From assembly GCA_016868855.1 (NCBI GenBank), contig VGFP01000002.1, forward strand, positions 223,210-287,209: a DNA stretch of 64,000 nucleotides. Direction: 5' to 3'. The stretch comes from Bacteroidota bacterium. GTDB taxonomy: Bacteria > Bacteroidota > Bacteroidia > Chitinophagales > Chitinophagaceae. The translations under genes were made by a program, and so were the position numbers. Below are positions 1 to 64,000 of this stretch, in pieces; within the stretch, counting starts at the first letter, position 1, and each line of letters opens with the position of its first letter. The notes under the pieces were generated by a model. The model did not search any database. It had not been told where the DNA came from and saw only the letters and a list, made by a program, of their open reading frames with translations.

Positions 1-1
1 C

Positions 2-808
2 AGAGGCATGCATATGTCGCAAAGTGCAGTTAAAAAATATGCTGTTGAACATGGACTGCATGTCATGCAGCCCACAAAACTGAAAGATCCATCTTTTATA
101 GAGGAATTGAAATCATTGCAGGCTGATGTTCAGATAGTGGTTGCCTTCAGAATGCTTCCTGAATCTGTTTGGAACATGCCTCCTTTGGGAACGATCAACC
201 TGCATGCATCGCTGCTTCCACAGTATCGTGGAGCAGCTCCAATCAATTGGGCGATCATCAATGGTGAAAAGGAAACTGGTATTACCACTTTTAAGCTTCA
301 GCATGAAATCGATACAGGGGATCTATTGATGAAACAATCCATCCTCATCGGTGAAAAAGAAAATGCTGGATCATTGCATGACAGAATGATGATTGCAGGT
401 GCAGACCTGGTTTATACAACCTTGCAGCAATATTGTGATGGAACCATTCAGCCTGTTGCACAACAGGATATGCTTCCGGAAGAACAACTGAAGACTGCGC
501 CTAAAATCCACACCAGTACTTGTGAAATTGACTGGCACATGGGTGCAAAAAAAGTATTCGATTTGATCAGGGGACTCTCCCCTTATCCATCCGCATTCAC
601 CACGCTCAATGATAAATTGTTGAAAATATTCGAAGCAGATTACGCTTTGGAGCAACATCATAAACTGCCCGGACAATTTGAGACCGATGGCAAAACTTAT
701 CTCAGATTTTCTGCGCAGGATGGCTGGGTATATATCAAGGAGTTGCAAATGGAAGGAAAAAAGCGAATGGATGTGTTATCATTTTTAAAAGGTTTTAGAT
801 TTCAATAA
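2..808 (+). CDS. fmt: methionyl-tRNA formyltransferase (5'-truncated by window edge)
   Basis: Frame is open from base 2 (RGMHM...). Motifs INLHASLLPQYRGAAPINWAI, ETGITTF...IDTGD, GLSPYPSAF and C-terminal QMEGKKRM. Confidence 0.96.
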   Translation, partial: RGMHMSQSAVKKYAVEHGLHVMQPTKLKDPSFIEELKSLQADVQIVVAFRMLPESVWNMPPLGTINLHASLLPQYRGAAPINWAIINGEKETGITTFKLQHEIDTGDLLMKQSILIGEKENAGSLHDRMMIAGADLVYTTLQQYCDGTIQPVAQQDMLPEEQLKTAPKIHTSTCEIDWHMGAKKVFDLIRGLSPYPSAFTTLNDKLLKIFEADYALEQHHKLPGQFETDGKTYLRFSAQDGWVYIKELQMEGKKRMDVLSFLKGFRFQ

Positions 809-811
809 TAT

Positions 812-2056
812 ATGTCAACGATTTCAACCATTGCAGAAAGATTCATGCGTTATGTGAAAGTTGATACGCAGAGTGATCCAGAGAGTCATTCGTATCCATC
901 AACAGAAAAGCAAAAAGTGCTGTCGGCAATACTTGTTGAAGAGTTGAAAACAATGGGGTGGACCAATGTCGGTATGGATGAATGGGGTTATGTTATTTGT
1001 ACGATCCCTTCTAACGTCCAGCATCCAGTAGCAGTGGTGTGTTTCTGCTCGCATGTTGATACAGCTCCTGATTGCAGCGGAAAAGATGTGCAGCCATTGC
1101 TTCATTCTTCTTATGATGGTAGAGATATTGTATTGCCGAATAACCCCGCACAAGTGATTTACGTTGACACTCATCCCTATTTAAAAAGTAAAATCGGAGA
1201 TGATATCATCACCGCCAGTGGCAATACATTGCTGGGTGCAGACAACAAAGCTGGCATTGCAATTATAATGGAACTCGCCAACTACTTGCAACAAGATCCT
1301 GCCATACCACATGGTGAAATAAAATTATTGTTTACACCCGATGAGGAAGTCGGCCGGGGAGTGGAGCACCTGGATATAAAAAAGCTGGGTGCTGATGTTG
1401 CCTTTACCCTTGATGGAGGTGAACTGGGATCTCTCGAATCCGAAACTTTTTCTGCAGATGGATTGGAACTGCAGATTCATGGTGTCATCGCTCATCCAGG
1501 CTCTGCCAAGGGGAAGCTCATCAATGCGATCAAGCTTGCTGCAGAAGTCATTGATAGGCTGCCTAAGAGCGAAATGGCTCCAGAAGTAACAGAGGGCAGA
1601 GAAGGATTTCTGCATCCAACTGATATCAAGGGCAATGCAGAACATGCATCCATTAAATTTATTTTGCGTGATTTTGAATCTGATGCATTGCAAATGTACG
1701 CATCCATCATTGAAAATGCTGCTCAAGAAGTGATCAATAAAAATAAAGGCACGAGGTATACAGTGAAACAATTTGAGCAATACCGCAACATGAAAGAAGT
1801 GTTGGATCAACATCCTCGGATTGTAGCATATGCCAAGCAGGCCATGCTGAAAACAGGGATTCAGCCTATCTCCGTTCCTGTCAGGGGCGGAACGGATGGC
1901 TCTAGACTTTCATTTATGGGGTTGCCTTGTCCAAATTTATTCACTGGAGAAATGGCATTGCATTCCGTAGAAGAATATGTAAGTGTACAGGACATGGAAA
2001 AGTCGGTGGAGGTGTTGATAGAGCTTGTTCAAATATGGGAGTCAGCATACAGGTGA
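812..2056 (+). CDS. pepT: peptidase T (M20 tripeptide aminopeptidase)
   Basis: RYVKVDTQSD, SHVDT, LLGADNKAG, FTPDEEVG, HPGSAKG, VRGGTDGSRLSFMGLPCPNLFTG...HS. Confidence 0.95.
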   Translation: MSTISTIAERFMRYVKVDTQSDPESHSYPSTEKQKVLSAILVEELKTMGWTNVGMDEWGYVICTIPSNVQHPVAVVCFCSHVDTAPDCSGKDVQPLLHSSYDGRDIVLPNNPAQVIYVDTHPYLKSKIGDDIITASGNTLLGADNKAGIAIIMELANYLQQDPAIPHGEIKLLFTPDEEVGRGVEHLDIKKLGADVAFTLDGGELGSLESETFSADGLELQIHGVIAHPGSAKGKLINAIKLAAEVIDRLPKSEMAPEVTEGREGFLHPTDIKGNAEHASIKFILRDFESDALQMYASIIENAAQEVINKNKGTRYTVKQFEQYRNMKEVLDQHPRIVAYAKQAMLKTGIQPISVPVRGGTDGSRLSFMGLPCPNLFTGEMALHSVEEYVSVQDMEKSVEVLIELVQIWESAYR

Positions 2057-2117
2057 ATAACTTTATGATGCCATTAATAAAAGATTATAGAACTTTCCTC
2101 ATTAACAAATCAATTGT

Positions 2118-2771
2118 ATGTTGGTATACTTTCTTCAGGTCACAAAGCAAATGAATCTGTGGAGCATGTTGCAGTCAGGCGGCGCCTTGATGATTCCGCT
2201 GGGATTGTTGTTCGTGGTTGCTCTGTTTTTTTTCTTTGAACGATACATCGCCATAAAAAAAGCGGGAAAGCTGGATGATAATTTTATGAAAATCATTCGT
2301 GATCATATTGCTACAGGAAATATGGCCGCAGCAAGAACCACCACCAAAAATACTGATAACCCTGTCGCCCGTATCATTGACAAAGGTTTGCAAAGAGTAG
2401 GAAAGCCAATCGATGCCATTGAAAGAAGCATGGAGAGTGTAGCACGACTTGAAATGTACAATTTAGAGCGAAACCTCAGTGTGCTGAGTGTTATTTCAAG
2501 GGCTGCTCCTATTTTTGGATTTGTGGGCACGCTTGCCGGACTCATGCAGTTGTTTTTTGATATCAACACGACGGGTGAATTTGTATTGAATACCATTGCC
2601 GGAGGTTTGTATGTAAAACTTGTTACTTCGATTACCGGATTGGTTATTGGACTTTTATCGTTTTTGGGATTCAGTTTTTTACATACACAGATAGATAAAA
2701 CAGCCAATAAAATGGAAGTGGCAGCAGCAGATTTTTTAGATATTCTTCAAGATCCCAACAACAACGCTTGA
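2118..2771 (+). CDS. exbB: MotA/TolQ/ExbB proton channel family protein
   Basis: Three TM segments, APIFGFVGT motif, IAGGLYVKLVTS; directly upstream of exbD. Confidence 0.9.
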   Translation: MLVYFLQVTKQMNLWSMLQSGGALMIPLGLLFVVALFFFFERYIAIKKAGKLDDNFMKIIRDHIATGNMAAARTTTKNTDNPVARIIDKGLQRVGKPIDAIERSMESVARLEMYNLERNLSVLSVISRAAPIFGFVGTLAGLMQLFFDINTTGEFVLNTIAGGLYVKLVTSITGLVIGLLSFLGFSFLHTQIDKTANKMEVAAADFLDILQDPNNNA

Positions 2772-2775
2772 TCCG

Positions 2776-3174
2776 ATGCAAATCAGAAAAAAATATACTG
2801 GCGAGGCGGAAGTATTTACTGAGGCGCTGAACGATATCCTTTTCATATTGCTGATGTTTTTTTTAATTGTATCAACACTTGCCAATCCCAATGTTATCAA
2901 GTTGTCACAGCCCAAATCTCAAGCAGATACCAAAGCGAAACAAAATGTGGTCGTTTCGATCGATGCAAACAAACAATATTATATAGGAACCACTCCTGTT
3001 CCATTTGATTCACTTTCATCTGCTCTCCAGCCTATACTTGCAAAAGAGAAAACGGAGATTCCCACAGTAGTTATCAATGCTGATAAATCAGTCGAGATTG
3101 AAGCTGTGGTGAATCTGATGAAAGTTGCAAAGGGATTAGGGGCGAAAACAGTTCTCTCAGTAGAAAAAGAATAA
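2776..3174 (+). CDS. exbD: biopolymer transporter ExbD/TolR
   Basis: LNDILFILLMFFLI TM segment with the conserved Asp; VVINADKSV. Confidence 0.92.
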   Translation: MQIRKKYTGEAEVFTEALNDILFILLMFFLIVSTLANPNVIKLSQPKSQADTKAKQNVVVSIDANKQYYIGTTPVPFDSLSSALQPILAKEKTEIPTVVINADKSVEIEAVVNLMKVAKGLGAKTVLSVEKE

Positions 3175-4056
3175 TCATAGCGAGGCGCCCATTTTTTTGC
3201 CCCATACAATTCTGTCTTTTCCCTGCAAATCTTTTTTGATGTGAACATGTTCAAATTCATTGGATTCCAGCAGGAATTTTACTTTTGATGCATGGTCTTC
3301 ATGTGTCTCGAAAAATAGAAGTCCCCCTCTGAGCAGATGATGAGCTGAAAAGTCAATTATGGCCTTGTAAAATTCAAGTGCATCAGTATTGGTCACGAAC
3401 AGTGCTTCTTTAGGCTCAAAGTCAATCACATTCTTATTCAAATAGGCTTTTTCCTCGGGTAGAATATATGGTGGATTGCTGACAATGATGTTGAATGCAG
3501 GCAGGGAATCATTCTTGGCTTCTGATAAAATATCCGCTTCCTTGAAATGGATGGGTGTATTGAGCAGGGATGCATTTTCTTTTGCAAGCGCTATGGCTGA
3601 CTTGCTCTTGTCAATTGCCCATACATCACAGCTGGGCATTGCTTTTTTCAAAGAGATAGCAATGCATCCTGAACCAGTGCCGATATCTATGATGGAACAT
3701 GACTTTTGAATAAACCCTTTTACATGATTGATTTCTCTGATGATCAGTTCAACCAATTCTTCGGTCTCTGGTCTTGGTATCAACACACGTTCATCTACTT
3801 TGAACTGCATTTGCTGAAACCAACAATTTCCTATGACATATTGAATGGGTCTGCCATGTTTTAATTCTTCCAGCTGCTGATTGAATGCAATTTCCTGCTC
3901 GTTGTTCATGATGGCATCGTGGTGAACCAGCCGCTCGGTTCTTGAGAGTCCCGTGATCGATTCCAAAGCCATATCAGCTATTTGTGAAGATTCCCTGGCA
4001 TCGTACATGGACTGCATATCATGTACAAGTATTTGATATGCCTCTTTGATCAACAT
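3175..4056 (-). CDS. prmC: peptide chain release factor N5-glutamine methyltransferase
   Basis: PIQYVIG, VLIPRPETEELV, DIGTGSGCIA, VSNPPY. Start moved to ATG 4056, which lies 4 nt after a TACTTTTG box. Confidence 0.94.
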   Translation of the reverse strand: MLIKEAYQILVHDMQSMYDARESSQIADMALESITGLSRTERLVHHDAIMNNEQEIAFNQQLEELKHGRPIQYVIGNCWFQQMQFKVDERVLIPRPETEELVELIIREINHVKGFIQKSCSIIDIGTGSGCIAISLKKAMPSCDVWAIDKSKSAIALAKENASLLNTPIHFKEADILSEAKNDSLPAFNIIVSNPPYILPEEKAYLNKNVIDFEPKEALFVTNTDALEFYKAIIDFSAHHLLRGGLLFFETHEDHASKVKFLLESNEFEHVHIKKDLQGKDRIVWGKKMGASL

Positions 4057-4060
4057 CATC

Positions 4061-4068
4061 CAAAAGTA
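4061..4068 (-). promoter_or_regulatory. Bacteroidota sigma-A -7 element (TACTTTTG) for prmC
   Basis: Exact TAnnTTTG match 4 nt upstream of the ATG. Confidence 0.65.
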
Positions 4069-4075
4069 AATCATT

Positions 4076-4083
4076 TAACTTTG
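4076..4083 (+). promoter_or_regulatory. -7 element (TAACTTTG) for the YigZ-family gene
   Basis: Exact TAnnTTTG match in the divergent prmC/yigZ gap. Confidence 0.6.
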
Positions 4084-4110
4084 GTCAGTTTGCGAAAAAA
4101 TACTTTGCTG

Positions 4111-4725
4111 ATGTCGGATCCATTTTATTATCATACAATAGAAAAAGCAGTCTCTGCAGAGTTCAGCGACAGAGGGAGTAAATTCATTGCTTATGCTTTT
4201 CCTGTTGCTTCCGCAGAAGCTTTCAAGCAATCATTGAATGAAGTAAAGAAGATGCATCCCAAAGCATCCCACTACTGTTTTGCTTATCGCATAGGGCACG
4301 ATGGAAACATTTACAGGGTATCTGATGCAGGAGAACCTTCTGGATCGGCAGGTAGACCTATTTTGGGGCAAATTGACGCAAGGCAACTTACCAATACCCT
4401 TGTCATTGTAGTGAGGTATTTTGGTGGCACCTTGTTGGGTGTACCCGGACTCATCAATGCCTACAAAAGCAGCACGTCAATAGCATTGCAACTGACACCA
4501 CTCCAACGAAAAAAGATCGAAATTAATTACGAGCTACAATTTGATTATACAGTCATGAACGATGTGATGATGGTGATCAAAAAATTTACATGCACTGTGT
4601 TGCGTCAGGAACAACAGCTTTTCTCTGTATTTGACATTGGTATTCCAGCATTAGATGAATCGGAAGTATTGCAAAAGTTGGAAGAGATTCGCGGAATTGG
4701 CATCAAAAAGAAAGCGACCCTGTAG
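4111..4725 (+). CDS. yigZ: YigZ/IMPACT family protein
   Basis: GSKFIAYA, ASHYCFAYR, DAGEPSGSAGRPIL, VVRYFGGTLLGVPGLINAY. Start moved to ATG 4111. Confidence 0.92.
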   Translation: MSDPFYYHTIEKAVSAEFSDRGSKFIAYAFPVASAEAFKQSLNEVKKMHPKASHYCFAYRIGHDGNIYRVSDAGEPSGSAGRPILGQIDARQLTNTLVIVVRYFGGTLLGVPGLINAYKSSTSIALQLTPLQRKKIEINYELQFDYTVMNDVMMVIKKFTCTVLRQEQQLFSVFDIGIPALDESEVLQKLEEIRGIGIKKKATL

Positions 4726-4756
4726 GAGTCGCTTTGTATTCAGATCTTTCAAAAGA

Positions 4757-5497
4757 TTACTGCATGTGTTCTTCGTCAACCAAGATTCTTCCGCAGTTTT
4801 CACAAACAATGATTTTTTTGTGCTGGCGGATCTCGCTCTGACGTTGAGGGGGGATGGCATTGTAGCAACCGCCACATGCATCTCTCAATACCGGAACAAC
4901 CGCTTTGCCGTTTCGGAAATTTTTCCTGATTCTATCAAATGAAGTCAGCAAACGTGGATCAACCGCAGCGCGTGCTTTTTCAGAATGTGCTTTAAATTCC
5001 TGCTCTTCTTTTTCTGTCTCAGCAATGATTTTATCCAGTTCGCCTTTTTTGACCTTTAGGTTGGCCTCTTTGTTGGCAATATTTTTCTTTACTACATCCA
5101 ATGCACGTGCCTTGTCGGCTATTTCCTCATTGGCATCCTTGATATGTCTTTCAGCGAGTTTTACTTCAAGCGTCTGCATCTCCAATTCCTTGGTGATGGC
5201 TTCATACTCTCTGTTGTTTTTTACGTTATCGCTTTGTTTTTCGTATTTCTTGATCAAATCCTGTGACTTAGAAATGGCTGCTTTTTTTTGTTCGATGAAA
5301 TCGTTGATTCCATTGATTTCCTCCTCGATCCGGGTTTCTCTTGCATGCAAACCCTGAATTTCATCCTCGAGGTCGCGCACTTCAATCGGAAGTTCGCCCT
5401 TCAAAATTGCAATATCATCCAGTTTGCTTTCAACTTTTTGAAGATTTGCGAGGGCGATGAGCTTTTCTTCTACTGAGTATTCTTTTACGGTTGCCAT
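4757..5497 (-). CDS. coiled-coil protein with C4-type zinc ribbon (zf-RING_7/CT398-like)
   Basis: Long coiled coil, KNNREYEA, C-terminal CGGC...CENCGRIL; the usual partner of Nif3-family genes. Confidence 0.9.
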   Translation of the reverse strand: MATVKEYSVEEKLIALANLQKVESKLDDIAILKGELPIEVRDLEDEIQGLHARETRIEEEINGINDFIEQKKAAISKSQDLIKKYEKQSDNVKNNREYEAITKELEMQTLEVKLAERHIKDANEEIADKARALDVVKKNIANKEANLKVKKGELDKIIAETEKEEQEFKAHSEKARAAVDPRLLTSFDRIRKNFRNGKAVVPVLRDACGGCYNAIPPQRQSEIRQHKKIIVCENCGRILVDEEHMQ

Positions 5498-5503
5498 AAT
5501 GAA

Positions 5504-6604
5504 TTATAAAAAATAGTTGACCGGATTGGTTTTGTGGGCTGTTTTAAGGACGGCAAAGGTAGGGAATTTTTCGTTTAACATCTCCACCAGTAGTTCTGAT
5601 GTAAATTGTTCACTTTCAAAGTGTCCGATATCCGCCAGGAGCATTTTTCCCTCCGGTAAAAAAAAGTCATGGTAGGTCAAGTCACCTGTAACATACGCAT
5701 CTACTTTTAATGATAAAGCATTGTTAATCAATTGTTTGCCAGAACCTCCGCAGATGGCTACTTTTTGGATAGATTTTTCCGGAACGGAATTATGTCTGAT
5801 TGTTCCCGTTTGAAACCGTTGCTTTAACAATGAGAGAAAATCCTGCATCTTCATGGGCTCCTTCAGTTCACCCACTATACCAGCTCCAAAGGATGAAAAC
5901 TTGTTTTCCAAGTGGAGGATGTCATATGCCACCACCTCATATGGATGATTTTCATGCATAGCAGCCAACATCTTTGTTTGCAAATGAACAGGGAAGATGA
6001 CTTCGATTTTTGCTTCCAGGACTTTTTCCCTTGTTCCTTCCTCCCCGATGAATGGCTGAGCGCCCTTCAATGGCTTAAAGCTTCCTGTTCCCTCAGAAAT
6101 AAAACTGCACTCACTGTAATTCCCAATGGTTCCGGCACCAGCTTCAAAAAGTGCATCTGAAAGCTTTTTGGCATGATCCAGAGGGACAAAAACTGCCAGT
6201 TTTTGGTGTGTATGTTGGAGCGATGACAAAACACGTACCTGTTGAAGTTCCATTCTGCGTGCTATTTCACCGTTCACACCCCATATTACATTGTCGAGGT
6301 TTGTATGAATGGCATACACTGCAATTTCATGTTTGATGGCTTTTAAGAGTAATCTTGTTATGGCATCTCTGGGTTCTAGACTCTTGAGGGGTTTAAAAAT
6401 AGGTGGGTGGTGCACGATCACCAGATTGAATTTTTTTTCAATGGCTTCCTCGAGCACTTCTTCTGTGAAATCAAGCGCAGCAATGGCACCTGAACATGCC
6501 AACATCCTGTTGCCGCAAACGAGTCCAGCATTGTCGTATGATTCCTGCAATGCCAGCGGTGCCTTTGTTTCCAAAAAGTTAATAATGTCAGCAATTGAAA
6601 TCAT
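5504..6604 (-). CDS. Nif3-like dinuclear metal centre protein (YbgI/DUF34, long form)
   Basis: QESYDNAGL, HHPPIF, HTNLD, HPYEVVAYD insert, CGGSG, GHFESE. Confidence 0.93.
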   Translation of the reverse strand: MISIADIINFLETKAPLALQESYDNAGLVCGNRMLACSGAIAALDFTEEVLEEAIEKKFNLVIVHHPPIFKPLKSLEPRDAITRLLLKAIKHEIAVYAIHTNLDNVIWGVNGEIARRMELQQVRVLSSLQHTHQKLAVFVPLDHAKKLSDALFEAGAGTIGNYSECSFISEGTGSFKPLKGAQPFIGEEGTREKVLEAKIEVIFPVHLQTKMLAAMHENHPYEVVAYDILHLENKFSSFGAGIVGELKEPMKMQDFLSLLKQRFQTGTIRHNSVPEKSIQKVAICGGSGKQLINNALSLKVDAYVTGDLTYHDFFLPEGKMLLADIGHFESEQFTSELLVEMLNEKFPTFAVLKTAHKTNPVNYFL

Positions 6605-6649
6605 TTCTGCAAGATTTATAAAAATTGAAATTACTTTACTTTATCATTT

Positions 6650-7450
6650 ATGCGAAGGTTCCTGATTTATTTATTGGTTTTTTCTGGTTTCACCAACCAT
6701 GTTGCATTTTCACAAAAGCTACAACATGATTGGGAAAATTATGTGACTGCTATCAAGGACAAACCTGTTTCCATCAATGTCGACCTAGGAATCAAGCCAT
6801 TTCTACCAATGAAGGATTTGCCTTACGTGATGATTGTAAGATTGAAGCTGCAACATCCCAATGATCTTGGCATGCCTTCGGAGGAGGAAGTGTTGACTTT
6901 GAATGAGATGGAAGAAAAATTGGTTGATGTGCTCTCAAGAGGACAAGGCGCATTGTATGTGGGAAGGTTTACCCAAAGAGGTATCAGGGAATTTTATTTC
7001 TACACAGGGGACACCATCGGTTATCAAAAAGCAATGAATACTGCGTTGATTTCTTTCCAAGAATACCAATGGCTGGCCCAATGCAAAAATGACGAAGCCT
7101 GGCAGAATTATTTGACTGTTTTGTATCCTGCTGAATTTGATAAAATGCTGATTGACAGCAGAAGACAGCTCAATCTTTTTCTGCAGAACAACGCTGTCGG
7201 TGTCAAAAAAAGTGTTTCGTATTTTTTTGAATTTCCCGATGATGCGTCTTGCAGAAAGTTTTTACAAACACCCGGATGCTCAAAATATACTGTCATTCAG
7301 TATACCCGAAAAACAGGAAACAAGGGAATTTCAATGGTGTTTTCTGCCATTGAGTCGATCGACCGCAAGTGGCTGGAGCAGACCATGCCCGTTTTATTTT
7401 CAGCTTCAAAAAAGCAAGGCGGATTATACAAAGGTTGGGAGATCGAATGA
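6650..7450 (+). CDS. exported DUF695-like protein
   Basis: Signal peptide; WENY...PVSINVDLG, GMPSEEE, VGRFTQRGIREFYFY resemble DUF695. Confidence 0.65.
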   Translation: MRRFLIYLLVFSGFTNHVAFSQKLQHDWENYVTAIKDKPVSINVDLGIKPFLPMKDLPYVMIVRLKLQHPNDLGMPSEEEVLTLNEMEEKLVDVLSRGQGALYVGRFTQRGIREFYFYTGDTIGYQKAMNTALISFQEYQWLAQCKNDEAWQNYLTVLYPAEFDKMLIDSRRQLNLFLQNNAVGVKKSVSYFFEFPDDASCRKFLQTPGCSKYTVIQYTRKTGNKGISMVFSAIESIDRKWLEQTMPVLFSASKKQGGLYKGWEIE

Positions 7451-7456
7451 TGGGGT

Positions 7457-7464
7457 TATCTTTG
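7457..7464 (+). promoter_or_regulatory. -7 element (TATCTTTG) for the peroxiredoxin gene
   Basis: Exact TAnnTTTG match 28 nt before the ATG. Confidence 0.6.
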
Positions 7465-7492
7465 CTTCCTATTCACTTTAAAATCATTTAAT

Positions 7493-7963
7493 ATGTCAGT
7501 ACAAAAAGGTCAGTCAGCACCCGATTTCAAATTGTTCAACACAGATAAAAAAGAAGTCAGTTTACAGGATTTCAAAGGAAAAAATCTTGTCGTTCTATTT
7601 TTCCCACAAGCATTTACAGGTGTGTGCACTACAGAGCTTTGCAGCGTAAGAGACAATCTCAATGTATACTTATCCCTCAATGCAGAGGTTGTAGGCATAT
7701 CAGTTGATTCTATTTTTACTTTGGGAAAATTCAAAGAGGAGCAGCAGTACAACTTCCAACTCTTGTCTGATTTCAACAAAACTGTGAGCCAGGCATATGG
7801 AGCTTTCTATGACGAATTTGTTTTTGGTATGAAAGGGGTGTCTCGCAGAGCAGCATTTGTGGTCGATAAAAATGGAACAGTTCAGTATGCTGAAGTATTG
7901 GAAAGTGCTGGGGATCTGCCCAATTTTGATGCCATCAAAGCAGCGCTGTCTGGTTTGAATTAA
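7493..7963 (+). CDS. peroxiredoxin (AhpC/TSA; AhpE/BCP-like)
   Basis: APDFKL, FFPQAFTGVCTTELC (PxxxTxxC), LLSDF, RAAFVVD. Confidence 0.92.
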   Translation: MSVQKGQSAPDFKLFNTDKKEVSLQDFKGKNLVVLFFPQAFTGVCTTELCSVRDNLNVYLSLNAEVVGISVDSIFTLGKFKEEQQYNFQLLSDFNKTVSQAYGAFYDEFVFGMKGVSRRAAFVVDKNGTVQYAEVLESAGDLPNFDAIKAALSGLN

Positions 7964-7987
7964 TTATTTCAAAAATTGATTATTTGC

Positions 7988-8019
7988 AAGAGTCATACGA
8001 TTGTATGGCTCTTTTTTTT
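7988..8019 (+). terminator. intrinsic terminator after the peroxiredoxin gene
   Basis: Hairpin AAGAGTCATAC-GATT-GTATGGCTCTT (one G.U pair) running into a T tract. Confidence 0.85.
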
Positions 8020-8053
8020 GTAAATGCATTAACTTCGGAATAGCATATAAGTC

Positions 8054-8386
8054 ATGAGATCTGTTTTTTTGATATTGTTTACCCTTGTTTCGCTTGTCTC
8101 TTTCAGCCAGGTGAAGCGTGTAACCATGAGTGAACATGTTAAAAAAACCGTCATTTATCCCAATCCTGCCAGGTCATTTATTCAAATTCAATTCAAGCAA
8201 CAAACACCTGTGCCCGCATGGCTGGTGATTTATAATTTCATCGGAAAAAAACAGCTTGAAGTGGTAAATCCCGGTTCAAATGTATACCTGGATCTTGCCG
8301 ATTTCCGCCGGGGACTCTACATTTTCCAATTCAAGGATAAAAATGGTCAGATCATTGACTCTGGTAAATTTCAGGTAGAGAAATAA
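8054..8386 (+). CDS. small T9SS type A sorting domain (CTD) protein
   Basis: Sec signal ending SFSQ, then IYPNPA...IYNFIGK...GLYIFQF...GKFQVEK, the type A CTD pattern. Confidence 0.85.
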   Translation: MRSVFLILFTLVSLVSFSQVKRVTMSEHVKKTVIYPNPARSFIQIQFKQQTPVPAWLVIYNFIGKKQLEVVNPGSNVYLDLADFRRGLYIFQFKDKNGQIIDSGKFQVEK

Positions 8387-9556
8387 TCAGCAGACCTGCA
8401 CAATCAGAAATTTTAGGTAATTGGTATTTTCCAATCCTCTGATGATGGGATGGTCGGGTGATTGCGCTTGGAATACAACCTGCCTCAAAGTTCTTCTCGC
8501 ATCTTTGGCAGCCATCTCTATGATTTCATAAAACAAGTCAGGTTGAACCAAATTGGTGCAAGATGATGTTACCAGAAATCCTCCAGGTTTCACCAATTTC
8601 ATTCCTCGTAAATTGATTTCTTTGTAACCGCTGATGGCTTTCTGAATATTGTCTCTTGTCTTTGTGAATGAAGGTGGATCAAGCATAACAACATCCCATT
8701 TTTTTCCTTCTTTCGACCATTCTTTCAATGCATCAAAAGCATTCACACATTGAAATGAGATATTTTTCAGGTTATTGAGTGCAGCATTTTCTTTTGCATG
8801 TTCAACGGCCGCTGCAGAAATATCCAGTCCCAGTACATGTTTTGCACCATAATGTGCAGCGTGAATTTCAAAAGTGCCTGTATAACAAAATGCACCCAAC
8901 ACATCTGCATCTTTCACGATCTGCTTGATGGCTCTTCTGTTGTCTTGCTGGTCAAGAAAATATCCTGTTTTCTGGCCTTTTTCAATGTCAACAATAAATT
9001 TCAAATCATTTTCAACAATCGGAATGCGGGTATCGAAGGGTGCTGATAAAAATCCTTTTTTTTGTTCCAATCCTTCTAACTCGCGGATGGAAATATCGTT
9101 TCTTTCGTAAATACCTTTTGGCTTAAAAATTTTTTCCAATGCTTCTACAATTTCTTTTTTCCATCTGTCGATGCCAAGTGCCAAGGTTTGTAGAACGAAA
9201 TAATCATTGAACTTGTCAATAATGAGCTGTGGCAATCCATCTGCTTCGCCAAATATCAGCCTGCAGTTTTCGGTATATCCAATTTTTATTCTATAGTTCC
9301 AGGATTCTAAAATGGCTTTATGAAAAAAGTCGGCATTGATCTGAGCATGCCTGTCACGTGTCAGCAATCTCACCGGAATTCTGGAAATGGGATTGACGTA
9401 TCCTTTCCCGATAAACTTTTCATCATGGGTATAGACTTCTGCAATTTCCCCTGCTTCCAATTCATCATCCATGAGGTTGATCTCATTGGCAAATATCCAT
9501 GGGTGCCCATTCACCACTCTGTTGCTGATCTTTCTCTTTAATACCACTTTCTTCAT
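8387..9556 (-). CDS. class I SAM-dependent rRNA methyltransferase (RlmI-like)
   Basis: PUA-like GHPWIF, GEADGLP, GQKTGYFLDQ, FCYTG, LDPPSF. Confidence 0.9.
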   Translation of the reverse strand: MKKVVLKRKISNRVVNGHPWIFANEINLMDDELEAGEIAEVYTHDEKFIGKGYVNPISRIPVRLLTRDRHAQINADFFHKAILESWNYRIKIGYTENCRLIFGEADGLPQLIIDKFNDYFVLQTLALGIDRWKKEIVEALEKIFKPKGIYERNDISIRELEGLEQKKGFLSAPFDTRIPIVENDLKFIVDIEKGQKTGYFLDQQDNRRAIKQIVKDADVLGAFCYTGTFEIHAAHYGAKHVLGLDISAAAVEHAKENAALNNLKNISFQCVNAFDALKEWSKEGKKWDVVMLDPPSFTKTRDNIQKAISGYKEINLRGMKLVKPGGFLVTSSCTNLVQPDLFYEIIEMAAKDARRTLRQVVFQAQSPDHPIIRGLENTNYLKFLIVQVC

Positions 9557-9615
9557 CCCTTAAAGGTAAACTATCGTGGAAATGACTGAAATTCGCGTTT
9601 TGTAGCCCCAAAACC

Positions 9616-9655
9616 GCCATTTTGGCTCATCATTGACTACTGGCAAGCCATTTGA
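9616..9655 (+). promoter_or_regulatory. putative sigma-54-type -24/-12 promoter with upstream palindrome, before grpE-dnaJ
   Basis: TGGCAAGCCATTTGA at 9641-9655 against consensus TGGCACGnnnnTTGC; palindrome GCCA-TTT-TGGC at 9616-9626. Confidence 0.5.
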
Positions 9656-9682
9656 AGCGTTGAACATGTAAATTTTTTAATT

Positions 9683-10210
9683 ATGGATGAGAAGGAAACA
9701 GTGCAACATCCCGAAAGCGAAAATCAACAAGAAAGCCCCGAGGCTCCTGTTGAGGAGTTGAACGAGCTAGACACCTTGAAAAAAGAGGTTGAAGAGCACA
9801 AGGAGAAGTTCATCAGGCTCTATGCAGAGTTCGACAACTTCAAGCGCAGAAATGCCAAAGAAAGGGTTGAATTGATCCAGACTGCAGGAAGAGAAGTAAT
9901 TCAATCCATGTTGGAAGTATTGGATGATTGTGAGCGTGCAGAAAAGCAAATGAACCAGAGTGAAGATTTGAAACTTATCAAAGAAGGAATTGGACTGGTA
10001 TTTAACAAGTTCAGAAACATTCTTCAGTCCAGGGGATTGAAAGAAATGAAATCAATCGGTGAGGCATTCAATCCTGATTTTCATGAGGCCATCACCGAAA
10101 TACCCGTTCCAGATGAAACAATGAAAGGCAAAATTGTTGACGAAGTTGAAAAGGGATACACCCTGAATGATAAAATTATCCGTTTCTCAAAAGTGGTGGT
10201 TGGAAAGTAA
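9683..10210 (+). CDS. grpE: nucleotide exchange factor GrpE
   Basis: RLYAEFDNFKRR, FNPDFHEAI, GYTLNDKIIRFSKVVV. Confidence 0.96.
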   Translation: MDEKETVQHPESENQQESPEAPVEELNELDTLKKEVEEHKEKFIRLYAEFDNFKRRNAKERVELIQTAGREVIQSMLEVLDDCERAEKQMNQSEDLKLIKEGIGLVFNKFRNILQSRGLKEMKSIGEAFNPDFHEAITEIPVPDETMKGKIVDEVEKGYTLNDKIIRFSKVVVGK

Positions 10211-10232
10211 ATCGCATCCCCAATAAAAAATT

Positions 10233-11390
10233 ATGGCGAAAAGAGATTATTACGAAGTATTAGGTGTTGCGAAATCTGCAAGTGCTGATGAAATCAAAAA
10301 GGCATACCGCAAGGTGGCCATGCAATATCATCCAGATAGGAATCCGGGTGACAAGGCTGCAGAGGAGAAGTTCAAGGAAGCTGCAGAAGCATATGAGGTG
10401 TTGAGCGATCAGGAAAAGAAAGCGAAGTATGATCGTTTTGGGCATGCGGGACTCAACAATCGCGGGGGATTTGGTGGCGGTCAGGGAATGAACATGGAAG
10501 ATATCTTCAGCAATTTTGGGGATATTTTCGGAGATGATATTTTTGGAAGTTTCTTTGGTGGCGGAGGTGCCCGTCAACGTGGTGGGAAGGCCCGTGGAAC
10601 AAGGGGAAGCAATCTTCGGATCAAATTAAAAATGAACTATGAGGAGATTGCTAAAGGTGCGAACAAAACCGTCAAAGTAAAAAAGTATACCAGCTGCACA
10701 ACCTGCAGCGGTTCAGGAGCTAAAGATAAAAATTCAGTACAAAATTGTTCCACCTGCAGTGGAACAGGACAAGTTAGAAAAGTAACCAGTACTTTTCTAG
10801 GTCAAATGCAAACCGTTGGAACCTGTCCCACTTGCAATGGCGAGGGTTCTACGATTACCAATAAATGTACTTCCTGTAAAGGTGAGGGAAGGGTATATAC
10901 AGAAGAGACCATCAACATCGATATTCCTGCAGGTGTGCAAGATGGTATGCAGTTGAGCTTGAGTGGAAAAGGAAATATCGGTGAGCGTGGCGGATCTTCA
11001 GGTGATTTGATTGTGCTGATTGAAGAGGAATCCCATCCCGAATTGCAGCGTGATAACTTGAATGTGATTTATGACATGCATGTGAGCATTCCAGATGCGA
11101 TTTTTGGATCCAATGTGGAAGTGCCGACCATTGATGGCAGAGCAAAAATCAAAATTCCACCAGGCACACAGAGTGGAAAAATTTTCAGACTCAAAGGAAA
11201 GGGTTTCCCTTCTATCAATTCATACGAAAGAGGGGATCAATTGATTCATGTAAATGTGTGGACTCCCCAAGAGCTCAGCAATGAGGAGAAAGAAATGATG
11301 GAAAAACTGAAGGATTCCAAAAATTTTCAACCACAGCCTGAAAAAAATGAAAAGAGTTTCTTCACCAAAGTGAAGGAAATGTTTGGCTAA
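10233..11390 (+). CDS. dnaJ: chaperone DnaJ
   Basis: J domain with HPD, G/F-rich region and four CxxCxGxG repeats. Confidence 0.98.
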
Positions 11391-11396
11391 GTGATA

Positions 11397-11930
11397 TCAG
11401 CACTCGAGTTGCATGATCTCTCCAAGGTTGCGTCCCAATCCATCATAATCCAGTCCATATCCAACCACAAAAAGGTTGGGAATTTCAAATCCCAGGTAAT
11501 CAATGTTGATGGGGTACACTGTTGCTTCTTTTTTGTGCAGCAAAGAACAAATTTTTAATGACGCCGGTTGATGATCCATGAGTTGTGGCAAAAATGCATG
11601 CAGGGTTTTGCCGGTATCAACAATGTCTTCAATCAGGATGATGTCCCTTCCGCTGAGGGTAGCTTCAAGACCGATGGCGGTAATAACATTTCCCGTCGAG
11701 TTCATTCCTTTGTACGAAGCAAGTTTGATAAAGCTGATAGATGCATCTATTTCAAGTTGCTTGAATAGATCAGCTGCAAACATGAAAGACCCATTCAAGA
11801 TGGCAATGCACAAGGGTGATTTTCCCTGATAGTCCTTATTGATTTGGGTGGCCATTCTAGATACGGCCTGTTGAATTTCTGTTGCCTTGAGATAAGGTAT
11901 GAATATTTTATCGTGGATCTTTTTTTTCAT
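11397..11930 (-). CDS. hpt: hypoxanthine phosphoribosyltransferase
   Basis: ILNGSFMFAADL, LIEDIVDTGKTL, FVVGYGLDY. Confidence 0.95.
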   Translation of the reverse strand: MKKKIHDKIFIPYLKATEIQQAVSRMATQINKDYQGKSPLCIAILNGSFMFAADLFKQLEIDASISFIKLASYKGMNSTGNVITAIGLEATLSGRDIILIEDIVDTGKTLHAFLPQLMDHQPASLKICSLLHKKEATVYPINIDYLGFEIPNLFVVGYGLDYDGLGRNLGEIMQLEC

Positions 11931-11988
11931 TTTTTGCGTGACTTCTTTTTGAATTTGATTTCTTTTTATTGGTTGATTTGACTGGCTG

Positions 11989-13002
11989 CTAATAGCTTGT
12001 TCCTTTTTTGGGTTTTAAAATCAGTTTTTGTCCAACTTTTGGCTTGCTGTTGGCCTTTAATTGATTGTATTGAAGCAAGCTGGAAAGTTTGATGCCTTCA
12101 TGCTGACTGATGTCTCTGAGTGACTCATTTCTTTTTACACGGTGGATGGATTTATTTCCTACTGATTTTTTAGGCTGGAGATAAATCAGTTCGCTTTTTT
12201 TCAAAACTGAAACTGACTTGGGAAGTTCATTGTATGCAAGAAGTTTGGGAAGTGCAATGTTATATTTTTTTGCTACTGCCAGCAATGAAGTCCCTTCAGG
12301 AGCATTGATAACCCTGATACTGTTGATCTTAAAAACATCCGCAGGGTAAGAGATTTTTCTGCTCGCAAATGAGGAGACTGGATTGGTATTTCCAGTAGAG
12401 GGGGTTAATCCATTCTTGGCAATTTCCTCTATGTAATCCGAAATATCATATTTATCCTGTTCTTCATCTTCTGCATAATCGTGTAGATTATTCAACTGGT
12501 ATTCTTCAATGAATTTGATCAAGGTTTCTGCGTAAATGGGATTGGTGGCATAACCAGCTTTTTTGAGTCCCCATGCCCAACCCTTGTAATCATCCTGGTC
12601 CAATTCAAACAAGGCAGCATAGCGGGGCTGCAGTTTTAAAAAATCAGAATGATCTTTGTAAGAGCTTACCGCATCTTTGTATTTCCTGAAACATTCTCCC
12701 TGGGCATCATCATCATGATATACTTTTGGTCCATCCCAGTTGGATTTGCACTTGATACCGAAGTGATTGTTGGATTCCAGCACCAATTTGCTTTTTCCAG
12801 CCTGTGTTTCTAAGATTCCTTGTGCAATTTTGATCGATGCCGGTACGCCCGTTCTAACCATTTCATTAATAGCAATGTCTGCATACTGGGTTATGTAGTT
12901 TACGATATCCTCATTCGGAAGATTCTGTGCTTTGACGTATGTTGAACTCGTCAAAAATAAACACAGATAAAAAATATATTTGATTGATAATTTTCTCATC
13001 AT
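11989..13002 (-). CDS. exported GH73 glucosaminidase with C-terminal LysM domains
   Basis: Signal peptide; PASIKIAQGILET, NNHFGIKC, FRKY, GYATNPIY; LysM-like C-terminal repeats. Confidence 0.9.
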   Translation of the reverse strand: MMRKLSIKYIFYLCLFLTSSTYVKAQNLPNEDIVNYITQYADIAINEMVRTGVPASIKIAQGILETQAGKSKLVLESNNHFGIKCKSNWDGPKVYHDDDAQGECFRKYKDAVSSYKDHSDFLKLQPRYAALFELDQDDYKGWAWGLKKAGYATNPIYAETLIKFIEEYQLNNLHDYAEDEEQDKYDISDYIEEIAKNGLTPSTGNTNPVSSFASRKISYPADVFKINSIRVINAPEGTSLLAVAKKYNIALPKLLAYNELPKSVSVLKKSELIYLQPKKSVGNKSIHRVKRNESLRDISQHEGIKLSSLLQYNQLKANSKPKVGQKLILKPKKGTSY

Positions 13003-13004
13003 GG

Positions 13005-13646
13005 TTAAAATAGTTTTTGAATAATCATGATACCATCTCTAACAGAAAGCATCACTTTGTCAACTCTTTCTTCTTTCTGGATATGTTCATTGAAACGCTG
13101 GATTGCCATTGCGCTCTTTCCTTTGATTGGTGCTTGCAGTACTTCACCGTGAAACAATACATTGTCAAACAGCATGAATATTCCAGGCTGTATCATATTA
13201 ATCAATGTATCATAATAATTGATGTAGCCGGTTTTTTCTGCATCCACAAAAATCAGATCCCATTTCTCCTTCAATTGGGGTATGATTTCATGTGCATTGC
13301 CGACATGCAAATGGATTTGTTGTTTAAAGGGACTTTTATCGAAAAATTGCTGTGCGATGCTTGCATCCTCTGATCGTAATTCTATTGTGTGAAGTACTCC
13401 CATTGGATCCAACCCTTCTGCCAAGCAGAGAGAACTGTATCCTGTGAGTGTTCCAATCTCCAGAATTCTTTTGGGTTTGATCATTCGGCTGACCATGGAG
13501 AGAAATTTTCCTTGGACAGGTCCGCTCAACATATGGGGTTCGGGATGATACTGATGGGTATAGTCGTGGATTTCCTGCAGCAGCACATTGGTCGCTGAGC
13601 TGTGCAGTTGCACATACTTTTCTGCCGCCGGGTTGATGATTTCCAT
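13005..13646 (-). CDS. cation-dependent O-methyltransferase (Methyltransf_3)
   Basis: ILEIGTLTGYS, FVDAEK, DNVLFHG, VRDGI. Start moved to ATG 13646, downstream of TACATTTG (13653-13660). Confidence 0.9.
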   Translation of the reverse strand: MEIINPAAEKYVQLHSSATNVLLQEIHDYTHQYHPEPHMLSGPVQGKFLSMVSRMIKPKRILEIGTLTGYSSLCLAEGLDPMGVLHTIELRSEDASIAQQFFDKSPFKQQIHLHVGNAHEIIPQLKEKWDLIFVDAEKTGYINYYDTLINMIQPGIFMLFDNVLFHGEVLQAPIKGKSAMAIQRFNEHIQKEERVDKVMLSVRDGIMIIQKLF

Positions 13647-13707
13647 TCGTGGCAAATGTACAAGCTTTGATGCTTTAGAAGTGGAGGCTTTTGTTAAAAA
13701 ACGAATC

Positions 13708-15210
13708 CTATGATGCTTTCTTTGAGTAGATCCAGAGTCCAACAAATGTCATGATGCCATTGATCAACAACATTTCAATTCCAATCTGATAGCCATTGAA
13801 AAGTGTTGCTGCATTCTTCCCCAAGATATAGGAGCATACAGGAGCAGCCAAACATATGATGGTGACGCCATATCCTTTATTGATCACTCTTTTTGTAAGT
13901 ATGCCAAATGCAAAAAGTCCCAGCAACGGTCCGTAGGTATATCCGGCCAGGTCAAGTATCACACCTATAATGGATTTATTGTTGATCCATTTAAAGAGCA
14001 ATATGCACAACAGAAATAAAATTGCAAAACTGAAGTGTACGGACATTCTTGTCTTTTTTTGTTGTTGCTCGTTTAGGTCTTTTCTTCTATGAATACCCAG
14101 TATATCAATACAAAATGATGAAGTCAGCGCAGTGAGTGCACCATCTGCACTGGGGAAAAGAGCAGATATTAACGCAATGATGAAGATTATACCCAAGGCC
14201 GGTGGCAAATGAAAAAGAGCAACGGTTGGAAACAAATCATCCCCAGTGATATTCTTGTTCTCAAAAAGAAATCCTGTCGAATCATATGCAGCACCTTTGT
14301 CAATCATGAAGAGATAGAGGAGTCCACCGAGCACCAAAAAAAGCAAATTGACGATCACCAACGTACCGGTGAATGTGAGTATATTTTTTTGTGAGTCCTG
14401 CATTCTTTTGACGCTGATATTTTTTTGCATCATCTCCTGATCCATGCCGGTCATGGTAATGGCAATGACCGCACCACCAATGATGTTTTTGAGGAAATAG
14501 GATTTGTGCAGGATGTTGGTATCAAAAATATGGAGGTATTGGTGATCGCGCATTCTTTGAAACGCATCGCCAATGCTTATATTCATTTGTGAGAGAATAT
14601 ATACAAGGCAGATGATCAGACCGAGAAGCATGCAAGTTGTTTGCAGGGTATCGGTGTATACGATGGTCTTCACGCCGCCTTTCCATGTATACAATAAAAT
14701 CATCATCAGAATGATGGCGGTTGTCAACACAAAGGGTACTCCCATTTGATCAAGTATAAAGATCTGCAGTACGTTGATCACAAGGAAAAGTCTTGCAGTC
14801 GCTCCAAACAATCTGGAGATGATAAAAAACAATGCACCTGTTTTGTAGCTTTCTTTGCTCAGTCTAATTTCAAGGTAATGGTAGATAGAGGTCAGGTTGA
14901 GTTTATAGTAGAGGGGAACCAATACAAAGGCAATTACCAGGTATCCAATGATGTATCCGAGAATGACCTGAAAGTATCCAAAAGCTCCATAACCGCCATT
15001 TACCATATTGCCAACTGTTCCAGGCACAGATACAAATGTTACACCGGACAAAGATGTTCCGATCATTCCAAATGCTACCAAAATCCAATTAGAATTGCGG
15101 TTTCCGATAAAAAATGTTTCATTGGTTGCATTTCTGGATGTGTATGCGGCAACTCCAAGGAGTATCAGAAAATATCCGATCACAAAAGAAAAAAGTAGAA
15201 TGGGCGACAT
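13708..15210 (-). CDS. sodium:solute symporter family transporter
   Basis: About 13 TM segments; GMIGTSLSGVTFVSVPG, GGVKTIVYTDTLQ, GMDQEMMQK, SADGALTAL. Confidence 0.92.
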   Translation of the reverse strand: MSPILLFSFVIGYFLILLGVAAYTSRNATNETFFIGNRNSNWILVAFGMIGTSLSGVTFVSVPGTVGNMVNGGYGAFGYFQVILGYIIGYLVIAFVLVPLYYKLNLTSIYHYLEIRLSKESYKTGALFFIISRLFGATARLFLVINVLQIFILDQMGVPFVLTTAIILMMILLYTWKGGVKTIVYTDTLQTTCMLLGLIICLVYILSQMNISIGDAFQRMRDHQYLHIFDTNILHKSYFLKNIIGGAVIAITMTGMDQEMMQKNISVKRMQDSQKNILTFTGTLVIVNLLFLVLGGLLYLFMIDKGAAYDSTGFLFENKNITGDDLFPTVALFHLPPALGIIFIIALISALFPSADGALTALTSSFCIDILGIHRRKDLNEQQQKKTRMSVHFSFAILFLLCILLFKWINNKSIIGVILDLAGYTYGPLLGLFAFGILTKRVINKGYGVTIICLAAPVCSYILGKNAATLFNGYQIGIEMLLINGIMTFVGLWIYSKKAS

Positions 15211-15350
15211 TTTACAGTAATATGCCGGCAAGATAACGTAAAACTAAAATCCTTTTACAGCGAGACAAGCAGTCAAATACATTTTTTTCTTGTTTTTTTC
15301 TTTCAATTTCTTTTCCGCCTCTTCATTGAATACTCCTAATTTTGAGATCT

Positions 15351-17006
15351 GTGTTGACCCGACTCTACATAAAAAATTTTGCGATTATCCAAGAGCTGGA
15401 GATTCAATTTCAGCGTGGATTGGTCATCATTACAGGTGAGACAGGGGCGGGCAAGAGTATACTCATGGGAGCATTGGGACTTGCATTGGGTGAAAGAGCA
15501 GATGCCTCCATGATGAAAGACAAGCAAACTAAGTCGGTCGTAGAAGCTGAATTCAAGGTCAAACAACAAAAGGAACTGCGTGAGTTTTTTACTGAACATG
15601 ACATGGATTGGGATGAAACAGTCGTTGTTCGAAGAGAAATTTTGTCAACTGGTAAATCAAGGGCCTTCATCAATGATACCCCTTCTGCACTTGCACAGGT
15701 ACAGCAATTGACATCACTTTTGGTGGATCTTCATCAGCAATTTGATACACTTGAGCTGAACAATAAACATTTCCAGCGATTGATTCTGGATGCCCGTGCC
15801 GGATGTTTGGATGAACTTTCCAGGTATCAGGAGAAATACCATCAACTCAAACAAATCGAATCTGCCATTTTTTCAATTCAGGAAAACATCCGAAAAGCAG
15901 AAGAGGAAAGATCATACAAAGAATTTTTGCTCAATGAATTGGATGAGTTGAATTGGAAGGAAAATGAAGAAAAGTCTATTACAGATGAATTGAATTTGCT
16001 TACGCATGCAGAGCAAATCAAACAATCGGTTGGAGCAGCGAGCTATCTGCTTGAGGAAGGAGAAAAACCCATGGTGGCTGAAATCAAATCCCTGATTTCA
16101 AAATTGCAATCACTCACAAAATACCACGCTTCTTTGGAGGAGATTGTGTCCAGACTGACTTCAGTCCACGTAGAGATGAAAGACATTGCCAATGAATTGT
16201 CCATCCTGTCCGACAAGGTCACAACAGACGAGAAGCGGCTGGAAGAGTTGAATGCGCGCATGTCAACCGCCCAGCGATTGGTTAAAAAACACGGATTGCT
16301 TTCGGCCGATGATTTGATACAGGTGCATCAATCATTGCAGCAGTCGCTTGCAGATTTTCAAGAAAATCAGTCCAATTTGGAGCAGCTGCAAAAGGAGTAT
16401 GCTGCATCGAGGAAAGAAGCCATGAATATAGCCAAGCAGTTGCAGCAAAAAAGATCCAAACAAATTCCACTCTTGGAAAAAGCAACAACTGAGCTGCTTT
16501 CCAGGGTTGGGATGCTGAATGCAATGTTTAAAGTGGGTATCAGCGAGACTGATTTATCGCAGCACGGTATTGATCAAATCGATTTTTTATTTGATGCCAA
16601 CAAAAGCGGAAAATTTGAAGCTCTGCACAAAGTTGCCAGTGGGGGTGAATTGAGTCGGTTGATGCTGACTCTGAAGTCACTCGTAGCCAAATCGCTTGAT
16701 ATGCCTACACTGATTTTTGATGAAATAGACAGTGGCATCAGCGGAGAGGCTGCCAAACAGGTGGGTATATTACTGGACGAATTATCTGAGAACCATCAAT
16801 TGATCAGTATTACCCATCAGCCACAAATTGCAGCAAAGGCTGATCAACATTTGTTTGTTTATAAATCTGAAAAAAACAATCTGATCACTACTGGTATCAA
16901 AGTGCTCAATGCTGATGAGCGTGTTCAAGCCATTGCTCAAATGTTATCTGGTGAGAATCCCAGTCAGCATGCCATTGCCAATGCACGTGAGATGATCAAA
17001 AGCTGA
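15351..17006 (+). CDS. recN: DNA repair protein RecN
   Basis: IKNFAII, TGETGAGKS, ASGGELSR, FDEIDSGISG, ITHQPQIAA. GTG start chosen 6 nt after TAATTTTG (15337-15344). Confidence 0.96.
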   Translation: MLTRLYIKNFAIIQELEIQFQRGLVIITGETGAGKSILMGALGLALGERADASMMKDKQTKSVVEAEFKVKQQKELREFFTEHDMDWDETVVVRREILSTGKSRAFINDTPSALAQVQQLTSLLVDLHQQFDTLELNNKHFQRLILDARAGCLDELSRYQEKYHQLKQIESAIFSIQENIRKAEEERSYKEFLLNELDELNWKENEEKSITDELNLLTHAEQIKQSVGAASYLLEEGEKPMVAEIKSLISKLQSLTKYHASLEEIVSRLTSVHVEMKDIANELSILSDKVTTDEKRLEELNARMSTAQRLVKKHGLLSADDLIQVHQSLQQSLADFQENQSNLEQLQKEYAASRKEAMNIAKQLQQKRSKQIPLLEKATTELLSRVGMLNAMFKVGISETDLSQHGIDQIDFLFDANKSGKFEALHKVASGGELSRLMLTLKSLVAKSLDMPTLIFDEIDSGISGEAAKQVGILLDELSENHQLISITHQPQIAAKADQHLFVYKSEKNNLITTGIKVLNADERVQAIAQMLSGENPSQHAIANAREMIKS

Positions 17007-17044
17007 TCATCCAAACTTCTTATCTTTGATCTAAATCTCTCATC

Positions 17045-17857
17045 ATGTCCAATCAACTTTTAAAAGGTAAAAAAGGAATCATTTTTGGAGCGCTGGATGA
17101 AAAGTCTATTGCATGGAAGACCGCTCTGGCTTGTCATGCCCAAGGAGCTGAGCTGGTACTTACCAATGCTCCTGTTGCCTTGAGAATGGGTGAAATCAAT
17201 AAATTGGCAGAAGCTGTCAAAGCCCCCGTTATTGGTGCTGATGTTGTGAACATGGATGATTTGAAAAATCTTTTCACTGAGTCCATGAAACATTTTGGAG
17301 GTAGAATTGATTTTATTCTTCATTCTATTGGAATGAGTTTGAACGTAAGAAAAGGAAAGCACTATACAGAAATCGATTACGGGTTCAATCAAAAGACACT
17401 TGATATTTCTGCCATGTCACTTCACCGCGTTTTGAGAACGGCATATGAAATGGACGCACTGAATGAGTGGGGGAGCGTGGTAGCACTTACATACATTGCT
17501 GCACAGCGTGTTTTCCCAGATTACAATGAAATGGCTGATGCCAAGGCGCTCTTGGAGAGCATCACCAGAAGTTTCGGGTATCATTATGGTATCAAAAAGA
17601 AGGTGCGCATCAACACCATCTCGCAGTCACCTACCAGAACTACTGCAGGAAGTGGCGTAAAGGGATTTGACGGATTCATTTCTTATGCAGAGAAAATGAG
17701 TCCCCTGGGAAATGCATCCGGTGAAGACTGTGCAAATTATTGTGTAACCATGTTCTCAGATATGACTAAGATGGTAACCATGCAAAATCTTTTCCATGAT
17801 GGAGGATTTTCTTTCACGGGGGTTACCAATGCAGTTATTGAGCAGATGGAAAAATAA
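17045..17857 (+). CDS. fabI: enoyl-ACP reductase
   Basis: GIIFGALDEKSIAW, HSIGMS, YNEMADAKALLES (Yx6K), VRINTISQSP; TATCTTTG at 17021-17028. Confidence 0.92.
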   Translation: MSNQLLKGKKGIIFGALDEKSIAWKTALACHAQGAELVLTNAPVALRMGEINKLAEAVKAPVIGADVVNMDDLKNLFTESMKHFGGRIDFILHSIGMSLNVRKGKHYTEIDYGFNQKTLDISAMSLHRVLRTAYEMDALNEWGSVVALTYIAAQRVFPDYNEMADAKALLESITRSFGYHYGIKKKVRINTISQSPTRTTAGSGVKGFDGFISYAEKMSPLGNASGEDCANYCVTMFSDMTKMVTMQNLFHDGGFSFTGVTNAVIEQMEK

Positions 17858-17865
17858 AGACAGCT

Positions 17866-18123
17866 ATGGAATGGATTGATTACTTGGGACTCGTTGGTGT
17901 TGTATCCGGATCTCTGACTTTTGTTCCTCAGGTTTACAAGGCATTGAAATCAAGATCAGTAGGTGATCTGTCCATATGGATGATCTTGATCCTCATTACC
18001 AATGTCATTATTTGGCTGGTATATGGAATTGTCAGAAATGATTTCCCTATGATCTTAGCAAATGCAGTGATCATGTCCCTGTCTCTGTTGATGTTGTATT
18101 TCAAATTGACTTTTAAAAAATAA
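17866..18123 (+). CDS. SemiSWEET/PQ-loop family transporter
   Basis: 85 aa with 3 TM segments; FVPQ, DLS, WLVYG, PMILAN. Confidence 0.88.
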   Translation: MEWIDYLGLVGVVSGSLTFVPQVYKALKSRSVGDLSIWMILILITNVIIWLVYGIVRNDFPMILANAVIMSLSLLMLYFKLTFKK

Positions 18124-18144
18124 AAAAGACCACATGGTGGTCTT
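18122..18144 (-). terminator. intrinsic terminator of the DUF2795 gene (possibly bidirectional)
   Basis: AAGACCAC-ATG-GTGGTCTT hairpin; the A run on its left reads as a U tract on the minus strand. Confidence 0.75.
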
Positions 18145-18149
18145 GTTGA

Positions 18150-18371
18150 TTAATATTCGTCTTCGTTGAAGAAGAAATCTTCCTGGCTTGGATAGTCCGG
18201 CCATATATCATCAATCCCCTCATAAATATCTCCCTCGTCTTCAAGTTCCTGAAGATTTTCGATGACTTCAATCGGTGCGCCGCTTCGGATGGAATAATCA
18301 ATCAACTCATCCTTTGTTGCAGGCCAAGGGGCATCTTCTAAATAAGAGGCCAATTCTAATGTCCAGAACAT
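18150..18371 (-). CDS. DUF2795 family small acidic protein
   Basis: MFWTLELASYLEDAPWPATKDELIDY...DFFFNEDEY, typical of Bacteroidota members; TACATTTG at 18393-18400. Confidence 0.9.
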   Translation of the reverse strand: MFWTLELASYLEDAPWPATKDELIDYSIRSGAPIEVIENLQELEDEGDIYEGIDDIWPDYPSQEDFFFNEDEY

Positions 18372-18483
18372 ATGCGCTTCTTTAAATTTCGGCAAATGTA
18401 ACGGTTAATTTGATATTTCCAACTCTTAAAATTTCAACAGAAATTAGTCCAATGAACTTAACTTCATGGCGATTTAACCACCT

Positions 18484-19137
18484 ATGCTCAGCGCAAAAGA
18501 TATTCATAAGTCATTCGGTTCCCTTCCGGTTTTGAGGGGAGTGGACATTGAGATTGCAAAAGGTGAAATTGTGAGCATTACAGGGTCATCAGGTGCAGGA
18601 AAAACTACGCTTTTGCATATTCTGGGAACATTGGAAAAGCCTGACAGGGGTGAATTGCATTTTGAAGGAGAGGCATTGCATCGTCTCAACAGCAAACAGC
18701 TCGCCCATTTCAGGAACCAACACATTGGATTTGTATTTCAATTCCATCATTTGCTCCCGGAGTTTACAGCAGTTGAAAATGTTTCCATACCCGGGTGGAT
18801 TGCCGGAAACAACAATAAGCAGGTTTTGCAAGACGCGACTGCTTTGCTAGATCGGTTGGGATTATCAGATAAACTGCATTCCAAACCCCATGAACTCTCA
18901 GGTGGAGAGCAGCAACGGGTTGTAGTAGCAAGGTCATTGATCAATAAACCTGGAATTGTTTTTGCCGATGAACCAACCGGCAACCTGGATTCGGCCAATG
19001 CAAGATCGCTTCACCAGTTGTTCCAACAACTGCGGGATGAATTGCAACAAACTTTTGTCATCGTAACACATAACGAGGAGCTAGCTGCACTCAGCAACCG
19101 TGTACTGCATCTGAAAGATGGAAGGTGGAATGTTTGA
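18484..19137 (+). CDS. ABC transporter ATP-binding protein, LolD-like
   Basis: GSSGAGKTT, GFVFQFHHLLPEF (LolD motif), [18 protein letters not shown]. Confidence 0.9.
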   Translation: MLSAKDIHKSFGSLPVLRGVDIEIAKGEIVSITGSSGAGKTTLLHILGTLEKPDRGELHFEGEALHRLNSKQLAHFRNQHIGFVFQFHHLLPEFTAVENVSIPGWIAGNNNKQVLQDATALLDRLGLSDKLHSKPHELSGGEQQRVVVARSLINKPGIVFADEPTGNLDSANARSLHQLFQQLRDELQQTFVIVTHNEELAALSNRVLHLKDGRWNV

Positions 19138-19698
19138 TCAAATGCGCGGATGCCATTTCTGTTCTTCAGCATTCAGCTTGAGTGCAACATACCTGCTCAT
19201 TACAAAAAGATAATCGCTCAGGCGATTGATGTATTTGACGATCAGATTTTCATGTTCTTCGTCCTGCAAGAGCAATTTTACAATCAGTCTTTCTGATCTT
19301 CTGCACACACATCTTGCGACATGGATATTGGATACGGTAGGGTGACCTCCGGGTAAAATGAAATATTGAAGAGGTGGGAGTTCTTCATCAAGGGTATCCA
19401 TTTCTTTTTCTAAAAAGAAAACATCTGCTTCTTTCAGATCGGGAATTTTCATTTTGGATTCCTTCTGAGGATCGCATGCCAGGGATGATCCAATAGTGAA
19501 AAGCCTGTCTTGTACTTCTTTCAGTGTTTGTTTGATTTCCTGTATGTCGATCAGATCACGGCATAATCCAATGTAAGCATTGAGCTCGTCAATTGTGCCG
19601 TAAGCCTCGATACGATCGTGTGATTTCAGCACTTTGGTGCCGCCAATCAAAGATGTAGTTCCTCTATCGCCTGTTTTGGTATATACTTTTGCTGCCAT
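19138..19698 (-). CDS. ATP:cob(I)alamin adenosyltransferase, PduO type
   Basis: KVYTKTGDRGTT, YGTIDELN, FILPGG, RCVCRRSER, NRLSDYLF. Confidence 0.93.
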   Translation of the reverse strand: MAAKVYTKTGDRGTTSLIGGTKVLKSHDRIEAYGTIDELNAYIGLCRDLIDIQEIKQTLKEVQDRLFTIGSSLACDPQKESKMKIPDLKEADVFFLEKEMDTLDEELPPLQYFILPGGHPTVSNIHVARCVCRRSERLIVKLLLQDEEHENLIVKYINRLSDYLFVMSRYVALKLNAEEQKWHPRI

Positions 19699-19763
19699 GA
19701 TCACAATTGCTTTCAAACATAATGTGATAAGGGATCAATTGTTCGGGTAGGCCCCAATTTTTT

Positions 19764-20468
19764 TTACACAAGTTCTGCGGTTTGTTTCCTTTTATCGCTT
19801 TCAATCAGCCCATCTCTTAAACGAATGACTCTTTTTGCGTAATTGGAGATGTCTTCTTCGTGTGTAACCAAAACGACCGTATTGCCGTCCTCATGAATTT
19901 TTGAAAAGATATTCATGATTTCATAGGAGGTCTTGGTATCTAGGTTTCCTGTTGGTTCATCGGCCAGAATGATCGAGGGATTGTTGACAAGTGCACGGGC
20001 GATGGCAACACGCTGGCATTGTCCGCCAGACAATTCATTGGGTTTGTGATGGCTTCTATCGGAGAGGTCAACTTTTCTCAATACCTCTTCAGCCATCTCA
20101 TTTCTGATTTTTTTGGGAATTCCGGCGTATACCAGGGGAAGAGCAACGTTTTCCAAAGCACTCAATCGGGGCAAAAGGTTGAACTGTTGGAACACGAATC
20201 CAATTTCTTTGTTTCTGATCTCTGCCAGCTCGTTGTCGAGCATGGTGCTCACATCATGACCGTTCAATATGTATTTTCCATCACTGGGTGAATCCAGGCA
20301 ACCCAGTATATTCATCAGTGTGCTTTTTCCTGAACCTGATGGTCCCATCAAAGCGACATATTCGTTCCTCAATATATCCAGCGTAACACCTTTCAATACC
20401 TGGAGTTCTTGTTTCCCCATGAAATAGCTTTTGCGGATATCTTCTAATTTGATGATTGAGTTGACCAT
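19764..20468 (-). CDS. ABC transporter ATP-binding protein (MacB/LolD/FtsE family)
   Basis: [44 protein letters not shown]. Confidence 0.92.
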
Positions 20469-20470
20469 AT

Positions 20471-20761
20471 TTATTTTTTTATCACTTTAGGAACCGTGAA
20501 AAAACGATCTTTTGAAGCAGGTGCATTTTTCAATGCTGTAGCAATATCAATGGATACCTTCACTTCATCTTCCCTCAATGGAAGTCCGCCTTCTGACACA
20601 TGTGTAAGGGGCTCCACATTTGCAGTGTCAATTTCATTGAGCTTCTCAACAAAGCCAATCATTTGTTCCAAATCACGCTGAATTTCATCCAACTCTTCGT
20701 TGTTGAACTCCAATTTGGCCAAATCAGCAAGTTTTTTGGTGGTGGAAGAATCAAGTTTCAT
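20471..20761 (-). CDS. gatC: Asp/Glu-tRNA amidotransferase subunit C
   Basis: [22 protein letters not shown]...FFTVPKVI. Confidence 0.92.
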
Positions 20762-20872
20762 GCGTAATGATCTGATGCAAAATTAGTCAATCTCTAACCA
20801 ATCGATTTCAATATTTGATGAGTGGTAAAGGCAGCTGCACTTTGAGGGTATTTTACCATAAAGCACAATTCA

Positions 20873-20880
20873 TATATTTG
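20873..20880 (+). promoter_or_regulatory. -7 element (TATATTTG) for trpS
   Basis: Exact TAnnTTTG match 4 nt before ATG 20885. Confidence 0.7.
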
Positions 20881-20884
20881 TGCC

Positions 20885-21886
20885 ATGAGCAATGAGCATG
20901 CAATTGTAATGAGCGGAATCAGGCCAACGGGATTTTTACATTTAGGTAATTATTTTGGGGCCATGAGAAACTATGTGAAGCTACAGGATCAGTATACCTG
21001 TTTTTTCATGGTGGCAGATCTGCATGCCCTTACCACCCATCCTGATACCAAGGAGCTTAAAAACAATGTACACAGGGTGCTCGCTGAAAACATTGCTTGT
21101 GGAATCGATCCAGATAAAGCTGCCTTGTATTGTCAAAGCCATGTCAGAGAAACTTCAGAATTGTATCTCTATCTCAATATGCTCGCTTATCTCGGAGAGT
21201 TGGAAAAGACAACCACATTTAAAGAGAAAGCGAGAATGCAACCAGATAATGTCAACGCTGGATTGTTGACATATCCAGTTCTTCAAACAGCTGATATCAT
21301 ATTGCACCGGGCAACCTGGGTACCTGTTGGCAAAGATCAAGAGCAGCACCTCGAAATGGCCAGGAATTTTGTGAACAGATTTAATCACCGGTACGGAGAA
21401 GTTTTTCCGGCACCCATGGCTTATAATTTTGGGGAAGATCTGGTGAAAGTTCCAAGTTTGGATGGAACAGGAAAAATGAGCAAGAGCGAAAATCAATTGG
21501 CCACGTTGTATTTGGCAGACTCAGATGATTTGATCAGAAAAAAAGTCATGAAGGCCAAAACAGATGGTGGTCCGACAAGTCCCAACAGCTTAAAACCTGA
21601 TTATATTGAAAACATTTTTCAATTGATGCGTTTAGTGAGCTCAATGGATGTCATTCATCATTATGAGCTTGCATTCAATGATTGTACCATTCGATATGGC
21701 GACATGAAAAAGCAGTTGGCGGAGGATATGGTACGTTTCATTGCTCCCATACGTGGGAAAGCAGAAAGCATCCGCACCAATGAAACATACCTTAAAGAGA
21801 TCATGGAAAAAGGAGCGGACAAAGCAAGGGAAAGTGCTGCAGCAACCATGAAACTGGTCAGGGAAGCAATGGGACTTCAATATTGA
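20885..21886 (+). CDS. trpS: tryptophan--tRNA ligase
   Basis: SGIRPTGFLHLGNY (HIGH-like), YPVLQTADI, VPVGKDQEQH, KMSKS. Confidence 0.97.
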   Translation: MSNEHAIVMSGIRPTGFLHLGNYFGAMRNYVKLQDQYTCFFMVADLHALTTHPDTKELKNNVHRVLAENIACGIDPDKAALYCQSHVRETSELYLYLNMLAYLGELEKTTTFKEKARMQPDNVNAGLLTYPVLQTADIILHRATWVPVGKDQEQHLEMARNFVNRFNHRYGEVFPAPMAYNFGEDLVKVPSLDGTGKMSKSENQLATLYLADSDDLIRKKVMKAKTDGGPTSPNSLKPDYIENIFQLMRLVSSMDVIHHYELAFNDCTIRYGDMKKQLAEDMVRFIAPIRGKAESIRTNETYLKEIMEKGADKARESAAATMKLVREAMGLQY

Positions 21887-21990
21887 TCGAATAATATCCA
21901 CATCAATAAAAAAAATCACATTCAAATCTTGGTATTTGAAAATGAATATGTACTTTGAACGCTGTTCAAAAAGGGTTAGAATAAGTTACC

Positions 21991-22626
21991 ATGGCCAAAG
22001 CTAAGAAACCAAAACACGTTGCAATTGCGGGAAATATAGGTGCAGGAAAAACAACGCTCACTGAATTATTGAGCAAACACTACCGCTGGATACCACAATT
22101 TGAAGATGTTGATCAAAATCCATATTTGTATGACTTTTATGAAGACATGCCAAGGTGGAGCTTTAATCTTCAAGTCTATTTTTTAAACAGCCGCTTGAAT
22201 CAGCTGATTGAAATCAGCGAAGGCACAGAAACTGTTATTCAGGATAGAACCATTTACGAAGACGCATATATTTTTGCTCCCAATCTTCATGAAATGGGAT
22301 TGATGAGCAAGAGAGATTTTGAAAATTATTTTGATTTCTTTCAAAATCTTCGTCAGATGGTAAAGCCTCCTGATTTGTTGGTTTATTTACAGGCATCTGT
22401 ACCAACGCTTGTTGGACAAATACAAAAACGGGGTAGAGAGTACGAAGAAAATATTCGCCTCGACTACTTGAAAAGACTCAATGAGTTTTACAACAAATGG
22501 ATTGAAGGGTATAAAGAGGGACCCTTGCTGGTTGTCAATGTTGATGAAAATAAGTTTGCAGAAAACGATGAAGACCTCGGTAAAATCATTGCAAAAATTG
22601 ATGCGGTGTTGTACGGTTTATTCTAA
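21991..22626 (+). CDS. deoxynucleoside kinase
   Basis: GNIGAGKTT, QDRTIYED, PDLLVYL, RGREYE. Confidence 0.93.
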   Translation: MAKAKKPKHVAIAGNIGAGKTTLTELLSKHYRWIPQFEDVDQNPYLYDFYEDMPRWSFNLQVYFLNSRLNQLIEISEGTETVIQDRTIYEDAYIFAPNLHEMGLMSKRDFENYFDFFQNLRQMVKPPDLLVYLQASVPTLVGQIQKRGREYEENIRLDYLKRLNEFYNKWIEGYKEGPLLVVNVDENKFAENDEDLGKIIAKIDAVLYGLF

Positions 22627-23466
22627 TCAATCTACGAAAACCGCAAAATTGCTATTCTGCGGTACAGGATGCAGGGCAGCAGCCAGTTCAAGCAGCTTCC
22701 ATACTGCGGCTCTTCCGTTCGATCCCAGTCCCCGCGAATATTCATTTACGTAAAGATCAATATGCTGATTCATAACAGATTCACTCATGGATTGCGCATG
22801 CTCCAGAACAAATGGTGGAAGCGTTGCTCGATGAGAGAATGCGTATTCTATGCTGTTTCTGATCACCCTGTTTATTTTTCTTAACAACGTTCCATCAAAA
22901 TGTCGCTTTGAGAGAATTCCTCCCAAGGGTATCGGGAAACCGGTTTTTTGTTCCCATTTATCTCCCAAGTCCGCAAGTTTTTTTAATCCCCTCTCTGCAT
23001 ATGTAAATCTGTTTTCGTGAATGATGACGCCTGCATGCACTTCGCTACTCAGCACTGCCTCTTCAATGAGATGAAAAGGCATGAATATTTTCTTCTGGAA
23101 TGAAGGATATGATAAGTGAAACAACAGATGAGCAGTTGTATACGCTCCAGGCAAGGCAATGATTGCAGATGCAGGATCTAGTTCTGAAATGTCAGCGCAA
23201 TGATGGGAAACCAACAGTGGCCCAACACCCAATCCCAATGCACCACCTGCATCCAGCACTTTATAATGCACCATGAGTCTGGCCAATGCACCATAGCTTA
23301 CTTTGGTTATATCCAGCTCACCGGTCAATGCCATTTTATTCAATGTCTCCACATCCTCCAGTCTGTATTCAAATTGCAAGCCTTCTGTATCTATTTTACC
23401 ATGCAACATGGCATCAAAAATAAATGTGTCATTCGGACAAGGAGATATACCTAAACTCAGTTTCAT
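22627..23466 (-). CDS. mqnD: 1,4-dihydroxy-6-naphthoate synthase (futalosine pathway)
   Basis: SPCPNDTFIF, DVETLN, GALGLGVGP, IIHENRFTY, PIPLG, HIDLYVN. Confidence 0.94.
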   Translation of the reverse strand: MKLSLGISPCPNDTFIFDAMLHGKIDTEGLQFEYRLEDVETLNKMALTGELDITKVSYGALARLMVHYKVLDAGGALGLGVGPLLVSHHCADISELDPASAIIALPGAYTTAHLLFHLSYPSFQKKIFMPFHLIEEAVLSSEVHAGVIIHENRFTYAERGLKKLADLGDKWEQKTGFPIPLGGILSKRHFDGTLLRKINRVIRNSIEYAFSHRATLPPFVLEHAQSMSESVMNQHIDLYVNEYSRGLGSNGRAAVWKLLELAAALHPVPQNSNFAVFVD

Positions 23467-24110
23467 CCTATTGAAATATTTTTTAAAATCTCATTCATTG
23501 TTTTATGCAAAGTGTCGAGTGATTTTTTTATCTCCCATTTACTTTTATCTCTTTCGCCTATTTGGTTGGAGACTGCTCTGATCTGAAGAAACGGAATCTT
23601 TTTCATCAAGCAACAGTAATGAAATGCGGCACCCTCCATGGATTCAATCACAGGATGGTATGTTTCCTTGTAATAATTGATTTGATTTGTTGATGTAGTG
23701 ATCTGATTGACTGTGATGCCTATAACTTTTTTTAATCCGGATTTTTCAATCAAATGCATGTGTGGATTAGACAATTTTTTTTGTTGGAAAGGATATGCAT
23801 TTTCATCAACCAGTTGCATGTCAAAGATGGAATGAAACTTTCCTGTTTCCTCCACACCCATGTCAGCCAAATACTCTGTTTCAACAGCAACTGCTTCACC
23901 GAGAAAGATCTCATTGGAGAAGCCACCTGCAATGCCAACCTGTACGATGATATCAGGTTGATGGCTGTCTATGAGTGCTGTCAGCTGGAAAGTGGCAGCT
24001 ACCAGTCCGACGCCATGCACTGCAGTTATTAAACCGTTTGGTTCAATGCGATCCAAATCCCTCATGCAACTTAACTCCAATGCTGTTGCAGCAACAACCA
24101 TGATTTTCAT
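23463..24110 (-). CDS. mqnB: futalosine hydrolase
   Basis: PNP/MTAN fold: VAATALE, GVG, VGIAG, ESMEGAA, IRAVSN...RDKSKW; 4-nt overlap with mqnD. Confidence 0.9.
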   Translation of the reverse strand: MKIMVVAATALELSCMRDLDRIEPNGLITAVHGVGLVAATFQLTALIDSHQPDIIVQVGIAGGFSNEIFLGEAVAVETEYLADMGVEETGKFHSIFDMQLVDENAYPFQQKKLSNPHMHLIEKSGLKKVIGITVNQITTSTNQINYYKETYHPVIESMEGAAFHYCCLMKKIPFLQIRAVSNQIGERDKSKWEIKKSLDTLHKTMNEILKNISIG

Positions 24111-24155
24111 GTAGCAAAGTTCAGCATTTCAGATTAACTTTGCATCCCGTTATTT

Positions 24156-24572
24156 ATGGCAATTTTTTATCTCACCAGAAAAGAGCACTTCAACGCTGCC
24201 CACAAGCTTTTCAATCCAGCTTGGAGCAGTGAAAAAAATGAAGAAGTATTCGGCAAATGCGCCAATGAAAATTGGCATGGCCACAACTTTGAGCTGTATG
24301 TTACAGTCAAAGGAGAGCCCAATCCGGACACAGGCTTCATTGTAGATGCGAAGTTATTGAGTTCCATCATCAAGCTGCATGTGGTTGACATACTGGATCA
24401 CCGAAACCTGAACTTGGATGTACCATTCATGAAGGATAAGCTCTGTTCAATTGAAAATCTGGTTTATGGAATATGGAATGAGTTGCATCCACATATACCC
24501 AAGGGCGTATCTTTGCATTGCATCAAGTTGGTAGAAACCCCCAGAATCTTTGTTGAATACTATGGCGAATAA
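24156..24572 (+). CDS. PTPS/QueD family (COG0720) protein, paralogue 1
   Basis: FNAAH, GKCANENWHGHN (Cx5HGH), LDHRNLN, EN, ET; TAACTTTG at 24135-24142. Confidence 0.9.
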   Translation: MAIFYLTRKEHFNAAHKLFNPAWSSEKNEEVFGKCANENWHGHNFELYVTVKGEPNPDTGFIVDAKLLSSIIKLHVVDILDHRNLNLDVPFMKDKLCSIENLVYGIWNELHPHIPKGVSLHCIKLVETPRIFVEYYGE

Positions 24573-24978
24573 GGTAGCTGTATATAGAAAGGAACATTTC
24601 AATGCTGCACATCGTCTGCACAACCCATCATTGTCTCAAGATGAAAATGACCGATTGTTTGGTAAGTGCAATTTGCCCAACTACCATGGACACAATTATG
24701 AATTGATTCTGAAAGTAACAGGCGAAGTAGATCCTATCACTGGGTATGTGATGGATACTAAACTACTCTCTGACCTTGTAAATGAACATGTTATATCCAA
24801 ATTTGATCACCGCAACCTGAATTTGGATGTGCCTGCATTCAAGCAGTTGAATCCCACTGCCGAAAATATTGCCATCGTTATATTTAATATTTTAAGACCT
24901 CTTTTGAGTGAACAATTGGACCTTCAGGTACGTTTATATGAAACTCCGCGTAACTTCGTTGAGTACCCTGCATCATAA
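24562..24978 (+). CDS. PTPS/QueD family (COG0720) protein, paralogue 2
   Basis: FNAAH, GKCNLPNYHGHN (Cx5HGH), FDHRNLN, PTAEN, YET. ATG 24562 overlaps the end of paralogue 1. Confidence 0.9.
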   Translation: MANKVAVYRKEHFNAAHRLHNPSLSQDENDRLFGKCNLPNYHGHNYELILKVTGEVDPITGYVMDTKLLSDLVNEHVISKFDHRNLNLDVPAFKQLNPTAENIAIVIFNILRPLLSEQLDLQVRLYETPRNFVEYPAS

Positions 24979-24996
24979 ATAACCAATCAAAAGGTC

Positions 24997-25593
24997 ATGG
25001 CATACATCAAGGTTGAACAGTTCGAAGACAAGATCACCTCTGGTCTCATTCAAAATTACAGAGAATCCATTGAGCTGCTGGGAGAGGATCCCAACCGTGA
25101 AGGTTTGCTGAAAACACCTGAACGAGTCGCCAAGTCTATGCAATACCTTACCCAAGGTTATCAAATAGATGCCAAAGCCATTTTAGATTCTGCTAAATTT
25201 CATGAAGATGTAAATGAAATGATCCTTGTAAAAGACATCGAATTGTACAGTTTGTGCGAGCATCACATGTTGCCCTTTTACGGGAAAGCACATGTTGCCT
25301 ACATTCCCAATGGAGTCATCACCGGTTTGAGTAAAATAGCAAGAGTAGTAGATGCATACAGCAGAAGGTTGCAAGTGCAAGAGCGACTGACAACACAAAT
25401 TCTAAATGTTATTCAAGAAACTTTGAATCCATTGGGTGTTGCTGTTGTAATTGAAGCATCCCACCTTTGCATGATGATGCGCGGCGTGCAAAAACAAAAC
25501 TCTGTTACAACCACCTCTGCTTTTTGTGGTCAGTTTCAGAAGAATGAAACCAGGAGTGAGTTCATTCGACTGATCGGTTCCAGGCTGCATTGA
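24997..25593 (+). CDS. folE: GTP cyclohydrolase I
   Basis: [51 protein letters not shown]. Confidence 0.97.
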
Positions 25594-25662
25594 TTATCAA
25601 TGCGTACCGATTAATTTGACCCTCTGTTTTCTTTTTCGTAAATTACGTTCCCAATCCAACCA

Positions 25663-26553
25663 ATGATACACGCTTACGTATTCCCAGGCCAAGGCTCCCA
25701 ATATCCGGGAATGGGAAAAGACCACTTCGAATCAAATGCATTTGCCAGACGCTTCTTCGAACAAGCCAATGAAATTTTAGGATTCAAGATTTCTGATCTC
25801 ATGTTCAATGGAACAGAAGAAAATCTCAGGCAAACCAATGTTACCCAACCTGCCATTTTTCTGCATTCAGTCATTGCATACAAGATGTTGGAAAATACTA
25901 CTCCGCATATGGTAGCCGGACATTCCTTGGGGGAGTTCTCTTCTTTGGTGGTCAACGGGACCTTGACATTTGAAGATGCACTTCAATTGGTAAGTGTCAG
26001 AGCCTCCGCCATGCAAAAAGCCTGTGAAGCCAACCCCTCTTCCATGGCAGCAGTGCTGGCATTGGATGATGTAAAAGCAGAGGAAATTTGCAAAGCTATT
26101 TTGGAGGAGTCAGGCGAAATGGTTGTGCCTGCCAATTATAATTGTCCCGGACAATTGGTGATCAGTGGAACGAACAAAGGTATTCACATTGCCTGCGAAA
26201 AGATGAAGGCTGCTGGAGCTAAGCGCGCATTGAAACTCCCTGTTGGCGGAGCCTTTCATTCACCCTTGATGGAGTCGGCAAAAGAAGAACTTTCTGCCGC
26301 CATCCAAAAGACAACATTCCATCGTCCTGTTTGCCCTGTATATCAAAATGTAATTGCAAAAGCTGTCATCGATCCCGATCAAATCAAACAAAACCTCATA
26401 GATCAGCTAACGGGACCTGTTCGTTGGACTCAATCAATAGAAGCAATGATCAAAGACGGCGCAACCAAATTTACCGAGGTTGGTCCAGGTAAGGTTTTAC
26501 AGGGACTCATTGCAAAAATCAATAAAACGGTAGAAGTAGAATCTTTCAGCTGA
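25663..26553 (+). CDS. fabD: malonyl-CoA:ACP transacylase
   Basis: FPGQGSQ, GHSLGE, GAFHS, EVGPGKVL. Confidence 0.97.
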   Translation: MIHAYVFPGQGSQYPGMGKDHFESNAFARRFFEQANEILGFKISDLMFNGTEENLRQTNVTQPAIFLHSVIAYKMLENTTPHMVAGHSLGEFSSLVVNGTLTFEDALQLVSVRASAMQKACEANPSSMAAVLALDDVKAEEICKAILEESGEMVVPANYNCPGQLVISGTNKGIHIACEKMKAAGAKRALKLPVGGAFHSPLMESAKEELSAAIQKTTFHRPVCPVYQNVIAKAVIDPDQIKQNLIDQLTGPVRWTQSIEAMIKDGATKFTEVGPGKVLQGLIAKINKTVEVESFS

Positions 26554-26865
26554 TCAAGCCTGAGCGGCTGGACCCCCATATTGAAAAGGTATCTGAACCT
26601 CTTCAAAATCCTTGATGGTACCGTGTGCCAATTCAAATTTATCTACATTTTCCTGCAAAGCATGAAAAAGACGTTTGGCATGTTGAGGGGTTAAAATGAT
26701 TCTGGATTTGACGCGGCTTTTAGGTGTACCAGGCATCACATTGACAAAATCAACCACAAACTCTGCATGGCTATGGGTAATGATGGCCAGATTTGCATAT
26801 TGGCCTTCAGCCATTTCCTCTGAAATTTCAATGTTCAATTGATTGGGTGCTTGTTGCTCGCTCAT
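26554..26865 (-). CDS. DUF3467 family protein
   Basis: GQYANLAIITHSHAEFVVDF, RIILTPQHAKRL; TATATTTG at 26884-26891. Confidence 0.88.
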   Translation of the reverse strand: MSEQQAPNQLNIEISEEMAEGQYANLAIITHSHAEFVVDFVNVMPGTPKSRVKSRIILTPQHAKRLFHALQENVDKFELAHGTIKDFEEVQIPFQYGGPAAQA

Positions 26866-26893
26866 GCTGATGTATTTAAAAAACAAATATACA

Positions 26894-28879
26894 CTAGAAT
26901 TTTATTGTTGCTTGAACCCTCCATTCAGATTGTATAATTGTATTGAATTGTGGTATTGGAGTACTTGATGGAAAATATTTTTTCTCCATGACCCATTTCC
27001 CTGCAAAATGAACCTTATTGGAAATTTTTGTTTGAAAAAGCAGATAACTAGAATTTCCTCTGTTGAAAAAAGATTGCATGGAATAGTATTGTGGAAGATC
27101 ACGTTCCATGCAGTAAATAGATGCATCGAAACCGTCTGTATTGAAATATGTTGTGCGAATGCTGATACTGTAGGGTTGTAATACTGGATGCAGGATGATC
27201 TCTGCAAAAGAGAGCCAACCATGAAGGTTATCTTCAGCCTCTTTTTTTCTTGTCAGTAGCTCATTTCTAATTCTGAGTTCCAACGCTTCATTGATTTGAA
27301 ATTCAGCGTGTATCCTTAATTGAAATGATTGTTGAACGGAAAGCAAATGTGATTTTGATTGAATGGATGGTAGATTTTCTGTTTTTCTTTTTTCAATCAA
27401 TCGGAGATAGATTCCCCATTTTTTAGTTGGCGCAATGGTATAAGTAAACGCATGAACCAATCCGCGTTGCGGACCATTTGCACTAAATACCGGGAATGGG
27501 TGTATAAATTGGTCAATGTATGCTTCCAGCCTGTTTCTGTTGTTTAATTTGTAGTTCATGCCAATATATAAACCGCTCTCGTTGTTGGCTCCATATTGAT
27601 GTGCTATGATATTGGGTGCAAATGCATTGTATGATTTAGATATCCTTCTCCATTGCATACCAACATCAAGTGTGCGATGCAGGTTTTTTAAGAATCCAAT
27701 GATTGCTCCGGTAGAATAATCTCTGTCAGCTGCTAACTCTCCAAATAAAGTTCCCCATTTTCCTGCCAATGCAAAATCACTGCTTAAATTAAAAAATTGA
27801 TCTCCTTTGATGCTGTATGTATTATAGGGCAAGGATCTTTTTTGAATGGGGATATTCAGGTGTGTGTATATTCCATTCAATGCAATATGGCCAGACCTGA
27901 ATTGATGCTTGAGGATGAACCCGGTATGGAAAGATTGCAATGATTTTTTGTCCAACCATTCTTTTTCGTTTCTATGCAGACCAGTCAATAAAAGAGAACT
28001 GACCCAATTTTTATTTCTAATGCTGTCATATACAATGTTTGCATCCAATCCTTTTTTGCTTACAAAGCAATACAGACTTGTATTTTTATTTCCAATTTCA
28101 AATCCCATGCCTCTGAAAAACCTGTTTTCTTCAGTGCCGGTATGGGGTTTGATGGACACTGACTGACGCATGATGCTGAGGATATTCGATCCTTTTCCAA
28201 ACGCATATCCATGCCAATGTATCATCCCCTGACCCATGGTGATCAGGTAATCGCCCACGATCAATTTTTTGAAAATCGAAAACGATGTTTTCTGTAAATA
28301 GCCACTGGTGAAGTCAAAAATGTTTTTTTCGCCTGCATCTTTCTCAGCAGACAAACCATAAGCAGTATTTACATGATTGTTGTTTCTGTAGAAAAAAGTT
28401 TGTTTCATGCCTTTTGCGAAAGACTGCGAGAGCATACTGCTGCTACCTGATCTTCCTACTCGAAATACTATTTGGTGTTGAGCTTGTTCATTTGACATTT
28501 CAGTCTTGTTGGATTTTTGCAACAGAGAAAACCATTTCATTACTTCTTTGATCAAAGGAATGTCCCACTCAGGAATTGCCTGCAATTCATACATGCTCAA
28601 AAAATCACCAAACTTTCTTTTGTATTCAAAAAAAGAATTGATTTGGTTGAGTGTCAGCGTATGCAAAGCCTGTAATTCTTCGTATGTAACTGCATTGATG
28701 TTTTTTTTCTTGGCAAGATCGATGCCAATGAGTTTTGACAAATCCTGCTCAGTTTGGTCATTAATTTGTTCCTGATCTTCCAGTTGCCTCGAAAACTGGT
28801 CTTGCGCAAAAATTTCCTTGGGTGCTGTTGTAAATAGAGTGAGCAGCACAATCCATTGCAGCGTTCTATTGTAATACAT
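26894..28879 (-). CDS. exported protein with ComEA-like helix-hairpin-helix domain and predicted C-terminal beta-barrel
   Basis: Signal peptide ending IFAQ; NINAVTYEELQAL...YKRKFGDFLSMYELQAI (HhH); EKDAGE and GDY motifs; amphipathic strands; terminal WRVQATIKF beta-signal. Confidence 0.75.
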   Translation of the reverse strand: MYYNRTLQWIVLLTLFTTAPKEIFAQDQFSRQLEDQEQINDQTEQDLSKLIGIDLAKKKNINAVTYEELQALHTLTLNQINSFFEYKRKFGDFLSMYELQAIPEWDIPLIKEVMKWFSLLQKSNKTEMSNEQAQHQIVFRVGRSGSSSMLSQSFAKGMKQTFFYRNNNHVNTAYGLSAEKDAGEKNIFDFTSGYLQKTSFSIFKKLIVGDYLITMGQGMIHWHGYAFGKGSNILSIMRQSVSIKPHTGTEENRFFRGMGFEIGNKNTSLYCFVSKKGLDANIVYDSIRNKNWVSSLLLTGLHRNEKEWLDKKSLQSFHTGFILKHQFRSGHIALNGIYTHLNIPIQKRSLPYNTYSIKGDQFFNLSSDFALAGKWGTLFGELAADRDYSTGAIIGFLKNLHRTLDVGMQWRRISKSYNAFAPNIIAHQYGANNESGLYIGMNYKLNNRNRLEAYIDQFIHPFPVFSANGPQRGLVHAFTYTIAPTKKWGIYLRLIEKRKTENLPSIQSKSHLLSVQQSFQLRIHAEFQINEALELRIRNELLTRKKEAEDNLHGWLSFAEIILHPVLQPYSISIRTTYFNTDGFDASIYCMERDLPQYYSMQSFFNRGNSSYLLFQTKISNKVHFAGKWVMEKKYFPSSTPIPQFNTIIQSEWRVQATIKF

Positions 28880-29660
28880 GGTAGATCATCAAAAAACAGG
28901 AACTTCCCAACATGGGGTGATGGGAAATCCCAATGCCCATCTTCCATCGTTTTGGAATAAAAAGCAGACCTGATTGTATTTCTGCACTTCCCGTTCGATA
29001 ATACAAATAGCTTTCCAGTTGCTGCGAGGGACTCCATTCAGTATATAGATTCATGTTGGATTTGCTTCTGAAATTGTTTTCAAGCTCAATTCCCATTAGT
29101 ACAGCTGATGTGATTTGAAAATTGAAAGCTGTTGAGATGGTTCCAAATTCGTTGTATGTTGGACTTGCCAATGGTTTTATTAATTTTCTGAGGTTGATTG
29201 ATATGCTTCCCTTTTTTGTAAGAAGATATAAAAGACCAAGTTGTGGTGATAGGATAAACAAAGGTGTAAATCCCCTGAATTGATCTCGCCTAACCCCACC
29301 TCCAATTCCTATTCCCAGTGTTTTGGATAATCTTACTCCGTAACCTGCACCAATGGATACCCCATTGAATATTTCATTTGCCTGTGCATTCAGATGTAAA
29401 CCAATTCCCCCATTCTCCGTTTTGTACTGTGTACTGATGTTCAATTTTGAAAGGGATGCAATTAAATATCTATTTTCTACAGATACTCCAATGGAGCCAT
29501 GCTCTGTAAATGCCAATCCTCCAGAAGCAGAATGGTGAATGAAAGGGTTGGATTGAGCTGTTTTATGCTGTACAATATTGCTGGGTTGCATGAGCAGATC
29601 CCAATTATTTTGTGCAATACAGCAAAGTGGCATACATGCCCACATTATCAACATCCTCAT
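28866..29660 (-). CDS. hypothetical outer-membrane beta-barrel protein (PorV/PorP-like appearance)
   Basis: Signal peptide; Gly/aromatic alternating strands (GSIGVSVENRY, GAGYG, GIGIG, HPMLGSS); overlaps the HhH gene by 14 nt. Confidence 0.55.
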   Translation of the reverse strand: MRMLIMWACMPLCCIAQNNWDLLMQPSNIVQHKTAQSNPFIHHSASGGLAFTEHGSIGVSVENRYLIASLSKLNISTQYKTENGGIGLHLNAQANEIFNGVSIGAGYGVRLSKTLGIGIGGGVRRDQFRGFTPLFILSPQLGLLYLLTKKGSISINLRKLIKPLASPTYNEFGTISTAFNFQITSAVLMGIELENNFRSKSNMNLYTEWSPSQQLESYLYYRTGSAEIQSGLLFIPKRWKMGIGISHHPMLGSSCFLMIYHVLQ

Positions 29661-29734
29661 TGAGTAAAGATGAGAATAGGTTTATTACATCAGCTGATTA
29701 AAACAACATATTTGGGTGTCATTTTTCTCAAGTG

Positions 29735-29742
29735 TACCTTTG
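29735..29742 (+). promoter_or_regulatory. -7 element (TACCTTTG) for the folD operon
   Basis: Exact TAnnTTTG match 4 nt before ATG 29747. Confidence 0.7.
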
Positions 29743-29746
29743 AGGA

Positions 29747-30628
29747 ATGGAAATAATGGATGGCAAGCTTGTATCCCAGGCTGTAAAAGACAGGTTAAAA
29801 CAGCAAACCGATGCGCGTAGAGCAGCGTGCAAAAAGTTACCCCATCTTGCAGCTGTTCTCATCGGAAACAACGGCGCAAGCGAAACCTATGTTGCTTCTA
29901 AAGTCAAGTCCTGCTCAGAAGTTGGATTTACATCCACTCTTATTCGTTTAGCTGAAGATATTTCAGAAGTACAGCTATTAAATAAATTGACAGAACTCAA
30001 CGAAGATTTTGATGTAGATGGAATTTTAGTCCAATTGCCTCTTCCAAAGCATATTTCAGAGCAAAAAATAATTGAAACGATTTATCCAAGCAAAGATGTA
30101 GATGGGTTTCATCCGGAAAGTGTTGGAAGAATGGTGCAAGGATTGCCCACTTATTACCCAGCAACTCCATATGGTATCTTGCTATTGCTCGAACATTATA
30201 AAATTGAAACCAAGGGAAAGCATGTTGTTGTTATTGGGCGAAGCAATATTGTCGGACGTCCCATCAGCATCATGCTGAGCAAAAATGAATATCCCGGTAA
30301 TGCGACGGTTACAGTTTGTCATTCACACACCTCCCATTTGAAAGAAATATGCCTGCAGGCAGATATCATCATCGCAGCATTGGGGAAACCTGAATTTCTC
30401 AAAGCTGACATGGTAAAAGAAGGTGCAGTGGTGGTTGATGTAGGTATCACCAGGGTAAGTGATCCCAGCAAAAAATCAGGATTCTCTATCAAGGGGGATG
30501 TTGATTTTGCGGATGTCTCCACCAAGTGCAGTTATATCACACCTGTTCCGGGGGGTGTTGGTCCAATGACTATCGCAGCCCTGATGATGAATACTTTCAA
30601 AGCCTGTGCAGCAAAGGATTCTGTATGA
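29747..30628 (+). CDS. folD: methylenetetrahydrofolate dehydrogenase/cyclohydrolase
   Basis: [38 protein letters not shown]. Confidence 0.97.
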
Positions 30629-31239
30629 GTACCACCAGTATTTCGCAACTTCCTGTAATGGAACAATTTCTTACGCTGCAAGGTGAAGGCAGGTATGCCG
30701 GCCAGGCAGCTTATTTCATTCGGTTGGGTGGATGTGATGTTGGGTGTGTATGGTGCGATGTAAAAGAAAGCTGGGATGTGGATAAACATCCATCCGTAGA
30801 AGTCGGTCTCCTTGTTGAGAATGCTGTTGCATCTGGTGCAAACATAGCAGTGATAACAGGTGGTGAGCCCTTCATGCATGATCTGGATATCTTGACAAAT
30901 GAATTGAAAAAGAAAAATATCCGTACCCATGTTGAAACATCAGGAGCGCACAGGGTAACTGGTACTTGGGACTGGATTACGTTCTCTCCGAAAAAATTCA
31001 AAGCTCCTTTACAGGATACCATTGAACGCGCACATGAATTGAAAGTAATTATGTACAATAAGTCAGATGTTGAATGGGCAGAAAAATTTGCTGCTCAGGT
31101 CAGCAAGGATTGTTTGCTGTACATGCAACCTGAATGGAGCAAGTCAGCCGAAATGAATCCCCTCATCATTGAGTATATCAAATCCAATCCCCAATGGGCC
31201 TTGTCTCTACAAACACATAAATACTTAGATATTCCTTGA
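30625..31239 (+). CDS. queE: 7-carboxy-7-deazaguanine synthase (radical SAM)
   Basis: [41 protein letters not shown]; ATGA overlap with folD. Confidence 0.92.
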
Positions 31240-32879
31240 TCAATGCACGATCTATATTGATATGCTTATCGCTGCTGTTTGCATGCAATGCAAATGCTCA
31301 GCAAAAAATTTCAAAACAAAATCTAAAAAAATCAGCTGAATTCCTGAGAAAAGGAATGGAAAGCGTGGATCAGGGAAATCTTGATCTGGCTGCTTCTTGC
31401 TTTGAACAATCCCTTTATTTTAATTCATTCAATACTTCAACCTGGCTTGCCTTTGCAGATCTCAAGTATCTGTTGAAAGATTATGATTCGACCATTGTCC
31501 TGATAAAAAAAATCATTTCATTGGATGCTTCAAAAGAAAAATCTCTTGCAGTTCCCCTTATAAGATCATACATGGGGGTGGGGTATTTTACGCATGCGAA
31601 GCAATTCGTCGTTGCCGCAGCATCGAGAGGTTATCTGGATACCACGATGACATCAGCGTATCTGCGACTGCTTGATTATGCTGCTCAAGTCTCCGAAAAA
31701 AACTCAGAAGCGGGTCTTATCATTCAGAACATGGGAACATCGATCAATTCAATCGCATCTGAATATTTTCCTGCTATTTCTTCAACCGATACATTGATGA
31801 TCATGACCAGGCGCATCAACAATGGAAACAACGAAGATTTTTTCAGCTCCACTTTGAGAAACAACCAATGGCAATCAGCAATACCACTGAAGGGGAAAAT
31901 CAATACTCCTTACAATGAAGGCGGTCAAAAAATATCCTCTGATGGAAAGACGATGGTTTTCACAGGGTGTAATTATCCAGATGGTTTTGGAAGTTGTGAT
32001 TTGTATTATGCCACTTACATGAGTGGTCAATGGTCTGAGCGGAGGAATTTTGGTGATCCAATCAATTCATCATATTGGGAGTCGGCTCCTTGTTTTTCGG
32101 CAGATATGAAATCACTTTATTTTTCTTCCAACCGTCCTGGTGGATTCGGAGGAATGGATTTATATGTGAGCCGCTACCTTGGCAATCAGCGTTGGAGTGT
32201 ACCCCAAAATCTTGGTCCAACCATCAATACGTCAGGCGATGAGATGTTTCCATTTATTCATTTTGACAATGCCACATTTTATTTCACATCCAATGGATGG
32301 AGCACGATTGGCGGATCGGATATTTTTGTTTCCAGATTGATAGGAGATCAATTTACCATACCTGTCAACATGGGATATCCGGTCAACACGATTGACAATG
32401 AATCCGGCCTGGTAGTGAACGCAAGCGGCAAGCTTGCATATTTTTCAAGTGACCGATACGGAGGTTTAGGTCAGATGGATATTTATCAATTCAAACTTCC
32501 TGAAGAGGTGCAGGCATTCCCTGTAAAACCAAAAGAAAAAATAATTCTCAATAATATTCAATTTGAAACTGCAAGGTGGGAATTGAAAAAGAATGCTGAA
32601 GCGGAATTGAATCTACTCACTCAATTTTTATTGAGAAAACCCGCTGTTCGTATACAAATCAATGGACATACAGACAACATTGGAACGGAGGCTGATAATT
32701 TGAAACTTTCCGAACGGCGGGCCCAGTCAGTGGTTGAATATTTGATCAGAAACGGAATCGATGCAGCAAGACTGCTGTACAAAGGATTTGGTGCTTCAGA
32801 GCCTATAGCAGACAATCAAACTGAGGGGGGGAGGGCAAAAAATCGCAGAACAGAAATGGTGATTTTGTCTATTGAATAG
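31236..32879 (+). CDS. TPR + PD40 beta-propeller + OmpA-like peptidoglycan-binding protein (PorE-like architecture)
   Basis: Signal peptide, TPR-like helices, repeats LYFSSNRPGGFGGMDLY and AYFSSDRYGGLGQMDIY, OmpA motifs GHTDNIG...LSERRA...NRRTE. Confidence 0.88.
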   Translation: MINARSILICLSLLFACNANAQQKISKQNLKKSAEFLRKGMESVDQGNLDLAASCFEQSLYFNSFNTSTWLAFADLKYLLKDYDSTIVLIKKIISLDASKEKSLAVPLIRSYMGVGYFTHAKQFVVAAASRGYLDTTMTSAYLRLLDYAAQVSEKNSEAGLIIQNMGTSINSIASEYFPAISSTDTLMIMTRRINNGNNEDFFSSTLRNNQWQSAIPLKGKINTPYNEGGQKISSDGKTMVFTGCNYPDGFGSCDLYYATYMSGQWSERRNFGDPINSSYWESAPCFSADMKSLYFSSNRPGGFGGMDLYVSRYLGNQRWSVPQNLGPTINTSGDEMFPFIHFDNATFYFTSNGWSTIGGSDIFVSRLIGDQFTIPVNMGYPVNTIDNESGLVVNASGKLAYFSSDRYGGLGQMDIYQFKLPEEVQAFPVKPKEKIILNNIQFETARWELKKNAEAELNLLTQFLLRKPAVRIQINGHTDNIGTEADNLKLSERRAQSVVEYLIRNGIDAARLLYKGFGASEPIADNQTEGGRAKNRRTEMVILSIE

Positions 32880-32953
32880 GTTTTTATTCTGATACACGCA
32901 GTTCTTTTCATCCATCTCACATACATTCTTGCTCCTACATTCGTTTGCAACAA

Positions 32954-34063
32954 ATGAATGCAGAGCAATTATACTATCATTTATCATTGGTGCTCATCCC
33001 CCATATCGGCGATGTACATATATCCATTTTGATGGAGTATTTCAGAGATCCCAAACTTATCTTCCAGGCCAAGCGAAAGGAGCTGGAATCCATCAGTGGG
33101 ATAGGATCAGTAAGGGCCAATGCAATCAAATCATTTAGTGAATTTGAATTGGTTGAACGCGAGTTGAAGTTTGTTGAAAAAAACAATATCAACGTGCTCG
33201 TGAAAACGGAGGAAGGGTATCCAACAAAGCTCAAAGAATTTCAGGATGCACCGCATGTGTTGTTTTTCAAGGGATCTGCAGCATTGAATGGAAGCAAGAT
33301 TGTCAGTATCATCGGTACACGATCACCAACCTCATATGGAAAAGAAAGGGCGATAGAATTGATCAAAACATTGAGTGGCCAGGGCGTAATGGTAGTAAGC
33401 GGACTCGCGTATGGCATCGATACGATTGTTCACAAAGAATCATTGAAGGTTGAACTGCCTACATTGGGGGTGCTGGGACACGGACTGGATCAGATTTATC
33501 CTAAGGTGAATCGATCACTTGCAGTGGAAATGCTGCAAAACGGTGGACTCATTACCGAATTCATGAGCAAGACAAAACCCGACAAACAAAATTTTCCTTT
33601 GAGAAATAGGATAGTCTCAGGCATAGCTGATGCTGTCGTGGTAATGGAGAGTGGGGAGAAGGGAGGAAGTTTGATCACTGCAAACATGGCCAATGCCTAC
33701 AACAAAGATGTTTTTGCTTATCCCGGACGATCGATTGATCCCCAGAGCCGGGGGTGTAATGAGCTGATCAAATCACAAAGAGCCATGCTCATCAATGATG
33801 GAACTGATTTTTTGTCTTTTATGAATTGGCAGAAAGAATCTTCGAGAAAGAAAGCCATTCAATCCTCTTTGTTTTATGATTTGACACAGGAGGAAAGTGT
33901 TCTCCTCAGTTTATTCAATGATGAAAAAACTTTGTCAATCGATCAGATACATACACTTTCAAATATGAAATCGAGCCAGGTCCCCCTGATACTGTTATCT
34001 CTAGAAATGAAAGGGCTGGTCAGGATCCTTCCAGGTAAAATATATGCTGCCAACTACAGCTGA
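32954..34063 (+). CDS. dprA: DNA-processing protein DprA
   Basis: IIGTRSPTSYG, VSGLAYGID, FPLRNRIVSG, GGSLITA, C-terminal winged helix (LLSLEMKG). Confidence 0.95.
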   Translation: MNAEQLYYHLSLVLIPHIGDVHISILMEYFRDPKLIFQAKRKELESISGIGSVRANAIKSFSEFELVERELKFVEKNNINVLVKTEEGYPTKLKEFQDAPHVLFFKGSAALNGSKIVSIIGTRSPTSYGKERAIELIKTLSGQGVMVVSGLAYGIDTIVHKESLKVELPTLGVLGHGLDQIYPKVNRSLAVEMLQNGGLITEFMSKTKPDKQNFPLRNRIVSGIADAVVVMESGEKGGSLITANMANAYNKDVFAYPGRSIDPQSRGCNELIKSQRAMLINDGTDFLSFMNWQKESSRKKAIQSSLFYDLTQEESVLLSLFNDEKTLSIDQIHTLSNMKSSQVPLILLSLEMKGLVRILPGKIYAANYS

Positions 34064-34096
34064 TGCTGATTTTTGTATTTTTTCATACCTTCGCAT

Positions 34097-35572
34097 ATGG
34101 CAACAAAAACTCCATCCCCCAAGTTTTTCGGTGAAGGTCTCACCTTCGATGATGTTTTGCTGGTTCCGGCATATTCTGATGTATTGCCCAGAGAAGTAGA
34201 TACCAGATCTCATTTAACAAAAGACATAGTCCTCAATATTCCCATGCTTTCTGCCGCCATGGATACGGTTACTGAGGCAAACCTTGCCATTGCACTGGCA
34301 AGAGAGGGAGGAATCGGAATCTTGCACAAGAACATGTCGATTGATCAGCAGGTGGAACAAGTCAGAAAAGTGAAGAGAAGTGAAAGTGGAATGATCATAG
34401 ATCCTGTTACGCTGCATGAAGACGCCATTATTGAAGATGCATTGAAATTGATGCGCGAGAACAGAATAGGCGGTATTCCCATTGTTGACAGAAGCAATAA
34501 GCTTGTTGGAATTCTGACAAATCGTGATTTGAGATTTGAGACCAACAGAAAAAAGAAAATAAAAGAGGTCATGACCAGTGAAAACCTGGTTACTGCACCA
34601 GAGGGTACCGATCTACACAAGGCTGAAAAAATTTTACAGAATTATAAAATCGAAAAACTGCCTGTCGTCAAAAAGAACGGCCAATTGATTGGATTGATTA
34701 CATACCGTGATATTCTTCAATTGCAAAGTTTCCCCTATGCTGCAAAAGATGAATTCGGACGATTAAGAGTAGGTGCTGCTTTGGGAATCACCAAAGATCT
34801 GCTGGACAGAACAGCAGCATTGCAGCATATCGGTGTGGATGTGATTTGCCTGGATAGTGCGCATGGACATACAAAGGGCGTGATCGATTCTTTGAAGTTG
34901 ATCAGAAAAAATTTCAAACAGATCAGAATCATTGCAGGCAATGTTGCAACAGCCACAGGTGCGAAAGCACTCGCAGAGGCAGGTGCAAGTGGTGTAAAAG
35001 TAGGTATCGGACCAGGATCCATTTGTACCACAAGAATCGTTGCCGGTGCAGGTGTACCTCAAATCACTGCTATCATGGAGGCATCATCCGCATTGAAAAA
35101 ATTAAATGTACCCGTCATAGCCGACGGAGGAATCAGGTATACGGGTGATATGGTGAAAGCGATTGCAGCAGGTGCATCTACCGTTATGATGGGAAGTATT
35201 TTTGCTGGCGTGGAAGAAAGTCCTGGGGAAACAATCATCTATGAAGGAAGAAAATTCAAACAATACCGCGGAATGGGCTCCATTGGTGCTATGCAGCTTG
35301 GCAGCAGCGACAGGTATTTTCAAGATGTGGAAGATGGCATCAAAAAATTGGTACCCGAAGGAATCGAGGGTAGGGTGCCATTCAAAGGCAACTTGAACGA
35401 GGTGATTACGCAGTTTGTAGGTGGACTGAGAGCAGGAATGGGTTATTGTGGAGCAAAAAATATCAAAACACTCCAAGAGGCACAATTCATCCGCATCACC
35501 AATGCCGGAATCAAGGAAAGCCACGCGCACGATGTTGCCATTACAAAAGAAGCACCCAATTACAGCAGATAA
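34097..35572 (+). CDS. guaB: IMP dehydrogenase
   Basis: [22 protein letters not shown] pair, [23 protein letters not shown]. Confidence 0.98.
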
Positions 35573-35581
35573 ATATTGAAG

Positions 35582-36748
35582 ATGAAAAGACTGCTCATTG
35601 CATGTGTTGTCATTTTCTCTTTCTTGCCACCTTACGCCGCGAAGGCCCAGCAAGATAGCAGTGGACTGCAAATCAGTTTACTTACTTGTTCACCCGGGGC
35701 AGAGCTTTACTCAGTATTTGGGCACAATGCTTTGCGAATCATAGATTCAGCTGCGGGAACCGATATTGTATACAATTACGGAACATTTGATTTCAATGAT
35801 CCTGACTTCTACACGAAGTTTGTCCGGGGCAAATTACTTTACTTCGTCAGCCAGGTAAGCTACAGTGATTTTCTATTTGAATACCAGTATTTCAAAAGAG
35901 GCGTCAAAGAACAAGTATTGCATCTGAGTCAGCAAGAAAAAAAGAAAATACAAACGGACCTTTTTCAGAATGTGCGCGAGGAAAACAGGTATTATAAGTA
36001 TGATTTTTTGTTTGATAATTGTACAACAAGGTTGAGGGATATTATTTTTCAAAAGAATAAGTACGATTCATATCAAATTCCGGTCTTTACGCAACAGGGG
36101 CAAACATTCAGGGACCATCTGCATGTATACCTGGATCGTGCTCAGATGAGATGGACGGCGCTCGGCATTGATTTTTTATTGGGTTTTGGGGCAGATATTC
36201 CAATGACACAAATGCAATCGATGTTTCTGCCTGATTTCTTGAACAAAGGCGTTTCGCTGACAAGCACTGATATGGGGAGAATGGTGAGAATGGAGACAGA
36301 GGTTTTGGCAGATCTGCAGCCTGCTCCGCAAGCGCTTCCATTTTATCTTGATCCATTATTTGTAATAATTGTTTTTTGTGTTGTATTGTTGATTCCTTCC
36401 TTCTATTTTACTTCTTTTCAATTGTTGTCCGATCAGATAATATTCATCCTTTCTGGTATGCTGGGTTTGTTCTTGATGTTCATGTGGTTTGGAACCGATC
36501 ATCAAAGCTTCTCACAAAATTTGAACCTGGTATGGGCATTCCCTCTCAACCTGTTTTTTGCTTTCAAGATCAGTAATTTGCAAGACTGGATGCGAAAGTT
36601 CTTCAAACTTTGGAGCATCGTACTTTTGGCTTTGATCGTATTTTCTCTCACAATCATTGGAATTATCAATGCTGCCTTGTATCCTTTGATGTTTTTAATT
36701 TCTTTCAGATATTGGATATTATCTAAAAAAGTCAACCAACATGCGTAA
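35582..36748 (+). CDS. DUF4105 protein with C-terminal TM helices (Lnb-type lipoprotein N-acyltransferase family)
   Basis: ISLLTCSPG, FGH, YNYGTFDF, YDFLFDNCTTR, MFLP, then about four TM segments with WFGTDH. Confidence 0.8.
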   Translation: MKRLLIACVVIFSFLPPYAAKAQQDSSGLQISLLTCSPGAELYSVFGHNALRIIDSAAGTDIVYNYGTFDFNDPDFYTKFVRGKLLYFVSQVSYSDFLFEYQYFKRGVKEQVLHLSQQEKKKIQTDLFQNVREENRYYKYDFLFDNCTTRLRDIIFQKNKYDSYQIPVFTQQGQTFRDHLHVYLDRAQMRWTALGIDFLLGFGADIPMTQMQSMFLPDFLNKGVSLTSTDMGRMVRMETEVLADLQPAPQALPFYLDPLFVIIVFCVVLLIPSFYFTSFQLLSDQIIFILSGMLGLFLMFMWFGTDHQSFSQNLNLVWAFPLNLFFAFKISNLQDWMRKFFKLWSIVLLALIVFSLTIIGIINAALYPLMFLISFRYWILSKKVNQHA

Positions 36749-37496
36749 AAAAATAATGATCACTGGTGCAAGTTCCGGATTTGGTAAGGCCATGGCACAT
36801 CGCTTTGCAAAGGAGGGATGGAGCATTGTCATTACCGGAAGGAGAAAGAAAATCTTGCTTGAATTGGCTGAAGAACTCACTGCTCAGTATGGCGCAGAGG
36901 TGCTTGTGAAAGTTTTTGATGTACAGCAGCGCAAAGAAGTTTTTGATGTACTTGCAAACGACGAAAAACTTGGGGATGTTGATGTGGTTGTAAACAACGC
37001 TGGACTCGCCCTTGGCCGAGATTATTTTGATGAAGCCAACTTAGATGATTGGGAAACAATGATCGATACAAACTTGAAGGGGTTGTTGTATGTGTCCAAG
37101 GCAATGCTCCCTTATTTGATCAAACGAGGCAAAGGCCATATTATCAATATTGGATCAACAGCTGGAAAAGAAGTATATGAAAAGGGAAATGTGTATTGTG
37201 CTACAAAAACATCAGTTGATGCGATCAGTCAGGCAATGCGAATCGACATGCTTCGTCACCAAATAAAAGTAACTGCCATTCACCCTGGTGCGGCTGAAAC
37301 GGAATTTTCAATCGTACGATTCAAAGGTGATGCATCTATGGCAAAGACAGTTTATGAAGGGTACCAGCCATTGAAAGCTGAAGATGTTGCAGACACAGCT
37401 TTTTATTGTGCAAACTTGCCTGAACACGTTTGTATCAACAGTGTCGTTATGACGTGTACATCCCAGGCCAATTCATTTTATTTACTGCGCAAGTGA
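36741..37496 (+). CDS. SDR family oxidoreductase (YdfG-like)
   Basis: TGASSGFG, NNAGLALG, YCATK, PGAAETEFS. Confidence 0.92.
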   Translation: MRKKIMITGASSGFGKAMAHRFAKEGWSIVITGRRKKILLELAEELTAQYGAEVLVKVFDVQQRKEVFDVLANDEKLGDVDVVVNNAGLALGRDYFDEANLDDWETMIDTNLKGLLYVSKAMLPYLIKRGKGHIINIGSTAGKEVYEKGNVYCATKTSVDAISQAMRIDMLRHQIKVTAIHPGAAETEFSIVRFKGDASMAKTVYEGYQPLKAEDVADTAFYCANLPEHVCINSVVMTCTSQANSFYLLRK

Positions 37497-40400
37497 TATT
37501 CTTACCTGAAGTCCTCCTCTGGTATTCACAGAAGGTGCTGAATTTGAAATATAAGGACTGACCCTTCTTTGGTCAAAATACAATTGAAGATTGATTCTGT
37601 TGTTCAATACATAATCAATGGTGGGACGAATGCTGATTACTTTTTGTCCGCCTGTTGCATAAGCATTGTCTTGATCTAGCCTTGAATTTGAATTGATATC
37701 ATCCCGTATGCTGAAGTCCAATGCAAATGTGATATCACTGCCGGAGGACGATCCGGGTTGTGCCTGACTTTGTTCTTTGTTTCCAAAGTTTAGGTTGAAA
37801 GGTAAATTGACGCCTCTTTTCCTCCACCTCATTCCAAATGTGATCTCGGTTGAGTGTACTTCACTCAATTGAAAATCTGCCAAACTCAAACTCAATTGTC
37901 TGGATTTCTTATATTCAAATCTGCCTGACAGTTGGCTGGGTGTGCTGAAATCTATTCCAATCAATGGTGCAAACTGTTCAGATATCAAGAGGTTGGGAAA
38001 AAGAAAATAGGGTATGAAATTTCCAGTAATGGTATCTACGAATGATGGGAATCCATACAGCAGCGTATCTTGGAAAAGCAAAGCTGAATTGAAGCTGTTC
38101 ATGCTCAATGTTGAATTATATGCATGGCTCAGTGTAAAGTTGCTCAGTATGTTTTCAATTCCAGGAATTTTACTCAATCCATTGTAGGTAATCCTCCAGT
38201 TGGGTTTGGGCATGTATCCTTTGAAAGGATTGGTCTTTACCGATCCGGTTTCTCCGGTATTCAGCAGGGAAATATTTTTTGGATCCTGTTTTGTGTATGC
38301 CGCAATAAAAGATGGAACAAGTACATCTTGGGCATACCTGCCATAACCTTTGTAATAGCCATCAGAACCCTGTGTTTTGCTGTACGGATTGCTTTCACCC
38401 AAACGCTTGGATAAAACTGCTCTGTTCTCTTCAAATGTTTTGAACGTTCCACTAATAGCGTTGGGATCAAATTTCCCAAAAAGTGTCTGAAACGAGATAT
38501 AGCTGATGCTGAAGCCCCCGCCGGCATATGGATTGAGTGCGGAGAATTGTCCGGTATTGGCAGTGTCTTTGAAAAGGGTTGAGTAATTTTTATTGAGGGT
38601 CCTGTCAATATTTACATCAATCAGAAAATCTTTGAATGGCTCAACTTGTGCAGTCATGTTGAATTTCTGATCGTAGTTCTGCAAAAACAAATTATTGAGC
38701 ATCGGATCGCTGGTGATCAAACCCTTTTTGGCAACAGATTGAAGCCATGCTTGATTCGGTTGTTTTCCTGCAATGAAGTCTATTCCAGGTGAAAGGCTTT
38801 TCCAGTTTTGTCCCAATGCCCTTGTGCTGTCTGTATATCCTGGCAGGAAGGTGGTCCCCCCTTCGTTGTAAGAAGCTCCCACTCTTTTGAGTGCAGTAAT
38901 GATGCGCAGGATTGTTTTTTCTGCACCTGACAGTGCAATGTCTTTTTTCTCTTTTACCTCTTTTTCTTTCTTTTCTTTCTTTTCTTTCTCCTCAATGATA
39001 TTTCCATCTTTGTCCTTCTTTTCTTTTTTCATTTTAACTGAAGCTGCCTTGGGTTGTTTAGGAGCAGGTGCAGCACCACTTCCATCAATGGCTCGCAAGA
39101 ATCTTACTTTGTTGTAGAGTTGTGTGAAGTTCAATTCTGCTGTAGCACCAGCCTGGTTGCTGTTTTGTAATGTATTTCCCAGGCTCACGGCAAGTCTGGA
39201 GGCACCAACCCAATTATAGGTTGTACGGTATGCTAGGTTCAGACTTGTCCAGTCAAGCAATGGAAAACTGTTGAGTGGTACATTATAAGTGAGATCTGCA
39301 TTGTGGCTGTAAAGCGTATTCCTTCCTCCTTTGAGAAAATTTCTGAGCAATGAATCTTGTTTTGCTTTTGTATCAATTCTTCCGAAAGGTTCATCTACCC
39401 GCGAATTATTGGTTGCCCTGAAATCAAAGTTGAGTGATTTCGTCAGGTCCCATCTCAAATTATAATTCCTGTCAACGATAAAGTATTTATCATAGGTTTC
39501 TGGAATTTTAAATTTCCCTCCACCAACATTGCGCGGACGAATGGCGCCAAACTGCCTTCTCGTATCCAACCTGAATCCAATGAGAGAAGGCATCAGATTG
39601 AAGTTTACATTTTTAATGAAGTCGACCCATTTGCTTTGGATAGGAATGAGTTTTTTCAAAGGCTCAATGTATTTAGCCTGTCTATTGAAGTTATATCCAA
39701 TGCCACCCTGTGTTTTAGCAATTTCGTTGTTCTCTGTCAGTGGATTGTGTTGCCTGGTTTGAGTGAGGGAATAACTGAAATCAAAATTGGAAAGACTCCA
39801 AAGCCTGATTTTTTTATCCTGTCTTTGTGCAAAACGGACATTCGTGAAGTTGATGGTTTTGATTCCAGTATAGTCAACCGCATCGCCATTGATAGAGTCT
39901 CTTTTGTCTCTGTAGAGGGATAATTTATCTCTCAATAAAATATCACGGTCATATGGATCAAACTGAGGCGAGCTCATTGTCTCAGAGAGATTGAGGAAGA
40001 AAGGTATTTCCAGGCCAATTTGTTTGGGAAGCAGTTTTCCCAATTGGAGATTTGCTGACAGATCATACTGTTTGAGATCGTTTCTGTAACGTTCATTTAC
40101 ACGTTGTTCAAGCTGACCGAAACCTACCGTATGCATGTTTGCTGAAACGGAAACCGTTCCCAGGTCTGCTAGCTGTATATTCATTTGCCCCACTGCCGCC
40201 CAGGCACTGTTTTCATTGATGCCAGAAAGCCTGAGCTCGTTGATCCATACTTCCGCATTGATCCGCCTTCCGCCGGATGCATTTTTCGGGTTTTCAACCC
40301 CTGCCAGAATGCCCCGTATCTCTGCAAGATTGGGATTTCCATACACAGAAAATATTTTTCCGTTTACGCTCTTTCTATAAATAGCGGTGGGATTGTTTGT

Positions 40401-43400
40401 TTTGAGATTGCGTTCGTTTTTAAGATCAATCAGCGTTTGCAGATCAAAGCTCAATTCATTCTCAATGGGCCAAATAACATTTTCATCCGAGCTTCCAAAA
40501 GGAGTTGTTTTCAGCGGGTACTTGATTTCATAATAATGGTTGATGTAATCTGTTCCCAATCTTACAACGGCATACAATTCTCCATCATTGATTCTTGCAT
40601 ATTGCTTCAGGCTCTCGGCATGATAAAACATAGAGAGCGTTTTATATTGTCTTAAATCGTGGTTGAATCCTTTGAAAACAGCTCTTCCTCTTCCTTCTTC
40701 CAAATTTAATACCGTCATGCTCAGGGCCTGTTCATTTTGTAAAATATTGATTCCACCATTGCTCAGTGTTTGCACTCTTTCAATTCCAGGTGGAGTGCGG
40801 TAGGGAATAGGATCTCTTTTGTCGTTTTCTTCAATGTTTACTGCTGTGACGTTGAAAAATGTATTTTCATTTGATTTACTCAATGGAATATAAGTGCCTG
40901 ATGTGTCTAATTCATAGGCAAAACTTCTCCAGTTGTTTCTGACCAGCTCAAGTTTTGCAAATCGCATCACTACTGAATCTTCAAAGTCAGTCAGGAACAT
41001 CCTGATGAAACGAATGGATTTAAAATCTGGTATTTCACCAACCTTGCTGTTATATGCATTGATGGGCACCCTGAACTGATACCAAATCTGATCCTGTTTT
41101 GATCCGTCTGAAAGTGTGACGTTGACAACTTTTTTGTCGGCAATAAAATTCCTGCCAACCTGCATAAGTGGATCTCCAGAGGGTTTGAAATCTATTCTAT
41201 ATTGAAAATATTCTTCCGCCTCATTCAAAGTATTGTCCCTGTTCAGGTCCTCTCCATCTGGATACAATGTAAAGGCAGAGGCGAATGCATCTCCTGCTCT
41301 GGCTACGGGTGAATTACCTTGTGGATTGTTGAAATTTTTATATCGCTTTAAAATGCCTGCATTCTCCTGGTCAAAGCTTGCATCCCTATAATATTTGAAA
41401 TTATCAGAGGAGGGATCTGCATTGGCTTGTTTGTAGGCATCTGATCCAACGCCAAGTCTGGATGCCAAATCATTTAAATAATCTTTTCTTTTTGCAATTT
41501 CAGCAGAATCACTCAGTCCATCAAGACCCACATCTTGAAAAGCACGATCATTGGGTTCATTGCTGAAGCCTGTTGTGATCTGAGTAGGATTCAGCGGCAC
41601 CCTTCCCCAATTGGATGTTGCAACGCTGGATGGAATAGTAGGGGTAGGTAATCCGTTTTCATAAAATCTTCTGGAGTCCTTGAGAATGTCTTCTGAAATA
41701 TTTCCAAGGTTGATGTACATCGATCCACCTGCCTTGTTGGTGTTTTTGATAAAAGGATCCAATACCCAAAAATCTATGAACTCAATATTTGCGGTTTCAA
41801 AATCTGTTTGATCAATGCCCCGCATGATGCCCCCCCAACGCTGTTTCGGATTTCTCAGTGCACCAGTGCTTTCAATATTTGTTGCGTCGTAGTTATAAGG
41901 ACCTCTTTCTTTGGGATAGTATGCCAGGTCAAATGTTACAAGCTGACTTTGACCGAAGTCAGGTGTTCTTCTTGGAAAGATTTCCTGTTGACCAACACTT
42001 CTCACCCTTGGATCTGAAAGTTGTTCAACATCATTTCGAAGTGGATTGCTCAAATTTCTTTTTTCCTGTAAAATCGGTTCAATGTTATACCAGGCAAGTT
42101 TTGCTCTGTTCTTTCCGTAATCAATGTTGTCAAACGAAGTGGCTTCCGGAAACATGGTATTGCCAAAGCGGTCTTTCGCACCTGCGGGTGTAGAGGCCAA
42201 AGTCCATCCAATGATGGGGAATCTCAAATCAATACTTGATTTTGTTCCTTCGAAATCATCCAAATAAACCAATCCTTTTCCACCTTTCCCAATTTGAGGT
42301 GCGTGTCCAGGTTTCAATTGTGCAACCTCAGCAGAAGCACTGATGCTGGAGGAACCAGATGCTTCGTAGAAAGGCAACTTACTCAGCCACTTGCTCAATC
42401 TTGGGACCTCACTGTTGTATGACATATCGAGTCCAGCCATGCTGTTTCTGATGGGATCAGAACCATATTCCATTTTTGTGAAAAAAGGACGTTCTCCCAA
42501 TCTGACCATATTGCCACCAATTGAAAATTTATCACTGAAAAGATAGTCCCATCGTATACCTGTATAAGTTCTTTGTTGAACCCCAAAAGTTGCATTGTTT
42601 TCAAACTGCACATTTACCGGTACACCGGATTGTTTGATGGAGCTGTTGATTACACGCAGCGTTCCTGAGAGGTAATCAATGGTATAGTCCACATTCTCAA
42701 TTAATTTTTGTCCACCTGCTGTTACTGTTACAGAAGCTTGCGGAATATTGAAAGCGTTCAAGGAAATTTCACCTGAAGAGCCACCGGATGATTTTGAACT
42801 TCCCTTCATGATAAACCTATTCAGGTTTGCATAGGTTTGCGCAATGGCTTTGATTGTGTCGTAGAGGGGGTAAAACAAATATTTTTCGCGCAGCGCAGGA
42901 TCTGCAAATGCAAAATCAAGGTCATGTCCAAACGGCTCCAAGACCGGAAACATCACACGACTTTGATAAGAGTTTACAGTAAATCCTTCTACATAATCAA
43001 ACACACCATCCGGTTGGGGATCATTCTGGTTGTTCAGTCTGTCAAGGTTCAACAATGTGATCAAAGGAACACCAGCCTGTTCTCCCTCTGTGATGTATCT
43101 TTTCTCCCCTCCGCCTGGCTCTTGGTACAATACATTGAATTGAAAATCCTGTCGTTCCAATTGACCCGCACCTACTGCGTATACATTCTTCATCATCAAA
43201 TCCCAAATGGGCAAGGATGTTCTTTGTGAAGTCGCTTTCAATAATTTTAGGAAAAGTATTTTTGAAACACCACTTGTAGAATCAACCGGCACATCCTGCG
43301 CAAACTCACCCACCTGGAAGACTTTTCCGTTGACGGTATACTGGAATGCAACACCCAACACTTCATCCGGTTGAAGGGTTACGTTCAGTGAGATGAATCC

Positions 43401-44729
43401 AAGCTGTCTGTTGAAATAATATTGTGATGAATCCAATTTTCTTGCGAAGGTTTTTTCAAAGTCCCTTATTGGTTGCAATCCGATTGAATTCATGTAATTG
43501 ACCACCTGTGCTGGATTGCGGCTGTTGGGACTGCTGATGATTTTGCTGTACAGGTCGTTGGATTGGTTGGAAGGGTAGGTGGCACCCGGACGTGGATTGA
43601 TAATTGGTGGTTGTTGATAAGGTTTGTCTTCACCGAGATCCATCAGTCCCACTACATCCCTCGCATTGGTCGTAGCACCAAATCGGTTGGTTACCCAAAC
43701 TTCCAATCGCAGGAGTTGTACTTGTGAGTTGACGATGGGTAAGTTTTTCATTCCCTTGTTGAAATCTCTTCTGAAGTGTTGTGCCAGCAGAAAATGTCTG
43801 TTTTCTTCGTATTCATCTGCCTTGATTTCAAATGGCATGGATGAAGAGCCGCCCTTGAATGCAGTTGATTGTCTTTGTGAACGCTGACTGGCAAATACCG
43901 TGGTAAGCCATAGTTTACCAAATTGCATTTGAGTTTTGATGCCAAACAATTGTTGGGCACCTGGTATCAAGGTCCCTTTGGTAGCAAAAGAAGTATTGCC
44001 CACTTCAATTTTTTTGAAGACATCTTCGGCGCCACCTGCATAATCGAGTTTTAGCCTGTTTTCAAAATCAAATGTTGAGAGTGTATTGTAGCTGATCGGG
44101 AATTTCATTTTGTCGCCGATGTTTCCTAATACATTCAAATTAGCAGCCATGTCGAAATCTAATCCACCATTTCTTCTTGCTCTTTCAGGCAATGTCGGAT
44201 TTTTGATGTTTTGTCCCTGGTAGCCTGTTGTGATGTTGACCTCTCCCTGTGGACGAATATCAACCACGCCTGTTCCAAAAAGACGATTGAACAATTCCTC
44301 GCCCATGCTCAATCGGGGTTTAACCAGTTTTCTGTTCAGCAGACTGATGGTATTGGATCTTTTCTGAAAGTAATCTCTCTCAGCCTTTCTGGATTGGATA
44401 CGCATGTATTCTTCAAAAGTCAGAGACGTCGGTTTTCGGAAATACCTGGATCCAATTTTTTCGATGATATAATATTCTTTTGTTTTGTAGTCATATACCA
44501 GTGAATCTTTCAGGTTAACAGGATCTTTGAGGTCGAATGGATTTTTTTTTGAAAGAGAAATTTTATCACTTCTTCTGTCCTGCAATGGATACATCAATGA
44601 ATCGTTGAAAGGAAGTGTATCTCGGGTTCTTTCTTGACCCAATGGCAAGACAATAGGATGCGCATGCACAATTGTTGCACACATCAGTAGAACCACAAGG
44701 GATGTTATCTTGTAAGATAACTTTTTCAA
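37482..44729 (-). CDS. sprA: T9SS outer-membrane translocon SprA/Sov
   Basis: 2415 aa with signal peptide; FGTGVVDIRPQG, WDLMMKNVY, YLDDFEG, RAKLAWYNI, IPDFKSIRFIRMFL, WINELRL; directly downstream of ruvA. Confidence 0.95.
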   Translation of the reverse strand: MKKLSYKITSLVVLLMCATIVHAHPIVLPLGQERTRDTLPFNDSLMYPLQDRRSDKISLSKKNPFDLKDPVNLKDSLVYDYKTKEYYIIEKIGSRYFRKPTSLTFEEYMRIQSRKAERDYFQKRSNTISLLNRKLVKPRLSMGEELFNRLFGTGVVDIRPQGEVNITTGYQGQNIKNPTLPERARRNGGLDFDMAANLNVLGNIGDKMKFPISYNTLSTFDFENRLKLDYAGGAEDVFKKIEVGNTSFATKGTLIPGAQQLFGIKTQMQFGKLWLTTVFASQRSQRQSTAFKGGSSSMPFEIKADEYEENRHFLLAQHFRRDFNKGMKNLPIVNSQVQLLRLEVWVTNRFGATTNARDVVGLMDLGEDKPYQQPPIINPRPGATYPSNQSNDLYSKIISSPNSRNPAQVVNYMNSIGLQPIRDFEKTFARKLDSSQYYFNRQLGFISLNVTLQPDEVLGVAFQYTVNGKVFQVGEFAQDVPVDSTSGVSKILFLKLLKATSQRTSLPIWDLMMKNVYAVGAGQLERQDFQFNVLYQEPGGGEKRYITEGEQAGVPLITLLNLDRLNNQNDPQPDGVFDYVEGFTVNSYQSRVMFPVLEPFGHDLDFAFADPALREKYLFYPLYDTIKAIAQTYANLNRFIMKGSSKSSGGSSGEISLNAFNIPQASVTVTAGGQKLIENVDYTIDYLSGTLRVINSSIKQSGVPVNVQFENNATFGVQQRTYTGIRWDYLFSDKFSIGGNMVRLGERPFFTKMEYGSDPIRNSMAGLDMSYNSEVPRLSKWLSKLPFYEASGSSSISASAEVAQLKPGHAPQIGKGGKGLVYLDDFEGTKSSIDLRFPIIGWTLASTPAGAKDRFGNTMFPEATSFDNIDYGKNRAKLAWYNIEPILQEKRNLSNPLRNDVEQLSDPRVRSVGQQEIFPRRTPDFGQSQLVTFDLAYYPKERGPYNYDATNIESTGALRNPKQRWGGIMRGIDQTDFETANIEFIDFWVLDPFIKNTNKAGGSMYINLGNISEDILKDSRRFYENGLPTPTIPSSVATSNWGRVPLNPTQITTGFSNEPNDRAFQDVGLDGLSDSAEIAKRKDYLNDLASRLGVGSDAYKQANADPSSDNFKYYRDASFDQENAGILKRYKNFNNPQGNSPVARAGDAFASAFTLYPDGEDLNRDNTLNEAEEYFQYRIDFKPSGDPLMQVGRNFIADKKVVNVTLSDGSKQDQIWYQFRVPINAYNSKVGEIPDFKSIRFIRMFLTDFEDSVVMRFAKLELVRNNWRSFAYELDTSGTYIPLSKSNENTFFNVTAVNIEENDKRDPIPYRTPPGIERVQTLSNGGINILQNEQALSMTVLNLEEGRGRAVFKGFNHDLRQYKTLSMFYHAESLKQYARINDGELYAVVRLGTDYINHYYEIKYPLKTTPFGSSDENVIWPIENELSFDLQTLIDLKNERNLKTNNPTAIYRKSVNGKIFSVYGNPNLAEIRGILAGVENPKNASGGRRINAEVWINELRLSGINENSAWAAVGQMNIQLADLGTVSVSANMHTVGFGQLEQRVNERYRNDLKQYDLSANLQLGKLLPKQIGLEIPFFLNLSETMSSPQFDPYDRDILLRDKLSLYRDKRDSINGDAVDYTGIKTINFTNVRFAQRQDKKIRLWSLSNFDFSYSLTQTRQHNPLTENNEIAKTQGGIGYNFNRQAKYIEPLKKLIPIQSKWVDFIKNVNFNLMPSLIGFRLDTRRQFGAIRPRNVGGGKFKIPETYDKYFIVDRNYNLRWDLTKSLNFDFRATNNSRVDEPFGRIDTKAKQDSLLRNFLKGGRNTLYSHNADLTYNVPLNSFPLLDWTSLNLAYRTTYNWVGASRLAVSLGNTLQNSNQAGATAELNFTQLYNKVRFLRAIDGSGAAPAPKQPKAASVKMKKEKKDKDGNIIEEKEKKEKKEKEVKEKKDIALSGAEKTILRIITALKRVGASYNEGGTTFLPGYTDSTRALGQNWKSLSPGIDFIAGKQPNQAWLQSVAKKGLITSDPMLNNLFLQNYDQKFNMTAQVEPFKDFLIDVNIDRTLNKNYSTLFKDTANTGQFSALNPYAGGGFSISYISFQTLFGKFDPNAISGTFKTFEENRAVLSKRLGESNPYSKTQGSDGYYKGYGRYAQDVLVPSFIAAYTKQDPKNISLLNTGETGSVKTNPFKGYMPKPNWRITYNGLSKIPGIENILSNFTLSHAYNSTLSMNSFNSALLFQDTLLYGFPSFVDTITGNFIPYFLFPNLLISEQFAPLIGIDFSTPSQLSGRFEYKKSRQLSLSLADFQLSEVHSTEITFGMRWRKRGVNLPFNLNFGNKEQSQAQPGSSSGSDITFALDFSIRDDINSNSRLDQDNAYATGGQKVISIRPTIDYVLNNRINLQLYFDQRRVSPYISNSAPSVNTRGGLQVRISLAQ

Positions 44730-44763
44730 TATTTCCTTCTGCTTTGGTGGGGTAGAGTTCTAA

Positions 44764-45345
44764 TCAAATAAATTGAAGTGATTTTTTGATGAGTGATTCA
44801 AGTGTATCTTCAGAGGAATGGAGTGATGATTTTTTGATCGCGGATTCTGCACTAGCTCTTGGAATGCCCAATGCAATCAGCGCCTGCAATGCTTCATCTT
44901 CTATACCACGATGGGCGAAACCCGATGTTGAAGTTGCCAATCCGTTTTTTACCAGTTTATCTCTTAGTTCCAGTATGATGCGTTCGGCAGATTTTCTGCC
45001 AATGCCTTTGATTTTTTCCAGAGCACCCGTATTGCCGGAGGCTATGGCATTGCTCAACTCTTGGGGCTGCATAGCAGAAAGCATCATTCTTGCAGTTGAG
45101 GCACCAACACCGTTTACATTGATCAACTGTTGAAATAAATTCTTTTCTGTAATATCTGCAAATCCAAAAAGGGTGTGACTGTCCTCTTTGATTTGAAGAA
45201 CAGTGAGCAAAGTGCCTCTATCGAGGTCCTGGATTTTAGCAAATGTATTCAAGCTGATTTGTGCCTCATAGCCAACCCCATTCACATCCATGTGAACATA
45301 CGAAGGGGTCTTCAAAATGTAGCTACCTGTCAAACTGGCAATCAT
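44764..45345 (-). CDS. ruvA: Holliday junction branch migration protein RuvA
   Basis: [41 protein letters not shown]; TATCTTCG at 45365-45372. Confidence 0.96.
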
Positions 45346-45417
45346 GAGGTTTTATTATACTTAACGAAGATAAGAACACCCGTCAAAATAGTTACATTTG
45401 TGGTCCAATTGAATCAT

Positions 45418-46410
45418 ATGCAAAAAATCACTGCTGCGATCACTTCTGTAGGTGGTTATGTTCCAGAGGACCTGCTTACCAATGAAGATCTGGAAAAAAT
45501 GGTGGATACCAACGATGAATGGATCAGAACCCGCACAGGAATTGTTGAAAGGCATATTCTAAGAGGAGAGGGCAAGGCAACATCAGACCTGGTGGCACCT
45601 GCTGTAAAAGACCTCTGTGCAAAACGTGGCATTGATCCCAATGAAATCGATTGTCTGATTGTTGCGACGGTTACCCCTGATATGTTTTTCCCCAACACGG
45701 CCAATATCAGCTGCGACAAACTGGGCATCAAAAATGCATGGGGCTTTGACATACTTGCAGCATGTTCTGGATTTCTGTACGCTCTTACCACAGGTGCTTC
45801 TCTGATTGAAAGTGGGCGATACAAGAAAGTGGTGGTGGTTGGAGCCGATAAAATGAGTTCCATTGTGGACTACACCGATCGCACAACCTGCATCCTTTTT
45901 GGAGATGGAGCCGGTGCTGTGTTGTTGGAGCCTAACACAGAGGGCTACGGTGTGCTTGACAGTATTTTAAAAAGTGATGGCAGCGGAGGAAAGTATTTGC
46001 ATATGAAGGGAGGCGGTTCGCTCAATCCACCCAGTGCAGAAACCATTGCGAGAAAAGAGCATTTTATTTATCAGGACGGACAACCTGTTTTCAAATTTGC
46101 CGTGACTGGCATGGCAGATGTCAGTTATGAATTGATGGAGCGAAATCATCTCAAATCAGATGACATCGCCTGGCTTGTACCGCACCAGGCAAACAAGCGT
46201 ATTATCGATGCAACAGCAAGGCGCATGGGACTCTCAGATGACAAAGTCATGTTGAATATTAAGCGATATGGGAATACAACGGCTGCTACGATTCCACTGT
46301 GCTTATGGGATTTCCAATCAAAATTGAAGAAAGGGGATAACATCGTACTCGCTGCTTTTGGCGGTGGATTCACCTGGGGTGCAACATGGGTCAAATGGTT
46401 TATCAATTAA
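45418..46410 (+). CDS. fabH: beta-ketoacyl-ACP synthase III
   Basis: [40 protein letters not shown]. Start moved to ATG 45418; TACATTTG at 45393-45400. Confidence 0.96.
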
Positions 46411-46415
46411 ATGGT

Positions 46416-47639
46416 ATGTCAGGCAATAACAAAGTATTCAAGGGATTCAGTTCATTGGCCATTCATGCCGGTCAGCATCCTGATCCCATGTATGCCCACC
46501 TTACACCCATCTATGCTTCTTCAACATATGTATATGATGAAGCCGAGCAGGGAAGCAGGCGATTCTCCGGACAAGAAAAGGGATATATCTATTCTAGATG
46601 GGGAAACCCAACGATGAATGAAGCAGAAGAAAAAATTGCTGCGATGGAAACCTTCGGATTGCAGAAAAATGGCAGTCCACTTGAAGCAAAAGCAATCCTT
46701 CATGCCTCTGGCATGGCAGCCATCAGCTCACTTTTATTGGCAACTTTAAAAAGGGGAGATAAAATTCTCACACATTATTCGCTTTACAGCGGCACACAGG
46801 ATTACATGAAATCTTTGTTGGAGCCACTTGAATTATCATCCATCATAGTAGACTTGCGTGATCTTGCACTCGCTGAAAAATGTTTGAAAGAGGACAGCAC
46901 TATCAAGTTGATCTACCTTGAAACACCCGCCAATCCAACACTTCAGTGTGTTGACCTGCATGCCCTGGCTGAACTTGCTAAGCAATATGGTAAAATAACA
47001 GCTTGCGACAATACATTCGCAACTCCATTTCTTCAACAACCATTCAAACATGGCATCGATTTTGTGGTGCACAGCACTACAAAATTTTTAAATGGACATG
47101 GAACAGCCATTGGTGGTGTGTTGGTGGGAACAGATATCGAATTCATGCAAACGCGTGCAACCAAAACACATCGTTTGTTAGGCGGAAACAGCAATGCATT
47201 CGAAGCGTTTTTATTGATCAATGGAATGAAAACATTGGAACTGCGAATGGAAAGACATTGTGAGAATGCCATGCGTGTTGCCCATTTTCTTGCAGCGCAT
47301 CCTGCTGTACACCAAGTGAATTATAACGGACTCTCCTCTCATCCCGATTTTATTGTTTCACAAAAACAGATGAATCATCCAGGCGCGATGATGAGTTTTG
47401 AACTGAAAGGAGGATACGAAGCAGGTGTTCAATTCATGAATAAATTACAGATGTGTACCAGGACGGTCTCATTGGGTACTTGCGATACATTGCTTTCACA
47501 TCCTGCCTCCATGTCACACTCCAGTATTCCCAAGGAAAACAGACAGCAGTATGGAATCACCGACGGATTGATCCGTTTGAGTGTGGGCATCGAAAACGGT
47601 GATGATATTTTGAACGATTTTGAACAGGCTCTGCAATGA
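46416..47639 (+). CDS. PLP-dependent trans-sulfuration enzyme (methionine gamma-lyase/cystathionine lyase family)
   Basis: YSRWGNPT, SGMAAI, ETPANPT, DNTFATP, HSTTKFLNGHG, SLG...HPASMSH, IRLSVGIE. Confidence 0.9.
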   Translation: MSGNNKVFKGFSSLAIHAGQHPDPMYAHLTPIYASSTYVYDEAEQGSRRFSGQEKGYIYSRWGNPTMNEAEEKIAAMETFGLQKNGSPLEAKAILHASGMAAISSLLLATLKRGDKILTHYSLYSGTQDYMKSLLEPLELSSIIVDLRDLALAEKCLKEDSTIKLIYLETPANPTLQCVDLHALAELAKQYGKITACDNTFATPFLQQPFKHGIDFVVHSTTKFLNGHGTAIGGVLVGTDIEFMQTRATKTHRLLGGNSNAFEAFLLINGMKTLELRMERHCENAMRVAHFLAAHPAVHQVNYNGLSSHPDFIVSQKQMNHPGAMMSFELKGGYEAGVQFMNKLQMCTRTVSLGTCDTLLSHPASMSHSSIPKENRQQYGITDGLIRLSVGIENGDDILNDFEQALQ

Positions 47640-48094
47640 TCTCAAGGAAAGCTGAAAAAAGAGATATCTCTGCCATGCTGAAACTTATTCAGGAATTGGC
47701 AGATTATGAAAAAGCGCCCCATGAGGTAACGGTAGATCCTGCTCATTTTGAGGCATCCGGATTCGGTCCTCTCCCAGTGTGGTGGGCCTTTGTTGTGGAA
47801 GATGAAAAACAAGAAGGATGGCCAGTGGTGGGTTTTGCGCTGTATTATATCCGCTACAGTACCTGGAAAGGTCAGGTGATGTACCTGGAAGACATCATCG
47901 TTACTGCTGAATACAGGGGCAAGGGGATAGGTAAAATGTTGATGGACAAACTGATAGAAGAAGCCAGGGAAAAGGGTTTTAAACGTATTACCTGGCAAGT
48001 TTTGGAATGGAATGAGTCTGCAATCCGCTTTTACAAAAAATACAACGCAGCATTCGACCCAGAGTGGGTAAATGTTACACTTGATCTGGACTGA
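47636..48094 (+). CDS. GNAT N-acetyltransferase (diamine acetyltransferase-like)
   Basis: ELADYEK, YSTWKG, YLEDIIV, RGKGIG, VLEWNESAIRFY. Confidence 0.9.
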   Translation: MISRKAEKRDISAMLKLIQELADYEKAPHEVTVDPAHFEASGFGPLPVWWAFVVEDEKQEGWPVVGFALYYIRYSTWKGQVMYLEDIIVTAEYRGKGIGKMLMDKLIEEAREKGFKRITWQVLEWNESAIRFYKKYNAAFDPEWVNVTLDLD

Positions 48095-48138
48095 TTTCCA
48101 AGGTATTTGCTTAACTTCGCGCTCAAATTTTAAGCCCC

Positions 48139-49026
48139 ATGGCAGGTCAATTAAAGGAAGTCAGAAACAGGATCAAGTCGGTACAATCAACTCAACAAAT
48201 CACCAAGGCAATGAAGATGGTGAGCGCTGCCAAATTACGCCGTGCACAGGATTCCATCATTCAGATGCGTCCCTATGCCAAAAAGCTACAGGAAATGTTG
48301 AGCAATATTGTCAGCAACGTTGATACCAGTGCGAATATTTCACTGGCAGAGCAAAGGCCTGTAAAAAAAGTTTTGCTGATTGTGATTACAAGTGACCGTG
48401 GACTCTGTGGAGCATACAACGCCAATATTCAAAAAACGGCGATTGCAACCATCCAGCGACGTTACAGCAATGTGCATGCCAACGGCGATCTTACCATTTG
48501 GTCTATCGGCAAAAAGGGTGCTGAATTTTTTATAAAAAGAGGTTACAATGTCGATGCAAGGTTCAGGGATATTTTTCTTCACCTTTCCTTTGATGGCGTT
48601 CAGGCCTGTGCACAAGCTGCAGTAAAAGCTTTTGCAGAGAAAGAATTTGATGCTGTTGAAATTGTGTACAGTGAGTTCAAGAATGCCGCAACGCAGCGAT
48701 TTGTTTCAGAACCATTTCTTCCCATACCCAAACAAGAAAAAACTGCAGGCTCCTCAACACAAAAAGCTGATTTTATTTTTGAACCTTCTCAAGAAGTTCT
48801 GATAGCTGAGTTGATGCCCAAGATTTTAAATACCCAGTTGTATAAAGCGGTATTGGATGGTAACGCATCAGAGCATGGTGCAAGGATGACGGCAATGGAC
48901 AAGGCATCTGAAAATGCAAACGAATTGCTCAAGACCTTGAAGATTTCTTACAACAGAGCAAGGCAAGCCGCCATCACTACCGAGCTCACTGAAATTGTGA
49001 GCGGAGCAGCAGCATTGCAAGGGTAA
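48139..49026 (+). CDS. atpG: ATP synthase F1 gamma subunit
   Basis: RIKSVQSTQQITKAMKMVSAAK, SDRGLCGAYN, SEHGARMTAM, RQAAITTELTEIVSGA; TAACTTCG at 48112-48119. Confidence 0.98.
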   Translation: MAGQLKEVRNRIKSVQSTQQITKAMKMVSAAKLRRAQDSIIQMRPYAKKLQEMLSNIVSNVDTSANISLAEQRPVKKVLLIVITSDRGLCGAYNANIQKTAIATIQRRYSNVHANGDLTIWSIGKKGAEFFIKRGYNVDARFRDIFLHLSFDGVQACAQAAVKAFAEKEFDAVEIVYSEFKNAATQRFVSEPFLPIPKQEKTAGSSTQKADFIFEPSQEVLIAELMPKILNTQLYKAVLDGNASEHGARMTAMDKASENANELLKTLKISYNRARQAAITTELTEIVSGAAALQG

Positions 49027-49088
49027 GATCTCGTGATATTCCCTTACATTTACCACCCCTAAAAGGGTAAAAAAAGACATCAAAATCA

Positions 49089-49754
49089 ATGGAAATAGCC
49101 AATTTAATCAATCATGTCGAAGCGCTGATTTTCGCCAGTGAAAAACCACTCACAGCAGTTGAAATTGTTGAACTTGTCAACAATGCATTCGGTTTCATGG
49201 ATGATAAAGTGACAATGGATCAGGTGGAGACCAGCATCAATGGCATCAATGAAAAATATCAATCTGAATTCTATCCATTTGAATTGAGGCAAAGCGGTGG
49301 CGGTTGGCAGTTTCTTACCAAAAAAGAGTTCCATTCCACCATTGCTCAATTGAATGGAGATAAATTTCTAAAACGTTTGTCGACAGCGGCATTGGAGACA
49401 CTCGCCATCATTGCTTACAAACAACCCATCACCAAATCTGAGATTGAAGCCATTCGTGGTGTCAATTGTGATTACTCCATTCAGAAGCTACTGGAAAAAG
49501 AATTGATTATTATTTCCGGAAGGAGTGAGCAAATGGTTGGGAAGCCACTTATTTATGCGACTTCCCGTCATTTCATGGACTACTTCGGAATCAATACATC
49601 TGATGAATTGCCAAAAATTAGTGAGGTCCTTGCCGAACAGATTGTCTTGCCAACATTGGTAAATGCTGAACATTTTGAGATGGAGGGTGAGATCGAAAGG
49701 CAAGAGACACAGGACAACAGAGATGCTCAAGGCGAAAACATCGAAGGAGCATAG
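49089..49754 (+). CDS. scpB: SMC-Scp complex subunit ScpB
   Basis: EALIFAS, LSTAALETLAIIAYKQPITKSEIEAIRGV, GKPLIYAT...FMDYFG. Confidence 0.95.
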   Translation: MEIANLINHVEALIFASEKPLTAVEIVELVNNAFGFMDDKVTMDQVETSINGINEKYQSEFYPFELRQSGGGWQFLTKKEFHSTIAQLNGDKFLKRLSTAALETLAIIAYKQPITKSEIEAIRGVNCDYSIQKLLEKELIIISGRSEQMVGKPLIYATSRHFMDYFGINTSDELPKISEVLAEQIVLPTLVNAEHFEMEGEIERQETQDNRDAQGENIEGA

Positions 49755-49774
49755 TTCTAAATTTATATCATCAC

Positions 49775-50983
49775 ATGGCTCCTACACTTTCAAATGACAT
49801 TCTACTCAAGGCAGCTGAAGCGTACGCAACACCACTTTATGTATATGATGAGGAGCGTATTCGGTTTCAATATGCCAAGCTGGTACAGGCATTTCAACAA
49901 TCAGATGTCAGGATTTTTTATGCATGCAAAGCATTGAGCAATATCAATATTTTGCGCATTTTTCAGGAAATGGGTGCAGGAATAGACTGTGTGAGTTTGA
50001 ACGAGGTGCAGTTTGCTCTCAGAGCAGGATTCGAGCCGGGTAAAATAATATTTACACCCAACAGTGTTTCATTCGAAGATTACAAAGAAGCAGTCGGCCT
50101 AGGGGTCAATATAAATATCGACAACCTTGAGATTCTTCAACAATTCGGAGCTGCCTACGGCAGTGCCTATCCGGTTGTCGTTCGCATCAATCCGCATATC
50201 TTGGCGGGAGGAAATATCAAAATATCTACCGGACACATCGATTCTAAATTTGGTATTTCAATTGATCAAGTCACAGAGATCATTGCTATAAAAAAACAAA
50301 CCGGATTGACAATCAAAGGTTTGCATCTTCATACTGGAAGTGAGATCAAGGAAGTAGAGGTGTTCATCAATGGACTCAACCTTTTGCTTGAATTGAGTGA
50401 GCATTTTGATGAATTGACTGTTATTGATTTGGGAGGTGGATTCAAAGTGCCCTACAAACCTGATGAAAAGGGTGCAAATATTGAGCAGTTGGGTGAAAAA
50501 CTTTTTGAAAGACTTTATCAATTTCAACAGACAAACAATAGACAATTTCAAATATGGTTTGAACCGGGAAAATTTCTTGTCAGTGAGGCAGGTTATTTTT
50601 TAACAAAAGCGAATATCATCAAAGAAAATCCCACGCGAAACTTTGTTGGTGTTGACAGTGGCTTCAATCACCTCATCCGTCCAATGTTTTATGATGCCTA
50701 CCATATCATCGAAAATATCAGCAATGAAAATGGTCGCTTGAAAACATACAATGTGGTAGGAAATATTTGCGAGACCGATACGTTTGCATGGGACAGGTCG
50801 CTTCCTGAAGTCCATCCCGGTGATGTGCTCATGTTTAAAAATGCTGGTGCATACGGATTTGAAATGAGCAGTCGCTTCAACTCAAGGGCAAGACCCGCTG
50901 AAGTCCTTGTCAGCAAGGGTGAAATCAGGCTCATCCGCAAAAGAGAGACACTGGATGATTTGATCCAGGGACAAATACTCTGA
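49775..50983 (+). CDS. lysA: diaminopimelate decarboxylase
   Basis: TPLYVYD, YACKA, SKFG, HLHTGS, DLGGG, EPGK, GNICETD, GAYG. Confidence 0.95.
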   Translation: MAPTLSNDILLKAAEAYATPLYVYDEERIRFQYAKLVQAFQQSDVRIFYACKALSNINILRIFQEMGAGIDCVSLNEVQFALRAGFEPGKIIFTPNSVSFEDYKEAVGLGVNINIDNLEILQQFGAAYGSAYPVVVRINPHILAGGNIKISTGHIDSKFGISIDQVTEIIAIKKQTGLTIKGLHLHTGSEIKEVEVFINGLNLLLELSEHFDELTVIDLGGGFKVPYKPDEKGANIEQLGEKLFERLYQFQQTNNRQFQIWFEPGKFLVSEAGYFLTKANIIKENPTRNFVGVDSGFNHLIRPMFYDAYHIIENISNENGRLKTYNVVGNICETDTFAWDRSLPEVHPGDVLMFKNAGAYGFEMSSRFNSRARPAEVLVSKGEIRLIRKRETLDDLIQGQIL

Positions 50984-51931
50984 TTATTTTTTGTTTTTCT
51001 TTCTCAGTTTTGAAAACCTTCCATCAAAACTGCATCTCACTGATCGGTGATTTCCGCATGCTTCCAATTCTTTTACCTGTAATCCGCTGCTGCTGAATGT
51101 AAATTCAAGCACACAATGATCGTCTGCCTTGTTGTATTGATAAACTTTTGGCTTTACCTGTGTGATATCTCCTCTCAGGCTTCCTGTACAGGATTTCCCG
51201 TTTTTATCTACATTGATGAAAAACAAGAGCTTCCCGTTTTTGCCTCCATCTCTAATAGCAATAAAATTTTTCTTATCCTGCGCATAATTACCACTCAATG
51301 GTTGCGTTATTGGAAGTGTGTCAATGGGATTGTATACTTCTTTCTCTATGACAGGTTCGTTGCTCTCCGTTAGAATCAAAGTAAATACTCCTTCAGTATT
51401 GTAAACATAAACACTCTTGTTGTAATAGGCCTTGCCATTTCCGATACTGCTATTTTTCAGTTTGGTAATGGTAAGCCTTCTGTCCAGACTTCCGTCGTAT
51501 GAAACAGTGGGGTTGAAACTTTTTTCACTCAGCAGCATGCCAGTTTTGAAAACATCTTCTTTGTCAAAACAAAGTACGTAAGCGCATCTTTTTTCTTTTT
51601 TTTGTGCGGTCAAGAACAAATAAATTTCACCTGTCTCTTCAGCTGCATATCTTCCTTTACGGAAAAATTTTACATCTTTTGTTTTTCCCAATTCATTTTT
51701 AAAAACACTGTCAGGTATGAATTTTGAAACGACAGATGCTTTGATGAAATTGCTGTCGAATTCTTTTTTTTCGAAATAATCCTGTTTGAATTGAACGGGC
51801 AATTCTACAGTCTTGAAGGCTTTGATGAAATCCCCCGCAACGATTTCTTCATCCACATTGATGTCTTTTTCTTGCTGGTTACAGGAGATCATGGAGGTGA
51901 GCAGCGCCAGAAAGATGAAATAATTTCTCAT
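50984..51931 (-). CDS. hypothetical lipoprotein
   Basis: Start moved to MRNYFIFLALLTSMISC (lipobox Cys17), followed by acidic NQQEKDINVDEE; TACATTTG at 51946-51953. Confidence 0.75.
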   Translation of the reverse strand: MRNYFIFLALLTSMISCNQQEKDINVDEEIVAGDFIKAFKTVELPVQFKQDYFEKKEFDSNFIKASVVSKFIPDSVFKNELGKTKDVKFFRKGRYAAEETGEIYLFLTAQKKEKRCAYVLCFDKEDVFKTGMLLSEKSFNPTVSYDGSLDRRLTITKLKNSSIGNGKAYYNKSVYVYNTEGVFTLILTESNEPVIEKEVYNPIDTLPITQPLSGNYAQDKKNFIAIRDGGKNGKLLFFINVDKNGKSCTGSLRGDITQVKPKVYQYNKADDHCVLEFTFSSSGLQVKELEACGNHRSVRCSFDGRFSKLRKKNKK

Positions 51932-52081
51932 ACTGGAGTATTGTTCAAATGTAGTTTTTTTATGCAGAAGGGGAGTAATAAGTGCAGCTGGACAAGTTTT
52001 CAACATAATGTGTAAAAAATACATATTAATTTCATGCATTCCCTTTTTGAGACTATCTTGCGGACTCATAAAAAGCGGATC

Positions 52082-53743
52082 ATGTCCAACTTCAGGAACT
52101 ATTCTTTGCCTTACTCGATTGACTCCAGATTTTCCAAAAAAGTTGCTTATTTCTCCATGGAATTTGCCATACACCAACCACTTAAAATATACAGTGGCGG
52201 TCTCGGTTTTTTATCTGGTTCACACCTGAGAAGTGCGTATGAATTGCGTCAAAATTTAATTGGCGTTGGAATTTTGTGGAAGTACGGATATTATGATCAA
52301 GCAAGAAATCAGGATCAAACCTTACAGGTACAGTGGAACGAGAAAATTTATAATTTCTTTGAAGATACTGGCATCAAGTTTCAAGTTAAGATCCATAATG
52401 CTCCAGTTTGGGTAAAAGCTTTCTATCTGAATCCTGAAACGTTCAAGTCAGCTCCTTTGTTTTTGTTGAGTACTGACCTGCCAGAAAATGATTATGTTTC
52501 TCAGACCATCACACACCGTTTGTACGATGCCAATGTTGCGACAAAAGTTGCACAATTTATTCTGCTAGGAGTAGGTGGCGCAAAATTGATTGATGAATTG
52601 GGTTACAAGCCCGACGTGTATCACCTGAACGAAGCACATGCCATTTCTTCTGCATTTTATTTGTTGAACAAAAATGGTGGTGATCTTGATGCACTCAAAC
52701 GTCAGTTGGTTTTTACCACACATACACCTGAGGAAGCAGGAAATGAAAAACATGATATTTATCTATGCGAAAAAATGTCTTATTTCTGTGGCATGCCGTT
52801 GGCCAAAGTAAGAGAGTTAACGGGAACGGAAGATGATCAGTTTAATCATTCCCTTGCCGCATTGAGATTTGCACGATTGTCCAATGCTGTTTCTGAATTG
52901 CACGGACATGTTAGTAGAAAAATGTGGGGTAAACACGATGGCGTTTGTCCGATCATCCACATCACCAATTCCCAGAATTGGAGATATTGGGCAGACAAGC
53001 AATTGTACTTTGCCATGGATGAACAGAACGATGAAAAGTTTATCGATCGTAAAAGATATCTCAAAAAAAGAGCATTTGATTTGGTGGCTGATCAAACAGG
53101 CAAGTTGCTTGATCAGGATGTTTTTACCATTGTTTGGGCAAGAAGATTTGCGGGATATAAACGTGCCGATTTGCTGACACGCGACAGAGAACGATTTGAT
53201 GCCATGCTGGCCAATGCAAAATATCCAGTTCAAATCATTTGGGCTGGAAAGCCCTATCCAGTTGATTATCCGGCCATCACTGAGTTCAATCACCTGGTTC
53301 ATCTCAGCAAGAGTCATCAAAACATGGCAGTTTGCACTGGATACGAACTGGGACTGAGCAAGCGTCTCAAACAGGCAGCAGATATATGGTTGAACAATCC
53401 TCGGGTGCCTAGAGAAGCATCCGGAACGAGCGGCATGACAGCAGCCATGAATGGAGCTGTGAATTTCTCCACAAATGATGGATGGATTGTCGAGTTTGTC
53501 AATCATGGAAACAATGGATTTGTTGTTCCACCCAAAGATTATGAGAATATGCATGTGCATGACCAGGATGAATATGACCAGGATGAATTGTACAGAATAT
53601 TGCAGGAGGAAATTCTTCCTTTGTATTACGATGCGCCACATACCTGGCGACAAATTGTACAAAATGGAATGAAAGATGTCCGATTCAGGTTCGATTCCAA
53701 CCGCATGGCAACAGAATATTACGACCTGCTTTACAACGGATAG
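52082..53743 (+). CDS. glgP: short alpha-glucan phosphorylase (GT35); PLP-binding Lys replaced by Thr
   Basis: AYFSMEF, YSGGLG, HLNEAH, FTTHTP, ARRFAGYKR, DIWLNNP...EASGTSGMTAAMNG. Confidence 0.88.
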   Translation: MSNFRNYSLPYSIDSRFSKKVAYFSMEFAIHQPLKIYSGGLGFLSGSHLRSAYELRQNLIGVGILWKYGYYDQARNQDQTLQVQWNEKIYNFFEDTGIKFQVKIHNAPVWVKAFYLNPETFKSAPLFLLSTDLPENDYVSQTITHRLYDANVATKVAQFILLGVGGAKLIDELGYKPDVYHLNEAHAISSAFYLLNKNGGDLDALKRQLVFTTHTPEEAGNEKHDIYLCEKMSYFCGMPLAKVRELTGTEDDQFNHSLAALRFARLSNAVSELHGHVSRKMWGKHDGVCPIIHITNSQNWRYWADKQLYFAMDEQNDEKFIDRKRYLKKRAFDLVADQTGKLLDQDVFTIVWARRFAGYKRADLLTRDRERFDAMLANAKYPVQIIWAGKPYPVDYPAITEFNHLVHLSKSHQNMAVCTGYELGLSKRLKQAADIWLNNPRVPREASGTSGMTAAMNGAVNFSTNDGWIVEFVNHGNNGFVVPPKDYENMHVHDQDEYDQDELYRILQEEILPLYYDAPHTWRQIVQNGMKDVRFRFDSNRMATEYYDLLYNG

Positions 53744-53751
53744 TTCTTTAG

Positions 53752-53759
53752 TATCTTTG
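53752..53759 (+). promoter_or_regulatory. -7 element (TATCTTTG) for def
   Basis: Exact TAnnTTTG match 4 nt before ATG 53764. Confidence 0.7.
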
Positions 53760-53763
53760 CAGT

Positions 53764-54342
53764 ATGATTCTTCCAGTTGTGGCATATGGGCATCCTGTAT
53801 TGAGACAGGTTTGTGAGGACATATCATCTGATTATCCCAACCTTGACATATTGATCGCTGACATGTGGGAGACCATGTATCATTCCCATGGCATGGGAAT
53901 CGCAGCTCCACAAATCAACAAGGCCATCAGGTTATTTGTAATCGATACTGAACAGGTATACAACAACAGTGATGAGGAGGAGCGAGCACAATTTGAAGGT
54001 GAACAAGGCATGAAAAAAGTATTTATCAATGCACATATCACGGAGAGAACGGGGAAAGAATGGACATGTGACGAAGGTTGTCTGAGCCTGCCGGGTTTTA
54101 GAGAAGAAGTTACAAGGGAAAATATCATTACCATTTCTTACTGTGACGAGCATTTTGTTCAAAAAATTGAAACCTTCCGTGGACTCAATGCGCGGGTGAT
54201 ACAGCATGAGTATGACCATATCGAAGGAAAATTATTCATCGATCATATTTCTTTGATCAAAAGAAAATTACTCAAGAAAAAGCTGGATGACATCAGCACA
54301 GGAAGGGTAAAGTCTGGTTATAAAATGTTGTTTGCCAAATAA
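53764..54342 (+). CDS. def: peptide deformylase
   Basis: GMGIAAPQ, EGCLS, QHEYDH. Confidence 0.97.
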   Translation: MILPVVAYGHPVLRQVCEDISSDYPNLDILIADMWETMYHSHGMGIAAPQINKAIRLFVIDTEQVYNNSDEEERAQFEGEQGMKKVFINAHITERTGKEWTCDEGCLSLPGFREEVTRENIITISYCDEHFVQKIETFRGLNARVIQHEYDHIEGKLFIDHISLIKRKLLKKKLDDISTGRVKSGYKMLFAK

Positions 54343-54734
54343 TCCTGCAACATCATGGTTGCGGCAATGACATCTATGTTTGATTTTTCTCTGCGGTCCT
54401 TTTTTTTCATTCCCATTTCTACCATTGCTCTGGATGCCATCTTGGAAGTATATCTTTCATCTACCGGAATGATGGGAATAGCGGGGAACATATTTTTCAG
54501 TCTTCTGATGCAATGTTGAACCGAAGCGGTTGCGTCTGTTGGCGATCCATCCAGGTTGGTTGGATTTCCAATGATGATTTTTTCGATAGTTTCTTTACCT
54601 GCATAGTCTTTTAAAAATTCAAAGAGTTTTTCAGTTTCAACTGTAAGCAATCCATTGGCAATGATTTTCAATGGATCAGTTGCTGCGATGCCTGTCCGTT
54701 TCTTTCCATAGTCCAATGCGATGATTCTTCCCAT
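54318..54734 (-). CDS. ruvX: RuvX/YqgF family nuclease
   Basis: ALDYGKKRTGIA, DERYTS, DVIAATMMLQDYL. Confidence 0.94.
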   Translation of the reverse strand: MGRIIALDYGKKRTGIAATDPLKIIANGLLTVETEKLFEFLKDYAGKETIEKIIIGNPTNLDGSPTDATASVQHCIRRLKNMFPAIPIIPVDERYTSKMASRAMVEMGMKKKDRREKSNIDVIAATMMLQDYLANNIL

Positions 54735-55643
54735 TTATCCAAAATAAATTAAATCCGTGATGCTGAAAAGGGCGAAAATAATACTGGCAATGCCATTGGA
54801 TGTCATAAAGGCTATATCCACTTTGCTCAAATCATTTTCTCTTACAATGCTCTGTTGGTAGAAAAGCAGTGCAGTATAGATGATGAGTCCGAAGTAGTAT
54901 ATCCAATGCATGCCATTCATGTATCCAAATCCTATCAAAAGCAATGCGGTGATGAAATGTAAAATTCTGGAAAGCAACAATGCATTTTTTCTTCCCATAT
55001 AACTTGGAATGGAGTGTAATCCCTGCGAAATATCAAATGCATCATCTTGCAGTGCATAAATGATATCAAATCCGCTGACCCATCCAATGACAGCAGCAGA
55101 CAATAAAATGATGGGAAGGTTCACTTGTTCAGTTACCGCAATCAATGCGCCTACAGGTGCCAGGGAGAGTCCCAGTCCCAGTATCAAATGACAGAGTGGT
55201 GTAAAGCGTTTGGTATAGCTATAACCTAATATGACAATCAATGCGACAGGAGATAACCAAAAACAAGTTGGATTGATCATCCATGCACTCCCCATAAACA
55301 GCAGGGAGTTGATGATTGTAAATCGCAGGGCGCTCGTGGGACTGATGATCCCTCTTGGAATTTCACGAATGGCTGTCCTCGGGTTTTTTGCGTCAAATGT
55401 CCTGTCTAAATAGCGATTGAATGCCATGGCCGCACTTCGTGCAAAAATCATACACAGCAGGATGTGAAAAAAAACCATCCATTCTTCAATGAAATAGTCC
55501 TTTACTTTCTGCCATCCATTTAAAGTGATCTCATTTTGCTGCTCGAACAGGAGTCCTACAAAAAATCCTACCAAAGCAAAAGGCATCGCGAAAATTGTAT
55601 GTGAGAATTTTATCAGTGATAAATAATGTAATAATCGTTTCAT
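54735..55643 (-). CDS. UbiA-like polyprenyltransferase (MqnP-type)
   Basis: HTIFAMPFA, ARSAAMAFNRYLDRTFDAKNPRT, YSYTKRFT, GFDIIYALQD. Confidence 0.85.
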   Translation of the reverse strand: MKRLLHYLSLIKFSHTIFAMPFALVGFFVGLLFEQQNEITLNGWQKVKDYFIEEWMVFFHILLCMIFARSAAMAFNRYLDRTFDAKNPRTAIREIPRGIISPTSALRFTIINSLLFMGSAWMINPTCFWLSPVALIVILGYSYTKRFTPLCHLILGLGLSLAPVGALIAVTEQVNLPIILLSAAVIGWVSGFDIIYALQDDAFDISQGLHSIPSYMGRKNALLLSRILHFITALLLIGFGYMNGMHWIYYFGLIIYTALLFYQQSIVRENDLSKVDIAFMTSNGIASIIFALFSITDLIYFG

Positions 55644-56176
55644 GTCAACTTTCTCATTTGTTTATATAGCTCCCACAGCACAATTCCGGCTGAAACACTG
55701 ATATTGAAAGAATGTTTGCTGCCAAATTGCGGAATCTCAATACAGCCGTCACAGATACCTATGGTCTTTTCTTCTACTCCAGTGGCCTCGTTTCCAAAGA
55801 TCAATGCAATCGGTTGATGGGAATGGATCTCTAATTGTTCAAGAGAGATACTTCCATGTACCTGTTCAACTGCAAAGACTTTGTAGCCTTGATCTTTTAA
55901 TTGATGGATGCAGTCATGGATGTTTTCAATTCCTGTCCAGGCAACAGTTTCAGTCGCTCCCAATGCGGTTTTTTGGATATCCCGGTGTGGAGGTTTCGGA
56001 GTATATCCACAGAGAAAAATTCGATCAACCAAAAAGGCATCAGAGGTCCTGAACACACTCCCCACATTGTGCATGCTTCTCACGTTCTCCAGCACCAATG
56101 CAATGGGCATTTTTCTGGTTTCCAGAAATGCTTCTCTGCTAAGGCGACCCAGTTCATCCATTTCTTTCTTCTGCAT
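55640..56176 (-). CDS. TrmH/SpoU family RNA methyltransferase
   Basis: NVRSMHNVGSVFRTSD, FGNEATG, IPQFGSKHSFNISV. Start moved to ATG 56176. Confidence 0.92.
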   Translation of the reverse strand: MQKKEMDELGRLSREAFLETRKMPIALVLENVRSMHNVGSVFRTSDAFLVDRIFLCGYTPKPPHRDIQKTALGATETVAWTGIENIHDCIHQLKDQGYKVFAVEQVHGSISLEQLEIHSHQPIALIFGNEATGVEEKTIGICDGCIEIPQFGSKHSFNISVSAGIVLWELYKQMRKLT

Positions 56177-56180
56177 ATGC

Positions 56181-56226
56181 CAAAGATACAACCAGATGCT
56201 ACTTTTATGAATAAAGAATAACTTTG
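56181..56226. promoter_or_regulatory. back-to-back -7 elements: TATCTTTG (minus, 56181-56188) and TAACTTTG (plus, 56219-56226)
   Basis: Both are exact TAnnTTTG matches and each lies 4 nt from its ATG (56176 and 56231). Confidence 0.72.
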
Positions 56227-56230
56227 CACC

Positions 56231-57688
56231 ATGCACAATGCATTTGAAAAAATTACCGAAGCTGTAAGCAAGTGGGATGCTGACAAAGGAATTGAAATTG
56301 AGTCATTGAAACAGGCAGGCAGCAATCGCCAGTATTTTCGATTGAAAAAGGGGGATGAGTCATTTATTTTGACCTACAATCCAACAAATGTTCCTGAAAA
56401 CAATGCTTTTATTTCATTCACCAGGCATTTTTCTGATCATGCCTTGTTTGTTCCCCGTATTGAATACGTTGCCGGCAACCAGGAATTCTATATTCAATCA
56501 GACCTGGGGGATCTCTCTTTGTTTGATGTGATCAAAGTAGAAGGATTCTCTGAGCGGGTGAAGAATCTTTTCAAGCAAACCTGTCAGTCACTCGCACAAC
56601 TGCAAATTGTAGGGGGTAGAAATATTGATTACAACAACTGCATAGCAACTAGGTCGTTTGACAAACAGGCCATTTATTCAGATTTGCTTTATTTTCTCTA
56701 CTATTTTGTCCGAGCACTAGATCTGCCGTACGATAAAAATTTATTACTGAATGATTTTGAAATGCTCAGTAGTTATCTCATGCAGGAGGAACAACAATAC
56801 TTCATGCACCGTGATTGTCAGAGCCGAAATATCATGATCAAAGACAACAATGTTTGGTTTATTGACTACCAAGGAGGCATGCAAGGTGCATTGCAGTATG
56901 ACATTGCTTCTTTGTTATGGCAAGCCAGGGCCCAGATGCCATATGATTGGAGGGATGAACTGGTGAATTATTACTTTGAGCATGCGAATCAATTGCTTGA
57001 AGGCAGTTTGAAAAAAGAAGATTTTCTTTCCAACTATGATGGATTTGTGCTGATCCGGATGCTGCAAACATTGGGTGCGTATGGGTTCCGGGGATTGTTT
57101 GAGCGCAAACCTCATTTTATTGCTAGTATTCCATTTGCACTTAAGAGCCTGAAGTGGTTTTTAGAAAATAAAAAGTTGCCTATCAGATTGCCTGCATTGC
57201 AAAAAGTATTACAAGCCATTGTAGCGGATGAAATCCTTGAAAAGTTTGCAACCATCACTGCAGGTCCGGATTGCAAACTGACCATACACATCAACAGCTT
57301 TTCGTATAAAAAAGGGATTCCACAAGATGAATTTGGTAACGGAGGCGGGTATGTGTTTGATTGCAGGGGGATTTTAAATCCCGGACGTTTGGATGAATAC
57401 AAAACGCTCACCGGTAGAGACAAACCAGTTCAAGAGTTTTTGTTGCACAAAACTAATATGCCTTCTTTTCTGCAGCATGTTTTTGGCATCATAGATATTT
57501 CTGTGGAAGATTATATCAAAAGAAGTTTCGAGGGACTCACCATCAGTTTTGGTTGCACAGGCGGACAGCATCGAAGTGTGTTTGCAGCAGATCGACTCGC
57601 TGATCACTTGAAAGAAAAATACAAAGTACAAACCGTTGTTCGTCATATGGAGCAAGATGCTAAAAATTGGATCAATGAACCCTATTAA
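56231..57688 (+). CDS. AmgK-like APH-family phosphotransferase fused to a RapZ C-terminal domain
   Basis: AGSNRQYFR, DLG, HRDCQSRNIM, IDYQ, YDIASLL; from about 57278 SFSYKKGIP, FDCR...NP, LTGRD, GCTGGQHRSV. Confidence 0.85.
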   Translation: MHNAFEKITEAVSKWDADKGIEIESLKQAGSNRQYFRLKKGDESFILTYNPTNVPENNAFISFTRHFSDHALFVPRIEYVAGNQEFYIQSDLGDLSLFDVIKVEGFSERVKNLFKQTCQSLAQLQIVGGRNIDYNNCIATRSFDKQAIYSDLLYFLYYFVRALDLPYDKNLLLNDFEMLSSYLMQEEQQYFMHRDCQSRNIMIKDNNVWFIDYQGGMQGALQYDIASLLWQARAQMPYDWRDELVNYYFEHANQLLEGSLKKEDFLSNYDGFVLIRMLQTLGAYGFRGLFERKPHFIASIPFALKSLKWFLENKKLPIRLPALQKVLQAIVADEILEKFATITAGPDCKLTIHINSFSYKKGIPQDEFGNGGGYVFDCRGILNPGRLDEYKTLTGRDKPVQEFLLHKTNMPSFLQHVFGIIDISVEDYIKRSFEGLTISFGCTGGQHRSVFAADRLADHLKEKYKVQTVVRHMEQDAKNWINEPY

Positions 57689-58415
57689 TGAATGCAAGGC
57701 CATGCTATTTGCAGCTGGATTGGGCACAAGACTCAAACCTTTTACCGATCATCATCCAAAGGCACTTGCTCAAGTAAACAATAAAACACTCCTCCAAAGA
57801 AATCTTGAATACCTGCATTCGTTCGGCATCAATCATTTTGTTGTCAATGTGCACCATTTTGCTGACCAGGTCATTGCTGAATTGGATAAACTGGCATGTG
57901 AGCAATGGAGTGTTGATATTTCCCATGAAGTAGACGGACCCTTTGAAACAGGTGGTGGATTGGCATTTGCTGCCAGGCATTTTTCAGGAAGCGATCAGCC
58001 ATTTGTGGTCATGAATGTCGATATTCTCACGAACCTTGATCTGAATGGCATGTATGATTATCATCAAAAAATACATCCGCTCGTTACACTCGCGGTGACA
58101 GACCGGAAAAGTTCAAGACATTTTTTATTTGATGATGAGATGAAGTTGGTAGGATGGCGAAACAACAAAACAGGAGAGGAGAAATGGGTGAATGGATTGG
58201 TTGAAAACGTACAACCATTTGCTTTTTCAGGCATTCATATCATCGATCCCCGCATTTTTAGCCTCATGCCAATCGATGGAACTTTCTCAATCGTGGACAT
58301 TTATCTGCGCATAGCCAAGGATGAATTGGTCATAGCATATGACCATACTGGTGATCTGATGCTGGACGTGGGAAAGCCAGAAGCATTGCTGAAAGCGGAG
58401 GAAATGTTTTCTTGA
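57675..58415 (+). CDS. sugar-phosphate nucleotidyltransferase, MurU-like
   Basis: KAMLFAAGLGTRLKPFTDHHPKAL, ETGGGL, NVD, FSGIHI, DVGKPE; overlaps the kinase gene. Confidence 0.85.
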   Translation: MNPINECKAMLFAAGLGTRLKPFTDHHPKALAQVNNKTLLQRNLEYLHSFGINHFVVNVHHFADQVIAELDKLACEQWSVDISHEVDGPFETGGGLAFAARHFSGSDQPFVVMNVDILTNLDLNGMYDYHQKIHPLVTLAVTDRKSSRHFLFDDEMKLVGWRNNKTGEEKWVNGLVENVQPFAFSGIHIIDPRIFSLMPIDGTFSIVDIYLRIAKDELVIAYDHTGDLMLDVGKPEALLKAEEMFS

Positions 58416-59090
58416 TCAGGACGTATAATCTTTCCCCGCAATTACAATTACGATTTCACCCTTGACAGTTTTTTGTGAGAAGTGATTGTGCACTTCCTTC
58501 AAACTGCCCCTTGCGTTTTCTTCAAATTTTTTTGTGAGTTCTCTAGAAACACAGCAAGGGCGGTCCTCACCGAAATATTCCATCAACTGTTGAAGGGTTT
58601 TCACCAAACGCATGGGAGATTCATACAGTATGATGGTTCTGCTTTCATTTGCTAGACCAGTCAACATGGTATGTCTTCCTTTTTTCAAAGGAAGAAATCC
58701 TTCAAAACAGAAACTATCCGATGGGAGTCCGCTGTTTACCAATGCAGGTATCAAAGCCGTTGCACCAGGCAAGCATTCAACTTTTACACCAGCTTTAATG
58801 CATGCGCGTATGATAAAAAAAGCCGGGTCCGAGATGCCCGGTGTTCCGGCATCTGTGAGTAAAGCCATTTTTTTTCCTTCCAGCATTTGAGCAACCAACC
58901 GCTCGGTAACCTGATGCTCATTGTGTTGATGATAAGATTGAAGTGGTTTGCTGATTGCATAATGTTTAAGCAAGACACCTGAAGTCCGGGTATCCTCTGC
59001 AAGAATCAAATCAACATCCTTTAATACGTCTACAGCCCTGAAGGTCATATCAGCCAGATTGCCGATGGGTGTAGGTACTATGTACAGCAT
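58416..59090 (-). CDS. rsmI: 16S rRNA (cytidine-1402-2'-O)-methyltransferase
   Basis: LYIVPTPIGNLADMT, AEDTRT, DAGTPGISDP, YESPMR, RELTKKFE, KGEIV. Confidence 0.96.
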   Translation of the reverse strand: MLYIVPTPIGNLADMTFRAVDVLKDVDLILAEDTRTSGVLLKHYAISKPLQSYHQHNEHQVTERLVAQMLEGKKMALLTDAGTPGISDPAFFIIRACIKAGVKVECLPGATALIPALVNSGLPSDSFCFEGFLPLKKGRHTMLTGLANESRTIILYESPMRLVKTLQQLMEYFGEDRPCCVSRELTKKFEENARGSLKEVHNHFSQKTVKGEIVIVIAGKDYTS

Positions 59091-59099
59091 TGTAAAAGT

Positions 59100-59351
59100 T
59101 TACTGTGAGATGATGCTGATCTCAAAATGTTCCATCACCTGGTTGGCTAGTAATTTTGTAGCTGCTTCTTCGGCAACTTTTTTTGCATCGCCTTCATTTG
59201 CTGCATCAACGTGAAGTGTGATTCTTTTTCCTATTCTTACATCTTGAACGGGTTTCAATCCGAGATTGTGCAAGCCCCCCAATACTGCCTTTCCTTGGGG
59301 ATCCAATAAGTCTTTCAAGGGCATGACATTGATGGCAACAGTATAAATCAT
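59100..59351 (-). CDS. purS: phosphoribosylformylglycinamidine synthase subunit PurS
   Basis: LDPQGKAV, VRIGK, LLANQVME. Start moved to ATG 59351; TATCTTTG at 59372-59379 lies inside pssA. Confidence 0.93.
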   Translation of the reverse strand: MIYTVAINVMPLKDLLDPQGKAVLGGLHNLGLKPVQDVRIGKRITLHVDAANEGDAKKVAEEAATKLLANQVMEHFEISIISQ

Positions 59352-60109
59352 TGTAGCTCTTTTTTGAAAAGCAAAGATACTAGAATATAGGTGATCAGAA
59401 TGACAAAGCCTGAAAGCCATCCCAGTAGCAGTACTGATACTAATGAGAGGATGATCAACAGGTATCTTGAAATATTTCCTTTCCAATGATAGTTTTTAAA
59501 TTTCAGGTTGATCAGTGGAATAGAGGAGACCATCAGAAAAGCGATGACACATGCAATTCCATAAAGCATCCACTTGTTGACCAGCATTGCTTGCAAGTTG
59601 AATAAGTTATAAAATGAAATCATCGGCAATGTAGCAATCAGGAGTCCGGCTGCAGGTGCAGGCAGTCCCTTGAAATGATGAAGGCTGGAACTGTCGATAT
59701 TGAATCTTGCCAATCTCCATGCTGCAGCAACTGGAAGGACAAGTGCTGGTAGAAAATACATGTTGGACTGGTCCATTCCGGACGGATCTGCTGCCATTGA
59801 AATTCTCAATAATTGATACACGATGGCACCGGGAGCAACTCCAAAGGAGACGACATCTGCGAGTGAATCGAGTTGTTTTCCCATTTCTGAATCAGCCTTC
59901 AACAGTCTCGCAATGAACCCATCAAAAAAATCTACTGTTGCGGCGAAAAAAATGCAAATCGCTGCCCATGTGATTTTCTCTGGAAAATAAATCTTCCATT
60001 CACCAGATTCCAGGTTCACAATCGTTTCACCTGTCTGGAGTGTGAAAACCAGGGCTGCACAACCAAAACAGAGATTCAGCAGGGTAAAAAGATTGGCCAG
60101 TTGTTTCAT
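59348..60109 (-). CDS. pssA: CDP-diacylglycerol--serine O-phosphatidyltransferase
   Basis: NLFTLLNL, DFFDGFIAR...GKQLDSLADVVSFGVAP, RLARFN, FKGLPAP. Confidence 0.85.
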   Translation of the reverse strand: MKQLANLFTLLNLCFGCAALVFTLQTGETIVNLESGEWKIYFPEKITWAAICIFFAATVDFFDGFIARLLKADSEMGKQLDSLADVVSFGVAPGAIVYQLLRISMAADPSGMDQSNMYFLPALVLPVAAAWRLARFNIDSSSLHHFKGLPAPAAGLLIATLPMISFYNLFNLQAMLVNKWMLYGIACVIAFLMVSSIPLINLKFKNYHWKGNISRYLLIILSLVSVLLLGWLSGFVILITYILVSLLFKKELQ

Positions 60110-61407
60110 CGTTTGACAGTAGATTTCATGAGTGCTTCTATGTCATCAGCCTCAATAGGAATGCTTGACATCAGATCTTTATTTCCCTTCTTGGTTATCC
60201 AAACATTGTTTTCAATGCGAACGCCCATCTGTTCTTCTTCGATATATATTCCTGGTTCAACGGTCAACACCATGCCTGGTTTGAGCGGTTCTGTCTTGGT
60301 GCCGAGATCATGAACATCTATTCCAAGATGATGAGAGATGCCATGGTAAAGATATTTTCTGTAAGCCCTGTTTTCGGGTGACTCATTCTTGATGTCTGAT
60401 TTTTTCAGCAATCCAATTTTTTGAAAAACAATGGTTGCTTCATCACCAACCATCTCATGGTATTTGAGTATGTTGATGCCAGGCTTGAGCAAGCTCTTTG
60501 CGTAATTGTGTAGATGGAGACAGGCATTGTAAACTGTTTTCTGTCTTCTTGTAAATTTTCCGTTTACAGGAACAGTTCTTGTCAAATCCGCACAATAGCC
60601 ACCATATTCTGCACCAAAGTCCATCAATACCAATTCACCATCTTTGCATTCTTGGTTGTTGGCGATGTAATGAAGTGTTCTGGCTCTGTCACCGCTTGCA
60701 ATGATCGAAGAGTATGCTGGTCCAGCTGATCCTTGCATCATAAAATCATGATAAATCTCCGCTTCGATATGATGCTCCCATCTGCCGGGCTTGATAAACT
60801 GCAACAATCGCCTGAATGTATGGTTGGTGATGTCGATTGCCTGTTGCAATACCGCAGCTTCGAGTGGAGATTTGATGGCTCTCAGTTCACGCATGATTTT
60901 TGCGGCTCTTTTGTATTGGTGCAATGGATACCTGTCTTGCATTTCCTTTGCAAAACGGTAATCTCTGACAGCCAGCAAATTGGCTTTTCTGTCATTCTCA
61001 TTGGTGTTGAGATAAATGGCATCAGCCAAATGAATCATTGGTTGCAACAACCCATCTAAAACATCCAACCATACAATGGTTTGGATTCCTGACATTGCAG
61101 TTGCTTCATGTGAACGATGTCTTTTCCCGTCCCATTTTTCCTTCAGTTCATTGGGTCTCACAAGCACAAGTACTTCTCTGTGTTTTTTATCCGGGTTATC
61201 GGGGTACAATATCAGCATGCTGTCCTCTTGGCGAATGCCGGTCAGCCAAAAAAGATCAGTATTTTGTTTGAATGGATACAATGCATCTCCATTGCTTGGA
61301 ATTTCATCATTGCTGTTGAAAATGGCAATGCTGTTTTTTTCCATCTGAGCAATAAATCTCTTTCTGTTGTCGATGAATATCTGTGTATTGATCTGAGCGG
61401 AATGCAT
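60106..61407 (-). CDS. pepP: Xaa-Pro aminopeptidase (M24B)
   Basis: LHY, MDFGAE, ADLTRT, HGISHHLGIDVHD, TVEPGIY, GVRIE. Confidence 0.92.
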   Translation of the reverse strand: MHSAQINTQIFIDNRKRFIAQMEKNSIAIFNSNDEIPSNGDALYPFKQNTDLFWLTGIRQEDSMLILYPDNPDKKHREVLVLVRPNELKEKWDGKRHRSHEATAMSGIQTIVWLDVLDGLLQPMIHLADAIYLNTNENDRKANLLAVRDYRFAKEMQDRYPLHQYKRAAKIMRELRAIKSPLEAAVLQQAIDITNHTFRRLLQFIKPGRWEHHIEAEIYHDFMMQGSAGPAYSSIIASGDRARTLHYIANNQECKDGELVLMDFGAEYGGYCADLTRTVPVNGKFTRRQKTVYNACLHLHNYAKSLLKPGINILKYHEMVGDEATIVFQKIGLLKKSDIKNESPENRAYRKYLYHGISHHLGIDVHDLGTKTEPLKPGMVLTVEPGIYIEEEQMGVRIENNVWITKKGNKDLMSSIPIEADDIEALMKSTVKR

Positions 61408-61420
61408 ATCTGGGTTTTGG

Positions 61421-61522
61421 GTTATCAGTTAACAGTTGACGGTTAACGGTTTTTATTCGTGGACTAAGTTAACTAAAAACGATTTTAAAACACATAACTG
61501 TCAACCGTCAACTGTGAACAGA
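61421..61522. repeat. inverted pair of short heptamer tandem arrays (unit about CRGTTRA)
   Basis: Arms 61425-61451 and 61496-61522 match 23/27 as reverse complements, with a perfect 13-bp core ACAGTTGACGGTT/AACCGTCAACTGT and a 44-nt spacer. Confidence 0.85.
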
Positions 61523-61526
61523 CATC

Positions 61527-62213
61527 TCACATCGCTCCCTCATCCGCAAAACTGTAGTACCCCTCATTGCTCACAATGATATGATCCAGCACGTTGATAT
61601 CGAAATATCTTGCTGCCTGCTTGATTTTTTCTGTAAGATCTTGATCGGCTTTGGAGGGGCGAAGATTTCCGGAAGGATGGTTGTGGCTAAGGATGATGCT
61701 GACGGCTTCCTCTTCCAGGGCTTTTTTCATGATGATTCTCGGATCTGCAACAGTTCCCGTCATTCATCTTGAACTGATGATTTCAAAATGTTTGATCTTA
61801 TTGGCCCGGTTCAGAAAGATGACTGCAAATACTTCATTGGGCAAGTCCATCATTTTGGTTCTTAAATAAGTAACAACCATTTTGCTGTCACGTATCACTT
61901 CCTCTGTCATTGCTTCATTTCCCATTCTTCTTCTTCCAATTTCCATTGCTGCCTGCAGGAGGGTGGCTTTGGCAATACCAATCCCCTTGGTCTTCATCAT
62001 TTCTTTGATGGAAAGTCTCGCCAATGCAGACAGTTTATGGTTGCATCTGCTCATCAATTCATGGGCTAAATCAAACGCGGATGATTCCTTGTTTCCCTGC
62101 TGAATCAAAATGGCCAGTAATTCCACCTCAGTCAAATGAGCCGCGGTTTTCATCCTCATTTTTTCTCTCGGTCTGTCTTCTTCTGGCCAATCTTTCAACC
62201 TTTTACTACTCAT
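61527..62213 (-). pseudogene. radC: RadC/JAB-domain gene interrupted by an in-frame TGA at 61764-61766
   Basis: N-terminal part DRPREK...ELLAILI...KGIGIAKA...EVFAVIFLN and C-terminal part MTGTVADPR...HNHPSG...SKAD...LDHIIV are in one frame, joined by SSR*MTGT. Confidence 0.85.
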
Positions 62214-62297
62214 TTTTACACATTTGATGGCAGGGTGACTGTATGTCCCCCAATCGGTCCTTAGTTTCTTTATCTTCGCGTCACTCAACTCTATTTT

Positions 62298-63257
62298 ATG
62301 CAACGCGTAGGTCCCTCCTGTAAAGTCTTCTCCGGAACCAGCTCTGAATATCTAGCAGCTAAAATTGCGGAAGCTGTGAACGGTACACCCGGTAAAATCA
62401 GCATCCAGCGATTCAGCGATGGAGAAATCCAGCCAGTTTTCCTCGAAAGTATCAGAGGGGATTATGTTTTCCTCGTGCAAAGCACCTTCGCTCCTGGAGA
62501 TAATCTACTCGAATTGCTGTTGATGATCGATGCAGCAAAACGTGCATCCGCCTATAAAATCATAGCAGTTTTGCCATATTTTGGGTATGCCCGCCAGGAT
62601 CGAAAGGACAAGCCCAGGGTCGCCATAGGATCAAAGCTGGTTGCCAATCTGCTCACTGCTGCTGGAGCTGACAGGGTCATTACGATGGATCTGCATGCTC
62701 CCCAAATCCAGGGCTACTTTGATATACCAGTAGATCACCTGGACAGCTCAGCCATTTTTATACCTTATATCTCCAATCTTCAGCTGGAAAACCTTACCTT
62801 TGCGGCCCCCGACGTGGGAAGTGCGTACAGAATCCGTGAAGTTGCCAGTTATTTCAACGTCGAAATGGTCATCTGTGACAAGCACAGAAAAAGGGCCAAT
62901 GAAATAGCTAGTATGGTTGTAATAGGCGACGTGGAGAACAGGGATGTGGTACTCATTGATGACATCTGTGATACTGCCGGGACCCTGACCAAGGCAGCCA
63001 AACTGTTGAAAGAAAAAGGTGCAAGAAGTGTTCGAGCCCTTTGTACACACCCGGTGTTGAGCGGCAATGCTTACGAAAACATCGAAAACAGCGTCCTGGA
63101 AGAATTGGTGGTTACGGATACCATTCCCGTAAAAAACGCTTCTTCTAAAATAAAGGTGCTGAGCGTGGCCAATCTTTTTGCATCTGCTATCAGAAATGCC
63201 TACGAAAACCAAAGCATCACCAGCCTTTTTATTCATTCACAACTGAAGAATAAATAG
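62298..63257 (+). CDS. prs: ribose-phosphate pyrophosphokinase
   Basis: FSDGE, PYFGYARQDRK, MDLHAPQIQGYF, PDVG, IDDICDTAGT; TATCTTCG at 62271-62278. Confidence 0.97.
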   Translation: MQRVGPSCKVFSGTSSEYLAAKIAEAVNGTPGKISIQRFSDGEIQPVFLESIRGDYVFLVQSTFAPGDNLLELLLMIDAAKRASAYKIIAVLPYFGYARQDRKDKPRVAIGSKLVANLLTAAGADRVITMDLHAPQIQGYFDIPVDHLDSSAIFIPYISNLQLENLTFAAPDVGSAYRIREVASYFNVEMVICDKHRKRANEIASMVVIGDVENRDVVLIDDICDTAGTLTKAAKLLKEKGARSVRALCTHPVLSGNAYENIENSVLEELVVTDTIPVKNASSKIKVLSVANLFASAIRNAYENQSITSLFIHSQLKNK

Positions 63258-63292
63258 CTGTTGCAAAGAAGTCAATTTTTAAACACAATACA

Positions 63293-63913
63293 ATGAAAAC
63301 GATTACAATCGAAGGACAATTGAGGACCGAAACTGGTAAATCAGCCACCCGCCAGTTGCGCTCTCAAGGCTTGGTACCTGGTGTAATTTATGGGGGTGCA
63401 CAAGAGGTGAACTTTACTGCAAAAGCTCTTGATCTCAAGCCTTTCATCTACACACCAGACTTCCAATTGATAGAAGTGAAAGTAGGAGGCAAATCTTACA
63501 CCTGCATTTTGAAAGATCTGCAACTTGATAAGGTGTCAGACATACTTGCACATGTGGATTTACTTGAATTGGTTGAGGGCAAGAAAGTGAACGCAACCAT
63601 TCCTCTTAAATTTACTGGAACCGCTGCTGGTGTAAAAGCCGGTGGTAAACTTGAAATCAGGCTCAAATCAGTCAAAGTAAAAACACTTCCAAAATTCCTC
63701 AAGGAAAATATTGAAGTAGACATTACGAACCTTGAATTGAATGAAAATATCCGGGTTCAAGACATCGCAACAGAAAATTATGAAATCTTGAATTCACCCA
63801 GAATTCCCATTGCATCAGTAACGTTGACTCGTCAACTGAAGCAGGAAGAAGCTGCTGCACCTGCTGCGGCCGCACCTGCTGCGGCCGCACCTGCAGCTGC
63901 TGCAAAGAAATAA
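63293..63913 (+). CDS. rplY: 50S ribosomal protein bL25/Ctc (long form)
   Basis: GKSATRQLR, VPGVIYG, HVDL, GVKAGG, Ala/Pro-rich tail; lies between prs and pth. Confidence 0.95.
   Translation: MKTITIEGQLRTETGKSATRQLRSQGLVPGVIYGGAQEVNFTAKALDLKPFIYTPDFQLIEVKVGGKSYTCILKDLQLDKVSDILAHVDLLELVEGKKVNATIPLKFTGTAAGVKAGGKLEIRLKSVKVKTLPKFLKENIEVDITNLELNENIRVQDIATENYEILNSPRIPIASVTLTRQLKQEEAAAPAAAAPAAAAPAAAAKK
63857..63901 (+). repeat. coding 15-bp tandem repeat (APAAA x3) in the rplY tail
   Basis: GCACCTGCTGCGGCC twice exactly, plus a degenerate third copy GCACCTGCAGCTGCT. Confidence 0.85.
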
Positions 63914-63935
63914 ATACAAAGGTTTTATCTTTACT

Positions 63936-63965
63936 GCCCCGTGATCTTGTCACGGGGCTTTTTTT
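63936..63965 (+). terminator. intrinsic terminator after rplY
   Basis: GCCCCGTGA-TCTTG-TCACGGGGC perfect 9-bp stem followed by T7. Confidence 0.9.
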
Positions 63966-64000
63966 ATGAACAAGTTTCTCATTGTTGGATTGGGTAATAT
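63966..64000 (+). CDS. pth: peptidyl-tRNA hydrolase (3'-truncated by window edge)
   Basis: MNKFLIVGLGN N-terminus and the conserved prs-rplY-pth order; not in the ORF track. Confidence 0.9.
   Translation, partial: MNKFLIVGLGN

What the first reader, a model, noticed from the sequence alone, without database searches (positions are those of the whole stretch)
53414..53455. Glucan phosphorylase lacking the PLP Schiff-base lysine (EASGTSGM-T-AAMNG)
Seen: codon ACA (Thr) at 53438-53440 in an otherwise intact ORF of about 553 aa. The GGLG loop, FTTHTP His and ARRFxxYKR phosphate-binding motif are retained. Established: GT35 glycogen/starch/maltodextrin phosphorylases bind PLP covalently through the Lys in EA[SC]GxxxMKxxxN, and the PLP phosphate is needed for catalysis. 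Typical members are about 800 aa. Inference: this compact form may bind PLP non-covalently, use another phosphate-bearing cofactor or a nucleotide sugar (GT-B synthase-like chemistry), or be a non-catalytic glucan binder. If the Thr is conserved across a clade, this would be a mechanistically distinct phosphorylase subfamily.
Basis: partly seen in the sequence, partly recalled or inferred. Interest (0 to 1): 0.72.

Follow-up and report, generated by a model that had tools for sequence, protein, structure and literature searches.

The report
Lysine-less glycogen phosphorylase, Chitinophagaceae member
This intact gene encodes a short glycogen-phosphorylase-family protein with threonine where the vitamin-B6 cofactor is normally anchored; the change is real and conserved, but it marks an already published branch whose archaeal member was reported to work without the cofactor, so this is a further example that likely works the same way.

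Summary
Observation confirmed: ACA (Thr453) at 53438-53440 in an intact 553-aa GT35/TIGR02094 ORF. It is no error: 120 of 120 listed homologues have Thr, all four Thr codons occur, dN/dS is 0.014-0.029, and contigs from other runs match across the codon. It is already in print. A 2024 preprint shows that the Methanococcus maripaludis enzyme (Lys-to-Thr, Phe26 in the pyridoxal pocket) is active without PLP. Nat Commun 2026 (PMC13324651) describes the ~550-aa Lys-less clade in Chitinophagia, Cytophagia and Flavobacteria. My tree places this protein's clade sister to Methanococcales (100/98); it is 43% identical to M. jannaschii MJ1631 and has the same Phe. It is the only GT35 gene found in a genome with glgA, glgC, a glgB-like gene and malQ, so it is likely the working glycogen phosphorylase. 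One point I did not find in the papers: Lys430 is Lys/Arg in 540 of 540 sequences lacking the canonical Lys and in 0 of 185 that keep it, and it is lost where a Patescibacteria subclade regains the canonical Lys (two events only). This scan has reported the same family on other genomes, one note including that lysine.

The parts
52082..53743 (+). Short GT35 alpha-glucan phosphorylase gene, 553 aa (P0001), Lys-less GP1 clade
   Evidence: TIGR02094 430 bits, cut-off 191.7; PF00343; AF2 model pLDDT 95, TM 0.90 to 9l6i
53414..53455 (+). EASGTSGMTAAMNG motif; Thr453 (ACA, 53438-53440) at the position of the PLP Schiff-base lysine
53369..53371 (+). Lys430 (AAA) on predicted helix 423-432; reciprocal lysine of the Lys-less clade
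   Evidence: K/R in 540 of 540 non-Lys453 rows, 0 of 185 Lys453 rows; lost with the reversal in a Ca. Giovannonibacteria subclade
52196..52210 (+). GGLGF loop; Phe43 corresponds to Phe26 of Methanococcales enzymes, modelled in the preprint as filling the pyridoxal pocket
   Evidence: alignment to MJ1631; preprint text; F or Y in 482 of 540 Lys-less rows, I or V in 176 of 185 Lys rows
52712..52729 (+). FTTHTP with His214 (glucosyl-binding His; role recalled)
   Evidence: His in 538 of 540 Lys-less and 185 of 185 Lys rows
53141..53164 (+). RRFAGYKR: Arg354, Arg355, Tyr359, Lys360, the basic residues around the two phosphate sites (role from PMC11046441 passage and recall)
   Evidence: R355 538/540, K360 538/540, R or K354 539/540 in Lys-less rows
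53339..53359 (+). G420-Y421-x4-S426, in register with GYNEKLS of the genome's own glycogen synthase
   Evidence: S426 in 526 of 540 Lys-less rows, A or G in 164 of 185 Lys rows

Best explanation
The protein belongs to the Lys-less clade of short GT35 phosphorylases, sister to the Methanococcales enzymes, and is likely the cell's working glycogen phosphorylase, likely releasing glucose-1-phosphate without PLP. Shown here: the substitution, its conservation, the clade, the intact GT-B fold model, retention of all glucosyl- and phosphate-binding residues, and that it is the only GT35 gene found in a genome with glycogen synthesis genes. Inferred from the M. maripaludis enzyme: no PLP is bound; Phe43 fills the pyridoxal pocket; a second, non-covalent phosphate (orthophosphate in the authors' model, possibly a sugar phosphate or polyphosphate in my reading of their activator data) sits in the old PLP-phosphate site, held by Arg354, Lys360 and the Thr449-Gly451 helix start, and acts as the proton shuttle to the substrate phosphate. 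Inferred by me: Lys430 reaches into the space left by the Lys-pyridoxal arm and stabilises this site, which is why the two lysines exclude each other.
For: Conservation and selection: (dN/dS 0.014-0.029 in 5 of 6 close relatives; the sixth saturated). Catalytic residues kept. Fold: (best match S. copri phosphorylase, Z 34.5, rmsd 2.1 A over 536 residues). Kinship: 43% identity over 534 aa to M. jannaschii MJ1631; Bacteroidota short forms plus Methanococcales 100/98 in a 60-row LG+C20 tree built without columns 43, 430 and 453; a clade of Bacteroidota Lys-less and Bacteroidota long Lys forms rejected, p-AU 2e-9. Published activity without PLP in MmGP. Genome: one GT35 gene, glgA (80), glgC over cut-off (81), GH13 genes beside them (82), GH77 malQ (84). 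Reciprocal Lys.
Against: No Bacteroidota member has been assayed in anything I read. The M. maripaludis sequence itself was not in hand; named Methanocaldococcus, Methanothermococcus and Methanococcus aeolicus proteins stood in. The two-phosphate mechanism is a model in the preprint, not a measurement. No coordinates were available, so neither Phe43 filling the pocket nor Lys430 reaching it was measured. The reciprocal-Lys pattern rests on two events (sign test p 0.5), and dozens of other columns also differ between the clades. The genome is 87% complete, so a second phosphorylase could be missing. The gene is not beside glg genes in 0 of 103 loci tested for them (only 52 had full flanks).
Confidence: 0.8

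Rival explanations
1. Lys430 is a relocated Schiff-base lysine (or PLP binds loosely), so the enzyme is PLP-assisted in the cell and the recombinant archaeal enzyme lost its cofactor during purification.
For: Mutual exclusion of Lys430 and Lys453, including the reversal, is what a moved attachment point would give. MmGP was purified in 50 mM glycine pH 9.5 with imidazole, and PLP is not in the effector list that I read. The genome has pdxJ.
Against: MmGP was active at levels like other prokaryotic phosphorylases with no PLP by absorbance, fluorescence, cyanohydrin assay and mass spectrometry. All 7 Methanococcales rows of my alignment have Lys430. Two members have Arg there, which cannot form the usual aldimine. 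Phe/Tyr43 is modelled as blocking the ring pocket.
Confidence: 0.1
2. The protein uses a nucleotide or nucleotide sugar in the vacated pocket, with glycogen-synthase-like chemistry, alone or besides phosphorolysis.
For: G420-Y421-x4-S426 is in register with GYNEKLS of the genome's GlgA and is typical of the Lys-less clade; this motif lines the adenine pocket of GT5 enzymes (recalled). E. coli glycogen synthase scores Z 32.2, level with long phosphorylases. ADP-glucose, UDP-glucose and ADP inhibit MmGP and phosphate relieves this.
Against: The GT5 loop KVGGLGD of the genome's GlgA is YSGGLGF here, so the Lys and Asp that bind the donor in synthases (roles recalled) are missing. Nucleotides inhibit rather than activate MmGP. 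The genome already has GlgA and GlgC. Best structural match is a phosphorylase.
Confidence: 0.05
3. A catalytically dead glucan-binding or regulatory pseudo-phosphorylase.
For: Loss of the canonical lysine; no glg genes beside it; dead-looking paralogues exist in the clade (P0123).
Against: All other active-site residues are nearly invariant; only GT35 gene found in the genome; the archaeal sister enzyme is active.
Confidence: 0.04
4. Sequencing error or private mutation of a Lys codon.
For: ACA is one base from AAA.
Against:: no close relative has Lys; all four Thr codons and both Ser codon families occur.
Confidence: 0.01

Closest known systems
Methanococcus maripaludis glycogen phosphorylase MmGP (UniProt Q6LXX5; bioRxiv 10.1101/2024.09.29.615707; FEBS J 2025 version cited in PMC13324651, not held)
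   Same: Lys-to-Thr in EASGTxMK, Phe in GGLGF, short chain, conserved phosphate sites; Methanococcales relatives are 43-46% identical over the full length and form the sister clade.
   Different: Bacterial host, about 34 aa longer, never assayed; oligomeric state and regulation unknown. MmGP's own sequence was not compared.
GP1-clade VIII, Lys-less subclade (PMC13324651, Nat Commun 2026, section 'Phylogeny analysis of GPs')
   Same: About 550 aa; Lys replaced by Thr, Gly or Ala in Flavobacteria, Chitinophagia, Cytophagia, Melainabacteria, Akkermansia, with Archaea in the same subclade; a Lys-bearing short sister subclade. My tree has the same shape.
   Different: That section does not mention a second lysine, Ser variants or the Patescibacteria branch with its reversal.
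TIGR02094 / GP1 PLP-lysine-bearing phosphorylases, e.g. Segatella copri GP (PDB 9l6i, 20yr)
   Same: Same fold (TM 0.90; Z 34.5) and active-site motifs; above the family cut-off.
   Different: They keep the Lys, have I/V/M for Phe43, Asp for Ser47, NGVH for NSQN and V/T/I for Lys430; 9l6i is 852 aa.
GT5 glycogen synthase GlgA
   Same: GT-B fold (Z 32.2 to 2qzs); GY-x4-S and E-x2-G motifs in register.
   Different: About 18-24% identity; far below the TIGR02095 cut-off (47.5 against 328); donor-binding Lys and Asp of KxGGLGD absent.

Membership tests
GT35 / TIGR02094 alpha-glucan phosphorylase family | Profile score above the curated cut-off | tested here: met
   430.4 bits against 191.7; PF00343 56.7 against 27
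GT35 / TIGR02094 alpha-glucan phosphorylase family | Phosphorylase GT-B fold | tested here: met
   Predicted model, pLDDT 95; top matches are phosphorylases
GT35 / TIGR02094 alpha-glucan phosphorylase family | GGLG loop, His, Asn, RR..YKR, Glu motifs | tested here: met
Canonical PLP-dependent phosphorylases | Schiff-base Lys in EA[SC]GxxxxK | tested here: not met
   Thr453
Lys-less short GP1 clade (clade VIII subclade; MmGP type) | Thr/Ser/Gly/Ala at the Lys position, about 550 aa | tested here: met
Lys-less short GP1 clade (clade VIII subclade; MmGP type) | One clade with the Methanococcales enzymes | tested here: met
   100/98 support; rival grouping rejected, p-AU 2e-9. The published tree's sequences were not in hand.
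Lys-less short GP1 clade (clade VIII subclade; MmGP type) | Bulky Phe at the MmGP F26 position | tested here: met
   Phe43 aligns with Phe26 of MJ1631; sequence only, pocket geometry not measured
Lys-less short GP1 clade (clade VIII subclade; MmGP type) | Phosphorolysis of glycogen with no PLP bound | not testable with these tools
   Reported for MmGP only
Lys-less short GP1 clade (clade VIII subclade; MmGP type) | Monomer, as MmGP | not tested
   Two whole chains exceed the complex tool's size limit; no job sent
GT5 glycogen synthase | Profile score and KxGGLGD donor loop | tested here: not met
   47.5 bits against 328; YSGGLGF against KVGGLGD

The most novel reading that the evidence does not exclude
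The Lys-less phosphorylases replaced the covalent cofactor by a built-in lysine plus an exchangeable phosphate: Lys430 takes the place of the Lys-pyridoxal arm, and a dissociable phosphate ester (fructose-6-phosphate, fructose-1,6-bisphosphate or polyphosphate, which activate MmGP 3- to 9-fold) serves as the acid-base cofactor, so that glycogen breakdown is switched by metabolite level at the active site itself. The switch is reversible in evolution: one Patescibacteria lineage went back to the canonical lysine and dropped Lys430, giving a natural pair for testing how PLP dependence is lost and gained.
Probability: 0.3. Interest if true: 0.55.

Novelty: new member of a known kind. Interest (0 to 1): 0.22.

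Why it matters
The gene itself adds one more member to a published clade. The clade matters because PLP dependence was a textbook constant of glucan phosphorylases, and no bacterial member has been assayed in the papers I read. The reciprocal Lys430 and the natural reversal give a specific two-residue experiment on how the enzyme works without PLP, and a cofactor-free phosphorylase could be useful for glucose-1-phosphate and amylose biocatalysis.

Tried and rejected
Error or private mutation: rejected. Independent loss of the Lys in Bacteroidota from their own long Lys forms: rejected by AU test. Glycogen operon context: no glgA, glgB, glgC or malQ match in 103 loci; def and ruvX neighbours only in the 6 closest; the divergent upstream hypothetical gene in 30 of 103. 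GT3 synthase PF05693 not found in the 87%-complete genome. Statistical support for Lys430/Lys453 co-change: only 2 independent pairs, both in the same direction, p 0.5. A homologue search from P0124 to reach archaea returned Bacteroidota names only; the Methanococcales proteins came from a metagenome motif scan. Pocket geometry: no coordinates are returned, and the Atlas holds no model. Literature for pyridoxal-ring contact residues (0 papers), for phosphate activation of pyridoxal-reconstituted phosphorylase (one off-topic paper, not read) and for the EX7E equivalence (no paper listed with the term) gave nothing usable, so those points are recalled. The FEBS J version of the MmGP paper is not held. 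Expression: the gene lies in contigs of RNA libraries, but no silent control stretch was laid and contigs cannot show transcription.

Full report
Observation. Window 53414-53455 encodes EASGTSGMTAAMNG, with ACA (Thr453) at 53438-53440, inside an intact ORF 52082-53743 (+) of 553 aa. It scores 430 bits on TIGR02094 (cut-off 191.7) and matches PF00343. Against the Segatella copri phosphorylase 9l6i the Thr stands opposite the Lys of EASGTSGEK. The AlphaFold2 model from a 50-row alignment has mean pLDDT 95, TM 0.90 to 9l6i and Z 34.5, rmsd 2.1 A to 20yr.

It is a fixed clade trait. The query and all 120 listed homologues (79-97% identity) have Thr and GGLGF. Among 145 ORFs taken by motif from 146 loci, 101 have Thr in all four codons, 3 have Ser in both codon families and 41 have Lys. 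dN/dS against close relatives is 0.014-0.029 in 5 of 6 pairs, the sixth saturated. Contigs from three RNA-library runs cover the codon with no listed difference there. Named relatives are Chitinophagaceae and Cytophagales such as Hymenobacter. In a class-wide sample, 24 places in 23 of 251 genomes (the window's own included) matched at over 50% identity; the 23 others were fetched and all have Thr or Ser.

Prior art. I read parts 1-5 of 6 of bioRxiv 10.1101/2024.09.29.615707 (its supplements are closed). It reports that Methanococcales phosphorylases have Thr (sometimes Ser) for the Lys. The M. maripaludis enzyme is a monomer, makes glucose-1-phosphate from glycogen and has no PLP by absorbance, fluorescence, cyanohydrin assay and mass spectrometry. 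Its model has Phe26 in the pyridoxal pocket and room for two phosphates. F6P, FBP and polyphosphate activate; ADP-glucose, UDP-glucose, ADP, PPi and PEP inhibit. The text has no word beginning 'Bacteroid'. PMC13324651 (passages; section 14 whole; text search of 3 supplementary files) closes that gap: GP1-clade VIII, about 550 residues, has the Lys replaced by Thr, Gly or Ala in Flavobacteria, Chitinophagia, Cytophagia, Akkermansia and Gastranaerophilales, and the authors cite MmGP. Its figures and the FEBS J version of the MmGP paper were not seen and may hold more. Passages of PMC11046441 gave the canonical mechanism; passages of PMC8950772 and PMC12525153 added nothing on this clade.

Same clade as the assayed enzyme. 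A motif scan of metagenomes gave 519-aa proteins 43-46% identical to the query, whose clusters are named Methanocaldococcus, Methanothermococcus and Methanococcus aeolicus. M. jannaschii MJ1631 aligns at 43% over 534 residues, with Phe26 opposite Phe43 and Thr opposite Thr453. A careful tree of 60 rows (33 of the 93 rows left out for run time; columns 43, 430 and 453 removed) joins Bacteroidota short forms and Methanococcales at 100/98, then Vampirovibrionales, then a Patescibacteria-containing group, all apart from the Lys-bearing forms at 100/100. Forcing Bacteroidota Lys-less forms together with Bacteroidota long Lys forms is rejected (p-AU 2e-9). The root is not inferred, so I name no donor.

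Genome context. The genome (1.43 Mb, 87% complete) shows one GT35 gene, a cluster with glgA, glgC and GH13 genes on another contig, a GH77 gene and pdxJ, so it can likely make PLP and still uses the Lys-less form. The gene sits among housekeeping genes (lysA, def) and no glg gene was found beside it in 103 loci.

The compensating lysine. Comparing 54 Lys-less with 37 Lys-bearing rows, position 430 is Lys in 54 of 54 and 0 of 37 (P0172 and one fragment set aside). Over 746 distinct sequences of 300 aa or more, 725 passed an anchor filter: 540 lack Lys453 and have Lys (538) or Arg (2) at 430; 185 have Lys453 and none has Lys or Arg at 430. Of the 21 dropped rows, 8 had letters at both places: 6 fit the pattern and 2 were misaligned. 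The set is dominated by Bacteroidota. Six sequences nested in the Patescibacteria group (P0172, P0448-P0452; two named Ca. Giovannonibacteria) have Lys453 again and Gln or Ser at 430. That is two events, both in the same direction, too few for a test (p 0.5). Lys430 lies on predicted helix 423-432, seven and four residues from Leu423 and Ser426, which match residues that line the pyridoxal ring in rabbit phosphorylase (recalled; my paper search found no source). That it reaches the pocket is inference. I did not find it mentioned in the two papers' texts that I read, nor a further paper in searches.

Mechanism. Best reading (0.8): a working PLP-free glycogen phosphorylase like MmGP, with a second non-covalent phosphate as proton shuttle, Phe43 filling the ring pocket and Lys430 likely replacing the lost lysine arm. 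Rivals: Lys430 as a moved Schiff-base site with PLP lost in the archaeal preparation (0.1); synthase-like nucleotide use, suggested by GY-x4-S in register with the genome's GlgA but opposed by loss of the KxGGLGD residues (0.05); dead binder (0.04); error (0.01).

Verdict. Real, conserved, and already described at family level in 2024-2026. Earlier notes of this scan report the same family on at least five other genomes, one naming an invariant lysine that appears where the old one is lost (seen after my own analysis; unchecked notes, not support). New member of a known kind; interest 0.22.

Noticed in passing
P0172, P0448-P0452: A Ca. Giovannonibacteria (Patescibacteria) subclade nested in the Lys-less clade has the canonical Lys again, a two-residue gap just after it, and Gln or Ser in place of Lys430: an apparent reversal.
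   Followed up: partly
P0123 and its cluster mate P0274: Bacteroidota member of the clade with a degenerate active site (ASGLG, FTTH changed to YTNS, RTFTSDRR, EATETSGIS): likely a non-catalytic paralogue.
   Followed up: no
L135 and L136 (G301); L123 and L133 (G474): G301 holds both a Thr form and a short Lys-bearing form; G474 holds two Lys-less paralogues (Ser and Thr).
   Followed up: no
window 56231-58415 (+): APH-family kinase fused to a RapZ C-terminal domain, followed by a MurU-like nucleotidyltransferase; both below the AmgK and MurU cut-offs. Looks like a cell-wall sugar recycling pair.
   Followed up: no
window about 50984-51931 (-): Divergent hypothetical lipoprotein-like gene upstream of the phosphorylase, matched in 30 of 103 related loci; not scanned against family libraries.
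   Followed up: partly
G000 C1:197019-205002: A small (1.43 Mb assembled) lake-water Chitinophagaceae-like genome keeps a glgA-glgC-transporter-GH13-glgB-like cluster, apart from the phosphorylase (transporter and glgB labels are my reading of the translations).
   Followed up: partly
L137, L138, L139, L142: Lys-bearing phosphorylases of 1327-1409 aa in other Bacteroidota, apparently fusions; large forms are noted in PMC13324651.
   Followed up: no
window 37482-44729 (-): 2415-aa ORF resembling the gliding/secretion protein SprA (recalled, not scanned).
   Followed up: no
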